64,000 nucleotides of DNA, from contig CBDANZ010000005.1 of the NCBI GenBank assembly GCA_965197865.1, positions 631,237 through 695,236 on the forward strand, in the 5' to 3' direction. The notes below the pieces were generated by a model that made no database searches, was not told the DNA's origin, and saw nothing but the letters and a program-made list of their open reading frames with translations. The position numbers and the translations under genes are program-made. This document shows positions 1 to 64,000 of the stretch, in pieces; the first letter of the stretch is position 1, and every line of letters begins with the position of its first letter. This DNA is from Vicinamibacterales bacterium (GTDB lineage: Bacteria > Acidobacteriota > Vicinamibacteria > Vicinamibacterales > CAVVIG01).

Positions 1-337
1 CGAATGATGCCCCGCTCAGCCGAGAGCAGCGGCCTCCGAGGACTCCGAGCCCCGGGCAGTCGGGAGCCTCGTCGCTCCCGTCGAACAGCCACTGCATCCC
101 AAGGCAGATGCCGAGGAGCGGGCGGCCTTCGCCGATGACACCGAGGATGGCATCGGTCCAGGCCCGGTCGATCGAGCGCGTCGAACCGAAATGACCGACG
201 CCGGGAACGATCACGCCACGGGCGCTGGCGAGCGCCGCAGGTGTCTCTGGCACGAGCACGTGGGCGCCGACGGCGGCGAGCGCCTTTCTTACCGACGTGA
301 GGTTGCCGGCTCCGTAGTCGATGAGGGTGATAGACAT
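1..337 (-). CDS. hisH: Imidazole glycerol phosphate synthase glutaminase subunit HisH (partial, runs off the window start)
   Basis: Manual minus-strand translation from ATG at 337: MSITLIDYGAGNLTSVRKAL...VPGVGHF...PLLGICLGMQWL (class I GATase motif GICLGMQ); directly downstream of hisB. Confidence 0.93.
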   Translation of the reverse strand, partial: MSITLIDYGAGNLTSVRKALAAVGAHVLVPETPAALASARGVIVPGVGHFGSTRSIDRAWTDAILGVIGEGRPLLGICLGMQWLFDGSDEAPDCPGLGVLGGRCSRLSGASF

Positions 338-371
338 TCGCGCTTTCCGCGGCGGCTCTGAAGAGACCGCC

Positions 372-959
372 TTACAACAGTCCCTTCGTGCTGGGTAGCA
401 TGCGCGCAAGCCGCTTGTCTTTCGCGCACGCCACCCGCAGCGCGCGCGCGAACGCCTTGAATACCGCTTCAATCTTGTGATGGCTGGATCGGCCGTACAT
501 CACTTTCACGTGCACATTGGCTCGCGCGCCGGAGGCGAACCCTTCAAAGAAATCCTGGACGAGCTCGGTCTGCAGATCGCCCACACGCGCGGCGGCGCCT
601 TTCAGATCGACCATCGTGTGCGGCCGCCCGCCGAGATCGATTGCAGCCACTGCCAGCGTCTCGTCCATCGGCATGACGAAGTACCCCGCGCGATTGATGC
701 CGCGCCGATCGCCGAGCGCCTTGGACACCGCTTCACCAAGCGCGATGCCGAGATCCTCGACCGTGTGATGCTGGTCCACGTCCAGATCGCCAGTCGCCTT
801 CACCGCGAGATCGAAGCCGCCATGCCGCGCGACGAGCTCGAGCATGTGATCAAGGAAACGGATCCCGGTTGACACGCGGTAGCGGCCCCTACCTCCGAGC
901 GTGATCGACAGCGCGATCGCCGTCTCCGTCGTCCGGCGATCGATCACTGCGCGGCGCAC
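372..959 (-). CDS. hisB: Imidazoleglycerol-phosphate dehydratase (monofunctional)
   Basis: Motifs [31 protein letters not shown]; his operon context. Confidence 0.97.
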
Positions 960-1987
960 AGGACCTCTTCCAGAACCTTGAAGGCACGCCGCGTGTGTTC
1001 CACGATGCCGGCGGTCATCCGAATGCAGCCGGCGCAGCCTGGCTCGCCCGCTCGATCGCGCAGGTACACGCCGAGGGCCGCGGCCGAGCTCACGAGTTGC
1101 TCGGTGTGATCGCCAGTGCGAATGAGCACGAAATTCGCGTCACTCTTCCAATACTCGAGGCCTAGCCGGTCACAGGCGGCATACACGATCGCCTTCGATT
1201 CCCTCACCTGTCGCAGGTAGTCTTCGAAGTGGCCGCGGTCCTGAAGCGCCGCCTGAATCGCGACAACAGCCGCGATGTTGACGCTGTAGACGCCGATGGC
1301 GCGGCGAACCGGATCGAGCACGGTGGGAACGCCGACTAAAGTGCCCAGGCGCAGGCCGGCCAGGCCGTACGCTTTCGCAAACGTGCGCCCTACGATGACA
1401 TTGTGATAGCTCGTGAGCTCGGGAACGAACGTGGTCTCCGCGAAATCCGCGTACGCCTCGTCGACAAATACAACAGCACCCGGCGGTACCTGACGCGCGA
1501 TCGTCATGATGGCGTCGCTCGGCATCGAAATGCCGGTTGGGTTGTTCGGGTTCGTGAGAAAGACGATCCGTGTATTCGGCGTGATCGCCGCCAGCACCTC
1601 GTCGAGCGCGAAGGCGAAGTCCGGTCTCGGTGCGACAGAGACGGTGCGTCCTCCAACGACCGAGGCATTGAGCTCGAACATGTCGAACGCAGGTTGCGGG
1701 ACGACGACTTCGGGAACGGAGCCGTCGGCGAGCGCACGTAGATATACGATCGCGACGGCCATGATGCCTTCGTCGAGGCCGTTGGTCAGGGCAAGCCGGT
1801 CGGGCCCGACGCCGAGGTGACGGGCGCAGGCCCCAACGGCATCCTTGTACGGCGGATAGAAGCCGATTTGATTGGCGCGAAGCGACGCCAGCGCGGCGAG
1901 CACCCGCGGCGAGCACCCGCCAGTGTTCTCGTTTTGATGCAGCCGCAGCCCGTCGTACAGCTCGGGCGGCTTGTCGTAGTCACTCAT
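944..1987 (-). CDS. hisC: Histidinol-phosphate aminotransferase
   Basis: [33 protein letters not shown] (PLP lysine motif); between hisD and hisB. Confidence 0.95.
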
Positions 1988-3231
1988 GACAGACGAACCT
2001 CGATCGATTCGGCGTGCGCGCGCAACCCTTCGGCGCGCGCCAGCGTCAAAATGGTCGGCGCCAGCCTCGCAAGACCGTCGCGCGTGATGCGCTGCACCGC
2101 CATCACCCGCACGAAATCGGCGGCGGAGAGACCGCCGCGGAAGCGGGCGGCCCCGGCAGTGGGCAGCACGTGATTCGATCCGGTGGCGTAGTCACCCGCG
2201 GCCTGAGCCGTGAAGGGTCCGACGAACACCGAGCCGGCTGTGATTGGGCGCCGTACGAGCCCCTCATCGTCGACCACCAAGTGTTCGGGGGCGATCCGGT
2301 TGGCGAGCGCCATCGCCTCGTCGACGGTTCGCGTGACAATCGCGGCGCCGTGCGCGGAGAGTGACCGCCGAACGACGTCGTGTCCCGCGGCCTTCCTGGC
2401 GACGATCTTCGCCACGCGGGCGGCCAGATCGCGGTTCCAGGTGATGAAGATGGACCGCGCGTCTGGGTCGTGCTCGGCCTGCGCGACAAGATCGGCGGCA
2501 ATCCAGCGTGCGTGGGCTTTCCGCGCGGTTCCCGAGACGACAACGATTTCTGTCGGGCCGGCGTAGAAATCAATGGCGCAGTCGCCAGAAACCCGCGCCT
2601 TTGACGTGGCGACCCAGCGGCTGCCAGGACCGACGATCTTGTCCACCCGCGGAATGGTCTTCGTGCCGTAGGCGAGCGCCGCCACCGCGTGCGCCCCACC
2701 GACGCGGAAGAGCCGTGTGACGCCGGCTTCGAGCGCGGCCGCCATCACCACCGGTTCAGGTCGTGGACACACGACGATGATCTCGCGAACGCCCGCCACG
2801 CGCGCGGGAACCGCAGTCATCAACAGCGATGACGGCAAAGGAAAGCGGCCGCCTGGAACGCAGCAGCCGACACGCCCGATCGGCTCGACACGCTGTTCGA
2901 CCGTGACGCCGGACGCGACCTCGAGGTTCCAGTGCTTGGGGATCTGCCGAAAGGCCACGCGCGCGATGCTCCGGGCCGCCCGACGAATGGCGCGGCGGAC
3001 GTCGGAGGGCACCTGCGACGCGCCGGCCCGTATTTCGTCCGCAGAGACTTCGAGTGGAGGCGATACGCCGTCGAACCGGCTGGCAAACCGGATGAGCGCG
3101 GCGTCGCCCTCCTTTCGGACGCGCTCGACGATCGCGGCCACTCTCCGGTCGAACGCGCGATCAGCCCCAGGGGCGCGCGCCAGTGCGCGCTCGAGCGCCT
3201 GGCGGTTCCGTGCGTCGATGATTCGGAGCAT
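1984..3231 (-). CDS. hisD: Histidinol dehydrogenase
   Basis: VPGGRFPLPSS, KIVGPG, AQAEHD, APEHL, DYATGSNHVLPT; start taken at MLRIIDARN (ATG 3231) because the upstream part of the track ORF overlaps hisG. Confidence 0.96.
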   Translation of the reverse strand: MLRIIDARNRQALERALARAPGADRAFDRRVAAIVERVRKEGDAALIRFASRFDGVSPPLEVSADEIRAGASQVPSDVRRAIRRAARSIARVAFRQIPKHWNLEVASGVTVEQRVEPIGRVGCCVPGGRFPLPSSLLMTAVPARVAGVREIIVVCPRPEPVVMAAALEAGVTRLFRVGGAHAVAALAYGTKTIPRVDKIVGPGSRWVATSKARVSGDCAIDFYAGPTEIVVVSGTARKAHARWIAADLVAQAEHDPDARSIFITWNRDLAARVAKIVARKAAGHDVVRRSLSAHGAAIVTRTVDEAMALANRIAPEHLVVDDEGLVRRPITAGSVFVGPFTAQAAGDYATGSNHVLPTAGAARFRGGLSAADFVRVMAVQRITRDGLARLAPTILTLARAEGLRAHAESIEVRLS

Positions 3232-3233
3232 AG

Positions 3234-4121
3234 CTAGAGCACGATCTTGTTGAGCGGGTACTCGACGATCCCCTGGACGCGCGCGATCTTCAGGCGCGGA
3301 ATCAGATCGCGTACCGTGCGCTCTTCGATGATCGTGTTCACGGCCACCCATTCCTCGTCGCTGAGGGCCGAAATCGTCGGGCGCTGGAGCGCGGGCAGGA
3401 GCGACAGGACGCCGGCCAGATCCGCGCGCCGGACGTTCAGCATCAACCCCACGCGTCCCTGCGCCTCGATGGCCGCCTTGAGCAGGAGCGCGACGCCATC
3501 GAGCTTCGTCCGTTTCCAGGTATTTCCGAGCGCAGTCCGGTTCACGATGAGCTGCGTGCTCGATTCCATCACCGTATCGAGGCTCTGCAGGCGGTTCGCG
3601 CGCAGCGTCGAACCGGTTTCCGTCGCCTCCACAATCGCGTCGGCTAGGACCGGCGGCTTTACCTCCGTGGAGCCCCACGAGAACTCGACGTTGACCTTCA
3701 CCTTCTTCCTCTCGAAGTACCGCCGAGTGACCCGCACGAGCTCGGTGGCGATCGTCTTGCCTTCGAGGTCGGCCGCCGACCTGATCGATGAATCCTCTGG
3801 AGCGGCCAGCACCCACCGAACCGTGCCGAAGCTCTGCTTCGCGTACACTAGGTCGGCGATAGGTTCGACGACGCCGATCGTGCCGTCGCCGAGCTCGTGC
3901 TCGAGGATCCAGTCTTGACCGGTCAGGCCGGCGTCGAGCACGCCGTCCGACACGTGGCGCGCCATCTCCTGGGCACGAATGAGCATGCACTCGATCTCGG
4001 GATCGTCGATGGTCGGAAAATACGACCGCGAGCTCACGTGGATGTTGAACCCCGCGCGCGCGAAGAGCTGAATCGTCGCGTCCTGCAGGGAACCTTTCGG
4101 TATGCCGAGCTTGAGTTTCAT
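3234..4121 (-). CDS. hisG: ATP phosphoribosyltransferase, long form with C-terminal regulatory domain
   Basis: [40 protein letters not shown]-terminal PTIS...VEYP domain. Confidence 0.96.
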
Positions 4122-4131
4122 GACAAGAGCC

Positions 4132-4470
4132 CTACCGTGTCTTCCGTGGTAAACCGTCGTTTGGCAGCGCACGATAGAAGCACGAACGCTCGCCCGTATG
4201 ACACACTATTCCGTCACCCAGCCGTTTCACCTTCACGAGCACCGAATCATCGTCGCAATCGATGAGCATCTCGACCACCTGAAGGCGGTTCCCCGACGTC
4301 TCGCCCTTGGTCCACAGCTTGTGGCGCGTCCGGCTGAAAAATGTGGCGAAGCCAGTCCGCTTCGTCAGCTCGAGCGCTTCTTCTGTCATGAAACCGACCA
4401 TCAACACCTCGGCGCTTTCGGCGTCCTGAATGACGGCCGGAATCAACCCCTCGAGTTTCGAGAAGTCCAT
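4132..4470 (-). CDS. hisI: Phosphoribosyl-AMP cyclohydrolase (HisI only, no HisE domain)
   Basis: [30 protein letters not shown]; start MDFSK at 4470, just after the attenuator. Confidence 0.95.
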
Positions 4471-4486
4471 GAAAATCACCTGAAAC

Positions 4487-4522
4487 AAAAAAACCCGCCG
4501 CGTTGATGAACGGGGCGGGTTT
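4487..4522 (-). terminator. Intrinsic terminator (his attenuator terminator)
   Basis: Minus strand AAACCCGCC-c-CGTT-catc-AACG-c-GGCGGGTTT running into a 7-T tract; lies just upstream of the hisI start. Confidence 0.85.
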
Positions 4523-4561
4523 GCCGTCTTGCCGAAGGTTACCGGTCGATCTTACATCACC

Positions 4562-4630
4562 CTACATCACGCGCAACCCCGCCCCGTTGGGGCTGAAATG
4601 ACGGTGCGCATGATGGCCGCAAGCAAACAT
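4562..4630 (-). CDS. hisL: His operon leader peptide MFACGHHAHRHFSPNGAGLRVM
   Basis: 22-codon ORF with 4 His codons (positions 6, 7, 9, 11), upstream of the terminator; contains a segment complementary to the terminator 5' arm. Confidence 0.85.
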   Translation of the reverse strand: MFACGHHAHRHFSPNGAGLRVM

Positions 4631-4672
4631 GACAGCGTTGAGCCTACCCGTACCGGCTCGCCCCTGTCAATT

Positions 4673-5122
4673 TCACACCGGGGACCTGGCTCCCCGGGTC
4701 TTGCGCGTCATCTCTTTCGCAATCATCACTTCGGTCGATTTGATGATCGCGAGCGCCTCGTCGCCGCGGCGGAGTTTGAGTTCGCTCACGGCGTCCTTCG
4801 TAATGATCGCCGTCAGCGACTGATCGCCGACCCGCAGCCTGATCTGGGCGAGCAGCCCGTCGATGCGCACTTCTTCCACGAACCCGCGGAGCTGGTTCCG
4901 GCCGCTCAGCGACACAATCACGCCACGCGGCGTTCGCTTCCGTTTCGGCGTCCCGGCTACGCCGCGCCGGGCCAGCAGTCGATCGAGCTCCGTTTCGGCG
5001 ATCCGGTGGTGACCGCCTGGAGTCTGCGTCGTACGGACACGGCCCTGGTAGATCCACTGCTTGAGCGTGGAGTACCCGACGCCGAGGCGCACGGCCGCGT
5101 CCCGTACCGTGAGATTTACCAT
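4673..5122 (-). CDS. Molybdate-responsive regulator: excisionase/MerR-like HTH plus TOBE (Mop) domain
   Basis: LTVRDAAVRLGVGYSTLKQWI...TPGGHHRI HTH; SGRNQLRG, AIIKSTEVMI Mop motif; divergent from modABC. Confidence 0.88.
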   Translation of the reverse strand: MVNLTVRDAAVRLGVGYSTLKQWIYQGRVRTTQTPGGHHRIAETELDRLLARRGVAGTPKRKRTPRGVIVSLSGRNQLRGFVEEVRIDGLLAQIRLRVGDQSLTAIITKDAVSELKLRRGDEALAIIKSTEVMIAKEMTRKTRGARSPV

Positions 5123-5154
5123 TCCGGCTTGAGTCGGCTAATAAAATCGACTCT

Positions 5155-5177
5155 AATTATATTAAATAGGATATACG
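5155..5177. promoter_or_regulatory. ModE-box-like AT-rich operator between the regulator and modA
   Basis: TATAT-taaatag-GATAT-ACG matches the TATAT-N7-TAYAT spacing of the ModE box with 1 mismatch; adjacent inverted repeat GAGTCG-N11-CGACTC at 5131-5153. Confidence 0.55.
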
Positions 5178-5179
5178 TT

Positions 5180-6043
5180 GTGAAGCAGGCTTTGCTCATC
5201 ACAGTAATTGCGATGGCGGCGCTTCTACCTGTCGGGCCCGGATGTCGCCCCAGGCAGGATCCCGCTGCGGTATCGATCGCCGCAGCCGCCGACCTGCGGT
5301 ACGGGCTCGACGAGCTCGTAGGCGAGTTCAGGACCGAGCACCCGGAAGTCAATATCTCGGTCACGTACGGATCGTCGGGGAATTTCTATGCCCAGCTCCT
5401 GCGCGGCGCTCCGTTCGACCTGTTTCTGTCGGCCGACGTCGCATATCCTCGCCAGTTGGCCGACCGCGGTCTCATCGTCCCGGAGTCCGAATTCAGCTAT
5501 GCCGAAGGTCGAATCGTCGTCTGGACGCTGGCGTCGTCGTCGCCGTTCAGCGTCGAGGCGCTCGGACTCCAAGCTTTGGCGGACCCCTCCGTGACGCGCA
5601 TCGCGATCGCGAACCCGGAGCATGCCCCGTACGGCCGGGCAGCAGAGGCCGCCATACGGAAGGCGGGCCTGCTCGACCTTGTCAGGCCGAAGCTGGTGTT
5701 CGGCGAGAACGTTTCGCAGACGCTGCAGTTCGTGCAGAGCGGCTCGGCTGAGGTTGGGATCGTGGCGCTCTCGCTGGCGCTTGCGCCGCGGGTGGCAGCA
5801 GAGGGCCGCTATTGGCTCGTTCCCTCCGATCTGCACCCGCGAATTGAGCAAGGGGGAGCCATCATGCGCTCGGCCAAGAATCTAGAAGTCGCGCGGGCAT
5901 TTCGCGCCTTCCTGCTCAACCCAGAAGGGCGGGCGCTGCTCCAACGATACGGGTTTTCGACGCCCAACCTCGAGTTTCGGGCGCCGGAGGTCGGGGTCCG
6001 AACGCCCGACCTCACCCCCGGGCCTGCTGCGACGGGACCGTGA
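5180..6043 (+). CDS. modA: Molybdate ABC transporter substrate-binding protein (lipoprotein-like N-terminus)
   Basis: IAAAADL, YGSSGNFYAQ, APFDLFLSAD, IANPEHAPYG, GENVSQ; GTG start at 5180 inferred. Confidence 0.93.
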   Translation: MKQALLITVIAMAALLPVGPGCRPRQDPAAVSIAAAADLRYGLDELVGEFRTEHPEVNISVTYGSSGNFYAQLLRGAPFDLFLSADVAYPRQLADRGLIVPESEFSYAEGRIVVWTLASSSPFSVEALGLQALADPSVTRIAIANPEHAPYGRAAEAAIRKAGLLDLVRPKLVFGENVSQTLQFVQSGSAEVGIVALSLALAPRVAAEGRYWLVPSDLHPRIEQGGAIMRSAKNLEVARAFRAFLLNPEGRALLQRYGFSTPNLEFRAPEVGVRTPDLTPGPAATGP

Positions 6044-6723
6044 CATCTATGGACTGGACCGCGCTCGAAGTCAGCGCCCGTCTTGCTGTTGCGACGATGG
6101 TCGTCCTGCTGGTGATTGGTGTGCCGATCTCGTATTGGCTGGCATTTTCGACGTGGCGCTGGAAGTTTCTCGTCGAGGCCGTCGTGGCCCTCCCGCTCGT
6201 CTTGCCCCCGACGGTGCTCGGGTTCTACATCCTCATCGCGATCGGTCCCGCCAGCCCGGTCGGCCTGCTCTACGGCAGCTTCGCGGGACAGGTGCTGCCG
6301 TTCACATTCGAGGGACTGCTGGTCGCGTCGGTCCTCTACAGCCTTCCTTTTGCGGTGCAGCCTTTCGCAGCGGCGTTTTCCGCCGTCGACAGACGTTTGC
6401 TTGAAGCGTCGTGGTCCCTCGGCATCTCGCGCGGCGTCACGTTCAAACGGGTGGTGATGCCTCTCTCGCGCCGAGGGCTGGTCACCGGGATGGTGCTCAG
6501 CTTCGCGCACACACTGGGCGAGTTCGGCGTCGTGCTCATGGTGGGCGGCAACCGGCCGGGCGTCACGCGAACGATCTCGGTGTCCATCTACGACAGCGTG
6601 CAGGCGCTCGACTATGCCACCGCGTGGCACACGTCGCTGCTGCTCCTCGTGGTGTCGTTCGTCCTCCTCGCCGTGACCTACTCGCTGCAGAAGACGGTCT
6701 GGGCTGTATGGCCGATGAGCTAG
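6040..6723 (+). CDS. modB: Molybdate ABC transporter permease
   Basis: LPLVLPPTVLGFY, EASWSLG, FAHTLGEFGVVLMVGGN. Confidence 0.95.
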   Translation: MTSMDWTALEVSARLAVATMVVLLVIGVPISYWLAFSTWRWKFLVEAVVALPLVLPPTVLGFYILIAIGPASPVGLLYGSFAGQVLPFTFEGLLVASVLYSLPFAVQPFAAAFSAVDRRLLEASWSLGISRGVTFKRVVMPLSRRGLVTGMVLSFAHTLGEFGVVLMVGGNRPGVTRTISVSIYDSVQALDYATAWHTSLLLLVVSFVLLAVTYSLQKTVWAVWPMS

Positions 6724-7799
6724 TCGTCAGCATCACCAAGCGGTTTGGAAGCGGCGCGACCGTGACCGCAGACCTCCAGGTGTCGATGCGCCCAGGCTCG
6801 ATTGTCGTGCTGTTCGGGCCGTCCGGCTCGGGCAAGACGACGCTCGTTCGAGCCGTCGCCGGGCTCGAGCGGCCCGACGCCGGGACGATTCGCTTCGCGG
6901 GCGAGACGTGGTTCGACGCCGGCTCGTCGACCTTTGTCGGACCCGAGCGCCGCCGGGTCGGCTACGTCTTCCAGGAGGCGGCGCTGTTCCCGCACCTGAC
7001 CGTGCGCGCCAACATCGAGTACGGCGTCAACACCCGGGACGCCGGCGCCGTGGCGCGGGCCGGCGAGCTCGTCGACATGCTCGCGCTACCCGATTTGGCA
7101 GACCGCTACCCGCGGCAACTGTCCGGCGGCCAGGCCGAGCGCGTGGCGCTCGCGCGGGCGCTGGCGTCCAGCCCGCGACTGCTCCTGCTCGACGAGCCGT
7201 TTGCGGCCCTGGACACGCCGGCCCGGATGGACCTGCGGCGCCTGCTGCGCGCGTCGGTCGAGCGGCTCGGGATCGCGGCGGTGCTCGTCACGCACGATCG
7301 CACCGAAGCCATCGCTCTTGGCGATCTCATGGCCGTGCTCGCTTGCGGACGCGTCAGACAGGTAGGATCGGTACTTGACGTCGTTCGCCGTCCGGCCGAT
7401 TTCGTGGTCGCACGATCGGTCGGCGTCGAGTCGGTCGTGCCGGCGCGCATCGTCGGCGAGGCGGACGGCCTCGTGGAGCTTCGTATCGGCCCCGCGACGC
7501 TCAGGGCCGTGGACGCCGAGTGGAAACACGATGAAAAGGACGTATTTGCGTGCATTCGAGCGGAGGATGTCACCCTGGAGCGGACGGCCACCCGGAACGC
7601 GAGTGCCCGGAATCATCTGTCCGCCCGGATCCTCAACATGGAATCGGACGGACCGCTCGAGCGGGTGACGCTCGACTGCGGGTTCCCGCTGGCCGCGCTG
7701 ATTACCCGTCAGGCCAGAGAAGAGATGGCGCTCGCCGAGGGCGAGACCGTCGTGGCGGTTGTGAAAGCCACGGCGGTGCACCTCGTGCCGAAGATGTAG
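6708..7799 (+). CDS. modC: Molybdate ABC transporter ATP-binding protein with C-terminal TOBE domains
   Basis: Walker A GPSGSGKT, LSGGQ, LLLLDEPF, C-terminal ARN and VKAT Mop motifs; start MADELVV at 6708. Confidence 0.93.
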   Translation: MADELVVSITKRFGSGATVTADLQVSMRPGSIVVLFGPSGSGKTTLVRAVAGLERPDAGTIRFAGETWFDAGSSTFVGPERRRVGYVFQEAALFPHLTVRANIEYGVNTRDAGAVARAGELVDMLALPDLADRYPRQLSGGQAERVALARALASSPRLLLLDEPFAALDTPARMDLRRLLRASVERLGIAAVLVTHDRTEAIALGDLMAVLACGRVRQVGSVLDVVRRPADFVVARSVGVESVVPARIVGEADGLVELRIGPATLRAVDAEWKHDEKDVFACIRAEDVTLERTATRNASARNHLSARILNMESDGPLERVTLDCGFPLAALITRQAREEMALAEGETVVAVVKATAVHLVPKM

Positions 7800-7806
7800 G
7801 CTGGGT

Positions 7807-7917
7807 GTGCTTCCCATAGCGACCTCGGACGCTCCCGTCTTCATCGCCCGAGGCCTGACCAAGGTCTACGAGATGGGCGAAGTCACGGTCGAGGCGCTTC
7901 GCGGGATCGACTTCGAT
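7807..7917 (+). pseudogene. N-terminal remnant of a LolD/MacB-type ABC ATPase
   Basis: ARGLTKVYEMGEVTVEALRGIDFD, then an abrupt in-frame junction to an unrelated signal peptide. Confidence 0.7.
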
Positions 7918-8301
7918 ATGCGTAAGCTCCTTGCAGCGTTAGTGGCGGTCGCGTTCGTTGCGGCTTTGGGCGTTCCTGCCGTCGCGGCGGCGGAAACCAT
8001 CACGGGCAAGCTTATCGATCAGGGCTGCTACTTGAAAGACAAGGTGAACAACACCGGCGTCGACCACAAGATGCCGGCCGACATGGCGGGCTGCGCCGTC
8101 ATGTGCGCGAAGAAGGGCATGCCGCTGGCGCTGCTCACGACCCACGGCAAGGTCTACACTATCAAGGGCGGGTCTGGCGGCCGACAACAACGCCAAGTTC
8201 GTGGGCACATGGCGCACACCGTCTCGATCACCGGGGATGTGATGACCGCAGCGGGTGCGAGGTCGATCACGGCCGATGATCTGAAGATGGTCTCCAGGTA
8301 A
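7918..8301 (+). CDS. Small secreted Cys/His-containing hypothetical protein, with an apparent short double-frameshift segment
   Basis: Signal peptide MRKLLAALVAVAF...AVAAA; ITGKLIDQGCY, CAVMCAKKGMP; around 8170-8205 an alternative frame reads GLAADNNAKFVG. Confidence 0.6.
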   Translation: MRKLLAALVAVAFVAALGVPAVAAAETITGKLIDQGCYLKDKVNNTGVDHKMPADMAGCAVMCAKKGMPLALLTTHGKVYTIKGGSGGRQQRQVRGHMAHTVSITGDVMTAAGARSITADDLKMVSR

Positions 8302-8425
8302 GAGCTGGAAACCATTTCGTAACCCTTGGCAGGGTCAGCCTTTTCGCGGATCTGCCACCCCAGCGCGGCTGCCGCGCTGGGGGCCCTGGCTCCTTGGCCG
8401 GCTGTCAAGAGTCGTGAAAGGGCCG

Positions 8426-9925
<1,500 letters not shown>

Positions 9926-9930
9926 GCCAC

Positions 9931-10662
9931 TTAGAATAGACGCCTTTTCGCCTTACTGCAAAGGAGCCTCTTAGACCACTTCTTGGCGAGTGAGTCGAGA
10001 CCGGCGCGCCCGAGCTCCTCCGAGCTCATAACAACGTGAAACTGGACGTCGGCATCAAACCGCATCGTCTCGCTGCTTGCGGGAACCGGAGTTCGATTGA
10101 AAGGAGCACGTCGAAACGATCCGCGTCGATTTGCGCCGCCCCGAGTTCGGCGTCGGCCGCCCGACTTTCCGACTGCGTCATGGCGAGCTCGGCGTCTGCG
10201 TGGCGCGGATCCTCGGGCCGCGCGCCCGCCCGGCGCAGCCGAAACTGGGCATCGGCCGCGCTCCGCGCGGGGCAGCACCCGCCGCACGCCGCCGGCACTA
10301 TCGCCAGGGGGAATTTCGGCGCCGTCAAACGGATTCCTGCACGGAGTACATGCTGAAGGCCTCGATTCCGCGGTGGCGCCGCACGCAAGCGCGTGGTGCA
10401 TCGTCTCCTGGACATGCTGGACGAACGCGTCGGGGGTAGGCGATGCGATATCGGCCGGATGCTGCGCCGCCATCTCCCGGCGAATCGGGGCGCCCACAAG
10501 GTACACGACGATAGGCGGGAGCATGCTGAAATAGGCGGCAAGCGGATGAACCTTTCGGAAGGCCTTCAGGTCCACGCGCGCTCCGGCGTAGCCGCGGGCG
10601 GAGGACTCGACGGCGGCGGCCGCCAGGATGCGGTCTAGCGAGACTCTGGCCGGGCGGGCCAT
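9931..10662 (-). pseudogene. Collapsed TetR-family regulator plus HlyD-like efflux adaptor remnant
   Basis: RILAAAAVESSARGYAGARVD stops before the HTH recognition helix and joins TetR C-terminal-like sequence; another frame gives a coiled-coil piece ADAELAMTQSESRAADAELGAAQIDADRFDVLL. Confidence 0.6.
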
Positions 10663-10665
10663 AGA

Positions 10666-10686
10666 AATTAATATAGTTCGTTAATT
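10666..10686. promoter_or_regulatory. TetR-type palindromic operator
   Basis: AATTAA-N9-TTAATT directly upstream of the TetR start codon; TTGACA on the minus strand at 10705-10710. Confidence 0.55.
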
Positions 10687-10767
10687 GCAACGTCGGGGCG
10701 GTCCTGTCAAGGCGCCATGGATCGAGCAGGCGGCACAGGTCTGGGATCCTCGGGGGGGGAGTGAATC

Positions 10768-11697
10768 ATGAAAATCGTGATAGCCGGTGGCACGGGCTTC
10801 CTCGGCCGATCGCTAGCTGACGCGCTCGCGCGAGAGCCCGCGACCCTTCAACACGACGTCATCATCCTCACGCGCCAGCGCGTGTCTTCGGGCCGTCCGT
10901 CGCAGCCGCGCCTGCTAACCTGGGCGCCCTGTGGCGCCGTAGGGCCGTGGGCGGCCGAGCTGGACGGCGCCAGCGCCGTCGTGAACCTGGCCGGCGAGTC
11001 GATCGGCGAACGCCGCTGGAGCGACGCGCAGAAACAGCGCATCCTCGACAGCCGGCGGCTCGCGACCCGGAGCCTCGTGAGCGCGATCCGACAGGCCACG
11101 CGACCGCCATTGGTGTTCGTCAGCGGCTCGGCGGTCGGCTACTACGGACCACGCGGCGACGAAATCGTCACCGAGGACGCACCGGCGGGCAGCGATTTTC
11201 TAGCGCACGTCTGTCTCCAGTGGGAGGAGGAAGCGGCTCGTGCCGAGGGGCCTCGCACGCGCGTCGTCCGTCTTCGCACCGGCCTCGTGCTCGCGCGCGA
11301 CGGTGGCGCGCTTCCGAAAATGCTGCCGCCGTTCTGGTTCGGGGCCGGCGGGCCCGTGGGGTCGGGACGCCAGTACTGGCCGTGGATTCATCGGCAGGAC
11401 TGGATCGATCTCGTTCGCTTTGTCATTCAGACATCAGCCGTCTCCGGCCCGCTGAACGCGACGGCGCCGAACCCGGCGACGAATGCCGAGTTTGCTCGCC
11501 TCCTGGGTCGAGCGCTGCGACGGCCCGCGCTACTGCCGACGCCCGGGTTCGCCATGAAAGTGCTCCTGGGCGAAATGGCCGGAGCGCTCCTCCTCTCGGG
11601 TCAGCGCGCGGTGCCGGCGAAAGTCGAAGCTGCCGGATTCAGGTTCACGTTTGGAGCCCTCGAGGATGCGCTCCGAGCCATGTTCCAGAAGCGATAG
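10768..11697 (+). CDS. TIGR01777/YfcH-family NAD-dependent epimerase-like oxidoreductase
   Basis: IAGGTGFLG, VVNLAGESI..RW, SAVGYYG, GSGRQYWPWIH, LNATAPNP. Confidence 0.92.
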   Translation: MKIVIAGGTGFLGRSLADALAREPATLQHDVIILTRQRVSSGRPSQPRLLTWAPCGAVGPWAAELDGASAVVNLAGESIGERRWSDAQKQRILDSRRLATRSLVSAIRQATRPPLVFVSGSAVGYYGPRGDEIVTEDAPAGSDFLAHVCLQWEEEAARAEGPRTRVVRLRTGLVLARDGGALPKMLPPFWFGAGGPVGSGRQYWPWIHRQDWIDLVRFVIQTSAVSGPLNATAPNPATNAEFARLLGRALRRPALLPTPGFAMKVLLGEMAGALLLSGQRAVPAKVEAAGFRFTFGALEDALRAMFQKR

Positions 11698-11776
11698 CCG
11701 CCTTCCGGAATAAAGGCCGAGGTCCCGGCGCGGCATCGTGTAAACTGATGCGCTTAACACACATGGAGGGTGTGGG

Positions 11777-12340
11777 ATGAGGCGCTTCTTATCGTCATGG
11801 TTCCTGGTGCTCGCTCTGGCCACGGCTGTCCCCGCAAGACCGGCTCTCGCCAAACAGGCGCAACCGCAGCTGCGCCCACCGGACGTGATTTTCGTGCCGA
11901 CGCCTCCCGAGGTCGTCAAAGCCATGCTCGAGGTGGCGGCTGTCGGCAAGAACGACATCGTGTACGACCTCGGTTCCGGCGACGGCCGGATTCCCATTGC
12001 GGCAGTCAAGGACTTCGGCGCGCTACGCGCCGTTGGAATCGATATCGATGCGCAGCGCATCCGGGAAGCGAACGACAACCTGAAGGCGGCCGGCGTCGGC
12101 GATCGCGTCCGGTTCCTGAATCAGGACCTGTTCGCGACCAACATCAGCGAGGCGACCGTCGTCACGCTCTATTTGCTGCCGAGTCTCAACCTGAAGCTGC
12201 TGCCCAAGCTGAAGGCCGAGCTTCGACCGGGGACGCGGATCGTCTCGCACTCTTTCGATATGGGAGCCGAGTGGAAGCCGGAGAAGACCCTCACCGTCGA
12301 TAACCGCACGGTGTACTTCTGGACGATACCGAAGCAATAG
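11777..12340 (+). CDS. Class I SAM-dependent methyltransferase with N-terminal signal peptide
   Basis: DVIFVPTP, VYDLGSGDGRI, GIDID, VVTLYLL, IVSHSF; hydrophobic N-terminus MRRFLSSWFLVLALATAVPARPALA. Confidence 0.88.
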   Translation: MRRFLSSWFLVLALATAVPARPALAKQAQPQLRPPDVIFVPTPPEVVKAMLEVAAVGKNDIVYDLGSGDGRIPIAAVKDFGALRAVGIDIDAQRIREANDNLKAAGVGDRVRFLNQDLFATNISEATVVTLYLLPSLNLKLLPKLKAELRPGTRIVSHSFDMGAEWKPEKTLTVDNRTVYFWTIPKQ

Positions 12341-12375
12341 CTGGAAGGAGCTTCGATTCGAAAGGCCCGACGCTT

Positions 12376-12670
12376 GTGACATGGGCGTTGAGCCAGGCGG
12401 ACTCCGGGGTGTCAGGAGCCTTGGCGCTCCAGGCGCTCGGGGCGCCTGAAGGTACGTGCAACTTCTGCCACGGCAACAAGATGGGCACGTTCTGGGGAAC
12501 GGTCGCTGGAACATCATTGACGATCACGATGTTGTTTCCAGCGGAGTCGAGGGCGACCGGACACCGGCGTGCACCGCAACACTCACCGGCACAGCGACCG
12601 GGATCGCTCCCGACCGACTCGAGGCCACATTGTCTGCCGAGGATTCGTGCGAGGGCTGGTCCTGAATGGG
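12376..12670 (+). pseudogene. Frameshifted fragment of a beta-rich secreted hypothetical protein
   Basis: ...FWGTVAGTSLTITMLFPA continues in another frame as GVEGDRTPACTATLTGTATGIAPDRLEATLSAEDSCEG. Confidence 0.3.
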
Positions 12671-12774
12671 ACGGTGTCGCTGGCGTGCGATCAGAGATAA
12701 AACCACGTCTAAATCATACCGGTCGAACAAGCGGACCGTTACTCCACCTCGCGCCAGTATCTATAGTTTCGTAA

Positions 12775-15600
12775 TCACCTGAGACTGATCAGGTTCGCCA
12801 GAAGCTGGTAGGCGCCGTCGACGCCGCGCGGCAGCTCACGCCAGAGGTTAAGACCCACGTACACCCAGCGCCCCTTGCCGTAGGCGGCGACGACCAGCGC
12901 GCCGCGCTTCACGCCAGGATTGTTCGGAAACGGATCCTCGAGTTCGATGAGATCGCGGTATCTGGAGTCGCCGGAGGCGAGGAAATACAGGCCGCGCTCT
13001 TGCACCCAGTTCTTCCATGCCTCGTCGGTGATCTTGTTGGGGGTGTTGAACACGGGATCGGAAGGCGTGAGGATACCGACCGGCGCGATCTCATCGGTGA
13101 TGCGATTACGGGTGACCTTCGCTGGGTACGGTCCGTACTGCGCCTCGTTGAACTCGAACTTGTTGTACTGCACGATGAGCGTCCCTCCGTTCCGGACGTA
13201 CTCGAGCAAACGGCTGTTGTTCGCGCGCAGATCCGCGCGGCGCTCGTACGCGCGCACGCCGGTGACGATCGTGGGGAACCGCGACAGATCGCCCCAGGCG
13301 AGATCGTCGGCGCCGATCATCTCGACCTTCGCACCAAGCTGGGCGATGGCCGCCGGCACTTCGTCGCCCACGCCCATCACGTAGCCGACCGTGAGGTTCG
13401 GCGCCGTACGCACGTCGATGACTTTTACTCGCGCCTCGGCCTCGTGATAAATGTGTTGTCGCGTGATGTGGGGGTACTCGATTACCTGATACCCTCGCGC
13501 GAACGCCTGACCGCCCGTCACATCAGTTTTCGCCTGTGCGCTCACCAGATACTCGCCCGACACGAGCGCGGCCGCCGGCCCGACCTGGAAGCGGACCGTT
13601 CGCGATTCATCCTCACGCGAGAATTTGATCGGCTGCTGCGTGGGCGTCGATATCCACCCTTGCGGAAGGATGAGCTCCACCGCGCTTTCCGTGGGCCCTC
13701 TTGAGCCGTTGACGACCGTCACTCGAACTTCGCGTCGCGGGCTCGCGGTTCCTGGCGTGCGGCCGACCGGTTTCACCGATGCGCCCTGTGGCGCTGCCCG
13801 TCGTGCCGCGGTTCCCACCGCCGACGCGGGGGCGGGAACAATCAAGACGTCCGGAGAAATCTGCACCGACAGGGCCGGCACGACCAGGAGCTCCGATCGC
13901 TTCTCACCGCTGAAAATATTGCCCCCGTACCGGTACTGCACGGGCAGCCCAGAGATTACGTCTTCGTCAACGCCGGCTGCGAAGGCGAGCGTTACTTGGA
14001 CGTAGAAGGGGGTCGGCCGGTGCGGCAGGCCAAACGGCGCATCGGGGTCGAACGTGTAACGGCCGGCCTCGCCCTCCCGGTGCCAGTACGGTTCGGCTGG
14101 CCGCGCGTCTTTCGGCACCGTGAGCGTGGGCTCGCACCGCGCGGTCTGACCTTTGCCCAGCGTCGAGATCGGCGACGCCGTCGCCAGGGGCGCGCCTCTG
14201 CGCCCACGTCCGCCTCCGCCTCGTCCTCCTGCTCCACCGCCGACGACCTCCGTCAGCGTGCACGCGGCATCGCCGTCGAACCCGCTGAATTTCACCCGTT
14301 TGACCATGACGGCTGCCGCCCCACGATTGGCCACCACCAGCGACACTCGCACCGGCTGTCCGGCCACGACCACCCCATCGTCGGCAAGCGCTTCGACGCG
14401 CACGGCGTTGGCGATGAGGATCGCCTGCTGAAACTCGCGTTCCTTCTGTCGCAGCCGGAAATCGATCTCGAAACGACCGTTGTCGTCGATTGAAAGGGCG
14501 CGGAGCCGCGCACGGAGCGCCCGTACAGCACGCAAGCCGGCGAGCAGCGGCTGCACCGTCGCCTCGTTGCCGGTGAGGTCGAATCTCCGCTGCGCGTCCT
14601 GTACGGCCGACGCGATCGCCTTGAGTCCACTCGTCAGCTCCCTGGGTGGTCGCGCACCCGCGAACTGTGCCAGGCCGGCAATCGAGCTGTCGACGCCGTC
14701 GAACAGGGATCGTTCGATGCGCTGCGCCTGGCCGGCAATCGTCGACTCGACCAGCTGGAAGCTGCCGACGGATGGACCTGGCAGCGAGAGCACCTGCCCC
14801 AGTCCCTGGCATTTGTGCATGCTTCTCGCTTCGAAGCCGATTTCAGAGTAAGTCCTGCCCAGCAGCGAATCGTACACGCCCAGATTCACTGACAGCGATC
14901 TTGTCACCCGGTTGGGGACAGCTCCAGGGCCGCCCTGTGCGGAGTAGTAGAACTTCTTCGGCTGCCACACGTGCAGGCCGTCCTTCAACTGTTCCGGGTA
15001 TTTCGTCGGATCGCCGGCAAGCTGGTACGCCTCACGCGCGAGAACGGCCGATGCCTGGTGATGCTGACCGCCGCCTCCGCCGTCGGGCCGGAGCGCAAGA
15101 ATGACATCGGGACGGACCATCCGGATGAGCCGAACGAAATCGCCGACGATTTCCTCTCGGCCCCACTTCTCGAACGTCTCCTCGATGCTGAACGAAAAGC
15201 CGAAGTCCACGGCGCGCGTGAAATACTGCTCGGCGCCGTCGAAGCGGTGCAGCGCCGCCAGTTCTTCGGTCCGCAGGACGCCGAGAGCCTCGAAAATCTC
15301 CGGTCCAATTTCGTTTTGGCCTCCGTTGCCACGCGTCGCTGTCGCGAGCGCCGTGCGGTAGCCCTGGCCGCGATTCAGCATCACGAGCAGCCCGTTGTTC
15401 TCATCGTCGGGATGCGCTGTGGCGTGCATGAAGATGCCAGTATTGGCCAGGTGCCGCAGCGCGAGTCCCAGAGCGACTTGCCCTTGCTGCCCGTCGAGCG
15501 GCGTCACGCGCATCTGCGTGCGCGGCTCGAGCGTCGCGAGGCCGACGAGAACGCCGACGAGAACAACGACGACGACGATACGCAGGTGTTTAGGAGCCAT
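12775..15600 (-). CDS. Large exported PIG-L/LmbE-family deacetylase with NEW3-like Ig domain and C-terminal GATase-like domain
   Basis: AHPDDE metal motif, TRGNGGQNEIG, HHQAS; N-terminal hydrophobic helix; C-terminal YVMGVGDEVP...GVRAYE. Confidence 0.88.
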   Translation of the reverse strand: MAPKHLRIVVVVVLVGVLVGLATLEPRTQMRVTPLDGQQGQVALGLALRHLANTGIFMHATAHPDDENNGLLVMLNRGQGYRTALATATRGNGGQNEIGPEIFEALGVLRTEELAALHRFDGAEQYFTRAVDFGFSFSIEETFEKWGREEIVGDFVRLIRMVRPDVILALRPDGGGGGQHHQASAVLAREAYQLAGDPTKYPEQLKDGLHVWQPKKFYYSAQGGPGAVPNRVTRSLSVNLGVYDSLLGRTYSEIGFEARSMHKCQGLGQVLSLPGPSVGSFQLVESTIAGQAQRIERSLFDGVDSSIAGLAQFAGARPPRELTSGLKAIASAVQDAQRRFDLTGNEATVQPLLAGLRAVRALRARLRALSIDDNGRFEIDFRLRQKEREFQQAILIANAVRVEALADDGVVVAGQPVRVSLVVANRGAAAVMVKRVKFSGFDGDAACTLTEVVGGGAGGRGGGGRGRRGAPLATASPISTLGKGQTARCEPTLTVPKDARPAEPYWHREGEAGRYTFDPDAPFGLPHRPTPFYVQVTLAFAAGVDEDVISGLPVQYRYGGNIFSGEKRSELLVVPALSVQISPDVLIVPAPASAVGTAARRAAPQGASVKPVGRTPGTASPRREVRVTVVNGSRGPTESAVELILPQGWISTPTQQPIKFSREDESRTVRFQVGPAAALVSGEYLVSAQAKTDVTGGQAFARGYQVIEYPHITRQHIYHEAEARVKVIDVRTAPNLTVGYVMGVGDEVPAAIAQLGAKVEMIGADDLAWGDLSRFPTIVTGVRAYERRADLRANNSRLLEYVRNGGTLIVQYNKFEFNEAQYGPYPAKVTRNRITDEIAPVGILTPSDPVFNTPNKITDEAWKNWVQERGLYFLASGDSRYRDLIELEDPFPNNPGVKRGALVVAAYGKGRWVYVGLNLWRELPRGVDGAYQLLANLISLR

Positions 15601-15611
15601 TTCGCAGCCTG

Positions 15612-15726
15612 GTAGTGTCCGCCTGGAGACGGATTGTTGCGAGTATACCGCCGTCGTTCTACCTCCCCGCCACGCCCAGGTTGGACGCTATTTCAGAACC
15701 TCGGTAGTTTCCGCCCTTAGGCGGAC
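15612..15726 (+). repeat. Two GTAG-type REP palindromes (GTAGTGTCCGCC...GGCGGAC family)
   Basis: 15612-15633 GTAGTGTCCGCCTGGAGACGGA and 15704-15726 GTAGTTTCCGCCCTTAGGCGGAC in the bshA/PIG-L spacer. Confidence 0.6.
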
Positions 15727-15759
15727 TTTGGCCGGCTGAGCCGGCCACTACCAGCTCCT

Positions 15760-16899
15760 CTAGCATCGCCTCGCGAGGATTTCTTCGTAATACGACTCGT
15801 ACAGCGGCACGACCTTCGACTCGCAGTGCCGCTCGTGCGCGATCCGGCCGGCCGCCTCGGCCGCACGGCGGTGCAGCGCCTGGTCGGTGAGGAGCCGAAG
15901 TGCCGATCGAGCCATGCCGTGCAGATCCTCCGGCGCATGCAGGAAGCCTGTGGCGCCGTCCTCGATGACTTCCGTCAACCCGCCGACGCGGGACGCGACG
16001 ACCGGAACCTCGCACGCCATCGCTTCCAGCGCTGCAAGGCCAAAGCTCTCCTGGGTCGACGGCAGCAGGAATACGTCGGCGGCCGACAGCAGCGGCACGA
16101 CTTGATCTTGTTCGCCTAGAAACTCCACGTCGTCGGCGACGCCAAGCGTTCTGGCCAGACGCGACGCGTCGAAGAGCTCCGGGCCGTCGCCCACCATCAG
16201 CAGCCGAGCCGGGATCTGCTGGTGGACTTCGGCGAAGATCTCAACGACGGCTGTGATGCGCTTCACAGGGCGGAAGTTGGACACGTGGATCAGAATCTTC
16301 TGACCCTCCGGCGCCAGCGTCTCGCGCAGATGGTTGATGTTGCTGCGGCGATGGATCGTGCAGTCGATGAAATTTGGAATCACTCGGATGTCGCACGTGA
16401 CGCCGAGCTCGCGAAGCGTATCCGCCTTCAGGCTCTTGGAGACCGCTGTCACCCCGTCCGACTGCTGAATGCAAAAGGCGACGGTCTCGGAATACGAGCG
16501 GTCGCTTCCAAGCAGCGTAATGTCGGTGCCGTGCAACGTGGTGACCAAGCGAGGTACCGACGGACTGTGACCTGCCGCGAGAATCTGTCGCGCCAGGTAT
16601 CCGGCTGTCGCGTGCGGGATCGCGTAGTGCGCGTGCACGATATCGAGCCGCTCGTTACGCGCCACCTGGACGATCTTGTTGGCCAGCGACAGCAGGTACT
16701 GAGGCTCTCGGAACAGCGGGTACGACGGTGTTTCGACACGATGAAACCAAAGCCCCGGCTGGTAGTCGCCCAGCCGCGCCGGCGTGTCGCTGCTGATCAC
16801 GTAGACATGATGGCCGCGCGTAGCGAGCACCTTGCCGAGCTCGGTGGCGATAATGCCGCTTCCGCCGATCGACGCGTAGCAAACGATGCCGATGTTCAT
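15760..16899 (-). CDS. bshA: N-acetyl-alpha-D-glucosaminyl L-malate synthase
   Basis: [61 protein letters not shown]. Confidence 0.95.
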
Positions 16900-17597
16900 C
16901 GAGGATCCTTGATGAGGCTGGTGCGGACCAGGGGTTGGTGAACGACAATGCCTTCGGCCCACCGGACACCGACCTCGGCGCCGAACTGCGCGTCGCGGCT
17001 CTCAATGAGCTGCCTGAACAGCGGCGAGTTCAGACGGGTCGCGGCCGCTCGAGACTGCGAAAGTTGAAATTGGCTCGCGTGGCAATCGAGCGCGGCGCAC
17101 TTGCGATCGTAGCAGTCGGAGACGTCGACGACAAAGGACGGCGCCGCCACGTCGTTGATGAAGTAGTAGCAGATCCAGTCCGGCTTCCACGCTTCGCCCT
17201 TGGCGTCGTAGCGGCGAAGCCCGGCATTGAACGCCGCTTCCGTGAGGACTTCGCTCGCCGCCTCGTGATCCGGGTGGCGATCGGACCAATAGGGAATAGC
17301 AAGCGTCCGAGGCTGCTGAGCGCGGATGAACGCGACCGCCTGTGCCAGATGGGACGGCTCTTTGCCGATGCACCGATCGGGCCATCGAAGGTTCTCGCGC
17401 CACGCCGCGCCGAGAACCTGGCGTGCGGCCTCCGCTTCGGCGAGCCGCTGCTCCACGGTACCGTTGCTGCTCATCTCACCCGCGGTCAGATCGCATAGGC
17501 CCACGCGCAGCCCGAGCGCGGCATGCCGGGCCACCGTGCCACCGAGTCCGATCTCGATGTCGTCGGGATGCGGTCCGAACACCAGTAGGTCGATCAT
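16896..17597 (-). CDS. bshB1: Bacillithiol biosynthesis deacetylase
   Basis: GPHPDDIEIG, DLTAGEMSSNG, DRHPDH, HASQF; 4-bp overlap with bshA. Confidence 0.92.
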   Translation of the reverse strand: MIDLLVFGPHPDDIEIGLGGTVARHAALGLRVGLCDLTAGEMSSNGTVEQRLAEAEAARQVLGAAWRENLRWPDRCIGKEPSHLAQAVAFIRAQQPRTLAIPYWSDRHPDHEAASEVLTEAAFNAGLRRYDAKGEAWKPDWICYYFINDVAAPSFVVDVSDCYDRKCAALDCHASQFQLSQSRAAATRLNSPLFRQLIESRDAQFGAEVGVRWAEGIVVHQPLVRTSLIKDPR

Positions 17598-17624
17598 TCA
17601 GTCACCAGTCATCACTCGACTGTT

Positions 17625-18842
17625 TCATCGATTGAACCCGAACACTTCGTCGGCCCGATCCATCTCGCCGAGATGGTGCCGGAGCAGGAGGCGGCTGGCG
17701 AGATACGCGCCGGTGACGCTGTGGCTGGAGTCGCCGAACGCGAAAAGGTGATGGGGGTAGTTGCGGTGCGGACCGATGTAGGGAAGGCCGTCGGCCGTCT
17801 GAGCGTACGAGCATTCCCATCCGTACTCCGGCATGATTCCTGAAATGTCCGGATACAGTGTCGACAGCTCGTACATCAATTGCCCCGTGCGCTGAACGAT
17901 CGTCTTGTCGCGCTGGCGCGACCGCACGTTCTCCGCGTCCGCCCCAGAAATGAGCAGACGCTCATCGTCCACCCATCGCACGAGGTGGGGAAGCGGGGCC
18001 AAGTCGCGCACCACCAGGGCTCGGCGCCCGAGCCGACTGCGCACTTTGGCGGGCACCGGTTCGGTCAGCCCGAGATAAGCGCTCTTGAACCAGAAATGCC
18101 GTGCAAGCGACTTGAAGAGCGCAGTCGGTACTCCTGTGGCGATGATGACGCGGCGGGTCCTGATGGACCCACCTGCGGTCTGCACCTCTGCGGTTCTGCG
18201 GGTGAACTTCGAGCGCCTGGCGGGTGACTGTTCGAAGAGCCGGGCGCCCCGCGCGCTAGCCGCGGCGGCCAGGCCGATGGTCGCGCGATAGGGGTCGAGT
18301 GTCGCGCCGTCGCGGCTGCGAATGCCTGCTGTCGCGCTGAGCGCCGTATCGCTCGCGATGGCGCGCACGTTTGCCAACGAGGCATCGAGGCCGCTGTCGC
18401 AGCGTGCCTTCTGTTCGCGCCGAAGGCGCTCCGCCTGCTCCGGCGTCGTTGCAACGAGCAGCGTGCCTCGCGGCTCGAGATAGCACCTCAGGTTCAGCCG
18501 CCGGACGAGCGACGAGAAATCGAGCGCGGCCCGGTGCCACGTCTGCCACGCGTGGCGCGCCGCGCGGAGCCCGAGGGTCTTCTCGACGTCGATGAAGCTG
18601 GCGCCAGGATTATCGCTAGCCCAACCGGTTGAACGTCCGCTGCTGCCCCGCCCGATGTGCCCCTCTTCGACGAGTGCCACCTTGATGCCGGCGGCCGCGA
18701 ACGTGTACGCGGTCGCGCAGCCGACAAGGCCGCCGCCGACAATGACGACGTCGATGTCGAGGCGGCCACGGAGTTGTGGATACGAGGGAACGCGGGACTT
18801 CGGGAACCGGTCGATCCATGGGGAACGGCCGTACTTGGTCAT
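17625..18842 (-). CDS. FAD-dependent oxidoreductase (DAO/PuuB-like)
   Basis: DVVIVGGGLVG FAD motif, GRGSSGRSTG, TADGLPYIGP. Confidence 0.85.
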   Translation of the reverse strand: MTKYGRSPWIDRFPKSRVPSYPQLRGRLDIDVVIVGGGLVGCATAYTFAAAGIKVALVEEGHIGRGSSGRSTGWASDNPGASFIDVEKTLGLRAARHAWQTWHRAALDFSSLVRRLNLRCYLEPRGTLLVATTPEQAERLRREQKARCDSGLDASLANVRAIASDTALSATAGIRSRDGATLDPYRATIGLAAAASARGARLFEQSPARRSKFTRRTAEVQTAGGSIRTRRVIIATGVPTALFKSLARHFWFKSAYLGLTEPVPAKVRSRLGRRALVVRDLAPLPHLVRWVDDERLLISGADAENVRSRQRDKTIVQRTGQLMYELSTLYPDISGIMPEYGWECSYAQTADGLPYIGPHRNYPHHLFAFGDSSHSVTGAYLASRLLLRHHLGEMDRADEVFGFNR

Positions 18843-19455
18843 CGTGAGTTATTGTCGACGATCTCACCTTCAACGCGCTCACGGTTGAGCAGGGCGCGCT
18901 TACGGCCGATGCCCCACCGGTAATCGCCGACGCCGCCAGAGGCGGACACCACGCGATGGCATGGGGTAGCGAGGGCAAGAGGGTTAGCAGCACACGCCCG
19001 GGCGACGGCCCTCGCCGCGTCGGGCCGTCCGATCGTGGCCGCCACGTCGGAGTATGAGCGCGTATCCTCGTACGGGCCGGCCCCGAGCGCCTTCCAGACC
19101 TGCCACTGAAACGCGGTGGCCTCGACGTCGAGCGGCAGTGCGAGACGGGGCCACCTTCCGCCTAGGTGCGCGACGATTTCGTTGGTCCATCGCGCGAGCC
19201 GGCCGCGATCTGGCACGGTGTCCGCCGAGGGGTATTCGCGCGCGAGCGCGCCCTTCAGTTCCCCGTTCGACGCGCCCATCGCCACCGCACAGACGCCCCC
19301 TGTGTTGGCCGCGCCCAGCAGTCTGCCGAGCGGCGAATCCACAATCGTGTGCCCGATTTGCATCCCGTCCTCCGCGGCGATAGGTTGACAGCGTCATGCC
19401 CAGCTTCGGCACGGCGCCCTCGTAGAACCGGCTGCTCGATCCGTATCTGGCCCCG
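18839..19455 (-). pseudogene. ada: Truncated/frameshifted Ada (AraC HTH remnant plus O6-methylguanine methyltransferase domain)
   Basis: Ogt domain with PCHRV at 18839-19363; upstream frame reads YGSSSRFYEGAVPKLGMTLSTYRRGG and is out of frame at about 19365; no N-terminal Zn domain seen. Confidence 0.75.
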
Positions 19456-19669
19456 GTCTGATTGTTCCGGCGGAGCGATCGATGTCATGTGAAACACTGT
19501 GCCGCCGGCAGCACCCGCGCTGTTATCCGTTCCTTTCCTTGCGGTCAAATTCTAGGGCCTTCCAGACCGCAGATTGCAGGTTTCCGTTTCAGATCGACCA
19601 TTTCAATCTAAGATTCGCAATCAACGTGAAATGTGCGTTTCAGGAATCCGCATCTGACGAGCTCATTTA

Positions 19670-20590
19670 GTGCGCATTGTCATTCTCGGTAGCGGCGGCG
19701 TGGGCGGGTATTTCGGCGGCCGGCTTGCCGCTGCGGGCGCCGACGTCACGTTCATCGCCCTGGGCCGACACCTCGCGGCGCTTCGCGAGCACGGCCTGCG
19801 TATCGAGAGCCCTCGAGGAAACCTGCACCTGCGCAAGGTCAAGGCCACCGACGACCTTGCCGCGGTCGGTCCAGCTGACATCGTCTTTTTCGCGGTGAAG
19901 CTGTACGACACCCAGGCGGCCCTTCGCCTGCTGCCTTCCCTAATCGGCGGGCAGACGCTGGTCGTGCCGTTTCAGAACGGCGTGGACAGCGTCGGCGTGC
20001 TGGCCGACGCGATCGGACGCGAGCATGTCGCTGGAGGTACCGCATACGTGGCGGCGGTCATCACCGAACCCGGGCTTATTCGGCACACTGCGATGGATCG
20101 CCTGATTTTCGGGGCGCTCGACGGCGCGCCATCGCCGCTGCTTGAGGAGTTGCTGGGCGCGTGCCGGAACGCAGGCTTCGAGGCGACGCTGAGCGAGCAC
20201 ATCACGATCGACATTTGGGCGAAGTTCGCGCGCCTGACGGTCTTCAGCGGGATGACGGCGGTCACCCGGTGCGCGATCGGTTCCCTGCGCGACGATCCCG
20301 AGCTGTCGGCGATGATGAAGGCGGCGCTCCTCGAAGCGATCGCGGTCGCCCGCGGAAGAGGCGTGCCGCTGCCCGACAACACGTTCGACAACATCGAGGC
20401 GGCTGTGTCGGCTCTGCCGCCGAACGCGAGGTCCTCGATGCTCGAGGATCTCGAGCGCGGCCGGCCGCTCGAGCTGCCGTGGCTGAGCGGTACGGTGGTG
20501 CGAATCGGCGGCGAGGTCGGCGTCGCCACGCCAGCCCACCGCTTCATCGCAACGGTCCTCAAACCGCACGTCAACGGCTCTCCGCGATGA
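19670..20590 (+). CDS. panE: 2-dehydropantoate 2-reductase (ApbA/PanE family)
   Basis: GSGGVGGYFG, AVKLYD, PFQNGVD, IWAKF, SSMLEDLERGRPLE. Confidence 0.9.
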   Translation: MRIVILGSGGVGGYFGGRLAAAGADVTFIALGRHLAALREHGLRIESPRGNLHLRKVKATDDLAAVGPADIVFFAVKLYDTQAALRLLPSLIGGQTLVVPFQNGVDSVGVLADAIGREHVAGGTAYVAAVITEPGLIRHTAMDRLIFGALDGAPSPLLEELLGACRNAGFEATLSEHITIDIWAKFARLTVFSGMTAVTRCAIGSLRDDPELSAMMKAALLEAIAVARGRGVPLPDNTFDNIEAAVSALPPNARSSMLEDLERGRPLELPWLSGTVVRIGGEVGVATPAHRFIATVLKPHVNGSPR

Positions 20591-21032
20591 GGGCGTACTG
20601 GAGCTGATCGACGATGCGCCCGTCTTTGATGGCGCGGCAGCGGAGGCGCGTCTCGAGAACGTAGCCGGATTTTTCGAGTACGCGGCACGACGCCGTGTTG
20701 TAGGCGAAGGGCGCCGCGAACAGGCGGATCAGATGGCGCCGCTCGATAGCGTAGCGTGTCAGCACGCCGAGTGCTTCGGTGGTGATCCCGCGCCCCCAGA
20801 ACACTTCGCCGAGCCAGAAGCCCATTTCGGCCGACACGTGCTCGACGACCCCCTGCAGCATGGATCCGACGCCGCCGACCGGCAGGTCGTCGACGGCAAT
20901 GGCAAGAAACGTTTCCGGCCGCATCCTAGATGGCGCGCCGCTGATGTCGAGTCCCTCGTTCGGCACGCTGCGCGCCTGCAGCGCGGCGCGCAAGTCGTCG
21001 GCAATGACGCACCAGGTTGGAACGGGCCGCAC
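20571..21032 (-). pseudogene. RimJ/RimL-family GNAT acetyltransferase, N-terminus damaged
   Basis: AEMGFWLGEVFWGRGITTEAL, NTASCRVLEKSGY; N-terminal region short and scrambled. Confidence 0.7.
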
Positions 21033-21059
21033 TCGACAAGCAACGCGCGGCGATTCTTC

Positions 21060-21166
21060 GGCGTCAAGATCGATTCGCTGAAGTTGATGCCGAGACCGGC
21101 CAGCAGGCCCCTGTGATCACGCGAGCGAGGTTGATCTTGCCCGTGCGGACTTCCTTGGAAGCCATT
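21060..21166 (-). pseudogene. N-terminal remnant of a small membrane protein
   Basis: MASKEVRTGKINLARVITG, then out of frame LLAGLGINFSESILT, ending abruptly next to the GNAT remnant. Confidence 0.4.
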
Positions 21167-21215
21167 TCATGAAATGGCTTCTATCGTATGCGCGGATGTT
21201 AGCACTTCGCGTGAC

Positions 21216-21704
21216 TCAAGGCAGCGATTCGCGGAAGACCTGTTCGGCGATTTCGTCGCGGTACGCTTGGAGTTTCGCGCGCAGCTCGGGCCGCGATGTA
21301 GCGAGAATCGCGACCGCGAGCAGGCCCGCATTGGCCGCTCCGGGGGCGCCGATCGCCACGGTGGCCACGGGCACGCCTCTTGGCATTTGCACGGTCGAGA
21401 GCAGCGAGTCGAGGCCGCTGAGGGCGCTAGCGACCGGCACGCCAATCACCGGCAGCACCGTGTGGGCTGCAACGACGCCCGCCAGGTGGGCGGCGCCGCC
21501 GGCGCCGGCGATGATCACTTCGAAGCCTCGAGCCGCTGCGGTCGCTGCGTATTCGGCCGTCTCGGCCGGCGTCCGGTGGGCCGACAGAACTCGGGATTCG
21601 TGCGCGACGTCAAAGCGGGTCAACATCTCATCGGCCTGGCGCATCGTCTCCCAGTCCGACTTGCTGCCCATGATGAGGCCGACGAGCGGACGCGTCTCCG
21701 GCAT
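21216..21704 (-). CDS. purE: N5-carboxyaminoimidazole ribonucleotide mutase
   Basis: [41 protein letters not shown]. Confidence 0.97.
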
Positions 21705-21736
21705 ATGGGGTTATTGTATGGAATAGAATCCTGTTT

Positions 21737-23101
21737 ATGAAGCGCGGCGTCCTGTTCGTTCTTCTTCTCGCCTCTCCGACGCTTGCGCAGACACGAACTT
21801 CGTCACCGCCCCAGCTCGAGGTGAGCTACGCGCATTTCACGCTTCCAAACGGCCTAGATGTGATCCTCCATGAAGACCACAGCGTACCAGTTGTCAGCGT
21901 GAATGTCTGGTACCACGTCGGCTCCGCGAACGAGCGCCCCGGACGCACCGGATTCGCGCACCTGTTCGAGCACCTCATGTTCATGGGTTCGGGACACGTG
22001 AAGCCGGGCGAGTTCGACGCGTGGCTCGAAGGCGCCGGCGGTAACAACAACGGATCGACGGACAACGATCGGACGAACTACTGGATCAACGCGCCGTCCA
22101 ACGCGCTCGAGCTCGCGCTGTTTCTTGAATCGGATCGCATGGGGTACCTACTCGACACGATGACACCGCGGACCGTAGACGCGCAGCGCGACGTGGTCAA
22201 GAACGAACGGTGGCAGAGCTACGAGAACCGCCCATACGGCGAGGCGGATCTCCTGCTTTCCGAGATGCTGTATCCAGAGGGCCACCCGTATCGCTGGCCG
22301 GTCATTGGATACATGCCCGACCTGACAGCGGCGAGCTACGAGGACGTGGTGGCGTTCTTCAATACGTACTATGCACCTGGAAACGCCAGCCTCGTCGTGG
22401 CCGGCGACATCGATTTGGCCGCGGCCCGCGCGCTCGTCGAAAGGTGGTTCAGCGACGTCAAGGCTGGCGCGGCCGTCGAGCCGATGACCATTCCTGGCCT
22501 CGTCCTGAACAACGTGCAGAAGAAAACGATAACAGACCGCGTGCAGCTTCCGCGCCTGTCGCTTGCGTGGCTCACACCGCGGCGCTTCGAACCTGGCGAC
22601 GCCGCGCTCGACATCCTGGCAGACGTGCTCAGCGGCGGCAAGAACTCGCGGCTATACAAGCGGCTCGTCTACGACATGCAGATCGTGCAGAGCGTAGAGG
22701 CGTTTCAGGCGTCCCGATCGCTGTCGTCGTACTTCCTGATCGAGGTGACACCGCGGCCGGGCCACACAGTTGATGAGGTTCAGAAGGTCATCGACGAAGA
22801 GCTTGCAAAGCTTCAGCGCGAGGCACCGACCGATCGTGAGGTCCAGCGCGCCATCAACAAGATCGAGTCGTCGTTCTACAACCGGATGGAGCGCGTCGGT
22901 GGGTTCGGCGGGAAGGCCAACCAGTTGAATGCGTACTTCTCTGCAACAGGCGACCCCGACTGGTTCAACGAGGACCTCGCCCGCTACCGCGCGCTGTCGC
23001 CGTCGGACATCCGTGCGGCTGCCGTCCGGTTTCTGCCGGCAACCCGACGCGTCGAGTTGACGGTTGTTCCGGAGTCCGGAACAAGCAGTCAGCGACCGTA
23101 G
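21737..23101 (+). CDS. M16 (pitrilysin/PqqL) zinc peptidase, catalytic subunit, with signal peptide
   Basis: Inverted Zn motif AHLFEHLMF, NGST..DRTNY, FLESDRM. Confidence 0.92.
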   Translation: MKRGVLFVLLLASPTLAQTRTSSPPQLEVSYAHFTLPNGLDVILHEDHSVPVVSVNVWYHVGSANERPGRTGFAHLFEHLMFMGSGHVKPGEFDAWLEGAGGNNNGSTDNDRTNYWINAPSNALELALFLESDRMGYLLDTMTPRTVDAQRDVVKNERWQSYENRPYGEADLLLSEMLYPEGHPYRWPVIGYMPDLTAASYEDVVAFFNTYYAPGNASLVVAGDIDLAAARALVERWFSDVKAGAAVEPMTIPGLVLNNVQKKTITDRVQLPRLSLAWLTPRRFEPGDAALDILADVLSGGKNSRLYKRLVYDMQIVQSVEAFQASRSLSSYFLIEVTPRPGHTVDEVQKVIDEELAKLQREAPTDREVQRAINKIESSFYNRMERVGGFGGKANQLNAYFSATGDPDWFNEDLARYRALSPSDIRAAAVRFLPATRRVELTVVPESGTSSQRP

Positions 23102-23102
23102 A

Positions 23103-23172
23103 CTACGAAGACACAAGGGAAAGGAAGGCACACGATTGCGCATGGCTGCCGAGTTCTTCGTGCCTTCGTGGT
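23103..23172. repeat. Degenerate palindromic ACGAAG-type intergenic repeat
   Basis: CTACGAAGACAC...CTTCGTGCCTTCGTGG arms; similar CCTTCGTGT units at 30780-30840. Confidence 0.4.
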
Positions 23173-23187
23173 GAACCGGCACTGGAG

Positions 23188-24642
23188 ATGAGCATACTGA
23201 TGCGTCCACCTCTTTCAGTAGCCGCACTTATTCTGGTCGGCATCACCCTTTCGGCCCAGTCGCCCGACCGAAGGCTGCCTCCGGCCTCTGGCCCGGCGCC
23301 CGCACTGAAGCTGCCGGTGATTCAGAAGCGCAAGCTGTCGAACGGACTCCCCGTCTGGATCGTGGAGTTTCACGAGGTGTCGGTCGCGCAAGTGAGCCTG
23401 GTCGTCAGCACCGGCAGCGCGGACGACCCGACTGGGAAGTACGGCCTCGCAAGCCTCACGGCCGCGATGCTGACCGAAGGCGCGGGATCGCGTTCGGCGC
23501 TCGAGATTGCCGACGCGATCGACTTCCTGGGTGCGAGCCTCGGCGCCGCAAGCAGCATCGACTTTTCAGCCGTGCGCCTGCACGTGCCGGTCGCGCGACT
23601 CGCCGAGGCGCTGCCGATCATGGGTGACGTCGCCCTCAGACCGACGTTTCCAAACGACGAGCTCGAGCGGCTACGACAGGAGCGTCTGACCGACCTGCTT
23701 CAAGCGCGCGACAACCCGCCGACGATTGCGTCACTCGCCTTCCTTCGGGTCCTCTACGGGCCAACCCACCGCTTCGGCACGGTGGCAGCGGGGGACGCGG
23801 AAACGATTAAAGCGTTCACGACCCAGGATCTGGCAGGCTTCTATCGAGCGACGTTCCGACCCGACCAATCGACGCTCGTGGTTGTGGGCGACGTGGCGCC
23901 CGACGCGCTGACGGTGTTGCTCGACTCGCACTTCGGCGCGTGGAAGCCTCAGGCAGCGGCTGCTCCGGGTGTGACGCTGCCGGCAGCCGAGCAGCCAGCT
24001 CGCCGGCGGATCTATCTCGTGGGCAGGCCTGGCGCGCCGCAGTCCCAGATCCGGATTGGGGGGATTGGCGTGCCGCGCTCGACGCCTGACTATTTTCCGA
24101 TCCAGATCATGAACACGATCCTCGGGGGATCGTTCAGCTCGCGCCTCAATCTCAATCTGCGCGAGCAGCATGGGTACTCGTACGGCGCCTCGTCGGCCTT
24201 CGACATGCGTGTGGCGCAGGGGCCCTTCTCGGCGCAGGCCGGCGTGCAGATTGACAGGACCTCGGAGTCGCTCACCGAGTTCTTCAATGAGCTGAACGGA
24301 ATCCTGAAAGCGGTGCCGGCCGACGAGCTGACGCGCGCGAAAAACTACGTCGCGCTGCGCTTCCCGGGAACGTTCGAAACAACCGGCGACATTGCGCGAC
24401 GGATGGAAGACGCGATCGTGTATCGTCTGTCCGACGATTTCTTCTCGCGCTACGTTCAAAACATCGAGGCGGTCACGGCCGCCGACGTCCAGCGCGTCGC
24501 GCAGAAATACATTCGGCCCGACCGCTTCGCCGTCATCGTCGTCGGCGACCGTAAGACCATTGAGCCTGGGATTCGCGCGCTGAATCTCGGACCGATTACC
24601 TTCATGACTGTCGACGAGGTCTTCGGAACCGCCACGCGATGA
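23188..24642 (+). CDS. M16 peptidase non-catalytic partner subunit, with signal peptide
   Basis: M16 fold motifs (LGGSFSSRLNLNLREQHGYSYG) but no HxxEH; follows the catalytic subunit. Confidence 0.9.
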   Translation: MSILMRPPLSVAALILVGITLSAQSPDRRLPPASGPAPALKLPVIQKRKLSNGLPVWIVEFHEVSVAQVSLVVSTGSADDPTGKYGLASLTAAMLTEGAGSRSALEIADAIDFLGASLGAASSIDFSAVRLHVPVARLAEALPIMGDVALRPTFPNDELERLRQERLTDLLQARDNPPTIASLAFLRVLYGPTHRFGTVAAGDAETIKAFTTQDLAGFYRATFRPDQSTLVVVGDVAPDALTVLLDSHFGAWKPQAAAAPGVTLPAAEQPARRRIYLVGRPGAPQSQIRIGGIGVPRSTPDYFPIQIMNTILGGSFSSRLNLNLREQHGYSYGASSAFDMRVAQGPFSAQAGVQIDRTSESLTEFFNELNGILKAVPADELTRAKNYVALRFPGTFETTGDIARRMEDAIVYRLSDDFFSRYVQNIEAVTAADVQRVAQKYIRPDRFAVIVVGDRKTIEPGIRALNLGPITFMTVDEVFGTATR

Positions 24643-24761
24643 TCTCGATCCTGTTGTATTCCCTCATTGCGAGGCTGCTGGTGGCCGCAGCGGCAGGGGA
24701 ACCGAGCAGGTCGGCAGAATAGGTAGTGGAAGAGAAACGGGATGAAAATACTTTGCTTTGT

Positions 24762-24827
24762 CTAGCGCGACCCTGAAAGGGTGGCGCTCCGGGTAGGGCT
24801 ATCGCCGCCCTGAAAGGGTCGTGCTAC
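24762..24827. repeat. Inverted pair of GTAG-type REPs (REPIN-like)
   Basis: CTAGCGCGACCCTGAAAGGGTGGCG (24762-24787) and, on the minus strand, GTAGCACGACCCTTTCAGGGCGGCG (24803-24827). Confidence 0.65.
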
Positions 24828-26508
24828 GGACAGGCTGCAAGAAGCTGATCGTCATGCCGACGAGGACGACGACGACGGCGCCGATGACGTTGTGCCAGAG
24901 GAAGGCCACGTTGGTGTAGGTGGCCGCCCAGGCGACCGATCCCATTCCCGCAATGAGCCCGATGAAGGCCCCGTTGCCCGTCGCGCGCGGAAAGCCGACC
25001 GCGAGAATGAACACGCCCAGAATCGACCCGTAGAAAAACGACCCGAAGCGGTTCACGACTTCGATGAGCGACCCGAGCTCAGCCGCCCAGACGGCCACGG
25101 CGCTCGCGAACAGCCCCCAGAACCCCGTTGCCGCGCGCGAGATCCGCAGGTAATGCACGTCGGCTGCGCGCGGGCGCGCGAAGCGGCGGTAGAAGTCGAT
25201 CACGGTCGCCGTGGATAGCGCTGCGAGCTCAGCGGAGATGGTCGACATCGCCCCGGCGAAGATAGCGGCGATCAACAGGCCGACCAAGCCGAGTGGCAGG
25301 TACGTCGTGACGAAGGTGGGAAATACATAGTTGACGTCGTTGAAGGTCTGGTCGCCTGTTGCCTCCCGCACGAGCGCTAGGGCCTCTGCACGAACCGCGC
25401 GCACGGCCGCCTCGCGTGTGACGAGCTCCTCACTGGCCGCCGCAGTCCGTTCAGGATCGCCGCCGGACTCTGCCGGCGCCAGGGCCAGGGCGGCCGCCCG
25501 TCGCGCTGCCGTTGCGACTTCGAAGCGCTGTTCAAGGATCTGATAATCGCTGGCGCGCGGTCCCTCGCGGACCGCTTGCTCGTGCACCCGGTTGAACAGC
25601 ATCGGCGAGGGCGTAAACAGATAGAACAGGAACATGAACACGCCGACGAGCAGCACCAGCGCCTGCAGCGGAATCTTCAAGTAGGCGCTCATCAGAAGCG
25701 AGCTGCGCGCGGCATCTATGGACTTCGTGGTCAGGTATCGCTGCACCTGGCTCTGATCGGTGCCGAAGTACGAGCAGAAAAGAAACAGCGCTGCTATCGT
25801 TCCAGACCAGAACGTGTACTGATTCGTGAGGTCGAAGCTGAAATCGAACGTCTGCAGATGTCCTATGGCCCCGGCAATCCGAAGCGCCTGAGGCACGCTG
25901 ACGTCCCGGGGCAGCTCGAGCACCAGCACCACGAACGTCGCCACGAGGCTCCCGACGATGAGCACCATCTGCTTCACGTCGGTCCACGTGACCGCCTGCA
26001 CGCCGCCGAACATCGTGTACACCGCTGTCGGCAGCGCGATCAGCAGCACGGTGTTCGTGACGCTGATCCCCATGACGACCGCCAGCACGACGGCCGGCGC
26101 CGAAATCACGACGCCGAGCGACATGCTACGCGACACCAGGAAGAGCAGGCTCGTGAACGCGCGCGTCTTCACGTCGAAGCGCTGCTCCAGATACTCGTAG
26201 GCGGTGTAGACATTCGCGTTGTGGAAAAATGGCACGAGCGTCATCGACAGGACGATCATCGCGATCGGCAGCGCATAGTAGAACTGGAGGAAGCGCATGC
26301 CGTCCGCATACGCTTGGCCGGTGGTGCCGATCATCGTGATCGCGCTCAACTGCGTCGCCATCACGGACAGCCCGGCGGCCCACCACGGCAGGCTCCGGCT
26401 CGCGAGGAAATAGCCTTCCAGCTCGCGGCTCTTCTTCGTCAGACGGAGCCCGTCCCAGACGATCCACGCTAGGTAGACGGCAATGATCGTCCAGTCGATC
26501 CAGTGCAT
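24799..26508 (-). CDS. Sodium:solute symporter (SSS) family transporter
   Basis: GYFLASRSLPWW, SVMATQLSAITMIG, YEYLEQRF, GGVQAVTWTD, DQSQVQRYL, AAMSTISAEL; start MHWIDW at 26508. Confidence 0.93.
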   Translation of the reverse strand: MHWIDWTIIAVYLAWIVWDGLRLTKKSRELEGYFLASRSLPWWAAGLSVMATQLSAITMIGTTGQAYADGMRFLQFYYALPIAMIVLSMTLVPFFHNANVYTAYEYLEQRFDVKTRAFTSLLFLVSRSMSLGVVISAPAVVLAVVMGISVTNTVLLIALPTAVYTMFGGVQAVTWTDVKQMVLIVGSLVATFVVLVLELPRDVSVPQALRIAGAIGHLQTFDFSFDLTNQYTFWSGTIAALFLFCSYFGTDQSQVQRYLTTKSIDAARSSLLMSAYLKIPLQALVLLVGVFMFLFYLFTPSPMLFNRVHEQAVREGPRASDYQILEQRFEVATAARRAAALALAPAESGGDPERTAAASEELVTREAAVRAVRAEALALVREATGDQTFNDVNYVFPTFVTTYLPLGLVGLLIAAIFAGAMSTISAELAALSTATVIDFYRRFARPRAADVHYLRISRAATGFWGLFASAVAVWAAELGSLIEVVNRFGSFFYGSILGVFILAVGFPRATGNGAFIGLIAGMGSVAWAATYTNVAFLWHNVIGAVVVVLVGMTISFLQPVRSTTLSGRR

Positions 26509-26606
26509 CAGCCGAAGTACTGCTGGAAGACGTAAAGCGCGGCGAGTATGATCGCCCAGACCAGGACCACGCGCAGGTACACGCCGCTCGGCCGCGGGCG
26601 CCTCAC
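26508..26606 (-). CDS. 32-aa single-TM protein translationally coupled to the SSS gene (not in the ORF track)
   Basis: GTG-start MRRPRPSGVYLRVVLVWAIILAALYVFQQYFG*; its TGA overlaps the symporter ATG (TGATG). Confidence 0.7.
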   Translation of the reverse strand: MRRPRPSGVYLRVVLVWAIILAALYVFQQYFG

Positions 26607-26693
26607 AGCGCCCGACTCCGCTCGGCCTCGTTGAGGACGTAGGCGACGTACTCGGGAGCAAACGACATCGACAGTGTCATCTAATATAGACCG

Positions 26694-28304
26694 ATGCCGA
26701 GCTTCTCACTTCGTGCGAGGCCGCAGCGGGGCGATTTATTCCCGCCGCGCACGATTCGCGATGCCGACGTCCTCAGATCGCACCTCGAGGACGCCGCACA
26801 CTTCCCCGGCGGGCATGCGACGGAGCTTGTGGCACCGGTCACGGAAGCGGAGGTCGCCAGCGTGTTGCAGACCTCCGCTGCGGTTCTGTCCATCGGCGCC
26901 CAGTCGTCGCTCACCGGCGGCGCCACGCCCATGGGAGAGACACTTGTCAGCACGGCGCGCCTGAACCGGATCGAGTCGATCGGCAGCCACAGCGCTCGTG
27001 TGGGAGTGGGTGTCACCCTTGCCGCGTTGGACACGGCGCTCGAGGCGGCCGGTCGTTACTATCCGCCGGCGCCAACCTTCACGGGCGCGTTCGTTGGCGG
27101 CACCGTTTCCACCAACGCCTCCGGCGCCGCGACGTTCAAGTACGGTACGACACGCGATTGGGTGGAAGCGCTGACCGTCGTGCTGCCGGGTGGCGACGTC
27201 CTGGACATCGAGCGAGGAGTCACGCGCGCTCACGTCGATGGCTATTTCGACCTGCACCTCGCCGTCGGCACAACTCGAGTTCCGGTTCCGAACTACCGCA
27301 TGCCTTCGGTGCGCAAGCTCTCGGCCGGATATTTCGCCATGCCGCAGATGGACCTGATCGATCTCTTCATCGGCGCCGAGGGCACGCTCGGTGTGGTGAC
27401 CGCCGTGACCCTCCGTGTACTGCCCGTCCGTCCGGCCCTGTGCCTGGCGCTCGTGCCATTTACCGATCGACGAGCAGCGCTCGTCTTCGCCGACCGTCTC
27501 CGCAGCACCGCCCGGGACACCTGGCGCGGACGAAGCCCGCGCGGCATCGACGTGGCGGCCATCGAGTACATGGACGCGCGCTCACTGGCGATCGTTCGCG
27601 AAGCCGGCGTCGATCGCGCCAGCGGCGTGAACCTCGCGGCCACACCGGAAATGGCACTGCTGGTGACGCTGGAGCTTGCTTGCGGCGTCGGGCCCGATCA
27701 GGCGTTTGACGAGATCGGCCGTGCGCGCGATCCGCATGCGCCCGACACCCCGCTCGTGCGCTTCTGCTCGCTCCTCGGCGACGCTGGCGTGCTGGACGAT
27801 GTCGAGATCGCGGTGCCTGGGGACAAGGCGCGGGTCGCCCAGCTTCTGGCTATCCGCGAAGCCGTGCCTGCCGCGGTCAACCAGCGTGTCGGCCGCGCCA
27901 GGCAGACGATCGACCCGCGAATCGAGAAGACGGCGGCCGACATGATCGTGCCGTGCGATCGGATCGGGGAGCTGCTGGACATCTACGGCGCAGGGGCTCG
28001 CCGACGCGGCCTCGACGCGGCCGTCTGGGGCCACCTTTCAGACGGCAACCTCCACTGCAACGTGATTCCCCGCTCGTTCACGGAGGTCGAGTCGGGCCAG
28101 GCGGCCATCCTCGAGTTTGGCCGCGAGGCGATCCGCCTCGGCGGTGCGCCACTCGCCGAGCACGGCGTCGGTCGCAATCCGGTAAAGCAGCAGCTTCTCC
28201 GCGATCTGTATGGAGAGGCCGGCATCGAGGAGATGCGCCGGGTCAAACGCACAATCGATCCCGAGTGGAAGCTCGCCCCAGGAGTATCGTTCTCGGAACG
28301 GTAG
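26694..28304 (+). CDS. FAD-binding oxidoreductase (GlcD/D-lactate dehydrogenase, VAO/PCMH family)
   Basis: GAQSSLTGGATP, FVGGTVSTNASG..KYG, FIGAEGTLGVVT, HLSDGNLH, LAEHGVG. Confidence 0.88.
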   Translation: MPSFSLRARPQRGDLFPPRTIRDADVLRSHLEDAAHFPGGHATELVAPVTEAEVASVLQTSAAVLSIGAQSSLTGGATPMGETLVSTARLNRIESIGSHSARVGVGVTLAALDTALEAAGRYYPPAPTFTGAFVGGTVSTNASGAATFKYGTTRDWVEALTVVLPGGDVLDIERGVTRAHVDGYFDLHLAVGTTRVPVPNYRMPSVRKLSAGYFAMPQMDLIDLFIGAEGTLGVVTAVTLRVLPVRPALCLALVPFTDRRAALVFADRLRSTARDTWRGRSPRGIDVAAIEYMDARSLAIVREAGVDRASGVNLAATPEMALLVTLELACGVGPDQAFDEIGRARDPHAPDTPLVRFCSLLGDAGVLDDVEIAVPGDKARVAQLLAIREAVPAAVNQRVGRARQTIDPRIEKTAADMIVPCDRIGELLDIYGAGARRRGLDAAVWGHLSDGNLHCNVIPRSFTEVESGQAAILEFGREAIRLGGAPLAEHGVGRNPVKQQLLRDLYGEAGIEEMRRVKRTIDPEWKLAPGVSFSER

Positions 28305-28315
28305 CTCCCGAAACG

Positions 28316-28340
28316 GTAGCGCGACCCTTTCAGGGTCGTG
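28316..28340 (+). repeat. GTAG-type REP
   Basis: GTAGCGCGACCCTTTCAGGGTCGTG; supplies the stop codon of the convergent M61 gene. Confidence 0.65.
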
Positions 28341-30228
28341 AGTTCAACCAACGCTCACGAAATGTTCGCTGTGCCGGTGTTAACGATCCGCCGGCCGACT
28401 CGATTGGCACGACTTCCAGGCTCTGGTTTTCTCCAAGCGTGAGCTTCGTCGTCTTGGCAACGCCCGTCCTGTCGACAAAGACTAGGGCAATCGTATCGCC
28501 GGGCTTGCGGCGTCTCACAACATCTGCCACATCTCTAGACGATCGAATGCGATCGCCGTCGAGCTGGCGGATCTCATCGCCAAGGTCGAGCCCGGCGGCG
28601 TACGCGGGCGAGTCGATCGGCGGTGGCGAAGCGACGTGCGCGGCCCCGCCTCGGTCCTCGAGGCGCACCTGCCCGAGCCACGCGCGACCCGCGTTCGACT
28701 TGCGGAGCACGAGCCCGGCGTGCAGCAGCAGCTTCGGATAATCGGCGACTTCGTAGCCCTGGATGTAGCGGGAGAAGAAGTCGCGCGCAAAAGCTGCGTC
28801 GCCGCTCACTTCTGCGAGACGCGCCTCAGCATCCGACATCGTATAGGGACGATCCACGTAACCTTCGCGGCTGCCGTCCGGCTTCCCGTGGACGCGCCAC
28901 ATCGCACGCATATAGTCGTCGAGTGTCACGCGCCCATCCGACCGAGCCCGCAGCGTGAGATCAAGCGCCAGCGCAAGGGCGCCGCCAAACTGGTAGTACG
29001 AAATCACCGTTCTCGACCAGTTCGTCCGATCCTGCGGCCGCCCCTGGTCGGTGAATGGCGCCATCCGGCTCATTTCCTCGGCCGATCGGAGCCGCGCCGG
29101 GTTCAGCACAACGCTGCTGACGAACCCGGCAAAGGTGCGGGCCATCCATTGCAGATCCACGATACCCGCGCGACTCATCGCCAGGGGCCCGAAGTACTGC
29201 GTGAAACCCTCTCCGAGCCAGAGTTCACCGGACATGTTGGCGCGCTCGAGGTCGAAGGGCTCGAGGGAGCGGGGCCGAATGCGCTCGACGTTCCAGCCAT
29301 GGAAAAACTCGTGCGCGGCGCCGTCGAGCAGCGACACACGTCCACTTCCGAGCGAGCTCGACGAGGTCAGCACCGTGCTGTTTCTGTGTTCCATTGCATC
29401 GCCTTCGGCATAAGGAAGATAGTCGGCGAGAAACGTGTAGTGGCCAGGTTCGTACGCCGGATACTCGCCGTAGATCTCGCCCTGCTCGCGTACGATCTTT
29501 TCGACGTCTCTCACGAACGAGTCAAGCTCTGCGTTGCTGCCGGTGTGATGGAGCGCAAAGCGGAACGCACGGTCGCCAATGGAAAACTGGCGCATCGAAA
29601 AGAGACCGAACTCGACCGGGCTGTCCATCAGATACTGCAAATTCAACGCGGTGAACTCGAAGGGCGTGCCGCCGGGATGGAGCTGCGTTGCCACCTGCCA
29701 GCGCTGGCCCGATGGCGGCTCGAACACAAGAGTGGCCGGCCGATCGTCGAGGTCGCGGGCCCACATGATCGCGGCCGGCATGTTGATGTGGGCGTGCGTC
29801 GTGTCGATCGCGAGGTACGTTCCGTCGACTCGATCGCCGAACACCTTGTACTTCACGGTTGCCGCTCCGCCATGGCCGCCGACGACCCAGCCGTGCGGGT
29901 CCGATCTCGTCGCCGCGACTTCGCGGCCGTCGGCTTCGTACGCGCGAACGTCGTAGACGTTTTTCGCGAAGTCGTGGAGCGAGTACCGACTTGGCGACGA
30001 CTGGCTCATCCTTAGCTCCAGCGGCCGGCCGCCCAGCTCGGAAAACGACACCTCCACCTGCATCCAGTGGTGCTCGGGCTCTGGAAATGTGAAGCGATAG
30101 CGAACCGTTTCCTGCGCATCTGGCGAGGAGGCTGGCGCAAGGAACACGAGCAGGAGCGCGAGGGCGATACGGCGTCTTGCGACGCTCTCATGCAGCCGCG
30201 CTTGATCGGCCGGAGAAATCAGAGCCAT
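28330..30228 (-). CDS. M61 glycyl aminopeptidase with C-terminal PDZ domain
   Basis: AMEHRNS, AHEFFHGWN, LWLGEGFTQY, SPAYAAGLDLGD PDZ; signal-like N-terminus. Confidence 0.92.
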   Translation of the reverse strand: MALISPADQARLHESVARRRIALALLLVFLAPASSPDAQETVRYRFTFPEPEHHWMQVEVSFSELGGRPLELRMSQSSPSRYSLHDFAKNVYDVRAYEADGREVAATRSDPHGWVVGGHGGAATVKYKVFGDRVDGTYLAIDTTHAHINMPAAIMWARDLDDRPATLVFEPPSGQRWQVATQLHPGGTPFEFTALNLQYLMDSPVEFGLFSMRQFSIGDRAFRFALHHTGSNAELDSFVRDVEKIVREQGEIYGEYPAYEPGHYTFLADYLPYAEGDAMEHRNSTVLTSSSSLGSGRVSLLDGAAHEFFHGWNVERIRPRSLEPFDLERANMSGELWLGEGFTQYFGPLAMSRAGIVDLQWMARTFAGFVSSVVLNPARLRSAEEMSRMAPFTDQGRPQDRTNWSRTVISYYQFGGALALALDLTLRARSDGRVTLDDYMRAMWRVHGKPDGSREGYVDRPYTMSDAEARLAEVSGDAAFARDFFSRYIQGYEVADYPKLLLHAGLVLRKSNAGRAWLGQVRLEDRGGAAHVASPPPIDSPAYAAGLDLGDEIRQLDGDRIRSSRDVADVVRRRKPGDTIALVFVDRTGVAKTTKLTLGENQSLEVVPIESAGGSLTPAQRTFRERWLNSRP

Positions 30229-30229
30229 G

Positions 30230-30667
30230 CTACTTGAACAGATCGTTGAAGGCCTGTCTCGCGCTGGTGGGGCCGGGCGTGCTGGTCTGTCGTTCGACGG
30301 TGGTGCGCGGCGAGAAGAGAGCGCACAGGTTGCGTTCGTCCTTTGGCGCAACGCGCACGGCCAGCGCCTCCTGGGTGCATTCCCACCGCGCGCTCGTGTC
30401 GAACGACACGCAGTTAATGCAGCTACGCAGGGCCACGCCGCACCGCGAGCAGCGGCTGTCGGATTCGACGGGCAGTCCTAGGCGGTTACCGCACCGCGCG
30501 CAGCGGAAGACTTCGTGACTGGCCATGAAGTTCGGCGTCCGAGGACCCGAGGGGTCCTGCCGCGGGCGGCCGGGCGCCCGCGGCTCCTGCGGCGGTTTCT
30601 CGCGCTTGGGCTGCCGTTCCCGCGGTTCGTCCTGATAGCCTCGCTGCCGGTACTTTCGTTCGGACAT
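30230..30667 (-). CDS. Cys-rich (multi-CxxC) hypothetical protein with basic low-complexity N-terminus
   Basis: CARC, CSRC, CINC plus two further Cys; start MSERKY. Confidence 0.75.
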   Translation of the reverse strand: MSERKYRQRGYQDEPRERQPKREKPPQEPRAPGRPRQDPSGPRTPNFMASHEVFRCARCGNRLGLPVESDSRCSRCGVALRSCINCVSFDTSARWECTQEALAVRVAPKDERNLCALFSPRTTVERQTSTPGPTSARQAFNDLFK

Positions 30668-30898
30668 TAGATACTCCGGGAGCCCACCGGTCATCGCATT
30701 CTACGATATTCTTTTTCCGTCTCTGTGGCGCGCTCAAGCTTCGTTCAGGTCTCCCTCTGCGAGGCCATGCGGGCAGTGGCGTCCTTCGTGTCTTCGGCGC
30801 GGCGGGCGCGGCGCTGCTCGTCTTTTCCTTCGTGTTCTCCTTCACGCCGCTTCGGGCGCAAGCTACCCGGGCCCTGACTCTGGTCAGGTTTGCTGAAA

Positions 30899-31188
30899 TC
30901 ACGAGGCTTTTCGATCCCCAGCTCTCGCCAGACGGCCGCCGGGCCGGCCGAGCTTGCCGAGGATCCTGCCCTCCAGATCGACCTCAAAGATCACGGCGTC
31001 TTCCATGACATCCGGGTCGGCGGTGTGGGCGACGTGCAGAACCTGGCGCGAACCGGGCGTGATGCAGAGTACGGTTGGCGTGCCCACGTTGAGGAACTGC
31101 TTCTTGACGGTGCCGTTGCCGTCGAAGACCTGGACTCATCGTTGCGTTCGGCGGCCACATCGACGTTGCCGGCCGTGTCCCAAGCCAC
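30899..31188 (-). pseudogene. NHL-repeat (PAL-like beta-propeller) remnant
   Basis: AWDTAGNVDVA / (R)VQVFDGNGTVKKQF / FEVDLEGRILGKLG spread over shifting frames. Confidence 0.6.
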
Positions 31189-31459
31189 GTCCGTTTGGCG
31201 ATTGAGCTGCTCGCCCTCCGCGCCGCGCGACGACGACGGCGACAGACGTCAGACCTCGCCTCAATTTGCCCCTCCGATAATAGCTAATAGGAATTGCTCT
31301 CGAACTGACTTTCGATCCACCTGCGAATCCATACGAGCCGGCGCCGGGGTTCAGGACCGATCATCGCGGAGGCTTCTGCTGTGTTAAGGTAAGTAGCCCC
31401 GGCTGATACCGAGCCCGCCCGCGGTGTTGAGGAGCCTGGCTGGAGGCGGTTTCACGACA

Positions 31460-31483
31460 GTGGCGCGGGACTTCAGTCCCGCC
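31460..31483 (+). repeat. GTAG-like REP
   Basis: GTGGCGCGGGACTTCAGTCCCGCC hairpin. Confidence 0.6.
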
Positions 31484-31525
31484 TGTAAGACGGTCCTGAT
31501 TCCCACAGCTAGTGGGAGAACGACG

Positions 31526-32350
31526 ATGAGTGCATGGCAGTTCGCGCGGCGAACGGTGTTGGTGCTTGGGATGTCTGCGGTCGTGGCGTCCGCCGCGTTC
31601 GCGCAGGAACAGACCAAGCCCTTCGAGCCGTCGGTTGGACTGGAGGGCAAGGACGTCGTCTGGGTGCCGACGTCGCAGGCTCTTGTGGAAAAGATGCTCG
31701 ACCTCGCCAAGGTCACGCCGCAGGACTACGTGATCGACCTCGGATCGGGCGACGGCCGCACCGTGATCACCGCTGCGAAGCGCGGCGCGCGCGCTCTCGG
31801 GATCGAGTACAACCCCGACATGGTGGAGCTGGCGATACGCAATGCGGCGGAGGCTGGCGTGACCAACCGAGCGACGTTCGTGAAGGCCGACCTCTTCGAG
31901 ACCGATTTCTCGCAGGCCACGGTTATCACGATGTTCCTACTACCCGACATCAATCTGAAGCTGCGCCCGAAGATCCTGGACATGAAGCCCGGCACGCGGA
32001 TCGTGTCGAACACGTTCAGGATGGACGACTGGCAGGCCGACGAGACCGCCACGGTAAGCGACGAGTGCGACAGCTGGTGCACGGCGCTGTTCTGGATCGT
32101 GCCGGCCAAGGTCGGGGGTAACTGGCAACTCACGCAGGGCAAGCTCGCGCTCACCCAGACCTTCCAGATGATTGCCGGCACGCTCCGGTCCGATGCGAAC
32201 AGCGTGCAGATCAGCAACGGCCGTCTGCGCGGTGACCAGATCACGTTCAGTGCGGGCGGCGTATCCTACACCGGCCGCGTCAGCGGCAATTCGATCCTCG
32301 GCACGATGACCGGCGGCAGCAACTGGTCAGCGACACGCACGGCCGGGTAA
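31526..32350 (+). CDS. Class I SAM-dependent methyltransferase with signal peptide and C-terminal beta extension (paralog of 11777..12340)
   Basis: DVVWVPT, VIDLGSGDGRTVI, GIEYN, VITMFLL, IVSNTF; N-terminus MSAWQFARRTVLVLGMSAVVASAAFAQE. Confidence 0.88.
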   Translation: MSAWQFARRTVLVLGMSAVVASAAFAQEQTKPFEPSVGLEGKDVVWVPTSQALVEKMLDLAKVTPQDYVIDLGSGDGRTVITAAKRGARALGIEYNPDMVELAIRNAAEAGVTNRATFVKADLFETDFSQATVITMFLLPDINLKLRPKILDMKPGTRIVSNTFRMDDWQADETATVSDECDSWCTALFWIVPAKVGGNWQLTQGKLALTQTFQMIAGTLRSDANSVQISNGRLRGDQITFSAGGVSYTGRVSGNSILGTMTGGSNWSATRTAG

Positions 32351-32377
32351 CGGCTGCCTGCGATTCATAACCTGGCG

Positions 32378-32401
32378 GGCGGGTTTGAAGACCCGCGCTA
32401 C
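32378..32401 (-). repeat. GTAG-type REP
   Basis: Minus strand GTAGCGCGGGTCTTCAAACCCGCC. Confidence 0.65.
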
Positions 32402-32416
32402 TACGAGGGGGAGCGC

Positions 32417-32715
32417 ATGTTTCTCGCCAGGGACATCATGTACTGCAAGCCGGGACAGGCGCGTCCGATGGTCAAGAAGTTTCTGGCCCTCAGCAAGCTG
32501 GGGCAGTAGCTGGGTTTTGGCGCGATGCGCGTGATGACCGACGTCAGCGCGGAGCACTACTGGACGGTCGCGTCGGAGGTAGAGGTGAAAGCCTCGAAGA
32601 GTACGCCGAGATGTCGAGGAAATCGATGGAAGTCAAGGAATTCAAGGAAGCAATGAAGGGGTACCATGATCTGCTCGATCACGGCCGGCGTGAAATCTAC
32701 ATGATCGAGACATAG
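32417..32715 (+). pseudogene. Small dimeric alpha/beta-barrel (NIPSNAP-like) protein, disrupted
   Basis: MFLARDIMYCKPGQARPMVKKF..LGQ*LGFGAMRVMTDVSAEHYWTV..., then a frameshift to ESLEEYAEM...YHDLLDHGRREIYMIET*. Confidence 0.6.
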
Positions 32716-32722
32716 CGCACAT

Positions 32723-34115
32723 TCAGCGCGCGGGCAGGATGACCAGGAATTCGGTGCGCCCGGGCCGCGAGTCCACCTTGATTTCGCCATCGTGTCGATT
32801 GACGAGCCGTCGCACAATATCGAGACCCAGACCGGTGCCGTGACCGACCGGTTTCGTGGTGAAGAACGGATCGAAGATCCGTTCCCGTATCTCGGCGGGA
32901 ATGCCGGGTCCATCGTCCACCACGTGCACGACGACCGAGCTTCCCTGGCGGCGCGCGGTCACTTCAACGTGACCGGACGCCGGCGCGGCGTCCAGCGCGT
33001 TGTCGACGAGGTTCGCCCACACGTGATTGAGCTCGCCACCGAAGCCCTGAACGCGAGGAAGGTCCTCCGGCACGTCGATGGTCACGCCTACCGAACCTCG
33101 CCCGCGCTTTGGACTGGAGGACGGCGAGCGTATGTAGGTGAGCTCCTGACCGACCTCCACCGGGCACGCGGCGGCCGCTTGGTCCATATAGGTGGAGCCT
33201 TTAACGGCGGCAACTAGGCGGTAGATGCGCGAGGCGGCCGCCTCGATCTCCGATACCAGCCTACGCGTGACGCAGGCGGCGGCGATCGACCGCAGCGCGG
33301 CGTCGAGCGTCTGGCCCTGCAGCACCTCAGCGAGCTGGTCGAGCCGCTCGATGGTGACAGCCGATTCAGCCAGCGCCTCTGCGGCCGTTACATCCGCCCC
33401 GGAATCCGCGAGCCACCCGGCGATCAAGTCCTCGCGATCGGCCTGCTCGAGTGGCGTGCGCACCACCTGCAGCGCCGCCGAGAGGCACTGATCGCGAACG
33501 CGATCCACGGCATCCAGCTCGGTCGCCGACAATCCCGTGCTCCCGAGTGCGCGGGAAGTCTGATCCATCTCGGCCAGGCGTTCGGCGAGCCCCTCGGCGC
33601 TGCGTGCGACGGCCGAGGCGGGGTTGTTCAGCTCGTGCGCCAACCCCGCCGCCAGCCGGCCGAGCGACAGCATCTTCTCATCGTGCCGGTCGCTCGACGT
33701 GAAGTGGCGGGCACGGTCGAGCATCACGTGCACGAGGACTTCGGTCAGCTCGTAACAGGCATGAATTATCTCCGGCAGCTTGCCGCGATCGACGGACAGC
33801 GACTCGATCGGCTCTTCCGCGACAACGCTGCCCCGGGGGGGTGACCACCCGCGAGTACGGTAGGACGCCGGTGACGTCACCTCCGCGCCAATCCATCACC
33901 TTGCGCGGTCCCACGCCACGATCGACGTGGATCGAAAGATGGCTGGAGAGCACCATGTGCAAGGCCGTCACGGGACCGGACTTCGGCGTGACCGCATCGC
34001 CCGGCGCAAACCGGCGCACCTGGCCGTGGGCGGCGATCCACTCGAGCTGTTCGCGCGGAACGCCGGCAAGCGTCCGGTGCGCGGCCAGGCGATCGACAAG
34101 ATCCGCGTCGGTCAT
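32723..34115 (-). pseudogene. cNMP-binding-domain sensor histidine kinase, frameshifted
   Basis: N-terminal cNMP-like ORF 33678-34115 is out of frame with the kinase part (LAHELNNP H-box, NLVDNALDA, VDDGPGIP, PFFTTKPVGHGTGLGL); second local frameshift near 33170. Confidence 0.8.
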
Positions 34116-34238
34116 CGCATCTGTCGCCTCATGACAGGGTCCATCAAACGTACCACTTCTATACTCAGCCGACCGAGGTACCGCTCGCGGTGCTGGTGTA
34201 CAGCAGCTCCGTACTCAGGAGACTAGCGTGTTTCGATA

Positions 34239-35648
34239 CTAGCGATCCGGAGTCGACGCCTCCCGTCCACGGAAGGTTTCGGCCGAGCCGGCAGCCTGAA
34301 ACGCGAGGGGCTGCCCCGCCGCCGTTCCCGTCACGCTGTACCGGCCGCGCAACTGCAGGAAATCCATCCCGCTCCCGAGCGGTCCCCCCTCCATGCGATT
34401 GACAACGAAATCTTCGACGGCAAACGCAAGCGTGAGATCGATCGAGGGACTTCGGCCGCGAACGGTCAGGCGCTCGGGGCGCGAGGTGCCGGGCGCGTTC
34501 ACTTCGTCGATCGTCACGTTCGTGGCGTACCCGATCGATCCGCCCGGGCCGATAGCCACAAGCAGTCCCGGGATGCGATCCGGATCGGCGGCATCTCTTG
34601 GTGGAAACACGCGGCCGTACACGACAGAGATATCGTCGTGCTGCACCTGGCCCCACTGCCAGGACACTCCCTGCCAGAAGCCCCAGTTGTGATCGTGGTA
34701 CCCGACGCCTTCGTCGAAGCTGACGCGCTCGCCGTCGACGACGAGCGTCCCGCCGAGGGAGCCAGAGATCACCGGTACGACGTAGCCCGATCGCCACTCG
34801 CCGGCGCCATGGATCTCAATTGGAGGTATGAGTCGGCTGGGTACGGCCTCGATGAACAGATCACCCGCCGCTCGGCGGCCGCCCTCGCCGCCCAAATCGA
34901 GCGAGATGTGATACCGCGTGCCCTCCAGTCGGATCCGGTTGACGCCAATGGTCAGCTCCGGCGCCGCGGCAACGGCGGCAGCGTCTAGCGCCGCGGTGGC
35001 ATCGAAGGACTCGACCTGGCCGCCGCGCTCCACCTGCAGCCACACGCCTGCCGCGCGCAGGCCGTCCGGCCGGGCGGGACCGACGAGGAAGGTCAGATAG
35101 AACCGCGCCGCTTTCGACCTTCCGTTGAAGTAGAGCCACTCCGCCCACGACGCCGCGCGCGCGGGAACGTCGGGCACGGGCCGGAAGCGATCGATGTCGC
35201 GGAGCACGTCGGCGGGATCCGGCGAGGCCCAGGCGGCGTCGGCAGGCGCATCGATCCAGGCTGCGACGCTAGAGACCTCCGGATCGCCGAGCGCCCTTTC
35301 CAGGCTTGGAATCCCGCCACGAGCCCGCACGGGCGTCGCGCCCTCCTCGCGAATCAGGTACAGCGTGGTGCGTGTCCACGGCGACGCGGCACGGGCGCGG
35401 CCCGCGAGGGGTGAGGTCTGCAGCGTGCTCGTCAGCAGCACGCGCGCGGCCGTGATGCCAGCGGCGGTGCTCGTGACGATCACGTCGCCACCGCCGACGA
35501 GAACCGGCGATCGCGCCTGCTCCAGCACGATCTGCGAGACTCCGAGCAGAGTCGCCATCACCGCGATACCCGTCCCGAAGCCGGCCGCCAGAACGGCGCC
35601 CCGGACCGGGTGGGTGAACAGGGACCGCTTGGCGAGCTTCATAATCAC
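34239..35648 (-). CDS. ABC-permease-like N-terminal TM anchor fused to an AttH/CrtC-like lipocalin-fold hydratase domain
   Basis: N-terminus LAKRSLFTHPVRGAVLAAGFG resembles FtsX-permease TM1; WAEWLYFNG and GYHDHNWG motifs. Confidence 0.7.
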   Translation of the reverse strand: MIMKLAKRSLFTHPVRGAVLAAGFGTGIAVMATLLGVSQIVLEQARSPVLVGGGDVIVTSTAAGITAARVLLTSTLQTSPLAGRARAASPWTRTTLYLIREEGATPVRARGGIPSLERALGDPEVSSVAAWIDAPADAAWASPDPADVLRDIDRFRPVPDVPARAASWAEWLYFNGRSKAARFYLTFLVGPARPDGLRAAGVWLQVERGGQVESFDATAALDAAAVAAAPELTIGVNRIRLEGTRYHISLDLGGEGGRRAAGDLFIEAVPSRLIPPIEIHGAGEWRSGYVVPVISGSLGGTLVVDGERVSFDEGVGYHDHNWGFWQGVSWQWGQVQHDDISVVYGRVFPPRDAADPDRIPGLLVAIGPGGSIGYATNVTIDEVNAPGTSRPERLTVRGRSPSIDLTLAFAVEDFVVNRMEGGPLGSGMDFLQLRGRYSVTGTAAGQPLAFQAAGSAETFRGREASTPDR

Positions 35649-36358
35649 GTTCGCCTCTCCTCGCCCACGACTCGGCCGTCGCGCATCGCCAGCACCCGGT
35701 CGGCGCGTCGTGCGAGCAGTTCGTCGTGCGTGACAATCACAACGGCGGTGCCGTCGGCGTTCACGCGATCGAGCAGCGCCGCAATCTGTTCGCCCGTCCC
35801 CTGATCGAGTTCGCCCGTTGGCTCATCGGCCAGAAGCAGCCGCGGCCGGTTCGCCAGCGCCCGCGCGATAGCAACGCGCTGCATTTCGCCTCCGGAAAGC
35901 TGCGACGGGCGGTGATCGGCGCGCACCGAAAGCCCCACGTACTTCAGCAGTTCAGCGGTACGCTCCATCCGCTCGATCCGGGGCACCCCGGCTTCCGCCT
36001 GGGGTAGCTCGACATTCTCGGCGGCAGTGAGCATTGGCAGCAGGAAGAAGCGCTGGAAGATGAAGCCAATGCGCGTCAACCGGATCGCGCTTCGTTCACG
36101 ATCGCCGAGCGTCGCCACATCGTGGTCTTCGAACAAGAGCGTGCCGCCACTGGGTGCGTCCACGCACCCAAGCAAATGGAGGAGGGTCGATTTCCCGCAC
36201 CCCGACGGGCCGCAGATCGCGACGTGGTCGCCCTCGCCGATACGTAAACCGACCTCGCGCACCGCGACGACCGGACCTGCCGGCATCGGGAACACGCGCG
36301 TCACCTCGCGCGCTTCGACCACAGCTCTGAGGACGGGGACTCCCGGCTCGAGCGTCAC
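35645..36358 (-). CDS. ABC transporter ATP-binding protein (LolD/MacB type)
   Basis: [45 protein letters not shown]. Confidence 0.95.
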
Positions 36359-37560
36359 GAGACCGTCTCATTCCGAAGCGTCGTCGCGATCGGGAGCCGC
36401 GCGACGACGCACATCGGATACAAGGCCGCGACAATCGCGGTTGCGGCGAGGAGGGCGACGTGCACGGCGACGGCACGTGGCTCGAACACGAAAAAATGCA
36501 ACTCCGCCGGAATGCCGGGCATGGTTTTCAGAATCCAGTCGAGCCACGCTGCGAGCGCTATCCCGAGCGGCAGCGCCAGAGCGCCGCCGATGCCGACGAT
36601 GAGCGCGGACTCGCACAGAACGTCGGCCACGACGCGACGCGCGGAAAAGCCCAGGGCGCGGAGCGAGGCGATCTCCCCGAGCCGCTGGTTGACCGACACG
36701 GTCAGCAGCACGGTAATGAGGAGCAGGGCGAAGGACAGCGTAACCACGGCGAGCACTGTGGAGATCTGTCGGAAGTACGAGAACCTGGCTTGCTGCAGAC
36801 GCGCGACAAGCTGCTCGTTCGTGAGCGCGACCAGATTCGGCTCGAGCCGCTCAATCGCGAGGCGGGCCGTCTCGCCGTCAACGCCCTCGGATGAGGCCAC
36901 CAGCACCATGTCCGCCTCATCCCGGCCTTCATTGCCGCATGCGTGGGCAGCGTCGATGAACGTGGTTGAAGCGCTCAACTGCATCGGGTCGTCGAAAGGG
37001 AATCGGGCGATTCCCACGACGACCATCGTAATGGGGGGCAGGATGGACCTGCGGGCGCCGCAGGAGGCTCGAAGCCTCACCTCGTCGCCGGGCCGGCGTC
37101 CGAGCCGGTCAGCCAGCGTGCGATTCAGGAGTACCTCGCCGGTCGGTCGGCCACTTCCAGAAAGATCGTGTCCCTCGACAACGGTCCACGGTCGCCTGCG
37201 GGACGCGGCTGCGCCGAAGAACGAGACTAGTAACGGCCGCGCGCGGTCGCGTGACTCGATCTCTGCCACATCGATCAGGAGCGGCACTGCTTCGTCGACT
37301 TCCGCAAGCGTTGCCATCGCCCGAGCGACCTCGACTGCGCCGGGAATGCGCGGCCCGCTTCCGGGCACCGACGGCGTGGAGGTGACGCGGACGTTGAAAC
37401 CGCCTCGATCGAGGAGGCTCTGCATGGAGATCACGAGGCCGCGCGACAAGAGCAGCATGTCAAGAAGCAGGGCGCCCACGGCGGCGACACCGATGATGCC
37501 AAGGAGGGTGCGAGCGGGCTGACGCACCAGGCTCCGCCACGCGAACGCGAGTACCTTCAT
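36355..37560 (-). CDS. ABC transporter permease (MacB/FtsX family)
   Basis: FAWRSLVRQPARTLLG, SVNQRLGEIASLRALG; start MKVLAF. Confidence 0.9.
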   Translation of the reverse strand: MKVLAFAWRSLVRQPARTLLGIIGVAAVGALLLDMLLLSRGLVISMQSLLDRGGFNVRVTSTPSVPGSGPRIPGAVEVARAMATLAEVDEAVPLLIDVAEIESRDRARPLLVSFFGAAASRRRPWTVVEGHDLSGSGRPTGEVLLNRTLADRLGRRPGDEVRLRASCGARRSILPPITMVVVGIARFPFDDPMQLSASTTFIDAAHACGNEGRDEADMVLVASSEGVDGETARLAIERLEPNLVALTNEQLVARLQQARFSYFRQISTVLAVVTLSFALLLITVLLTVSVNQRLGEIASLRALGFSARRVVADVLCESALIVGIGGALALPLGIALAAWLDWILKTMPGIPAELHFFVFEPRAVAVHVALLAATAIVAALYPMCVVARLPIATTLRNETVS

Positions 37561-38423
37561 CGGCGGGCCAGGGAAAGGACGCTCTGGCGGAGCAGCGTCC
37601 ACGACGCAGCAACGCTCGCCAGCGCGCCGAGCGGCACGGCGATAGCGATCGATCGCAACGCTACGCCCGGCGTGATCCGCACGAACACGAGTGCCGTGTC
37701 GTAGTGCCACTGAAAATAGCGGTTGATCAGGCCCTCCGCCACGACCGCCAGCCCGAGACCGAAAACGGCGCCAGTCACGGCGATGAGCAGGCCCTCGACG
37801 AACACCTGCGCTAGGATCCGCCTCGTCGTAAGGCCGATCAGCCTGAGGATGCCGATCGTCTCGCGCCGCTCGTCGACGAGCATCACCGTGAGCGCGAGCA
37901 GGAACACGGTGCTTGCCACGATGGTGACGATGGCGATCGCGAGATGGAAGCGTTCGAGCACGACAAAGGTGTTGGCCTCGTCGGACGCTCCCTGAACCGG
38001 CTGCACGATGACGCCCGGAACGCGTGCCGCCACGTCACGTGAGAAGGCCACCGCATCGTCGGGGTCCAGGAGCGCGATATTGATGGCGCCGACCCTCTGC
38101 CCCGAAAGAGGATCCGCCGGATCGGCACCCATTTCGAGCAGATCGGGCAGGTGGAGGCGCACCTCGTGCTTCGACGCGCTGATACGTATCGGGTCTGGGG
38201 AAGGTTCGTAGATGCCGGCCACGCGAAACTCGCGCGACTTCCCGCCAGACGGCTCGGTCGACAAGCCGACGACGGCGCCATCAGGAATGCGGAAAGCTTC
38301 AGCAAGTTGCCGTGAAATGAGGACCTTCGGCAGTGGCTCGTCGGCGCGCGCATCTCGCACCGTCGTGGCGGTCGCGAGCGCCATCGCGAAACAGACGACC
38401 GCCACGAGTGCGGTACGGATCAT
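37557..38423 (-). CDS. ABC transporter permease (FtsX family, short)
   Basis: LVDERRETIGILRLIG; three C-terminal TM helices. Confidence 0.85.
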   Translation of the reverse strand: MIRTALVAVVCFAMALATATTVRDARADEPLPKVLISRQLAEAFRIPDGAVVGLSTEPSGGKSREFRVAGIYEPSPDPIRISASKHEVRLHLPDLLEMGADPADPLSGQRVGAINIALLDPDDAVAFSRDVAARVPGVIVQPVQGASDEANTFVVLERFHLAIAIVTIVASTVFLLALTVMLVDERRETIGILRLIGLTTRRILAQVFVEGLLIAVTGAVFGLGLAVVAEGLINRYFQWHYDTALVFVRITPGVALRSIAIAVPLGALASVAASWTLLRQSVLSLARR

Positions 38424-38666
38424 CGATCGGATTATAGCGGCTCGAAAGTCCCCATCCCCCTACATCCTCCTGAGCAGATTCGGGTACATCCTCCGATAGT
38501 CCTGGCTGCGAAACGCTCGGCCGGCGGCACCTTCGCGTCTTCGTTCCGCACGTAGCGTTGCTCGCCAGACCACTTTGCCGTTGGCCGCGCCGACGCACGC
38601 CGCGAAATCAAGAGCATCGCCGCGATCTTATCAACTTGCGCCAACACGCGACTTCAAGACTCGGCG

Positions 38667-38714
38667 GGCGGGTCTGAAGCCCCGCGCTACGTCAGTAGCG
38701 CAGGTCTCTAGACC
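38667..38714. repeat. Back-to-back GTAG-type REPs
   Basis: Minus strand GTAGCGCGGGGCTTCAGACCCGCC (38667-38690) and plus strand GTAGCGCAGGTCTCTAGACCTG (from 38695). Confidence 0.65.
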
Positions 38715-38747
38715 TGGAGAAGCCGCGACGCATGGTACGATCTTAAG

Positions 38748-40286
38748 GTGTCGTCCGTTCACTCATCACTTCCAATCAGCCTCCGCCGCCGGCGCGCCAT
38801 TACCGCGGGCCTGCTCCTCGGAATGAGTCTCGGCGCCCTCGAAGCGACGGTCGTCAGCACCGCCATGCCGACCGTCATCGAGACGCTTGGTGGACTTGCC
38901 TATTACAGTTGGGTCTTCGCGGCTTACCTGCTCACATCGACCGCTTCGGTTCCTATTTGGGGTCGGCTTTCTGATCTGTACGGCCGGCGACGGCTGTATC
39001 TGGTGGGCATCTTCGTCTTCATCGTCGGCTCGACGTTATCGGGTGCTGCCACGACGATGACCGAGCTCATCGTGTTTCGCGCGATCCAAGGTCTCGGCGC
39101 CGGCGCGGTGATCCCGCTCAGCATGACGATTGTCGGCGAGCTGTACGCGCTCGAGGAACGCGCGCGCGCGCAGGCGTTGTTCAGTGGCGTGTGGGGCATC
39201 GCGTCGATCGCGGGACCGCTCGTCGGCGGCTACATCACCGACGTGATCTCGTGGCGGTGGGTATTCTTCCTGAACCTGCCGTTCGGCCTGCTTGCGACCG
39301 TCGTCATCGCGGTCTGGTACCCGCCGACGGCGCGAACGGCAGCGGCGCGGGTAGACTGGCCGGGCGCGGCGCTGATCTTCGGCGGCGTCACGGCGCTCCT
39401 CGTCGCGCTCAGCGGCGCGACCGAAGCGGTGATGCCCTGGCTGGCCGCGACGGCGGTGCTGCTCTTTTTCTTCTGGCTCGTCGAGCGCCGGACGGCCCAT
39501 CCGATTCTTCCGCTCGAGCTGTTCCGCCACTCCATCGTCTCCTGTTCACTGATGGTTGTATTCATGACCGGCATGGCGATGTTCGGTGTGATTGCGTTCT
39601 TGCCGCTGTTCGTGCAGGTGGTGATGGGCGGCACGGCGACTCAGGCCGGGCAGGCGCTGACGCCGCTGTTCCTCGGCTGGGTAACCACCTCGATTGTGGG
39701 TGCGCGGCTCACGGTCCATGTCGGCCATCGGCTGGTTGCCATAGTGGGTGGCGCGCTGCTCCTGGCCGGGTTCGTGGCATTGGCGATGATTGATGCGGAC
39801 GCGACGCTCATGGCGCTGCTGCTCGCGGTGTTCGTGCTTGGCTGCGGCATGGGACTGTCGATGCTGTCGCTGCTGCTGGCCGTCCAGCACGGCGTCGACC
39901 GTTCCCTGTTGGGACTCGCGACCTCGCTGAACCAGTTCTCGCGCAGCGTGGGCGCGGCGGTCGGCGTGGCCGCGATGGGCGCCATCCTTGTGCGCGGTCT
40001 CTCAGGCGTGGACCTCCCGGGCGGCGTGCACGGGACTGCGTCCGGAGTCCTTCAGCTCGAAGGCGCCGCCCGCGTACAGTTTGCGTACGCGCTCAATCGC
40101 GTCTTTGCGGCGGGAGTGGTGATGTCGGCCATCGGGCTGGTGGCGTCGTTCTTTCTGCCGCCTGTTGATTTTGCCCGCGGCGTGCCCGCCGGTGCTGGTG
40201 AGCAGATGCTTGCGGCCGAAATGACCAGCCTGGAGCCGGAGAGCGAGCTCGAAGCAGTGGCCCCTGCTGCTTCTCGAACACCATGA
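38748..40286 (+). CDS. MFS drug:H+ antiporter (DHA2, EmrB/QacA, 14 TMS)
   Basis: LEATVVSTAMPT, WGRLSDLYGRRR, RAIQGLGAG, GPLVGGYIT, WRWVFFLNLPFG. Confidence 0.93.
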   Translation: MSSVHSSLPISLRRRRAITAGLLLGMSLGALEATVVSTAMPTVIETLGGLAYYSWVFAAYLLTSTASVPIWGRLSDLYGRRRLYLVGIFVFIVGSTLSGAATTMTELIVFRAIQGLGAGAVIPLSMTIVGELYALEERARAQALFSGVWGIASIAGPLVGGYITDVISWRWVFFLNLPFGLLATVVIAVWYPPTARTAAARVDWPGAALIFGGVTALLVALSGATEAVMPWLAATAVLLFFFWLVERRTAHPILPLELFRHSIVSCSLMVVFMTGMAMFGVIAFLPLFVQVVMGGTATQAGQALTPLFLGWVTTSIVGARLTVHVGHRLVAIVGGALLLAGFVALAMIDADATLMALLLAVFVLGCGMGLSMLSLLLAVQHGVDRSLLGLATSLNQFSRSVGAAVGVAAMGAILVRGLSGVDLPGGVHGTASGVLQLEGAARVQFAYALNRVFAAGVVMSAIGLVASFFLPPVDFARGVPAGAGEQMLAAEMTSLEPESELEAVAPAASRTP

Positions 40287-40694
40287 TGTCGACCTCATTC
40301 GAACCACTGGTACGGTCCCACTAGCTTCCAACTAGAGCACATTACGCGGGTGACTACCCGAGCGCTGTACTTCAACGACACCCTGGCGGTCGGATGGGTG
40401 AACGATGTGGCTTACTCTTATTCATCCAGACGCGGAGATCGTCCAGACCCGAAACGACCCCGCCCGTTCAACGGGGTTGATCAAACGCGCCGACACGGCC
40501 GCCAGTTAGCCAGGGGCGTGGGCTTCGCGATGAGCATGGCAATCTATTGGCACGCCGGTAGCGCCCGCAGCTTCGCGCGAATGGAATCCGTGCTGCCGCC
40601 TAGCTGTACCGGCCAATCGTCTTTCATGAATAATCCGCGTTGGCGATACAATAAGCGGCCGAGCAGACGTCGCGTGATTTCCTGGAGGTGTGTC

Positions 40695-41645
40695 ATGAAG
40701 CGAGCGATCGGACTCACGGTTCTTGTGGGTGCAGGAGCGATAGCCATCAGCGTTGCGTCCCTCACCGGTCAGCAGGCCCCGCCGGGCGCAGAGATCCAGA
40801 AGGTCAAGGACAACCTGTACATGATCACCGGAGGCGGTGGGAATACGGTGGCGTTCGTGACGACCAATGGCGTGGTCCTTGTCGACACCAAACTCGCCAA
40901 TTGGGACCAGGCATTTCTCACCAACCCGGGCGGTGCGCCAATCAGCTTCGACACCGAACTCGCCAATTGGGGCCAGGCAATCCTCGACAAGGTCAGGACC
41001 GTCACGGACCGGCCGGTGACGACGATCGTCAACACCCATACACACGGCGATCACGTCGGCAGCAACGAGTTTTTCGGCACGAACGTCGAGATTGTCGTCC
41101 ACGAAAATACGAGGGTGAACATGCAGAGGATGGACATCTTCACGGGCGACAACGTGCGATTCTTGCCGAAACGAACGTACAAAGACAGGCTATCACTCGG
41201 CAGTGGCGACGACCGGGTCGACCTCTACTACTTCGGTCCCGGCCACACGAATGGCGACACCTTCGTCGTGTTCCCGGCGCTGCGGACGCTGCATTCAGGC
41301 GACATGTTCCCGGGCAAGCAAACGCCCTTCATCGATGGGAACAACGGCGGCAGCGCGATAAACTACGGGACGACGCTCAAGAAGGCGGCGAACGCCATCA
41401 CCGATATCGACACCATCATCACCGGGCACAGCCCGTTGCTGACCCCAGCCGACCTGAAGGAATACGCCCAGTTCAACCAAGACTTCATCACCTGGGTGCG
41501 GGGTCAGATCAAGGCTGGAAAGAGTGTGGAGGATTCGGCAGCCGAGTACCAGCTTCCGGCCAAGTACCAGGGCTACACGATCTCGACGTTCCTCGGTGGC
41601 ATCCGGAACAACATCCAGATTGCTTACAACGAGCTGAACCGCTAG
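40695..41645 (+). CDS. Secreted metallo-beta-lactamase-fold hydrolase (cyclase-like) with an internal 22-aa duplication/insertion
   Basis: THTHGDH, GHTNGD, SGDM, ITGHS motifs; signal peptide MKRAIGLTVLVGAGAIAISVA. Confidence 0.88.
   Translation: MKRAIGLTVLVGAGAIAISVASLTGQQAPPGAEIQKVKDNLYMITGGGGNTVAFVTTNGVVLVDTKLANWDQAFLTNPGGAPISFDTELANWGQAILDKVRTVTDRPVTTIVNTHTHGDHVGSNEFFGTNVEIVVHENTRVNMQRMDIFTGDNVRFLPKRTYKDRLSLGSGDDRVDLYYFGPGHTNGDTFVVFPALRTLHSGDMFPGKQTPFIDGNNGGSAINYGTTLKKAANAITDIDTIITGHSPLLTPADLKEYAQFNQDFITWVRGQIKAGKSVEDSAAEYQLPAKYQGYTISTFLGGIRNNIQIAYNELNR
40883..40985 (+). repeat. Two 37-bp imperfect direct repeats, period 66 bp, inside the MBL gene
   Basis: CGACACCAAACTCGCCAATTGGGACCAGGCATTTCTC vs CGACACCGAACTCGCCAATTGGGGCCAGGCAATCCTC (4 mismatches). 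Confidence 0.85.
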
Positions 41646-41904
41646 CCTGCAACGGGAACGTCTTCCTGGGCGGGCTGCGGGAGGGCAAGGTGCCGCGCAC
41701 GGGCCAATCGGATCTGTCGCGAGCGGCCGTCGCTCTCAAGAACGCCACGACGAGCGCTGCGCCTTGCCGTGTCGTGTCCCCTGTTGGACGCAATGGCGAT
41801 ATCTTGGGGGTCGGTCGATCGAATTTTCCTTAACTTGACAATACCGTTTGAAGAGCTGAAGGCACGGGTGCCGCGACCCTGACAGGGTCACGGCCAAGCC
41901 CACA

Positions 41905-42960
41905 TCACGCTTTCGATGAATCACGTTCCTGAGGGGGGCTGAGCGTTCCGCTGACGGACGGCAGCGACTCGGCGCGGCTGGCCGACCACCGCCAGTACGC
42001 CGCCACCAGGCTCCCGATGAGTGAATGAAACAGGCTCGAGATCGCGCTGGGAATGGCCACCAGCGGATCGACGAAGTTCTGGCGCGCGAGCACGACGCCC
42101 AGCCCGGAGTTCTGCATCCCGACCTCAATCGAGATCGTGCGCGCCGTGCGGACGTCGGCCGCCGTGAGGCGGGAGACGGCGTAGCCAAACAGGAAGCCGG
42201 CGGCGTGCAGCGACGCGATGGCCAGCACCAGTCGAGGGCCCGCCTCCAGGATCGCCTCGCGGCCCGCGCCGATGATCGAGGCGACGATCAGCGTGATCAT
42301 CACCACAGCGGCGAGAGGTGCGACCGGCAGGATGACCCGCGTCACGCGGGGAGCCCAGCGCTTGAGCAGCGCCCCTCCTAGGAGCGGAAGCACCACCACC
42401 TGCACGGTGCTGAGGAACAGCCCGGCCGCCGGCACGTCGATGCGGCTCCCCGCCAGCCCCGCCGTCAGCGTGGGCGTCATCAGCACGGCCAGGAACGTCG
42501 ACGCCGCCGTCATTGCGACCGACAGAGCCAGGTTGGCGCGGGCGAGAAACGTGATCACGTTCGAGGCCGTTCCCCCAGGGCAGCACGAGACGAGGATCAG
42601 TCCGACGGCAAACGGGGTCGGAAGTCGATAGAGCGCAGCAAGCACCCACCCAAGCAATGGCATCACCGAGTACTGCAGCACGACGCCCGCGCTCAGCCAC
42701 CGGCCCCGCACGACCACGCCACGCACATCGTCAAGGCTGAGCGTCAGCCCCATGCCCAGCATGATGACCGCCAGCCCGAAAGGAATGAGAGGTCCGGTGA
42801 ACCAGGTGAACAGGCCCGGACGCCACAGCGCCGCGACGCTGGCGGCCAGCACCCATAGCGGAAACGCGTTCGTCAGGCCCGCGATCACGGCGCGGCCACT
42901 CCAAAGGCCACGTCGACAGTCATGAGGCGGATCGGGGTCCCGGTTTCTTTGACTTGGCAC
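41905..42960 (-). CDS. Bile acid:sodium symporter (BASS/PanS-like) family transporter; true start probably near 42888
   Basis: IMLGMGLTL, CCPGGTASNVIT, TISIEVGMQNSGL. Confidence 0.9.
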   Translation of the reverse strand: MPSQRNRDPDPPHDCRRGLWSGRAVIAGLTNAFPLWVLAASVAALWRPGLFTWFTGPLIPFGLAVIMLGMGLTLSLDDVRGVVVRGRWLSAGVVLQYSVMPLLGWVLAALYRLPTPFAVGLILVSCCPGGTASNVITFLARANLALSVAMTAASTFLAVLMTPTLTAGLAGSRIDVPAAGLFLSTVQVVVLPLLGGALLKRWAPRVTRVILPVAPLAAVVMITLIVASIIGAGREAILEAGPRLVLAIASLHAAGFLFGYAVSRLTAADVRTARTISIEVGMQNSGLGVVLARQNFVDPLVAIPSAISSLFHSLIGSLVAAYWRWSASRAESLPSVSGTLSPPQERDSSKA

Positions 42961-43384
42961 GGCGGCTCGGATACGACACGTCCGACATCGTGATGTCTTG
43001 GATCGAGGAAGTGAAACGCGTGTTCGCGGTGCGGGGCGGCCAAGTGTCGCATGTTCCCCGCGCAGGCCGAGGCCAAAGAGCGCGGCCCTTTACCCAATGG
43101 AGAACGGTGGCGTTCCAAACAGCGGACGGTCAATCGCTTCCTCCGCATGATCCGCAACATCGATGACGACGGCGGTCAGAAACTTGAGCAGTCTGGCTAG
43201 GGTGCTAGTTCGAGGACGAGCTGTGCATGCGCGATCACGCCAACGAATCAAGCTATCGAACGGCCAGCGGCCAGAACAGCTAGCTATTCGTCGGTGAACT
43301 ATAAGGTGAACGGCAATGCGACCTCGAACATGAAGCACTTTCAGCATATCAATCGGGAAGGTCGCAGTGAAGATCTCCGGACGG

Positions 43385-43711
43385 TTATGAGACAGAAGGG
43401 CTGTCCGAGTGGATCATGCTGATGGCCGCCCCGAGCGCCCATATCAGGAATCCGATGATCCCGATGAAGGTGAGGATCCCCAAGAAGCTCTCCTCGTCTC
43501 CGGTCACCGGCCACAACGTGCCTATCGCGACCAGAAGAGCGACCAGCAACCCGAGCGAGCCGAGCCATTTGGCCATGACCCCACTCTGGAGCACCATCAC
43601 CGAAGCTCCGAGCAGGAATACCGCGGCGCTCCACTGGAGGACTGTTCCGATCATGACCACTTCAAGGGCGGCCAGGGTCTTTACGGTTTCATTAGATGCC
43701 GCTGAGAGCAT
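43385..43711 (-). pseudogene. C-terminal three TM helices of a membrane protein (DUF4386-like)
   Basis: Hydrophobic helices and a MAKWLGSLG motif; N-terminus abuts the truncated ada back-to-back. Confidence 0.4.
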
Positions 43712-44453
43712 GTGTTCTTGGGCGAGGACCGCCCAGAACCCTTTTCATCGCACTTTCAAGGCGGTGACGGGTGTGACGCCGTGTGCCTATGCGTCCGCCC
43801 ATCGTGCGGAACGCGTGCGCGAGGCGCTCACGAAAAGCGCAAGTGTGACCGAGGCGATCTACGACGCCGGGTTCAACTCAAATGGGCGCTTCTATGCGGC
43901 GGCGCCCGGGTTGCTGGGCATGCAGCCCACGAAGTTCCGCTCCGGTGGTAAGGGCGAAGTGATCCGATTCGCTGTTGGCGAATGCTCATTGGGCTCGTTT
44001 CTCGTAGCCGCGACCGACATAGGCGTCTGCGTGATCTTACTAGGTGACGAGCCTGATGCGCTCATCACGGATCTTCAGGATCGCTTTCCCGGAGCCGAAT
44101 TGATCGGTGGAGACGAGCAGTTCGAACGGCTCGTTTTCACCGTGGTGGCCTTTATTGAGAAGCCGCGTGTCGATGTGCGACTGCTGCTGGACGTGCGGGG
44201 TACGGCGTTTCAGCAAAGAGTGTGGAAGGCGCTGCGACAGATCCCAAGTGGTACGACGGTAAGCTATGCGGAGCTTGCCAAGCGCATTGGTGCTCAGAAG
44301 GCTGTACGCGCGGTAGCACAAGCCTGCGCGTCCAACACCATCGCGGTCGCGATCCCATGTCACCGCGTCGTCCGAAGCGACGGAGCTCTTTCCGGGTACC
44401 GATGGGGCGTCGAGCGGAAACGTGCCCTTCTCAAACGGGAGGGCGCGTCGTGA
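43710..44453 (+). pseudogene. ada: 5'-truncated Ada (AraC HTH plus methyltransferase), lacking the N-terminal Zn/phosphotriester domain
   Basis: FHRTFKAVTGVTP, AIYDAGFNSNGRFY, GTAFQQRVWKAL, AIPCHRVV; codon usage more AT-rich than the flanks. Confidence 0.8.
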
Positions 44454-44796
44454 CCGCTGCTGCGCGGTCATCGGGAAGGAGCTTCGGCCTGACACTTGCT
44501 GTGCGCGCAACGCTGACCGAGGAGGTCAGTAGCGCAAGAATCTCCAGTTACTCACAATGCTAGATCAAGCCATAAGAGATCAAAGCAGAGGACTCCAAGG
44601 AGTCTGTATCGCCGGTCGGGTCACCATTCACGAAACCAGATCGGTTCGAACCTCAGACTGTAGTGTTTCGCGTGGCGAAAGGCTCTAAGCTGAGTGACGT
44701 GCTCGTACGGCGACCTGTCTAGAATCAGTGAGGTCCGGCGTGTCTAGAGGCGGTGCTCAGATCTGCAGATATTGACTTGACGCTTCCGCACCGCTT

Positions 44797-45021
44797 GTGC
44801 GATTGGTTGAACAAGGCGTGGCCCTGTCGCAGGTGCGTGATCTCCTGGGCCATGCCTCGATCACGACGACCGAGCGCTACGATAACCAGACGTTCGCAGC
44901 ACTGAAAGCGACGGCGGAGCGACTGGAATCTGGCAAGTCTTTCACAATTCCTTCACAATCCGGGGCCGCAACGAGGAACGTCGCGCTGTTCTCCGAGTGG
45001 AAGAAACGCGCAAATGGTTAA
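44797..45021 (+). pseudogene. Tyrosine recombinase/integrase C-terminal remnant
   Basis: GVALSQVRDLLGHASITTTERY (His and catalytic Tyr); ends next to the tRNA-Gln 3' end. Confidence 0.8.
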
Positions 45022-45042
45022 AGAAGCGGGGTGTTAAGGATT

Positions 45043-45116
45043 TGGCTGGGAGGCAGGGATTCGAACCCCGATACCGTGGTCCAGAGCCACGTGTCCTACC
45101 GTTGGACGACCTCCCA
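45043..45116 (-). tRNA. tRNA-Gln (anticodon CTG)
   Basis: TGGGAGGTCGTCCAACGGTAGGACACGTGGCTCTGGACCACGGTATCGGGGTTCGAATCCCTGCCTCCCAGCCA; full cloverleaf, encoded CCA. Confidence 0.96.
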
Positions 45117-45208
45117 GTACCAGCCCGGCGCCAGGCGAAGGGCAAGAACTTTCGATTATAGCCGCGCGAAAGTCTGAGCGACAAGCGCGCCGCGCTGACA
45201 GCGGCGAC

Positions 45209-46675
45209 TCAACCGCACGAGCGGGCAATCAGTCGGAGCGTGGCCGCGAGCCGCGACAACGTACGGTCGCGGCCAAGCAAGGCGATCGTCTCGAAGAGGC
45301 CCGGACCGGCCGTCTTTCCGGTGATCGCCACACGGACGCCGTGGACAAGCGTCGCCGCCTTCGCGCCTCGAGCGCCGGCGACCCTGCGGAGGGCCGCCTC
45401 CGTTGACACCACGTCCCAGGCGGTCAGCTCGGCGAACTCGGCATCAACGGCGCGCAGATGCTTGTCCATCCCCTCGCTCAACAGATGCTTCGCGACGGCA
45501 GTTTCGTCGTAGTCCACCGAATCTACGAAAAAGAACCGGCCGATTGAGGCGAACTCGTCGAGCCTTTTCGCACGCGGCTTCAGCAGCTCCAGGACGGCAA
45601 AAAACCACGCGCAGTCAACGCCGAAGTACGACTCGTCCCAGATGCCGGCGGCCTCGAACGACGGACGCAGCCGGCGCGCGAGCTCGGCCACCGGCAGCCG
45701 GAAGATGTGCTGCTGGTTGAACCAGTCGAGCTTTTCAGGATTGAAGACCGCATTGCCACCGTTGATTCTGCGGAGATCGAACGCCGCCATGAGCTCGTTG
45801 CGTGTGAAGAGCTCCTGATCGTCCGCGCCTGGCGACCAGCCCAATAGCGCCAGAAAGTTGACCACCGCCTCGGGGAGATACCCCTGCCGCGCGTACTCCA
45901 TGACGGAGGTCGCGCCATGCCGTTTGCTCAACCGCTTCTTGTCGGCGCCGAGAATGAGCGGCACATGCGCAAACTCGGGGACCGGCGCACCGATCGCCCG
46001 ATACAGGAGAAGCTGCTTCGGAGTGTTCGAGATGTGATCGTCCCCGCGCACTACATGCGTAATCTTCATCTCCACATCGTCGGACACAACCGACAACTGG
46101 TAGGTCGGGTGGCCATCCGACCGCAGGATGACGAAGTCCTCGATGTGGGCGTCGTCGAACTCGATTCTGCCGTGCACGAGGTCGTCGAACGCCGTGATCC
46201 CGTCTGGCACACGAAAGCGGACCGCACGCGGCACGTGGTCCCGCTCACGTGCCGCCGTCTGGTCGGCTGTCAGATGGCGGCAGGTCCGGTCGTACCGCCA
46301 GCCGCCGTCTTCGTGCTTCGCCGTCTCGCGCCTGGTTTTTAACTCCTCCGGCGTGCAGTAGCAGTAGTAGGCGCGCCCGCTTGTGACAAGCTGTTCGGCC
46401 ACCGCGCGATGTCGATCGAAACAGTGAGATTGAAAATACGGGCCCAGAGGTCCACCGACGATCGGGCCTTCATCCCAATCAAGTCCCAGCCACCGCAGTC
46501 CATCGAGAATGCCTTCGACCATGTCGGTCGAGGACCGTTCGACGTCGGTGTCCTCGATGCGCAGAATGAAGACGCCACCCTGCCTGCGCGCGAAGAGGCA
46601 GTTGAAGAGCGCCGTGCGCGCGCCGCCAATGTGCAGGTAGCCGGTGGGGGACGGCGCGAAACGCACACGGACCAT
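45209..46675 (-). CDS. gltX: Glutamate--tRNA ligase
   Basis: RFAPSPTGYLHIGG, RIEDTD, VVRGDDHISNT, RLSKRHG. Confidence 0.97.
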   Translation of the reverse strand: MVRVRFAPSPTGYLHIGGARTALFNCLFARRQGGVFILRIEDTDVERSSTDMVEGILDGLRWLGLDWDEGPIVGGPLGPYFQSHCFDRHRAVAEQLVTSGRAYYCYCTPEELKTRRETAKHEDGGWRYDRTCRHLTADQTAARERDHVPRAVRFRVPDGITAFDDLVHGRIEFDDAHIEDFVILRSDGHPTYQLSVVSDDVEMKITHVVRGDDHISNTPKQLLLYRAIGAPVPEFAHVPLILGADKKRLSKRHGATSVMEYARQGYLPEAVVNFLALLGWSPGADDQELFTRNELMAAFDLRRINGGNAVFNPEKLDWFNQQHIFRLPVAELARRLRPSFEAAGIWDESYFGVDCAWFFAVLELLKPRAKRLDEFASIGRFFFVDSVDYDETAVAKHLLSEGMDKHLRAVDAEFAELTAWDVVSTEAALRRVAGARGAKAATLVHGVRVAITGKTAGPGLFETIALLGRDRTLSRLAATLRLIARSCG

Positions 46676-47158
46676 TCGAACATTCTAAGGGCTCTCCAGC
46701 TTACGGCTTCGGGCATCCTTACTTACCCTTTGCTGAGACCCGCCCAAACGCAGGCTCAAGCTGCCCTAGGTTCCCGGCTAGGCGCCTCGGGCCGAGATTC
46801 GCATGCGCGAAGCCTCGGCACGGCTGCCTCGGAGCCGACCGAGGTATGGAACATGTTCGACGACAAGAACCTGTAACATTTTCGCGCCGTGCTGGGACAG
46901 GCAACCCGAACGCGAGGTGGCGACCGAGTTGCGCCGCGATCACATCAACATTTCTTAAAGCGATAGTTTCACGGTCGTGTTCGATACGTTCCATGATCTC
47001 CGCAACGGGTTTTTCTTTCAGACCAATCCGTTTGGGCCGGGGAGGCGGATCTGCGCGAAGGCGTGGAGCGCCTGAACGGGGCGACCGGGACAATGTCCTG
47101 GGGCAATCGCCCGAACGCACGCGCGGATGCCACTCGGTAATCCGCGTCAGTCATCGAT

Positions 47159-47193
47159 GCCGGGGTGGCGGAACTGGCAGACGCACAGGACTT
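47159..47193 (+). repeat. 35-bp exact copy of the 5' half of tRNA-Leu (att-like direct repeat)
   Basis: GCCGGGGTGGCGGAACTGGCAGACGCACAGGACTT is identical to 57966-58000 and ends in the anticodon loop. Confidence 0.9.
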
Positions 47194-47633
47194 GAGAAAC
47201 TGTCCCGCCTTTCTCGGATCCGCCGAAAACTGAACAATCGGAATACATCGACCTTCTTTCTACAACGCGTAGAGTTACGAGCGTCTAGCTAGGCCGGCGG
47301 TCGACACGCGCACGCTGGCGCTTGAGTTCGCCGAGGCGGAGCGGCAGGCGCTCCAGCGGGAGGCGTGGACGGGACAGGCCTGAGCATCCGCTTGTGAGAC
47401 TTCGTGAAATCATGCGTGGAGCCGCAGTCATGAGCGCTCGAAGATCCTTCCAGACTCGTCGGGCATTACGGCACAGACGGCCAGTCAGCTCATGCTATCG
47501 GTAGGCCGCACTAGGGGCCGGCCGGAAGACGTGGCACCGTCGCGCGTTCGCACAGCGGTGCGGCAAACCGGCCACGGAATGTGTCGCGAGGCACCCGAAC
47601 CGCGCGCAACACGCGATAGGTCCGACGGCCTCA

Positions 47634-47886
47634 TCAGTGCCGGCGATCTGGCCGGTCTTCGATCCGATCGCGGAGGCCGCCGTCATGCCGACCATCTCGA
47701 CGGTCTTCACGGCGGTCGCGCACGTCCTCGCGGCGATCGCGACGATCCTCCCGGCGATCCCGAACGTCTTCGATGCGGTCCTTGCGGTCCCAATGACTCT
47801 TTGGGGTTGCCGCGAACGCCGCGGACCCTTGGAGCCAGCGCAGCTACCACGAGGGCTGCGAACAGAAACCTTACGGCTTTACTCAT
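47634..47886 (-). pseudogene. Small secreted Asp/Arg/Glu heptad-repeat protein (DRREDVR repeats) with a +1 frameshift
   Basis: MSKAVRFLFAALVVAALAP, then after one extra base GSAAFAATPKSHWDRKDRIEDVRDRREDRRDRREDVRDRREDRRDGRHDGGLRDRIEDRPDRRH*; span 253 nt = 3n+1. Confidence 0.7.
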
Positions 47887-48294
47887 GACGTTCGTCTCCA
47901 GGAGGATACTGATCCGGTTAGACTTCCATGGCCCGCAGAAGGCTTAGTGGCCCTGGCTATTGTGAAAAGGCGAGACGGACAGAAAATTCGTCGAAAATCG
48001 CGTGGCGGCTGTGGGCCTGGTAATGACGGAACGTGATCGCGAGTTGTTGGTTGAACTGCCAGGGTATGCGAGGTGGAACCACGCCCTGGTGGAATTGGCA
48101 GGCGAAGCGGCGAGGCTGAGCCGGTTGGCAACAGCGTACGATCTTGCAATGGCGCATTACTGGTTCGACCCGCGTCCAAGTTCCATGTTCAGAGCGTTTC
48201 CTTCACCGTGGTGGATGCGTCGATGCAGGCGGCCGAGGGCCCGGCTCGCTTGCGACGTTCTGAATCAGATGACCGACTTTGGCAGGCCAGTGTC

Positions 48295-48415
48295 GTACGG
48301 CATCGGTCGGTCCCCCCTGGAAGCCTGCCGCGCTCCCCAAACTCGAGTAGCGCAGATACCAAGTGCAGTCCGCGGGTCGAAACACAGCTAGGTCAGTCTT
48401 GCCAGCGCCGTCATA
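48295..48415 (-). pseudogene. FG-GAP/VCBS repeat fragment
   Basis: YDGAGKTDLAVFRPADCTWYLRYSS resembles the DYDGDGKTD.AV.RP...W repeat. Confidence 0.55.
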
Positions 48416-48504
48416 ATGGCAGACACGGGTGTTCCAGCCCGCCCCCATTGGAAGCCTACTGCGGTCCCCGTGCTGGAGTACCGGAGATACCAGCTCAAGT
48501 GAGA

Positions 48505-51500
48505 ATGACACTTAGAAGCGCGTGTAGGGCTGTTGTCGCGGTTCTGATGGTGGTGTCGACGGCGCTGGCGCAGCCCCGCTGGACGGACACGTTCGCCGTC
48601 AGTCCGTTCTCGAATATTACCGGGGCCGCCGAGGACGACTGGATGGGCGCCGGCATCGCCGAGACAATTGCCGCCGACCTGACGTCAATCAGTCAGGTGC
48701 CCGTGGTGCAGATCCCGTTGGCGAACGCCGCCGTGGGCGCCCGGTGGATGGTGACCGGCGGGTATCAGCGCGTCGGATCCCGCCTGCGCATCACGGCGCG
48801 GATCACGGACGTCTCCACCAACACCATCGTCCATTCGGCGCAAGTGAACGGCGATGTGGCCGAGCTCTTTGCTCTGCAGGACCAGCTCGCCGCCGAGTTA
48901 CGGACGGGACTACCCAGGGACACGATCGCCGTCAGTCCGTTCTCGAATATTACCGGGGCCGCCGAGGACGACTGGATGGGCGCCGGCATCGCCGAGACAA
49001 TTGCCGCCGACCTGACGTCGATCAGCCAGGTGCTCGTGGTGCAGAGCCCGTCGGCGAACGCCGCCGTGCGCACCCGGTGGATGGTGACCGGCGGGTATCA
49101 GCGCGTCGGATCCCGCCTGCGCATCACGGCGCGGATCACGGACGTCTCCACCAACACCATCGTCCATTCGGCGCAAGTGGACGGCGATGTGGCCGAGCTC
49201 TTTGCTTTGCAGGACCAGCTCGCCGCCGAGTTACGGACGGGACTACCCGGCGGCGCCGGTACGGACGCCCGGCTCGGCCCACCACCCGCCGACCCCGCGG
49301 ATGCGCCAATTGCCGCAGCCTCGCTTCCAACCGCACCGCCCTCTGGTGGCGCGGCCCGGGGCAGTTTCGCCTCGATGCCAACGAGCATCATCGATGGTCC
49401 CGCGGCGCCGGAGGCCCCGGCCACGCTGACCCGCGACGCCGTCGGTCGCGTCACGGTCCGGGCCGTCCGGCTCGAGGCGCCGCTCGAACTGGACGGGTCG
49501 CTGAACGAAGCCTTCTATGCCACCGTGCCCCCGCTGGATGGATTCATCCAGCAGCTCCCCGACGAGGGCGAACCCACCACCGAAGGGACCGAAGCGTGGG
49601 TTCTCTACGACGCGCAGAACATCTACGTGTCAGCCCGACTCTGGGACACGGCACCGGAGTCCGAGTGGGTCGCCAACGAGATGCAACGCGACTCGCGCCA
49701 GCTCATCAACAACGAGAGGTTCCTCGTCTCGCTCGACACCTTCTACGACCGCCGGAACGGATACGCGTTCCAGGTGAACCCGATCGGCGGGTTTTTCGAC
49801 TTTCAAATCACCGACGAAGGTGATCCCAATATGGACTGGAACCCGATCTGGGACGTGCGAACCGGCCGTTTCGAGGGCGGCTGGACGGTCGAGATGCAAA
49901 TTCCGTTCAAGTCGTTGCGCTATCGGCCAGGCAGCGCCCAGATCTGGGGACTGCAGCTCGGGCGACACATTTACCATAAGAACGAAACGATCTTCCTGAC
50001 CCCGGTGCCGATCTCCGGAGGTCCTGGCGAGTTCCGACTGTCCGCCGCGGGTACCGTCACCGGCATCAACGTGCCCGATGGCAACCGGACGTTCGAGATC
50101 AAGCCCTACGCGATCGGCTCGAGCGCAACCGACCTCAATGCGGACCCACAGATCAGGAACAACGGCGACGGCGACTTCGGCGTCGACGTCAAGTACGGCC
50201 TGACGCAGAATCTCACCGCTGACTTCACCTATAACACCGACTTCGCGCAGGTTGAGGTGGACGAGCAGCAGGTCAACCTGACCCGCTTCAGCCTGTTTTT
50301 TCCAGAGAAGCGTGAGTTCTTTCTGGAAGGGCGCGGCACCTTCGACTTTGGCCGCGGTGTCACCTTCGGCGTCGGTGGCGGACCGGGCGGCAACGGCGGC
50401 CGGCCCGGCTCCGGCGGGTTCCGCGGCGGCCGCCTCGTCCCAAGCATCTTCTTCAGCCGCCGCATCGGGCTCGAGTCTGGTGACACGGTGCCGATTCTGG
50501 GCGGTGGCCGCTTGACCGGCAAGGTAGGCGATTTCAGCGTCGGTGCCCTCAACATCCAGACCGACGATGTCGAGGACTCTGGCGTCACCGGCACGAACTT
50601 CACGGTCCTGCGGCTCAAGCGCGACGTCCTCCGGCGCAGCAGCATTGGCGGCGTCTTCACCAGCCGGTCGGTCTCGCTCGAAGGCGAAGGCTCGAACCAG
50701 GCCTTCGGCGTCGACGGCGCGTTCTCGTTCTACGACAACGTGAACTTCAACGGGTATTACGCGCGCACGCAGACCCCGGGACTGGAAGGCGAGGACGACA
50801 GCTACCAGGCGGCCTTCACGTACAATGGCGACCTGTATGCGCTGGGTGTCGACCACCTGCTCGTCGGGGACAACTTCAACCCCGAGGTCGGCTTCCTGCG
50901 ACGCACCGACTTCCGGCGCACGTTCGTGCAGGCCCGGTTCAGCCCCCGACCGTCTTCCCTGGAGCTCGTACGCCGGTTCATATGGGGCGGCAGCCTCGAC
51001 TACATCGAGACCGTCGCCGGTCAGGTTGAGACCCGGGTCGCGCGAGGAAACTTCCAAACCGAGTTTGAGAATAGCGATCGATTTAGCGCGGACGTACAGC
51101 GGAGCTACGAGTTCCTCTTTGACCCCTTCGAGATTACGGACGACGTGACCATCCCGGTCGGCGGGTACGAGTTCCAGGACTACTTCGCGTCGTATTCGAT
51201 GGGGGCCCAGCGGCGAGTGGCCGGTGCCTTCTCGGTGCAGCGTGGTGAGTTCTTCGACGGCAACATCACGACCGTCGGCTATTCGCGCGGCCGAATCGAG
51301 ATCACGCCGCAGTTCTCGTTTGAGCCCAGTGTGTCGGTCAACCGCGTCGAGTTGCCCCAGGGCAACTTCACCACGAACCTGGCGACGACCCGAGTCACCT
51401 ACACCTTCACGCCACGCATGTTCTTCGGGGGGCTGCTGCAGTACAACTCAACACGGGACACCTTCTCCACCAACTTCCGACTGCGATGGGAATATCAGCC

Positions 51501-51624
51501 TGGGAGCGAGCTGTTCGTCGTCTACAATGACCAGCGCGACACGGAGCTGGTCGGTGGTCGCGGCTTTCCGAAGCTGGAAAACCGCGCCTTCGTCGTGAAG
51601 TTCACACGCCTGTTTCGATTCTAG
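48505..51624 (+). CDS. Exported DUF5916/CBM9-like outer-membrane protein with a duplicated N-terminal TolB-N/FlgO-like domain
   Basis: Signal peptide; 2 x 111-aa domain; LDGSLNE...W, DFTYNTDFAQVEVDEQQVNLTRFSLFFPEKREFFLEG; C-terminal Phe. Confidence 0.85.
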   Translation: MTLRSACRAVVAVLMVVSTALAQPRWTDTFAVSPFSNITGAAEDDWMGAGIAETIAADLTSISQVPVVQIPLANAAVGARWMVTGGYQRVGSRLRITARITDVSTNTIVHSAQVNGDVAELFALQDQLAAELRTGLPRDTIAVSPFSNITGAAEDDWMGAGIAETIAADLTSISQVLVVQSPSANAAVRTRWMVTGGYQRVGSRLRITARITDVSTNTIVHSAQVDGDVAELFALQDQLAAELRTGLPGGAGTDARLGPPPADPADAPIAAASLPTAPPSGGAARGSFASMPTSIIDGPAAPEAPATLTRDAVGRVTVRAVRLEAPLELDGSLNEAFYATVPPLDGFIQQLPDEGEPTTEGTEAWVLYDAQNIYVSARLWDTAPESEWVANEMQRDSRQLINNERFLVSLDTFYDRRNGYAFQVNPIGGFFDFQITDEGDPNMDWNPIWDVRTGRFEGGWTVEMQIPFKSLRYRPGSAQIWGLQLGRHIYHKNETIFLTPVPISGGPGEFRLSAAGTVTGINVPDGNRTFEIKPYAIGSSATDLNADPQIRNNGDGDFGVDVKYGLTQNLTADFTYNTDFAQVEVDEQQVNLTRFSLFFPEKREFFLEGRGTFDFGRGVTFGVGGGPGGNGGRPGSGGFRGGRLVPSIFFSRRIGLESGDTVPILGGGRLTGKVGDFSVGALNIQTDDVEDSGVTGTNFTVLRLKRDVLRRSSIGGVFTSRSVSLEGEGSNQAFGVDGAFSFYDNVNFNGYYARTQTPGLEGEDDSYQAAFTYNGDLYALGVDHLLVGDNFNPEVGFLRRTDFRRTFVQARFSPRPSSLELVRRFIWGGSLDYIETVAGQVETRVARGNFQTEFENSDRFSADVQRSYEFLFDPFEITDDVTIPVGGYEFQDYFASYSMGAQRRVAGAFSVQRGEFFDGNITTVGYSRGRIEITPQFSFEPSVSVNRVELPQGNFTTNLATTRVTYTFTPRMFFGGLLQYNSTRDTFSTNFRLRWEYQPGSELFVVYNDQRDTELVGGRGFPKLENRAFVVKFTRLFRF
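48586..49248 (+). repeat. In-frame tandem duplication, period 333 bp
   Basis: 48586-48915 vs 48919-49248 differ at 10 positions by manual comparison. Confidence 0.95.
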
Positions 51625-51639
51625 ACGCGCTGCTCACTT

Positions 51640-51775
51640 GTGTTGAGCATCGGCGAGCATGTCTCCAAGAACAACGGGTCAGTGCGCTCCGTGTTGCCGC
51701 TCATGAACGCGCTGAAGCGTTCCCCGCCTTTCCAGGTGCTCATCATGTCCAAGGAATCGCGCCTCGGCCGCATGG
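51640..51775 (+). pseudogene. Large serine recombinase (resolvase domain) remnant
   Basis: LMNALKRSPPFQVLIMSKESRLGR resembles the resolvase V...SRLGR motif. Confidence 0.6.
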
Positions 51776-51924
51776 CCGGTCATGGGGCACGAATGAGAGG
51801 AGCATGGCCATGTCGAAGACGTTTCGTCACCGTCCACATCGGCCGGATAGTTCGACGAGCGCCCACCAAGGCGCGGGGGCGTGACATCCGGTGGGCGCTG
51901 AGAGAGGGGAAAACGGCGCTGGGT

Positions 51925-52050
51925 ACCACACGACACGTTCTGGTGACGGGTTCGACAGGAAACCAGGGAAGGGCGGTCATCGAGGGCCTACGGACTCGAG
52001 GCCATCGCCTCCGCGCGTTGGTCCGAGACCCAGGTGCAGGCGAGGCGTAG
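51925..52050 (+). pseudogene. NmrA-family NAD(P)-binding protein N-terminal remnant
   Basis: VLVTGSTGNQGRAVIEGLRTRGHRLRALVRDP, then a stop. Confidence 0.6.
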
Positions 52051-52148
52051 GCCGGCGGCTCGGCGCAAAGCTCGCCGCCGTGTGTGGATGTGTGATGACG
52101 GTGGCCGTGCGGCGCCGGCGTCAGCTAAGCGACCGCCGGATCTTCCGG

Positions 52149-53474
52149 TCAGTCAACGGCATGGAGCTGATAGTCCTTCAACAAGATGTCGGCGTCGGCC
52201 GCGTCGTCAGGCAGAACCTGGAGCCAGAGAACTCCCATCTCATCAGAGGGGTGCACTCCCCACCGGACCCGCCGCGGTGGGTAATGCGGGTTGCGCACGT
52301 TCGCGTCCGAGTTGTCGTAGAGATATTCCATCTTGAGCGTGGACCCGCTCGGAAGCTCGATGGGTCTCGCGTATCGATACTGTTCTGCCCAGTGGGCATC
52401 CCACTCTTTGATCCATAGGAGCCACCTCATTGCTCCGTCTGGAAGCGTCGCCGTGGCCCTTATCTCCTTTGCTAGGTTGTGCGCGTGCGGGTAGACGCTC
52501 AGGACCTGGAGGCCCACCGGCAGGACGTAACTATCGACTACCGCATGATCGCGGCTGCCGGCAGGGATGTCGATTGTTCTGGAGCTCAGTTTGAGCAGGA
52601 TCGGGTCGCGCGCCGGCGGTGTCGGGGAAAAGTACAGTGCGATGCTCGGTTGGATCGACTCTGGAGTGCCAGTCGGCCGCAATTGCAGTTGCATGACGAG
52701 GTCGCTTCCCGGTTCGAGCCGCCACGCCATGCCGTCGGGTTCCACCCATGGCGTCGATCCGGGCACCCAGACACTCAGGCGGTCCCCTGGGCCGTCCATG
52801 TGGTCGAGCAGCATGCCAGGGTACCCGGGCTCACGATCTCTTGCGTCGAGCGTTCGAGCCGTTGGCGTCCGGTCGATGCCGACGACCGCGTGACGAAGAA
52901 TCCTGGAGTTGTCAGGTCGAATCTCCATGGCTCGCACGTAACGCGTGGAAGAGACGGGAGCGGGGATGACGAGAGTCCGAAGAACCTCCGTGCCGTCCGC
53001 GATCAGCGTGTAGGGCTGCGGCGCGCGAACAACCATGTCCGGCTCACCAAGGCGCCAGCGGTCGGAAAATGTCGGCACGGGGGGAGGATCCGGCGCTCCT
53101 TCGGGAGCTCCGTCATCGACCCACCGTTGAAACATCGCGATCTGATCTGAATGCAATAGCTTTGCGTTCAGGAATTCGTTCAACTCTGAATCAGGAAGCC
53201 ACGGTGGCATGGCCCGGCGCAGCATGCTCACCAAGAGCGGCCCGGAGCGGCTTTGCACATCTTGATAATCGAGGAGTGGAAGGGGCGTCTGCTGACCCGG
53301 ACGATGGCAGTACGTGCACTGCTCGAAGATCATCGGCGCGATGTCCTGGTTGAACGTCAGACGGCGCGGCTGGGAGCCGTCGATCGCATCGCCCGGATCG
53401 CCGCCGCGGCACCCCGAAAGCGCCGTCATGATCAGGCTACCGAGGAGTACCGCGAGCAACCACGCGTCCTTCAC
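52149..53474 (-). CDS. Lipoprotein with a c-type heme motif fused to a copper type II (PHM/DBH-like) monooxygenase-like domain
   Basis: Lipobox LSGC; CTYCH; MPPW; PHAH (HxH) and DEM motifs in the C-terminal domain. Confidence 0.72.
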   Translation of the reverse strand: MKDAWLLAVLLGSLIMTALSGCRGGDPGDAIDGSQPRRLTFNQDIAPMIFEQCTYCHRPGQQTPLPLLDYQDVQSRSGPLLVSMLRRAMPPWLPDSELNEFLNAKLLHSDQIAMFQRWVDDGAPEGAPDPPPVPTFSDRWRLGEPDMVVRAPQPYTLIADGTEVLRTLVIPAPVSSTRYVRAMEIRPDNSRILRHAVVGIDRTPTARTLDARDREPGYPGMLLDHMDGPGDRLSVWVPGSTPWVEPDGMAWRLEPGSDLVMQLQLRPTGTPESIQPSIALYFSPTPPARDPILLKLSSRTIDIPAGSRDHAVVDSYVLPVGLQVLSVYPHAHNLAKEIRATATLPDGAMRWLLWIKEWDAHWAEQYRYARPIELPSGSTLKMEYLYDNSDANVRNPHYPPRRVRWGVHPSDEMGVLWLQVLPDDAADADILLKDYQLHAVD

Positions 53475-53831
53475 AGTATAGAATCTACCATTTGTCCGTC
53501 GTGGCCCCGCCTATTACGCCTACAAGATCGACACGACGACCGGAGCGGATTTCGCCCAGCCCGGCCATGTTGGCCAGGCCGACTACGTGACGTGCCAAGA
53601 CTTACGAGAATTACGAGGCGATAGAAACAGAATAGGGACAATCGCGCCCGTGCTGGGGGCTGCGGGGGTTCCTAAACGTCAGACTCAGACTTTCCCCCCC
53701 CCTTGAGAACACTTACGCCGATGCGAATCCCCGCAAGTCTCCATGGTGATGGGTCAGGACCTCATCCTGACCTGGCCGTCGACTTAAGAAAAGCCGCACA
53801 CCGACTCGAGTTTTCGTTTACTGTGTGACGC

Positions 53832-54113
53832 ATGGATATCGAGTCGACTGAGCGCGCCACGTATGCCGACAGCCTGAAGGTGGGATGGTTCCTTACCTGG
53901 CGCTCAGCGGTTGTCGCACTCGTTATTGGCTGGGGTTGGGGTTTCGTCGCGTTCCCGCTCGAGTTGGTCTACACGGACGAGTGGGCGGATTTCACTGCGG
54001 TTGTTTCTGGTGCACTTGGGGGCTTCTTCCTTGGCGTGCCCTGGGCAGTCCGGATGATGCTAAAGAAACCGTTCCATGGGTTCCGTATTCAGCTCGTTCG
54101 TGTCAGCGAGTGA
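53832..54113 (+). CDS. Small 2-TM hypothetical membrane protein
   Basis: Open 93-aa ORF with two hydrophobic helices; no family recognised. Confidence 0.55.
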   Translation: MDIESTERATYADSLKVGWFLTWRSAVVALVIGWGWGFVAFPLELVYTDEWADFTAVVSGALGGFFLGVPWAVRMMLKKPFHGFRIQLVRVSE

Positions 54114-54370
54114 GGTGCTGGGGCTGCACTGACTAGTGCCTAGGTTCCGCAGACAGAGTGCGTCGAAGGTCAAGATTCTGGCCGATTCAAAGAGTATGGC
54201 GGGGGTGGCCCGTTGGTCGTCCAAGAGTCGTCGTGCCGGCAGTTCGACGCTGCCGTCTCGCCGAGCTGCATGCCGTCGCCCGGGTTAGACGCGCCGCCGG
54301 AGCCAGAACGTCGCGACCAGCAGCCCCGAGGCGGGCAGCCAGCTCGGGACGGCTTACTGCAGGGAGGACA

Positions 54371-55201
54371 GTGTTACGGATCGTCCCGATGTGTCTCGGC
54401 CTGGGAGCGGCGTTTGCCGCACAGCCGGTCGACGTAGACCTGGCGGTGAGGCGCGTCGGCAACTACGTCGAGCAGTACTACACGCGCGTGCAGAGGTTCC
54501 TGCTGGAGGAGACAGTAATCTTGCAACCGCTCACCCCGAACTGGTCATTCGACGGCTTTGCGCGGCGGCTGGAATACGAGCTTCGTGTCGAATGGAATCC
54601 GTCGGCAACGAAGGAACCGGCGAGGGTGGTCCGCAAACTGATCCGCGCGAATGGGCCGTCGCTCGGCCCGCCTGATCAGCCGGATTGCATGGACCCGCGC
54701 ACCATCTCCCCCGAGCCGCTGGCGTTTCTGCTGCCGGATCGGCGCAGCGCGTTCAATTTCGAGGTAGCCGGCTCGACGCGCATTGACGGCCGCGAGGCCG
54801 TGATGCTCGATTACCGAGTCCTGGCGCGCGAGCAGCCTCAGGTGGAATGGAGCGGCCACTGCGCCTGGGTCGACCTGTCCGGCCGTACGCGCGGGCGCGT
54901 CTGGGCGGATGCGGACACCTTCGAGATCCTCCGCTTCGACGAGCACCTCGTTGGGCCTGTCGACATCCCGAGGCCGCGCGAGCGGCGCGCCTACGGGCCA
55001 CGATCGTTTACCTTCGAGCGAGCCGATACCTCAATTCGTTACAAGCTCGTGACGTTCGAGAATCCGGACGAAACTCTCATGCTACCGGAGCGGATCGAGA
55101 GTATGACCATCGTCAGGAACTCCGGCGTTCCTCGGCTGCGCACCACACAGACCTACGACAACTACCGCCGGTTCGTCACCGATTCGCAGATCGTCCGGTA
55201 G
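54371..55201 (+). CDS. Exported hypothetical beta-rich protein (LolA/MucB-like sorting-fold candidate)
   Basis: RBS AGGGAGG before GTG 54371; signal peptide; beta-strand-rich, ends YDNYRRF. Confidence 0.65.
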   Translation: MLRIVPMCLGLGAAFAAQPVDVDLAVRRVGNYVEQYYTRVQRFLLEETVILQPLTPNWSFDGFARRLEYELRVEWNPSATKEPARVVRKLIRANGPSLGPPDQPDCMDPRTISPEPLAFLLPDRRSAFNFEVAGSTRIDGREAVMLDYRVLAREQPQVEWSGHCAWVDLSGRTRGRVWADADTFEILRFDEHLVGPVDIPRPRERRAYGPRSFTFERADTSIRYKLVTFENPDETLMLPERIESMTIVRNSGVPRLRTTQTYDNYRRFVTDSQIVR

Positions 55202-55297
55202 TTTGTTTGGTGCCTTCACACTCCGCGACCCTCTTCACCCCCGATCAAGGGCGTTGTGTTTACTGAAAGCTCGTCAGCGCCGAATTCCTGAGGCAGA

Positions 55298-56121
55298 GTG
55301 GCGACCGGGACCATTCTGGCCGGATGGCCCACGCAGCTTCGCGTCGTCCACATAAGATCGTTCGACATGGAGAAGCCAGACTCGATGTGGGTGCGTAAGG
55401 TGTTCATGGCTGGCGGACAAGATCCGTTCAACGCGATGGATGCTGACGCACGCGACGCGCTGTCGCTGATGTATCAGGTCGTCACTGGGCGGGATGGCTT
55501 GGTGCGGCACGCCCTTCAATTCTTGCTGCCAAGTTACGCAGGCGACGAACGTACTCCGCACTCATATTCCGAAGCCTCGAACTAGACGAAGGGAGTGAGA
55601 ACCATATAAGCAAGCAGCAGGTTGACTGGTCGAAGGTCGATCTTGAGGCCATCACGAAACAAATTCTCGACAACGCCGTGGCCGAGCTCCGCAAGACCGA
55701 GCAGAAGGCGAGACCATCGGCGACGCCGGTTGACGAGTTAGAGGCCGAAGTAACGCGGATCGTCAACGCGGGGACCGGCTTGACGCGCGAGCTGGTCGTC
55801 ATGGGCATCCTCATGAACAACGCCGACCTCGCGCGCCGGCTGAAGCGGTTCATCGAAGAGCAAGACGGCGGCCGCGAGAAAGCGCTGCGAGCCATCAGCG
55901 ACCGCGCAATCGCGGTCGGCTTGGAAAAGGGCGGCGGCGCGGCGGCGGAACTGGATTGGCGTGCCCGCGCGCGAATGCAGAAGGGCGACGAGTCGTCGCG
56001 GTTCAACCGTCCACAACAAAGGCGACCCCGAGAGGTCGCCTTTAGATACTCACGCCCTGCCGTGGCCAGTGCTGCTGGTTGTCTTGTTTCTGTGCGAGCG
56101 CCCACGGCTGGTACGGAATGA
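55298..56121 (+). pseudogene. Possibly one frameshifted hypothetical gene (track ORFs 55298-55585 and 55678-56121)
   Basis: The 55678 frame is open upstream to about 55520 without a start codon and overlaps the end of the 55298 ORF. Confidence 0.3.
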
Positions 56122-56389
56122 TCCCGCCTTCGACGACGCCGATCGATCCGGGCACCGAGCTGGCGGCGCCCAGGGCCAGCGCGGGCGCGGCGGGCACTTC
56201 CGCCAGCGGATGCACACCCGGTTGCGTCACGAAGCCTGGCCGCGCCGCATGCGCCTCGAGATCCCAATTCGCTTCATTCAAAGTCTGCCAGACACCGCTG
56301 AAATTCGGATGTCCGTCGAGTCGCGCCAGCCGCTGACCCTCGCCCGAGTTCTGCGCGTGCACAATGGCGACGATCGAGACTGGTCCCAC
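56042..56389 (-). pseudogene. Truncated paralog of the PDLxGxW hypothetical family
   Basis: DGHPNFSGVWQ...WDLEAH...IPYQPWA, then a premature end. Confidence 0.55.
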
Positions 56390-56422
56390 GGGCCAGCGCA
56401 GGACGCAGTGCGCAGAAAACAG

Positions 56423-57595
56423 TTACCGGCCGCCCGGGCCCCTCGGCGGTGTGACGACGTTCAGCGTGGTCGGATCGGGGCCTCGTCCCGCGGCAAAGTC
56501 GGCCTCCAGCTTGCGCGTGCCTGCGAGCACGCCGAGCATCCCAAAATTTCCCTCGTGGCACCGCGGCTCCCGGTAGATTCGATTGTACTTATCCTCTTGC
56601 TTGCGGTACTCCTGTTTGACGGTCCACGGTTTCGTCCACGTCGTCTTGTCGTCCATAGTGGCGACGTATTCGAGCGTATCCGGGCCAGTGCGGGTCCAGC
56701 GTTCCACGAGATGGAGGTTCTCGGTGGTGGATCCCACACGGTAAGTTGGGACGCCCGATCTCGGGAATTCGGTCTTGCCGCTGAAATTGGTGACATCGAC
56801 GACCAGCGTATCGCCCTCCCAACGGCCACGCGAGTCTCCCCACCAGAAACGGACTGACTGCGGGAGATGCGGACTTCCATCCACAGGGATTGTTCGGTGC
56901 CAGGCTTGGCCTTGCCCGGTGTCGTAGAAAATCGAGACCCTCTTCGGCGACTGCACAATCTGACGGAAGCCACCGAAATCCGGCAGGTTACCTGACATGC
57001 ACCGAATGCTGAGGCCCCGTTCTTCCGGACCGTCGGAACGATTGAATTTTCCAATCGCTGGGTAGTACTTGAGCGGTCGGGGTTTCGCGTTTGGATCGTA
57101 CTTGCCGCCCTCACATCCAGGAAGCTGGTCCTTGCACCGGTTCGTGGGTAGCACCAGCGCGAGATAGAACGCGCGCCACTCCTCTTGTCGCTTCAGTGCT
57201 TCAGGCGTGAGGGGCGGTATGCGCCCGTCTGGCGGATCCACAATCAACGACGTGCGCCGACTCGTGTGTTTCCGAGAGGTGAACACCGCATTGTAGGCGC
57301 CAGAGACGTCCGCTTCGCTTCCTGGCGCTGCGCGCCTATCACTCCCTAGCTGCCTTGCTCGCTGCGTGTCCAGTTCGGCAATCTCTGCATCGGTCAGGGA
57401 CTCGCGTCCGGCAAACCTTTCCGGCCGCTGCAGGGGTGTCTGAAATTCGTCGGTCCATATGCCCTGCAGGTCCGGTTCGTCCCACGAGGTCTTGAGCGCC
57501 GACGCGGCTGTTGTCGACGTGCGACACGCGGCGCCGGCCAGCGCCACCATGGCGATCGCGACCATGACCTTCAACTCGAGAGATCGGCGTTTCAT
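56423..57595 (-). CDS. Exported/lipoprotein hypothetical protein of the PDLxGxW family
   Basis: Lipobox-like GAAC; SWDEPDLQGIW, WWGDSRGRWEGDTLVVD, HLVERWTR, WTKPWT, CHEGN. Confidence 0.8.
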   Translation of the reverse strand: MKRRSLELKVMVAIAMVALAGAACRTSTTAASALKTSWDEPDLQGIWTDEFQTPLQRPERFAGRESLTDAEIAELDTQRARQLGSDRRAAPGSEADVSGAYNAVFTSRKHTSRRTSLIVDPPDGRIPPLTPEALKRQEEWRAFYLALVLPTNRCKDQLPGCEGGKYDPNAKPRPLKYYPAIGKFNRSDGPEERGLSIRCMSGNLPDFGGFRQIVQSPKRVSIFYDTGQGQAWHRTIPVDGSPHLPQSVRFWWGDSRGRWEGDTLVVDVTNFSGKTEFPRSGVPTYRVGSTTENLHLVERWTRTGPDTLEYVATMDDKTTWTKPWTVKQEYRKQEDKYNRIYREPRCHEGNFGMLGVLAGTRKLEADFAAGRGPDPTTLNVVTPPRGPGGR

Positions 57596-57939
57596 GTGCC
57601 CCCCAACCAACTTTGACGTTCGGGTCGCGCCGCTCATTCGAATGCCTTCAAGTTCCGGACGAAAGATCCTGATTATATACTTCACGCGTCGACGATCAAG
57701 CCGTCCGGTCTCCGTTAACAGATGAGTCAGGTAGCCGACATTTCCGATCTCGGACGAGGCGGGTGCGGCCGAGATCGACAGCTCGTTCGCAAGGCCGCAG
57801 ATGACGTCTGCTGGGTGCTTGTGCGAAAGTATCCTGCTCGAGTCGCGGATCTATGGCGATGGAAGGCGATGGGGACAAATCGCGTGGACAATCGCCCGCA
57901 CGCAAGCGCCGATGCCAAACAACGGTCCGAGTAAGTTGT

Positions 57940-57948
57940 TGCTATAAT
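57940..57948 (+). promoter_or_regulatory. Extended -10 promoter for tRNA-Leu, located inside the island end
   Basis: TGcTATAAT (perfect TGnTATAAT) 17 nt upstream of the tRNA. Confidence 0.65.
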
Positions 57949-57965
57949 GGAATTTCTCACTTGAC

Positions 57966-58054
57966 GCCGGGGTGGCGGAACTGGCAGACGCACAGGACTT
58001 AAAATCCTGGGTCCCGCAAGGGGCGTGTGGGTTCGAGACCCGCCCCCGGCACCA
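57966..58054 (+). tRNA. tRNA-Leu (anticodon TAA)
   Basis: GCCGGGG acceptor / CCCCGGC-ACCA, anticodon arm CAGGA-CTTAAAA-TCCTG, long variable arm, GGTTCGAG T-loop. Confidence 0.95.
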
Positions 58055-58182
58055 TGGTTTCAAGGAGTTACGCGGAGTGCCGGCTGTTACTGTCCATTTA
58101 TCGGCAGAGCCGCCCAGCTTTTTCGTTAATGCTCTCTCATTCGTCAATGTTCTACTCAAGGGAGCTTGCAGCGCGTCTATGG

Positions 58183-60567
58183 ATGACCCGGGTCGTGGCC
58201 TGCGGACTCGTCTCGTTGATGCCCGGCACCGCGGTCTTCGCCCAGGGGACGGGCACACTGATCGGCGCGGTTGAGTCCAGTCAGAACGGGCAGGCCGTCG
58301 CGGGTGCTGCTGTCGTCGTGGAAGGCACGGCCTTGATGGCCGTGACGAACGCGGTCGGTCGCTTCGAGATCGTCGGCGTACCCGCGGGTGAGCAAACAGT
58401 ACTCGTATCGGCGCCTGGCTTTCTCGAACTCCGCGTCCCGAGCATCGCTGTGCAGGCCGGTCAAGCATTCGCACTCACGGTTGAGCTCGACACCACGCCG
58501 AACTTCATGGAAGCGGTGCAGGTGACCGCCACCAAGACGGCGTTGAGCGTGGGTGAAGTTGCCGCGCAGACGACGATCATCGATCGGGACACAATCGAGC
58601 TCCAGGGCGACCAAACTCTCACGCAAGCGATAGGAAACGCCCCTGGCGTGTTCGTGAGCACGCAGCTGGGTATCTTCGAATCTGTCCTGATGCGAGGAAT
58701 GCCCCGCCAAGGTAACGAGTTCACGAACACACTGCTCCTGATCGATGGTGTGCCGCAGACCAATTCGGGAAACGATGCCCGTGTTGTTGCCTTGCCCATC
58801 AACGATGCGAGCAGGATCGAGTTGGTTCGTGGTCCGAACTCGTCGTTGTACGGTCGAACGGCGATCGGCGGCGTGATTAACGTGCTAACCGCCAACTCTA
58901 CGGCCACGCCGGAGGTAACCGCGACATTCACGGGCGGTGAGTTTGGCGCGGCGAAGAGTGTGTTCAGCGCTTCTGGTCCGATCAGCAACTGGAGTGGGTT
59001 CTACCTGTCGGCGGCCCACGAGCGCAGCGGTGGCTACTACGTCAATAAGACGACCGATGATTTCGTGATGGGCAACACAGCCGTGTTCGTCAAGCTAAAT
59101 TTCGCGCCTGATGACCGGTCGTTCGGCAGCATCAGCGTGAACCGGGTTATCTCGGAGAACAGCACGCCCACTAACGAGCCGGTCATCGACGGTCGCCTCC
59201 TGCACGAGATCGAGCCGCGCTTCGAACGGTTCACCAACTTCAACATCCCTGGCCGCAACTACCAGCAGCGGGAGGGGCGCGTAACGTTGAACTACACGCG
59301 GCAACTGACGTCCTGGGTACGGTTCGTCGAGGTCTTCGGCTACCGGGACGTTCAGTTGAAGTTCGACGAGGACGGCGACTTCATCGGCACTCCCGTCGAT
59401 TTCGACACGCATATGGTGACGATGTACCCGTTCAGCCAGCAGCAGGATGAGGATGTTTTTTACGAGGAGGTCCGCCTCGAGTTCGAGAGCGCCACCAGCG
59501 ATGTGGAGCACGGCCTCACGGTCGGCGGCACGTACGAGCGCAACAAGGGCCAGATCGCCAGCGACTTCATCTTCAACGACCCGGACCTGTTCGGCTTCGC
59601 GATCGACTATCTGAATCCAGTCATCCCCGACCGCAACGAGTGGCAGCACTTCGAGGGCAGCCGGGGCTACAATCTCGGCATAGCGGCACTGTTCGCCCAG
59701 TACGTGGTCGGGCCCGCGCCGCGCCTGCTCGTGACCGCTGGCGGACGCTACGACCGACTCGACATGGACGTCACGCGCGCCGGTGGCCCGCTGGTCGAGG
59801 CGACCTTCGATGCGTTCAGTCCCAAGCTCAGCGCTACGATCAAACTCCTGAGCACGGGCGGCGCGGGTCCGGCACTCAATATTTACGGGGCGTACTCCCA
59901 GTCGTTCCTCCCGCCGCGGCGCCCCAGCTCGCTGACGCCTGCAGACGTCCCACTGAACCTTAAGCCCGAGGACATCGACAACTACGAGGTGGGCCTCAAG
60001 GGGAGCCTCCTCGATGGCCGTCTCTCACTCGACGCCGCATACTTCTACATGATTGAGGACGGCGTCGTCCTTAGCCGCCGCGTGGGGCCGTTCTTCTTGC
60101 CAACCAACGCGGGCCAGCGGAAGTACAAGGGTTTCGAGACCGGCGTGGCGATGGCATTCACGCCGCAGGTATCCGCCTTCGTCAATGGGAGCGTCTATCG
60201 CCACCGTTTCGGCGACTTCGTCATCCAGTCCGATGGCGGCGATACGGTACTCTCGGGCAACCGGCTACGGATGTCGCCCGACTACCTTGTGAACTGGGGC
60301 CTGTCGGTGACGCCGGATGCGGCCGTCAACGCCAACGTGGGCGTGAAGCACGTGAGTGACATGCAGGGCAACGACGACAACTCCTTCGGCCTCGACGGTT
60401 ACACCGTGGTCGACGCTGCCGTGTCGTGGGGACGTGGCCCGCTGCGCATCACGCTCTCGGCCCACAATTTGCTGAATGAGGAGTACTACTGGAACGGTGA
60501 CGGCGAGTCGGCCGATCCGGCGAGCCCCCGCCAAGTGCTCCTGACGACATCGGTTCGATTCAGGTAG
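58183..60567 (+). CDS. TonB-dependent receptor with N-terminal carboxypeptidase-regulatory-like domain
   Basis: VQVTATK TonB-box region, LLLIDGVP, RIELVRGPNSSLYG..AIGGVINV plug motif, NLLNEEY, C-terminal RFR. Confidence 0.92.
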   Translation: MTRVVACGLVSLMPGTAVFAQGTGTLIGAVESSQNGQAVAGAAVVVEGTALMAVTNAVGRFEIVGVPAGEQTVLVSAPGFLELRVPSIAVQAGQAFALTVELDTTPNFMEAVQVTATKTALSVGEVAAQTTIIDRDTIELQGDQTLTQAIGNAPGVFVSTQLGIFESVLMRGMPRQGNEFTNTLLLIDGVPQTNSGNDARVVALPINDASRIELVRGPNSSLYGRTAIGGVINVLTANSTATPEVTATFTGGEFGAAKSVFSASGPISNWSGFYLSAAHERSGGYYVNKTTDDFVMGNTAVFVKLNFAPDDRSFGSISVNRVISENSTPTNEPVIDGRLLHEIEPRFERFTNFNIPGRNYQQREGRVTLNYTRQLTSWVRFVEVFGYRDVQLKFDEDGDFIGTPVDFDTHMVTMYPFSQQQDEDVFYEEVRLEFESATSDVEHGLTVGGTYERNKGQIASDFIFNDPDLFGFAIDYLNPVIPDRNEWQHFEGSRGYNLGIAALFAQYVVGPAPRLLVTAGGRYDRLDMDVTRAGGPLVEATFDAFSPKLSATIKLLSTGGAGPALNIYGAYSQSFLPPRRPSSLTPADVPLNLKPEDIDNYEVGLKGSLLDGRLSLDAAYFYMIEDGVVLSRRVGPFFLPTNAGQRKYKGFETGVAMAFTPQVSAFVNGSVYRHRFGDFVIQSDGGDTVLSGNRLRMSPDYLVNWGLSVTPDAAVNANVGVKHVSDMQGNDDNSFGLDGYTVVDAAVSWGRGPLRITLSAHNLLNEEYYWNGDGESADPASPRQVLLTTSVRFR

Positions 60568-60892
60568 GACGCGGCCGAGAAAGGACGTCGCTGTGCGCGA
60601 CTCTATAGCCCGTCCCTGGCGGCACCAACCGCAATGACAACCTTGTGTTTCAATGGGGCCCCACGGGCGAGGATTTCACGGGCCAATCCGGGGTCCTGGA
60701 CCTCGCTCGGTTTCTTGGGATTCCCGCGAGCGAAGCGGACGACCTCTCGGACCATCAGCCCGTGTACGCCGTGTTCTTCACACGCACCGGGATACGCGGT
60801 AGAGGTCGATCAGTTCTCGAAGAGGGAGGGAAGTAGCCCCAGTCGATCAGGGCGCTCACTTCAGACGAGCCGAGGCGGGTGCCGGGGCTTAG

Positions 60893-61050
60893 CAGTCCGT
60901 GGTGAAAGTCCGTCTGCATTCGACGAGCGATGCATCCTCGTGGCCTGCGTTGCTCCTCCATCAAATACAGGCGGTATTCTCGGTCGTCGCGCCTTGCCCG
61001 CGAGGCGCCTCGCTCGTCTCGGTGCAGCGCCCGACTTTCACCACGGACTG
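60893..61050. mobile_element. 158-bp MITE with perfect 18-bp terminal inverted repeats and TTAG target-site duplication
   Basis: CAGTCCGTGGTGAAAGTC (60893-60910) ... GACTTTCACCACGGACTG (61033-61050), flanked by TTAG at 60889-60892 and 61051-61054. Confidence 0.85.
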
Positions 61051-61357
61051 TTAGGGCCACGGGTGGTGGCGCTGATTATAGTGAGAATGATAGGAGCGCT
61101 GACCGGCGCCGTCGTTCAGGAGTAGGACGTTGAGCGTGTCGTAGTGGACCGTTTGCCGAGGTGTTTCCCGAGCCGGCAGTCCGCAATGCTGTCACGGGCG
61201 TCGTTGTGAGAAAGGGCGGCTTCGAGGGGAGGGGTTTCTGGTGGTGCTGGAAATTCGGCTTGGCCCGATGTCTTGGTGGGGAAGCCTAGAAAAATGAGCC
61301 TGTCGAGGGACTCGATGCCTTCATGTCCCCCCGCCCAATCCATTCTATGCTTCCAAT

Positions 61358-61678
61358 TCATCCTGACGCTTCAGCCAGTTCCTTGAGATAGGTCACAAAC
61401 GATCGTCCCTCGTGTCGCTGATAACCTTCAACCAGCTCGGTTGAAAGGTCGCTGAAGTATTGGTCATAAACCGTTGTCCGTTCGTGGAGAAGGGGAGACG
61501 GACAGTAGCAGACCTCGCTCCACTCGATGTCGCCGGAATCCGTCACGACCGCCCGGTGCATGGAATCGACGATCTCTTCTCCGTCAGGCTGTTGACGCCC
61601 AATCGTACCGTCGAGCAACCTGCGCCGCAGTTCGGTAGCGGTGTCTTTCTTCAACCTTGCCCGTACCTTGTAGAACAT
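61358..61678 (-). CDS. Hypothetical protein (106 aa)
   Basis: Compact ORF with plausible composition and a WSEVCYCPSPL..ER motif; no family named. Confidence 0.7.
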   Translation of the reverse strand: MFYKVRARLKKDTATELRRRLLDGTIGRQQPDGEEIVDSMHRAVVTDSGDIEWSEVCYCPSPLLHERTTVYDQYFSDLSTELVEGYQRHEGRSFVTYLKELAEASG

Positions 61679-62472
61679 GTCGTTATCCTCTCAGCGAGGA
61701 GGAGGGCTCGCGCCCCATGCCGCCCGCCTCGAGGGGCGCGCCAATCTCATAGGGGACGCGGCGGGTGCCAGGGTCAGGGCCATAGGTCGTGAATGCTCGG
61801 ATCATACGGCTGGGGTGCCGAGAAAGGGCGGCTTTGAGGGGAGTGGTTCTTGTGGTGCTCTAGATGCCGAGAGCGTTTGTTTGTCGCCATGTGTCGCAAT
61901 CTAGATGGCTATCTAAGCGTCGAACCAAAGAGGCCTGAGCCGCTATACTCTCCGTTTATGGAGATGCGGCAGCTTGCTCATCGTTTCTCGTGGGGTCGAT
62001 AGCTGCGAGCCAACTGATGCCGTCTACTTCCAGAGTGGTTCGGCTGCTCGACTATGGACTCGCGTCGTCGCCGTCCCCGGAGGTGGCAGGCTTGTCCGAG
62101 AGAGAGGCTGCGAGACGGCTCGGCATCCCTCGATCTACCCTGCAGCGATGACTGGCCCAAAATCCCGGCAAGATCGCCCGCTGTAATCCTCCGCGAACCG
62201 GGCTTTTCTGACGGTCGATCAGGATGGCCCGGAATCACCGCTTTTCTGATACCCTGCTGCCGCGCCAGTGATGACGCAGAACGTCGTGCGTGTCCGCCTT
62301 CGAGGGTTCACCTTCGGCCGAGACTCCTGGCTCGACGGGGCTTCAGGGTCAGCGAGTTCGATCCGGCGAAGCTCTTGTCCGCTGCCGTAGTCGATCAGAC
62401 GCAGAAGCATCGAAAGCGACCGCCTGGCGAAGAGCGGAACATTTAGGAACAACGAAGGGTCGTCAGCGGATC

Positions 62473-63201
62473 GTGAGCGATAAACCGAAGTCGTCGATCT
62501 TCATCGAGGGCCGTTCGCGGACGAACGTGTCTCTGAATTTTCAAGGAAGAGCATTCGACGAGTTTGATCTCTATGCGGATGCCTACCTCGAAGCCGCGAA
62601 GGCCCTCTTCTAGAAGAACTTCGAGCCGTTCACGCATTCTTCCCTCGACATTCTGCCTATCGCCTTTCTTTATCGACACGCGACTGAACTTTATCTGAAA
62701 GCCATCGCACGAAAGGGCAATGCGCTGCTCTCGCTTCGTGGTAAGCCGCAGGGACGGATACAGCACGTTCACTCGCTCAGCCAACTGCTTGCCGACGTGA
62801 AGCCGATCTTCGAGTTCATGGGTCCGGTATGGGAGAAGCAGCATAAGGGATTCCGACAGCTTGTTGAGGATCTAGGAAAAGATAATGTGCTCGACATCAA
62901 CGATCAATCAGGTGACATGTGGCGATATCCGGTTCGCCGAGCCCGGAAAGGTGACGAAGAAGGATGGGATCATCTACCAGAGTATTTCAGCTTTGATGTG
63001 CGAGAGTTTGTGGCGCGACTCGACGTGTTGACCGGAACGTTGTCGAACGCGTGTGTGTATCTTGATATGGCGCTCGATCATGCTTACGAGCTACGCGCCG
63101 ACTACGACCCAACCCAGTTGGGCGTGCCCCGAGCGACCGCCCATCGGTGGCTCTCGCAGTCTCCAGGCGCGTTTCAGAAAACCTCGCCAGCTTTCGCTTA
63201 A
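62473..63201 (+). pseudogene. HEPN-like hypothetical gene interrupted by one in-frame TAG
   Basis: GTG 62473; TAG at 62611-62613; frame continues PIAFLYRHATELYLKA...HVHSLSQL...DQSGDMWRYP to 63201. Confidence 0.6.
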
Positions 63202-63398
63202 GCAGCTCGCCGAAAGACGCGGAAAACTGGGCCTCGTCCTGGGGCCCCTCGTGTTTCATCAATCAGTTGTTTTTTGGGACCGAGGAAGGCCGATCTGAGC
63301 GCATCTTACCCACGCATGACCCGTCGTTGCCTCTACCTGCGCTCACTCGATCATCGCAGTTCGTTCTTTGACACGCTGAGCACGTCGCTCGTTCATGC

Positions 63399-64000
63399 CT
63401 ACAGTGTCATGCCTGAGCTCGCGAGTCGCCCCTTACGCCATGCACGAGCTTTCATGATGTAGAAGATGACCGGCGTGATGATGAGGACGTGGATGGTCGA
63501 GGTAATCATCCCCCCGACGATGGGCGCCGCAATCGGCTTCATGACGTCCGAACCGATCCCCGTGCTCCACATGATCGGCAGCATGCCCGCCATCACGACG
63601 CTAACGGTCATCAGCTTCGGGCGAAGCCGGAGGACCGATCCGGCCACCGGCGCATTCCAGATGCCCTGCTGGGTGATCTCATCACCGCGTCGAAGCCGCT
63701 TGTCCAGGGCGTCGTGCAGGTACACGACCATTACGACACCCGTCTGCACGGCAACGCCATACAACGCGATGTACCCCACCCAGACGGCCACCGAGAAGTT
63801 GTAGCCAAGCCACCACTGCAGAATCACGCCACCGGTCATCGCGTAGACGACCGAGAGCATCACGATGACGGCCTCCGACACCGAATGGAACGTCAGGTAG
63901 AGCAGCATGAAGATGATGAAGAACACGATGGGGATCAGGATCTGCAGCCGCTTGCTCGCCCGGACCTGGAATTCGTACTGCCCAGTCCACTTCAGCGTGT
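63399..64000 (-). CDS. cusA: CusA/CzcA-family heavy-metal RND efflux permease (3' end; 5' part outside the window)
   Basis: WTGQYEFQVRA, SVAVWVGYIALYGVAVQTGVVMVVYL, RLRPKLMT, GSDVMKPIAAPIVGGM. Confidence 0.93.
   Translation of the reverse strand, partial: TLKWTGQYEFQVRASKRLQILIPIVFFIIFMLLYLTFHSVSEAVIVMLSVVYAMTGGVILQWWLGYNFSVAVWVGYIALYGVAVQTGVVMVVYLHDALDKRLRRGDEITQQGIWNAPVAGSVLRLRPKLMTVSVVMAGMLPIMWSTGIGSDVMKPIAAPIVGGMITSTIHVLIITPVIFYIMKARAWRKGRLASSGMTL

Follow-up and report, generated by a model that had tools for sequence, protein, structure and literature searches.

The histidine operon hisIGDCBH in the window, that is, the whole 64,000-nucleotide stretch of Vicinamibacterales DNA analyzed here, is preceded by an element that is, with high probability, a ribosome-mediated leader-peptide transcription attenuator. 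On the minus strand, a promoter, a 22-codon open reading frame (ORF), an intrinsic terminator with a U7 tail and the genes hisI-hisG-hisD-hisC-hisB-hisH follow one another, and the leader has the full four-segment attenuator layout with the helices 1:2, 2:3 and 3:4. A preliminary description of this DNA had proposed a histidine attenuator at positions 4487–4630; these coordinates are correct as far as they go, but the full element is larger, as the promoter carries it to position 4670.

All six genes of the operon gave strong NCBIfam matches. The first controlled gene, hisI (4132..4470, minus strand), which encodes phosphoribosyl-AMP cyclohydrolase, matched NF000768 with 138 bits, over the curated cut-off, and is followed by hisG (3234..4121, minus strand; long-form ATP phosphoribosyltransferase, TIGR00070 and TIGR03455) and then by hisD, hisC, hisB and hisH (TIGR00069, TIGR01141, NF002111 and TIGR01855, respectively), which extend on the same strand down to position 2. 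The ATG of hisI at 4470 is located 16 nt past the U run, and the Shine-Dalgarno (SD) sequence of this gene, AGGTGA (4476..4481, minus strand), can be read from the sequence 3′ of the terminator. In approximately 20 relatives (e.g. loci L009, L007, L011, L013, L016 and L044), the hisI ATG is only 4–6 nt past the terminator U tract, which leaves no room for an SD sequence except in the G-rich 3′ arm of the terminator; in those loci, the terminator hairpin might also gate the translation of hisI.

The leader ORF was read directly at 4562..4630 (minus strand; ATG 4630–4628, TAG 4564–4562), where it comprises 22 codons plus TAG and encodes MFACGHHAHRHFSPNGAGLRVM, exactly the 22-residue leader with four His codons that had been claimed. 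The regulatory block CAT CAT GCG CAC CGT CAT, also read from the sequence (4598..4615, minus strand), places His at codons 6, 7, 9 and 11 (CAT 4615–4613, CAT 4612–4610, CAC 4606–4604 and CAT 4600–4598), 17 to 12 codons before the stop codon; this is the zone in which a masked ribosome permits the antiterminator to form, as described below. The GC-rich hairpin with a 7-U tail reported upstream of hisI was likewise found. It spans 4522–4491, ends in seven U (4493–4487) and folds in isolation at –19.3 kcal/mol, with CCCGCC (4519–4514) paired to GGCGGG (4499–4494), a C × C mismatch, CGUU (4512–4509) paired to AACG (4504–4501), and the loop CAUC. Owing to the internal C × C mismatch and the longer loop, this hairpin escaped a simple terminator scan.

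The four segments, all on the minus strand, were delimited as follows. Segment 1 (CAUCAUGCGCACC, 4603..4615) is the 5′ strand of the 1:2 anti-antiterminator helix, as indicated by the minimum free energy (MFE) fold, duplex energy and covariation. Segment 2 (4565..4588; fold, covariation and duplex energy) has two partners, with 4588–4573 pairing with segment 3 and the overlapping stretch 4578–4565 pairing with segment 1. Segment 3 (GCAAACCCGCCCCGUU, 4509..4524; sequence, covariation and duplex energy) is common to the antiterminator and the 5′ arm of the terminator, and segment 4 (4487..4504; sequence, fold, covariation and energy) consists of the terminator 3′ arm AACGCGGCGGG and the U7 tail. 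In the antiterminator, AACGGGGCGGGGTTGC (4588–4573) can pair at 15 of its 16 positions with GCAAACCCGCCCCGTT (4524–4509), which holds the 5′ arm of the terminator, and the pairing previously noted between these two stretches is thus confirmed with its single mismatch; the 2:3 and 3:4 helices are mutually exclusive. The duplex energies were –23.1 kcal/mol for 1:2, –31.8 kcal/mol for 2:3 and –20.3 kcal/mol for 3:4. When the leader was shuffled 1000 times, the energy of its duplex with segment 3 averaged –18.3 kcal/mol (sd 3.0), and none of the 1000 shuffles was as good as the actual sequence. The preliminary description had contained the 2:3 and 3:4 helices but had missed the 1:2 helix, which was found in the MFE fold of 4640–4471 (z = –2.06). 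There, the His-codon block (4615–4603) pairs with GGUUGCGCGUGAUG (4578–4565). This stretch shares positions with the 5′ antiterminator strand and stops 1 nt short of the TAG codon, so that segment 2 and the stop codon abut. Because the 1:2 helix joins the His codons to the 3′ end of the ORF, the arrangement is the complete classical four-segment one.

The gene upstream of the leader (4673–5122, minus strand, stop codon 4675–4673) encodes a 149-residue protein with an excisionase/MerR-type helix-turn-helix (HTH) and a Mop/TOBE molybdate-binding domain, and has no relation to histidine. Since the hairpin lies at least 150 nt downstream of this gene on the same strand, it could be read as a mere terminator of the HTH/Mop gene, the rest of the layout being due to chance. 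However, this gene is separated from the hairpin by a conserved promoter and an ORF, the layout is also seen in relatives whose upstream DNA is not the same, and the absence of an equally good antiterminator among the 1000 shuffles speaks against chance, such that we assign this reading a practically negligible probability. As separate observations, the HTH-Mop/TOBE gene follows TTCACA-17-TATAAT at 5156–5184 (minus strand), which is the best sigma-70-like promoter in the region; the product of the gene may be a small molybdate-responsive regulator; and several relatives (L006, L007 and L022) likewise have this gene ahead of their his leader.

Conservation of the leader was analyzed in hisI/hisG loci from 60 related genomes and 80 species-representative genomes, which yielded 101 distinct upstream regions of Vicinamibacterales whose hisI is 61–85% identical to that of the window; leaders were located by a frame-by-His-density search. 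The same layout, namely a His-rich orthologous ORF of 20–31 codons, an intrinsic terminator and hisI, was observed in 95 of the 101 loci. These 95 leaders contain 3–12 His residues (median 6), with six His in 34 and seven His in 26 leaders, and MFARHHHVHHHSSPARGAELHVL, MTLASHRHHHHHHHHHHHTVAGRRSCG and MVLLHHAHHHHHGHAGRPVGLRTQRN are examples of their peptides. The His content of the leaders was 27.5%, compared with 2.3% in long ORFs of the window genome. Loss of the His codons from orthologous leaders had been named in advance as an observation that would count against the idea; the idea survived this comparison, and the layout found in 95 loci supports the proposal of classical attenuation. By contrast, the remark that the His codons are dispersed rather than tandem applies to the window copy, and not to the lineage, in which runs such as HHHVHHH or H6–H11 are usual. 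With four His codons and a single tandem pair, the window copy represents the low end of the family (four or fewer His in 3/95).

We measured covariation on a MAFFT alignment of the 95 sequences (A1) that was unfitted to any structure. In A1, 78.7% of the cells were paired for the combination of the 1:2 helix and the terminator, versus 37–49% when the partners were slid, and the corresponding values for the antiterminator were 71.6% versus 28–49%. The covariation scores, to which shared descent may add, were 0.164 for 1:2 plus terminator (0.123 for shuffled alignments) and 0.138 for the antiterminator (0.107), with 0 of 500 shuffles reaching the observed score in either case. Both alternative structures therefore covary in the related upstream regions. 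The terminator pairs were paired in 90.4% of cases over the 95 sequences, with compensatory changes, and the inner six pairs of 1:2 in 79.1%, with changes on both sides at all six; for example, GCGC stands opposite GCGC in the window, and CGUGCA opposite UGCACG in locus L003. In the antiterminator, 35 sequences have C-G and 21 have U-A at the column pair 126/225 of A1.

Outside the His block, the leader peptide is not conserved; the conserved nucleotides are those that pair. The block GYGAKYTAG (A1 columns 136–144; 4565–4572 in the window) lies where segment 2 meets the stop codon and is read in two frames among relatives, using TGA as the stop codon in 18 (with tails such as ...RRSCA) and TAG in 4 (such as ...ELHAI); a ribosome translating in either of two frames out of three would stop within it. 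This two-frame reading indicates that the RNA, and not the tail of the peptide, is conserved. These features bear on the possibility that the ORF encodes a functional His-rich micropeptide, e.g. a metal binder, and that the hairpin is an ordinary, partly leaky terminator between transcription units. Peptides rich in His can bind Ni or Zn, and the ORF is conserved; however, a peptide that is unconserved apart from its His block, an RNA block at its 3′ end that is read in two frames, nucleotides whose conservation follows pairing, and a location that is always directly upstream of hisI or hisG render a micropeptide extremely unlikely.

The promoter of the leader consists of a –35 box TTGACA (4665..4670, minus strand), read from the sequence, and, after a spacer of 18 nt, a –10 box TAGGCT (4641..4646, minus strand), identified from the sequence and its relatives, with the leader ATG 10 nt further on. 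A TTG-type –35 box followed at 16–19 nt by a TAnnnT –10 box precedes the leader ORF in 87 of the 95 relatives, 52 of which carry the exact TTGACA. The spacing between –10 box and start codon was 9 nt in 44 relatives, 10 nt in 21, 8 nt in 9 and 11 nt in 7, such that 81/95 possess an in-frame ATG or GTG at a fixed 8–11 nt from the –10 box. No SD sequence was found for the leader ORF of the window, and an SD-like 4-mer was present upstream of 9/95 leaders, compared with 41/95 hisI genes. Transcription usually starts 6–8 nt past the –10 box. Given the observed spacing, a start at this usual distance would leave a 5′ UTR of approximately 0–4 nt and render the leader mRNA near-leaderless. Because an SD sequence is absent and the 5′ UTR would be a few nucleotides at most, translation of the leader ORF would rest on a leaderless-type initiation. 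The preliminary description was right about the ORF itself but had overlooked that it starts only approximately 9–10 nt past a –10 box without an SD sequence.

The lack of an SD sequence also lends some weight to a different explanation, in which the terminator/antiterminator switch exists but responds to a trans-acting RNA-binding protein or, in a T-box-like manner, to uncharged tRNA-His, the ORF being incidental. A pair of competing helices does not by itself reveal its trigger. In a comparison of 4300–4800 of the window with Rfam 15 (E up to 10), only chance, terminator-driven matches were obtained, and in 20 related loci no family reached its gathering score; neither His_leader (RF00514) nor the T-box (RF00230) was matched in either search, and the element is thus neither a member of RF00514 nor a T-box. 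Trp_leader, at 13.6 bits against a gathering score of 41, was discarded as a chance match dominated by the terminator. Besides the lack of a T-box or any other family, the start codon at a fixed distance from the –10 box, His codons that are always in frame with it and vary in number by whole codons, and a stop codon within or beside segment 2 across relatives are all difficult to reconcile with an incidental ORF. We accordingly regard a trans-acting effector as very unlikely and favor leader-peptide attenuation, in which the ORF itself is the sensor.

We simulated the effect of ribosome position by masking a footprint that reached from –15 to +12 nt relative to the A-site codon, with the remainder left to fold. 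In the window, the free RNA adopted the form with 1:2 and the terminator. With the A-site on any of the four His codons, 0 terminator pairs and 12 antiterminator pairs were formed, and with the A-site on the stop codon, the terminator formed. Thus, for the full-length RNA of the window, the antiterminator appears only with a ribosome masked where the His codons lie. Full-length equilibrium folding gave a clean switch in the window, but in only 48 of the 95 relatives because the complete terminator is very stable; this outcome in approximately half of the relatives means that the model needs kinetic, co-transcriptional control. Attenuation in E. coli likewise relies on co-transcriptional kinetics.

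The folding of transcripts truncated ahead of the terminator 3′ arm is a better proxy than full-length equilibrium. In such transcripts, the leader captured segment 3 in 60–74% of the 95 sequences when the A-site was 11 or more codons before the stop codon, in 40% at –10, in 24% at –9, and in no more than 8% from –8 to the stop codon. The His codons are distributed correspondingly: 97% of all 619 are positioned no closer to the stop codon than –9, most of them between –20 and –10. Taken together, the codon positions and the folding place the regulatory codons exactly where a stalled ribosome frees the antiterminator. In the cut transcript of the window, the antiterminator also forms without a ribosome, and the state without translation is therefore ambiguous.

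These results suggest the following mechanism. Transcription would start a few nucleotides before the leader AUG. When His-tRNA is plentiful, a ribosome would read through the four His codons to the UAG directly after segment 2 and cover that segment, so that 3:4 would pair and RNA polymerase would terminate at U7, before hisI. If charged His-tRNA runs short, the ribosome would instead stall on the His codons, that is, on segment 1; segment 2 would then be free to pair with segment 3 at 15 of 16 positions, no terminator would form, and the operon would be transcribed. With no translation at all, 1:2 and 3:4 could form together and the transcript would terminate. If the transcript is indeed essentially leaderless, RNA polymerase and the first ribosome would have to become coupled through leaderless-type initiation at its extreme 5′ end.

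We further surveyed the distribution of the element with a covariance model built from A1 (R1). The model detected a single copy in the window genome and strong matches in 34 of 37 other sampled genomes of the same order, with true copies located upstream of hisI or hisG. Among the weaker matches, true His leaders adjoining hisI/hisG were found in other Acidobacteriota families (f45, f58, f93, f36 and f40), and MQTLRHHGHHHHHGNPMPADCHGLN, MLALSFSRHHHHHHGTGMPRRDRC and MWNGEHHHHHHGPTGRGGGVR are examples from outside the order. Weak matches in f48, f38, f37, f22, f56 and others covered the terminator only, had no his gene nearby, and were discarded. Seven loci (L060, L066, L076, L094, L095, L097 and L102) came from MAG records titled Bifidobacteriaceae, cyanobacterium, Cyanobacteriota or Acidimicrobiia; their hisG is 75–80% identical to that of the Vicinamibacterales window and they have the same leader, and the taxonomic labels of these records are probably wrong. 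Whether the leaders together constitute an ancient family of His attenuators across Acidobacteriota, independent of the proteobacterial hisL and with the sensor ORF on an essentially leaderless transcript, is in our estimation an evenly balanced question.

A whole-genome scan for further leader-peptide attenuators (trp, leu, ilv, thr and phe types) found none besides that of his, and the generality of classical attenuation in this organism can therefore not be claimed. In genome G000, only approximately 155 terminator-like hairpins with a T run were counted in 3.1 Mb on both strands; intrinsic terminators thus seem rare in this genome, and the strong terminator of the his leader seems to stand out. 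Outside the window, on contig C4 of the same genome (517440–517720, plus strand), a prephenate-dehydratase-like gene (MRIAYQGESGAF...) has a near-leaderless upstream layout, in which TTGACA-N18-TGTAAT is followed 8 nt on by the ATG of a 33-codon ORF, MLLLSTFLPGRDDTCKAAVSFVRVVVRGATPTG, and then by a strong terminator (GGGGCCATC...GATGGCCCC plus T4). This layout matches that of the his leader, but the 33-codon ORF is not Phe-rich.

The mechanism itself is textbook, and the element apparently represents an uncatalogued family of a well-known kind of switch. His leader attenuators have been described in γ-proteobacteria, some Firmicutes and Actinobacteria (PMC9413887, PMC2965389, PMC4833913). The searchable literature yielded no account of an acidobacterial His attenuator, although an earlier mention is possible, e.g. 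in comparative-genomics surveys of attenuation. The present results assign a probable function to a conserved element that had no annotation, in a major soil phylum that has been little studied, and a new RNA-family entry could be started from the alignment of 95 sequences and the model built on it. In addition, the near-leaderless sensor ORF would offer a natural case for the study of transcription–translation coupling without an SD sequence.

Compared with the enterobacterial hisL (RF00514), the element shares the short His-rich ORF, the four segments with the 1:2 helix, the 2:3 antiterminator and the 3:4 terminator with its U tract, the regulatory codons in segment 1, a stop codon whose position lets a terminating ribosome cover segment 2, and a location directly upstream of a his biosynthetic operon. 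However, no sequence or covariance-model similarity to hisL exists. The window copy has four dispersed or paired His and the relatives have 3–12, in contrast to seven consecutive ones in E. coli; hisI-hisG are the first genes of the controlled operon; and the ORF lacks an SD sequence, its start codon lying approximately 9–10 nt past the –10 box. The His leader-peptide attenuators predicted in Firmicutes (Bacillus cereus group, Peptostreptococcaceae and Erysipelotrichales; PMC9413887, PMC2965389) are similar in that lineage-specific leader peptides are combined with terminator and antiterminator hairpins and were predicted by comparative genomics alone, but they belong to a different phylum, their sequences are unrelated, and their first gene is hisZ or hisS.

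With respect to the position of the sensor ORF, the closest parallels are the leaderless regulatory short ORFs of Actinobacteria, namely the polycysteine ORFs of mycobacteria (bioRxiv 10.1101/834739) and the leader peptides of Corynebacterium (PMC3896937, PMC4046766). The mycobacterial Cys ORFs involve a different phylum and a different amino acid, whereas the read-out of the his leader is a canonical intrinsic terminator, and relative to these actinobacterial ORFs the leaderless start proposed here is predicted from promoter spacing only. Nevertheless, the two systems are alike in that the sensor ORF lacks an SD sequence and opens, or in the his leader is predicted to open, at the transcript 5′ end or close beside it, and in that the codons of one amino acid report, or in the his leader would report, the supply of that amino acid.

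Follow-up and report, generated by a model that had tools for sequence, protein, structure and literature searches.

A probable decayed integrative element on the 5' side of an acidobacterial tRNA-Leu(UAA) gene, with fossil integrase sequence upstream of the tRNA

What lies between an intact tRNA gene and an exact copy of its own 5' half, and from which sequence is the tRNA now likely to be transcribed? These questions are raised by tRNA-Leu(taa) in the stretch of soil-acidobacterium DNA analysed here (64,000 nt, referred to as the window), where the 5' half of the gene, GCCGGGGTGGCGGAACTGGCAGACGCACAGGACTT, occurs a second time upstream (Table 1). A sequence-only reading had reported this exact 35-bp copy 10.8 kb upstream of the tRNA and had proposed that an island integrated through the tRNA 5' half; we re-found the copy at 47159-47193 on the same strand. 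Identity stops at the first anticodon base, within the loop CTTAAAA, and the 9 nt that follow match at 5 of 9 positions (GAGAAACTG versus AAAATCCTG), which gives 89% over 47 nt. The chance of an exact 35-nt repeat within 64 kb is far too small to account for the copy. The fragment and the intact gene are directly oriented with the fragment upstream, their starts are 10,807 nt apart (the Islander length range is 2-200 kb), and the fragment breaks off at tRNA position 35, a recognised anticodon-loop crossover sublocation. This architecture fits recombination in the anticodon loop by an element that carries a 5' half, much as had been proposed. We consider it likely that an integrative element, now decayed, left its remnant at 47159-58054, and that its tyrosine integrase acted within the anticodon loop of tRNA-Leu(UAA) with the orientation reversed (5'-side). 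This reading rests on the repeat itself, on homology between the adjoining sequence and integrase 3' ends, and on the layout of intact relatives.

Table 1. Features of the tRNA-Leu(taa) locus, in window coordinates.
Feature	Position	Strand	Basis or remark
DUF5916/CBM9-family outer-membrane protein pseudogene fragment	46878-47036	+	In-frame stop; truncated where tail A starts
Fossil integrase tail A	47042-47140	+	EADLREGVERLNGATGTMSWGNRPNARADATR, last ~33 codons of a tyrosine integrase; stop TAA 47138-47140
Direct repeats GGGACAAT / GGGCAATCG in tail A	47087-47109	+	Putative arm-type integrase binding sites
Displaced tRNA-Leu(taa) 5' half, attL-side core	47159-47193	+	Exact repeat, ends in anticodon loop
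Element-side arm beside displaced fragment	47194-47378	+	Degenerate core GAGAAACTG at 47194-47202
DUF5916/CBM9 outer-membrane protein, presumed cargo	48073-51624	+	Pfam; start likely near 48535, at signal peptide
NmrA-like N-terminal fragment	51640-52050	+	PF05368 model positions 2-38 only
Lipoprotein with CxxCH heme-binding motif, presumed cargo	52149-53474	-	Translation; no Pfam match
Function-unassigned protein, presumed cargo	54158-55201	+	Reading frame backed by GC3 periodicity
Secreted protein, function unassigned, presumed cargo	56423-57685	-	Start likely 57595; promoter-like site 57699-57672
Fossil integrase tail B	57836-57934	+	Ends in ADLWRWKAMGTNRVDNRPHASADAKQRSE; stop TAA 57932-57934 in CCGAG-TAA-GTT
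TGcTATAAT, candidate extended -10 for tRNA-Leu	57940-57948	+	17 nt from last T to tRNA start
tRNA-Leu(taa), intact	57966-58054	+	ARAGORN; A73, CCA encoded

Homology between the two copies extends upstream of the tRNA sequence: positions 47080-47151 and 57865-57936 share 71% identity, and the left copy lacks 22 nt that take in the -10 region. (This upstream homology had been overlooked in the sequence-only reading.) The key to what the shared sequence represents comes from a Vicinamibacterales MAG (L165) that encodes an intact 361-aa tyrosine integrase (PF00589, 55 bits). The reading frame of this integrase crosses GGGACAAT...GGACAATCG...GATGCCA...CCGCG-TAA-GTT and stops 31 nt short of tRNA-Leu(taa), both genes lying on the same strand. 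In a whole-genome search, tail A matched the C-terminus of the L165 integrase with 63% identity over 35 aa (E 6.6e-4), and protein Smith-Waterman alignment of the two gave a score of 88, compared with 29±5.5 for shuffles. Moreover, 12 consecutive residues of tail A are the same as in a remnant in another genome (G017), the DNA differences between them being synonymous. When the 130 nt upstream of each tRNA copy were compared with L165 as DNA, z scores of 30 (left) and 16 (right) were obtained, with values of about 0 for three control genomes. Tail A keeps only sequence past the catalytic Tyr. In DNA Smith-Waterman alignment, tail B scored z = 16 with the 3' end of the L165 integrase and z = 15 with tail A; at the protein level its similarity to the integrase is not significant (z about 2.5), and it is thus recognisable at the DNA level only. 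Judged by this homology, the roughly 130 bases before the intact tRNA-Leu are the fossil 3' end of a lost tyrosine-integrase gene. Both integrases are gone save for about 35 codons each, which argues for at least two successive 5'-side integrations and for the immobility of both elements. Just before tail A, the island's DUF5916 protein picks out the pseudogene fragment by tblastn (46% over 54 aa, C5:678114-678272, E 5e-7).

Both tails contain paired short repeats. Those of tail A are listed in Table 1, and tail B has the arm-like repeats GGGACAAAT at 57872-57880 and GGACAATCG at 57886-57894. Paired repeats like GGGACAAT are found at the integrase 3' end in both 5'-type and 3'-type loci of the family and, in intact elements, recur past the 5' fragment at a distance of approximately 150-190 nt; going by this distribution, they are probably arm-type integrase binding sites. 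In the sequence to the right of the displaced fragment, GATCCGCC occurs at 47217-47224 and GGACGGGACAGG at 47366-47378, and four other genomes (G042, G043, G044 and G017) have GATCCGCG and GGGACA repeats at corresponding distances past the 5' fragment. Because these motifs are short, the matches lend weak support.

Related genomes carry elements of 10.7-13 kb in the order 5' fragment, cargo, integrase, tRNA. In G043 the 5' fragment lies 10.7 kb upstream and the integrase abuts the tRNA; the 13-kb element of G044 retains an intact integrase, as does that of G042, where the 5' fragment is on a separate contig. Fragments of the same tRNA in relatives break at positions 29-42: those of the 5' side extend to 38-42, and those of the 3' side start at 29-31. 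In 80 loci of the integrase family a tRNA closely follows the integrase 3' end; 14 of these loci have both genes on the same strand, and in 42 the tRNA is convergent and no more than 200 nt away. The gap from stop to tRNA is 6-54 nt in 11 of the 14 same-strand loci. The reversed orientation thus makes up about 24% of sampled family loci with a tRNA (14/58), and at tRNA-Leu(taa) loci this one family is found in both orientations. Integrase 3' ends beside other tRNAs and in convergent loci likewise bear GGGCACAAT-type repeats and the GTAAGT motif, which argues that they are features of the element rather than of a host tRNA-Leu promoter.

The sequence-only reading had also pointed to a perfect TGnTATAAT ending 17 nt before the tRNA, and this motif was confirmed as TGcTATAAT. 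The -10 position is conserved, as TAGGAT, TACGAT or TACACT, in G017, G002, G016, G001 and L165 and before the genome's own tRNA-Leu(caa). A two-hexamer promoter scan upstream of tRNA-Leu(taa) did not call TGcTATAAT and found no match to a -35, so we treat the motif as an extended -10 candidate only. The 130 nt preceding the tRNA combine homology to an integrase 3' end with TGcTATAAT, and the pattern suggests that the likely promoter of the intact tRNA-Leu(taa) is derived from an element. The earlier proposal that the island brought the tRNA a new promoter therefore holds in part. An element origin is favoured by the fossil integrase 3' end upstream, but the promoter is not new in kind because an integrase tail stands before the displaced copy as well, which implies that the native promoter had already been replaced by an earlier element. 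The accompanying idea that the island end would be hard to lose agrees with what is seen here, where the tail and the -10 are kept and the rest of the integrase is deleted. The same state is found before tRNA-Leu(taa) in other genera and before the genome's own tRNA-Leu(caa).

The interval itself contains no recognisable machinery for movement. A six-frame search of C5:678395-689290 with PF00589 (E<=0.01) gave no match, the catalytic domain with R..HxxR..Y that is present in L165 being absent from the interval, and Pfam and PHROGs searches of the interval's ORFs found no integrase, excisionase or other mobility gene; the interval thus appears to be a dead remnant, and should be annotated as a degraded island and not as an active element. 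(A tblastn match of a P4-like integrase from G012:C36 to 55627-55950, with 33% identity over 108 aa and E 0.002, was rejected as it was unconfirmed by relaxed Pfam and PHROGs searches.) The NmrA-like fragment is a mark of decay within the interval. The DUF5916/CBM9 protein, in which an N-terminal FlgO-like module is doubled by a 333-bp tandem repeat (48585-49217, 97% identical), has more than 10 paralogs in the genome; the CxxCH lipoprotein has four (20-28% identity) and the protein at 54158-55201 has one at C4:339272 (79% identical). Paralogs of the secreted protein are 52-60% identical, and the one at C3:450713 adjoins a 3' fragment of tRNA-Leu(caa); in the G012:C18 island, a fragmentary member of this family neighbours the integrase fragment. 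No cargo was found in common between the interval and the G042, G043 and G044 elements. A test for foreign composition was uninformative, the interval being host-like (tetranucleotide distance at the 69th percentile, GC 0.630 versus 0.639). An empty site was sought in relatives: synteny around tRNA-Leu was absent from 40 family- and order-level genomes, and neither a same-genus genome nor a metagenome contig from a GluRS-based scan yielded one, the best GluRS relatives being 74% identical. In those 74%-identical contigs it is tRNA-Ser(gct), not tRNA-Leu, that lies upstream of GluRS; the relatives' order is tRNA-Ser(gct)-GluRS-tRNA-Gln, and here tRNA-Ser(gct) is 198 kb away. The lack of a mobility gene, the host-like composition, the paralogs for every cargo gene and the lack of an empty site were counted against the decayed-island reading, as were the recognition of tail B at the DNA level only, the missing -35 match and the occurrence of the upstream motif in G002 and G001.

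Could the upstream motif be the native tRNA-Leu promoter of this lineage, and the left copy a partial segmental duplication that involved no mobile element? The motif does precede tRNA-Leu(taa) in G002, G001 and G017 as well as the genome's own tRNA-Leu(caa), with a family integrase found within reach only in G017 (in G002 and G001 there is none within 10 kb), and in this genome the motif is found at tRNA-Leu genes only. On the face of it, then, relatives without the island have the same promoter sequence, which the sequence-only reading had named as evidence against its promoter claim, but those sequences, too, represent fossil integrase tails. In intact integrases the motif is coding sequence, in frame, and our own first reading of it as a native promoter of the family was dropped because those integrases read through it. 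Nor does a host promoter fit the integrase-identical residues of tail A with their synonymous DNA changes, the presence of the repeats at integrase 3' ends by Arg, Met, Lys, Ser and SeC tRNAs, or their presence in convergent loci, where a role as tRNA promoter is impossible. Moreover, the duplicated sequence stops precisely in the anticodon loop, the break point of both halves in many genomes. We regard a native promoter as very improbable, and the idea as already largely refuted.

More plausible, if still unlikely, is that both tail-plus-tRNA copies are real scars and that the intervening 10.8 kb is not the cargo of a single element but host DNA joined by rearrangement, whether by recombination of dispersed tail/tRNA repeats, by inversion or by deletions in a larger array. 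Such an origin would suit an interval of host-like composition that has no mobility gene and whose cargo genes all come from families that are multicopy in the genome, a left flank that is clearly rearranged, as the distance to tRNA-Ser(gct) attests, and the fusion of the DUF5916 pseudogene fragment to tail A. Also in its favour, the genome holds about 30 integrase matches, many of them fragmentary, and an orphan tRNA 5' fragment at C2:214115. It does not account as well for a size and layout equal to those of the G043 and G044 elements, for the direct orientation of fragment and gene, for the GATCCGC and GGGACA motifs to the right of the fragment as in intact elements, or for the recurrence in other tRNA-Leu islands of the secreted-protein family that lies by tail B. 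That the 35-nt copy is an assembly artefact is scarcely credible: nothing specific speaks for it beyond an assembly in 5 contigs with 4.5% estimated contamination, and the short copy sits far from the ends of its 931-kb contig, has unique flanks and belongs to an architecture that recurs in independent genomes.

If the interval is a decayed element, its history may have run as follows. The attP of the family would lie directly after the integrase gene and would comprise its last ~35 codons with GGGACAAT-type repeats, the stop, the -10 and the tRNA 5' half as far as the anticodon loop. On integration, the resident 5' half and whatever promoter it had would be moved to the far end of the element, and the resident 3' half would come to follow the 5' half and promoter that the element brought. 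At least two rounds are envisaged: the copy at 47159 would be preceded by the tail of an older element A, the body of which would have been deleted down to the junction with the DUF5916 pseudogene fragment, and the intact tRNA by the tail of an element B. Both integrase genes would later have been deleted to about 100-130 nt before the tRNA, deletion stopping there presumably because this stretch has the only promoter of an indispensable tRNA, and the displaced copy would have been free to lose its -10.

The locus is a decayed new example of a known minority class of islands. Islands with a 5' tDNA fragment, in which the orientation of the target is reversed, make up 159 of the 3919 islands in Islander (about 4%; PMC4383910), in keeping with the earlier description of the class as rare; for their description, PMC6563490 cites Zhao & Williams (2002, J Bacteriol 184:859). 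Because such an element sits 5' of the gene, it supplies the 5' part and the promoter. The locus shares with these islands an intact tRNA with a directly oriented 5' fragment upstream and a tyrosine integrase family as the responsible agent, and differs in that its integrase is cut to approximately 35 codons, so that the Islander integrase filter would reject it, and in that the displaced fragment also has an integrase tail, a sign of serial overwriting. The reversed share in the present integrase family also exceeds that in Islander (about 24% versus about 4%), which makes the family a good system for studying the switching of attP orientation.

An anticodon-loop class of tRNA integration sites was reportedly distinguished by Williams in 2002, and phages of this kind include HP1, in tRNA-Leu, and P22, in tRNA-Thr. 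As in that class, which Islander denotes 'A' (PMC4383910), the crossover here falls in the symmetric anticodon stem-loop, fragments of either half overlapping at about positions 30-42; unlike the classic examples, in which the 3' half is carried, the element here would have carried the 5' half and a promoter. Integrase genes that lie across or abut attP are known from Mx8 and SSV (PMC4383910). The integrase coding sequence considered here likewise overlaps the attachment-site arm, given that the presumed arm repeats lie in its last codons, but in contrast to Mx8 and SSV the integrase is not split on integration, and the overlap with the arm and with the region before the -10 is confined to its tail. 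At the level of sequence, the locus is evidence that an indispensable tRNA gene can have its promoter replaced for good by a mobile element. An integrase tail with its -10 appears to outlive all other parts of the element, both here and in related genera, which would explain the wide variation upstream of tRNA-Leu(UAA) among related acidobacterial genera. By the same token, 'conserved tRNA promoter motifs' may be element scars and call for caution.

The tRNA at this locus is the sole canonical UAA-anticodon tRNA in the genome. (Two further Leu(taa) calls by ARAGORN are identical 94-nt tRNA-like sequences with G73 and an aberrant T-loop in a 2469-bp IS-like repeat; they were not recognised by Rfam and were not counted as UUA decoders.) In Streptomyces the same tRNA species, encoded by bldA, is a developmental switch, and in this GC-rich genome, too, TTA is the rarest Leu codon (793 codons, 1.1% of Leu codons). 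In contrast to what is expected of a bldA-like switch, 611 of the 1924 long ORFs used as a proxy (about 32%) contain at least one TTA, so the codon is not confined to a small regulon. Thus, the resemblance to bldA is nominal only, and the suggested bldA-like control of TTA-containing genes by the island is contradicted by this spread, no regulator being present and the element being inactive. A broader proposal, speculative and with a small chance of being right, is that the promoters of tRNA-Leu(UAA) and tRNA-Leu(CAA) in this acidobacterial family may be serially overwritten integrase 3' ends that outlive dead elements, and that a family integrase that binds the arm repeats could modulate the sole UUA decoder; such binding upstream of tRNA-Leu is conceivable because the retained tail has arm-type repeats just before the -10. 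If so, a resident or incoming integrase of the family would exert real, if modest, element control over translation.

The displaced 35-bp copy of the tRNA-Leu(taa) 5' half and the TGnTATAAT element noted in the sequence-only reading are present with all the features described. The displaced (left) copy is an exact repeat of tRNA nucleotides 1-35, the match ending at the first anticodon base; five of the nine following bases also match, and the whole repeat shows 89% identity over 47 nt. In the intact (right) copy, one of two tRNA genes that ARAGORN finds in the window, TGcTATAAT lies 17 nt before the tRNA. That reading had missed that similarity extends 5' of both copies, and 22 nt are absent from the left copy at the precise site of the right copy's -10.

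The shared upstream motif, GGGACAAT..GGACAATCG..GATGCCA..CCGCGTAAGTTGTTG.TAnnAT, also lies 5' of tRNA-Leu(taa) in three comparison genomes (G017, G002 and G001) and, in weaker form, in a fourth (G016). Its occurrences in the source genome are confined to the two copies and tRNA-Leu(caa). We first read it as a lineage-typical tRNA-Leu promoter, a reading that was dropped because an intact integrase frame spans the entire motif at L165, a locus in a Vicinamibacterales MAG. There, a 361-aa tyrosine recombinase (PF00589; C-terminus ...YRRYAITSEADLREGVDRLNATGTICRDNRADAKRDANLQSA) ends at the TAA of CCGCG-TAA-GTT, and tRNA-Leu(taa) begins 31 nt past this stop. With the integrase remnant of G017 as query, tblastn gave a match upstream of the left copy in which 12 successive residues (EADLREGVERLN) are identical and the DNA differences fall at synonymous positions. 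The same region matches the L165 integrase tail with 63% identity over 35 aa (E 6.6e-4 in a whole-genome search) and a Smith-Waterman score of 88 (shuffles, 29+-5.5). When the 130 nt preceding the tRNA were compared with L165 as DNA, z-scores were 30 for the left copy, 16 for the right copy, 25 for G017, 26 for tRNA-Leu(caa) of the source genome, ~6 for G002 and G001, and ~0 for three control genomes whose upstream regions are unrelated. At the protein level the region upstream of the right copy gave no significant match to the L165 tail; its stop codon and -10 line up with those of L165. Paired GGGCACAAT-type repeats with GTAAGT are also found at integrase 3' ends beside Arg, Met, Lys, Ser and SeC tRNAs and in convergent loci, where a tRNA promoter role is impossible, and the repeats reappear ~150-190 nt past the 5' fragment in intact elements. 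These three observations argue that the motif is element DNA rather than a host promoter. Repeats on both sides of the core are the pattern expected of arm-type sites, and they may function as such.

From the repeats, homologies and comparative architecture, all observed directly, we infer an order of events. An element of this integrase family would have crossed over in the tRNA anticodon loop, moving the resident 5' half and its promoter to the far end of the element and joining the element's integrase tail, -10 and 5' half onto the resident 3' half. Because an integrase tail precedes the displaced copy, an older element (A) would have overwritten the promoter before a younger one (B) came. 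Element A would persist only as a tail, arm and 5' half, its -10 deleted; this remnant is fused at ~47036 to a DUF5916 pseudogene fragment. Element B would have lost its integrase and kept the tail, TGcTATAAT and leader, making the TGcTATAAT region the putative promoter of tRNA-Leu(taa), and all 10.8 kb between the copies would be its cargo. Pfam, PHROGs and a six-frame PF00589 genome scan revealed no integrase, excisionase, transposase or phage gene in this interval. Every protein encoded there has paralogs elsewhere in the genome, and the interval resembles the host in GC (0.630 vs 0.639) and in tetranucleotide usage (69th percentile among 10.7-kb windows). The interval is bounded to its left by GluRS and tRNA-Gln and to its right by a TonB-dependent receptor. 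Metagenome contigs with GluRS 57-74% identical carry tRNA-Ser(gct)-GluRS-tRNA-Gln(ctg) in this order; in the source genome tRNA-Ser(gct) lies 198 kb away, and the left flank is rearranged relative to relatives. 27-nt copies of the tRNA-Ser(gct) 3' end, together with two integrases, suggest tandem islands and a large rearrangement.

Locations of features in the window (bare coordinates) and on contigs C2, C3 and C5 of the source genome (G000) or on contig C10 of comparison genome G043
Feature	Position	Strand	Remark
C-terminal PF00589 remnant	44800-44892	+	model positions 139-169, E 6.5e-4; convergent with tRNA-Gln(ctg) 3' end
tRNA-Gln(ctg)	45043-45116	-	ARAGORN
Rearranged left flank	46676-47036
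tblastn match	47039-47089
Upstream similarity, left/right	47080-47151/57865-57936		71% identity
Left copy	47159-47193
Element B (proposed)	47194 to ~57965
DUF5916/CBM9 outer-membrane protein			interval cargo; internal 333-bp tandem duplication
333-bp tandem duplication	48585-49217		97% identical; doubles FlgO-like N-terminal module of DUF5916 protein
NmrA-like fragment			interval cargo
CxxCH lipoprotein			interval cargo
Two proteins of unknown function			interval cargo
TGcTATAAT	57940-57948
tRNA-Leu(taa), right copy	57966-58054	+	ARAGORN
tRNA-Ser(gct)	C5:876039-876132
tRNA-Ser(gct) 3'-end copies	C5:847160, C5:890959
Integrases	C5:875435, C5:846545
tRNA-Leu(caa) upstream	G000:C3:460483-460664		fossil integrase tail
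tRNA-Leu(caa) 3' fragments	C3:450031, C2:142857
Paralog of island's secreted protein	C3:450713
94-nt tRNA-like gene	G000:C2:365364-365457	+	ARAGORN; anticodon TAA
94-nt tRNA-like gene	G000:C3:434823-434916	-	ARAGORN; anticodon TAA
Orphan tRNA-Leu(taa) 5' fragment	G000:C2:214115-214148		97% over positions 4-37
L225	G043:C10:488500-507000

The tRNA-Leu(taa) site is a hotspot. Fragments derived from either half are frequent in 40 genomes from its family and order. Every break falls in the anticodon stem-loop, with 5' fragments stopping at positions 38-42 and 3' fragments beginning at 29-31, and integrases or their remnants adjoin several fragments. Relatives hold elements of this design. In G043 the tRNA is abutted by a frameshifted integrase and has its 5' fragment 10.7 kb upstream; the G044 element spans 13 kb and retains an intact integrase; and in G042, which holds the intact L165 integrase, the 5' fragment is located on a different contig. 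At the G043 locus (L225), tRNA-Leu(taa) has this 10.7-kb 5'-side element upstream and, on its 3' side, a 3' fragment ~6 kb downstream with a convergent integrase-tail remnant; thus, a single tRNA gene has been used from both sides.

We surveyed 80 loci of the integrase family in GTDB genomes, and in 58 a tRNA gene lies just past the integrase 3' end. The tRNA is convergent within 200 nt in 42 of the 58 and convergent farther off in two more, the classic arrangement, in which the element carries the tRNA 3' half. In 14, four of them at tRNA-Leu(taa), the tRNA is on the integrase strand, which places the element upstream of the tRNA. In 11 of these 14 loci, 6-54 nt separate the integrase stop from the tRNA that follows, so that the tRNA promoter must overlap the integrase gene end.

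The window locus works like the 5'-fragment islands of Islander, 159 of 3919 (PMC4383910), but lacks the integrase gene that Islander requires and is therefore classed as a decayed remnant of such an island. The studies that PMC6563490 cites on this point (Zhao & Williams 2002 and others) recognise, as a minority mode, recombination that involves the 5' portion of a tRNA gene. Less familiar are the sharing of one ~130-nt stretch by integrase frame, putative arm repeats and putative tRNA promoter, the reversed orientation of about a quarter of the sampled family loci, and the fossilisation of the integrase tail into the tRNA upstream region across genera.

The proposal that the island end could be hard to lose is borne out, in that only ~100-130 nt of each integrase, those before the tRNA, survive. 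The fossil tail is kept in G002 and G001 (weakly in G016), with no family integrase within the 10 kb searched on each side, and 5' of tRNA-Leu(caa) in the source genome, where a genome-wide search found none nearby. Fragments of the tRNA-Leu(caa) 3' end and a paralog of the secreted protein encoded by the island also occur in this genome. The companion idea of bldA-like control over TTA-containing genes was not supported: no element-encoded factor is left to act on the tRNA, and TTA, despite its low frequency (1.08 per 1000 codons), is present in 32% of 1924 proxy ORFs, which makes tRNA-Leu(UAA) a housekeeping gene. Its promoter is probably constitutive. The window gene is the sole canonical tRNA-Leu(UAA) in the genome. 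Two further ARAGORN tRNA-Leu(taa) calls were rejected as tRNA-like sequences in an IS-like repeat, in which Rfam finds no tRNA (E<=0.01). These identical genes have discriminator G73, a 7-bp variable arm and an aberrant T-loop (TCCGAAT), and lie in a 2469-bp repeat (100% identical) upstream of a 429-aa ORF whose SWIM-like CxC..CxH motif looks transposase-like by eye.

The PF00589 remnant beside tRNA-Gln(ctg) shows weak similarity to the integrase family of L165 and is probably a second island scar, of the classic 3'-side kind. A slightly diverged orphan 5' fragment of tRNA-Leu(taa) on C2 has no integrase within ~17 kb. In-frame TAG codons occur in several integrase-like frames on several contigs of the source genome.
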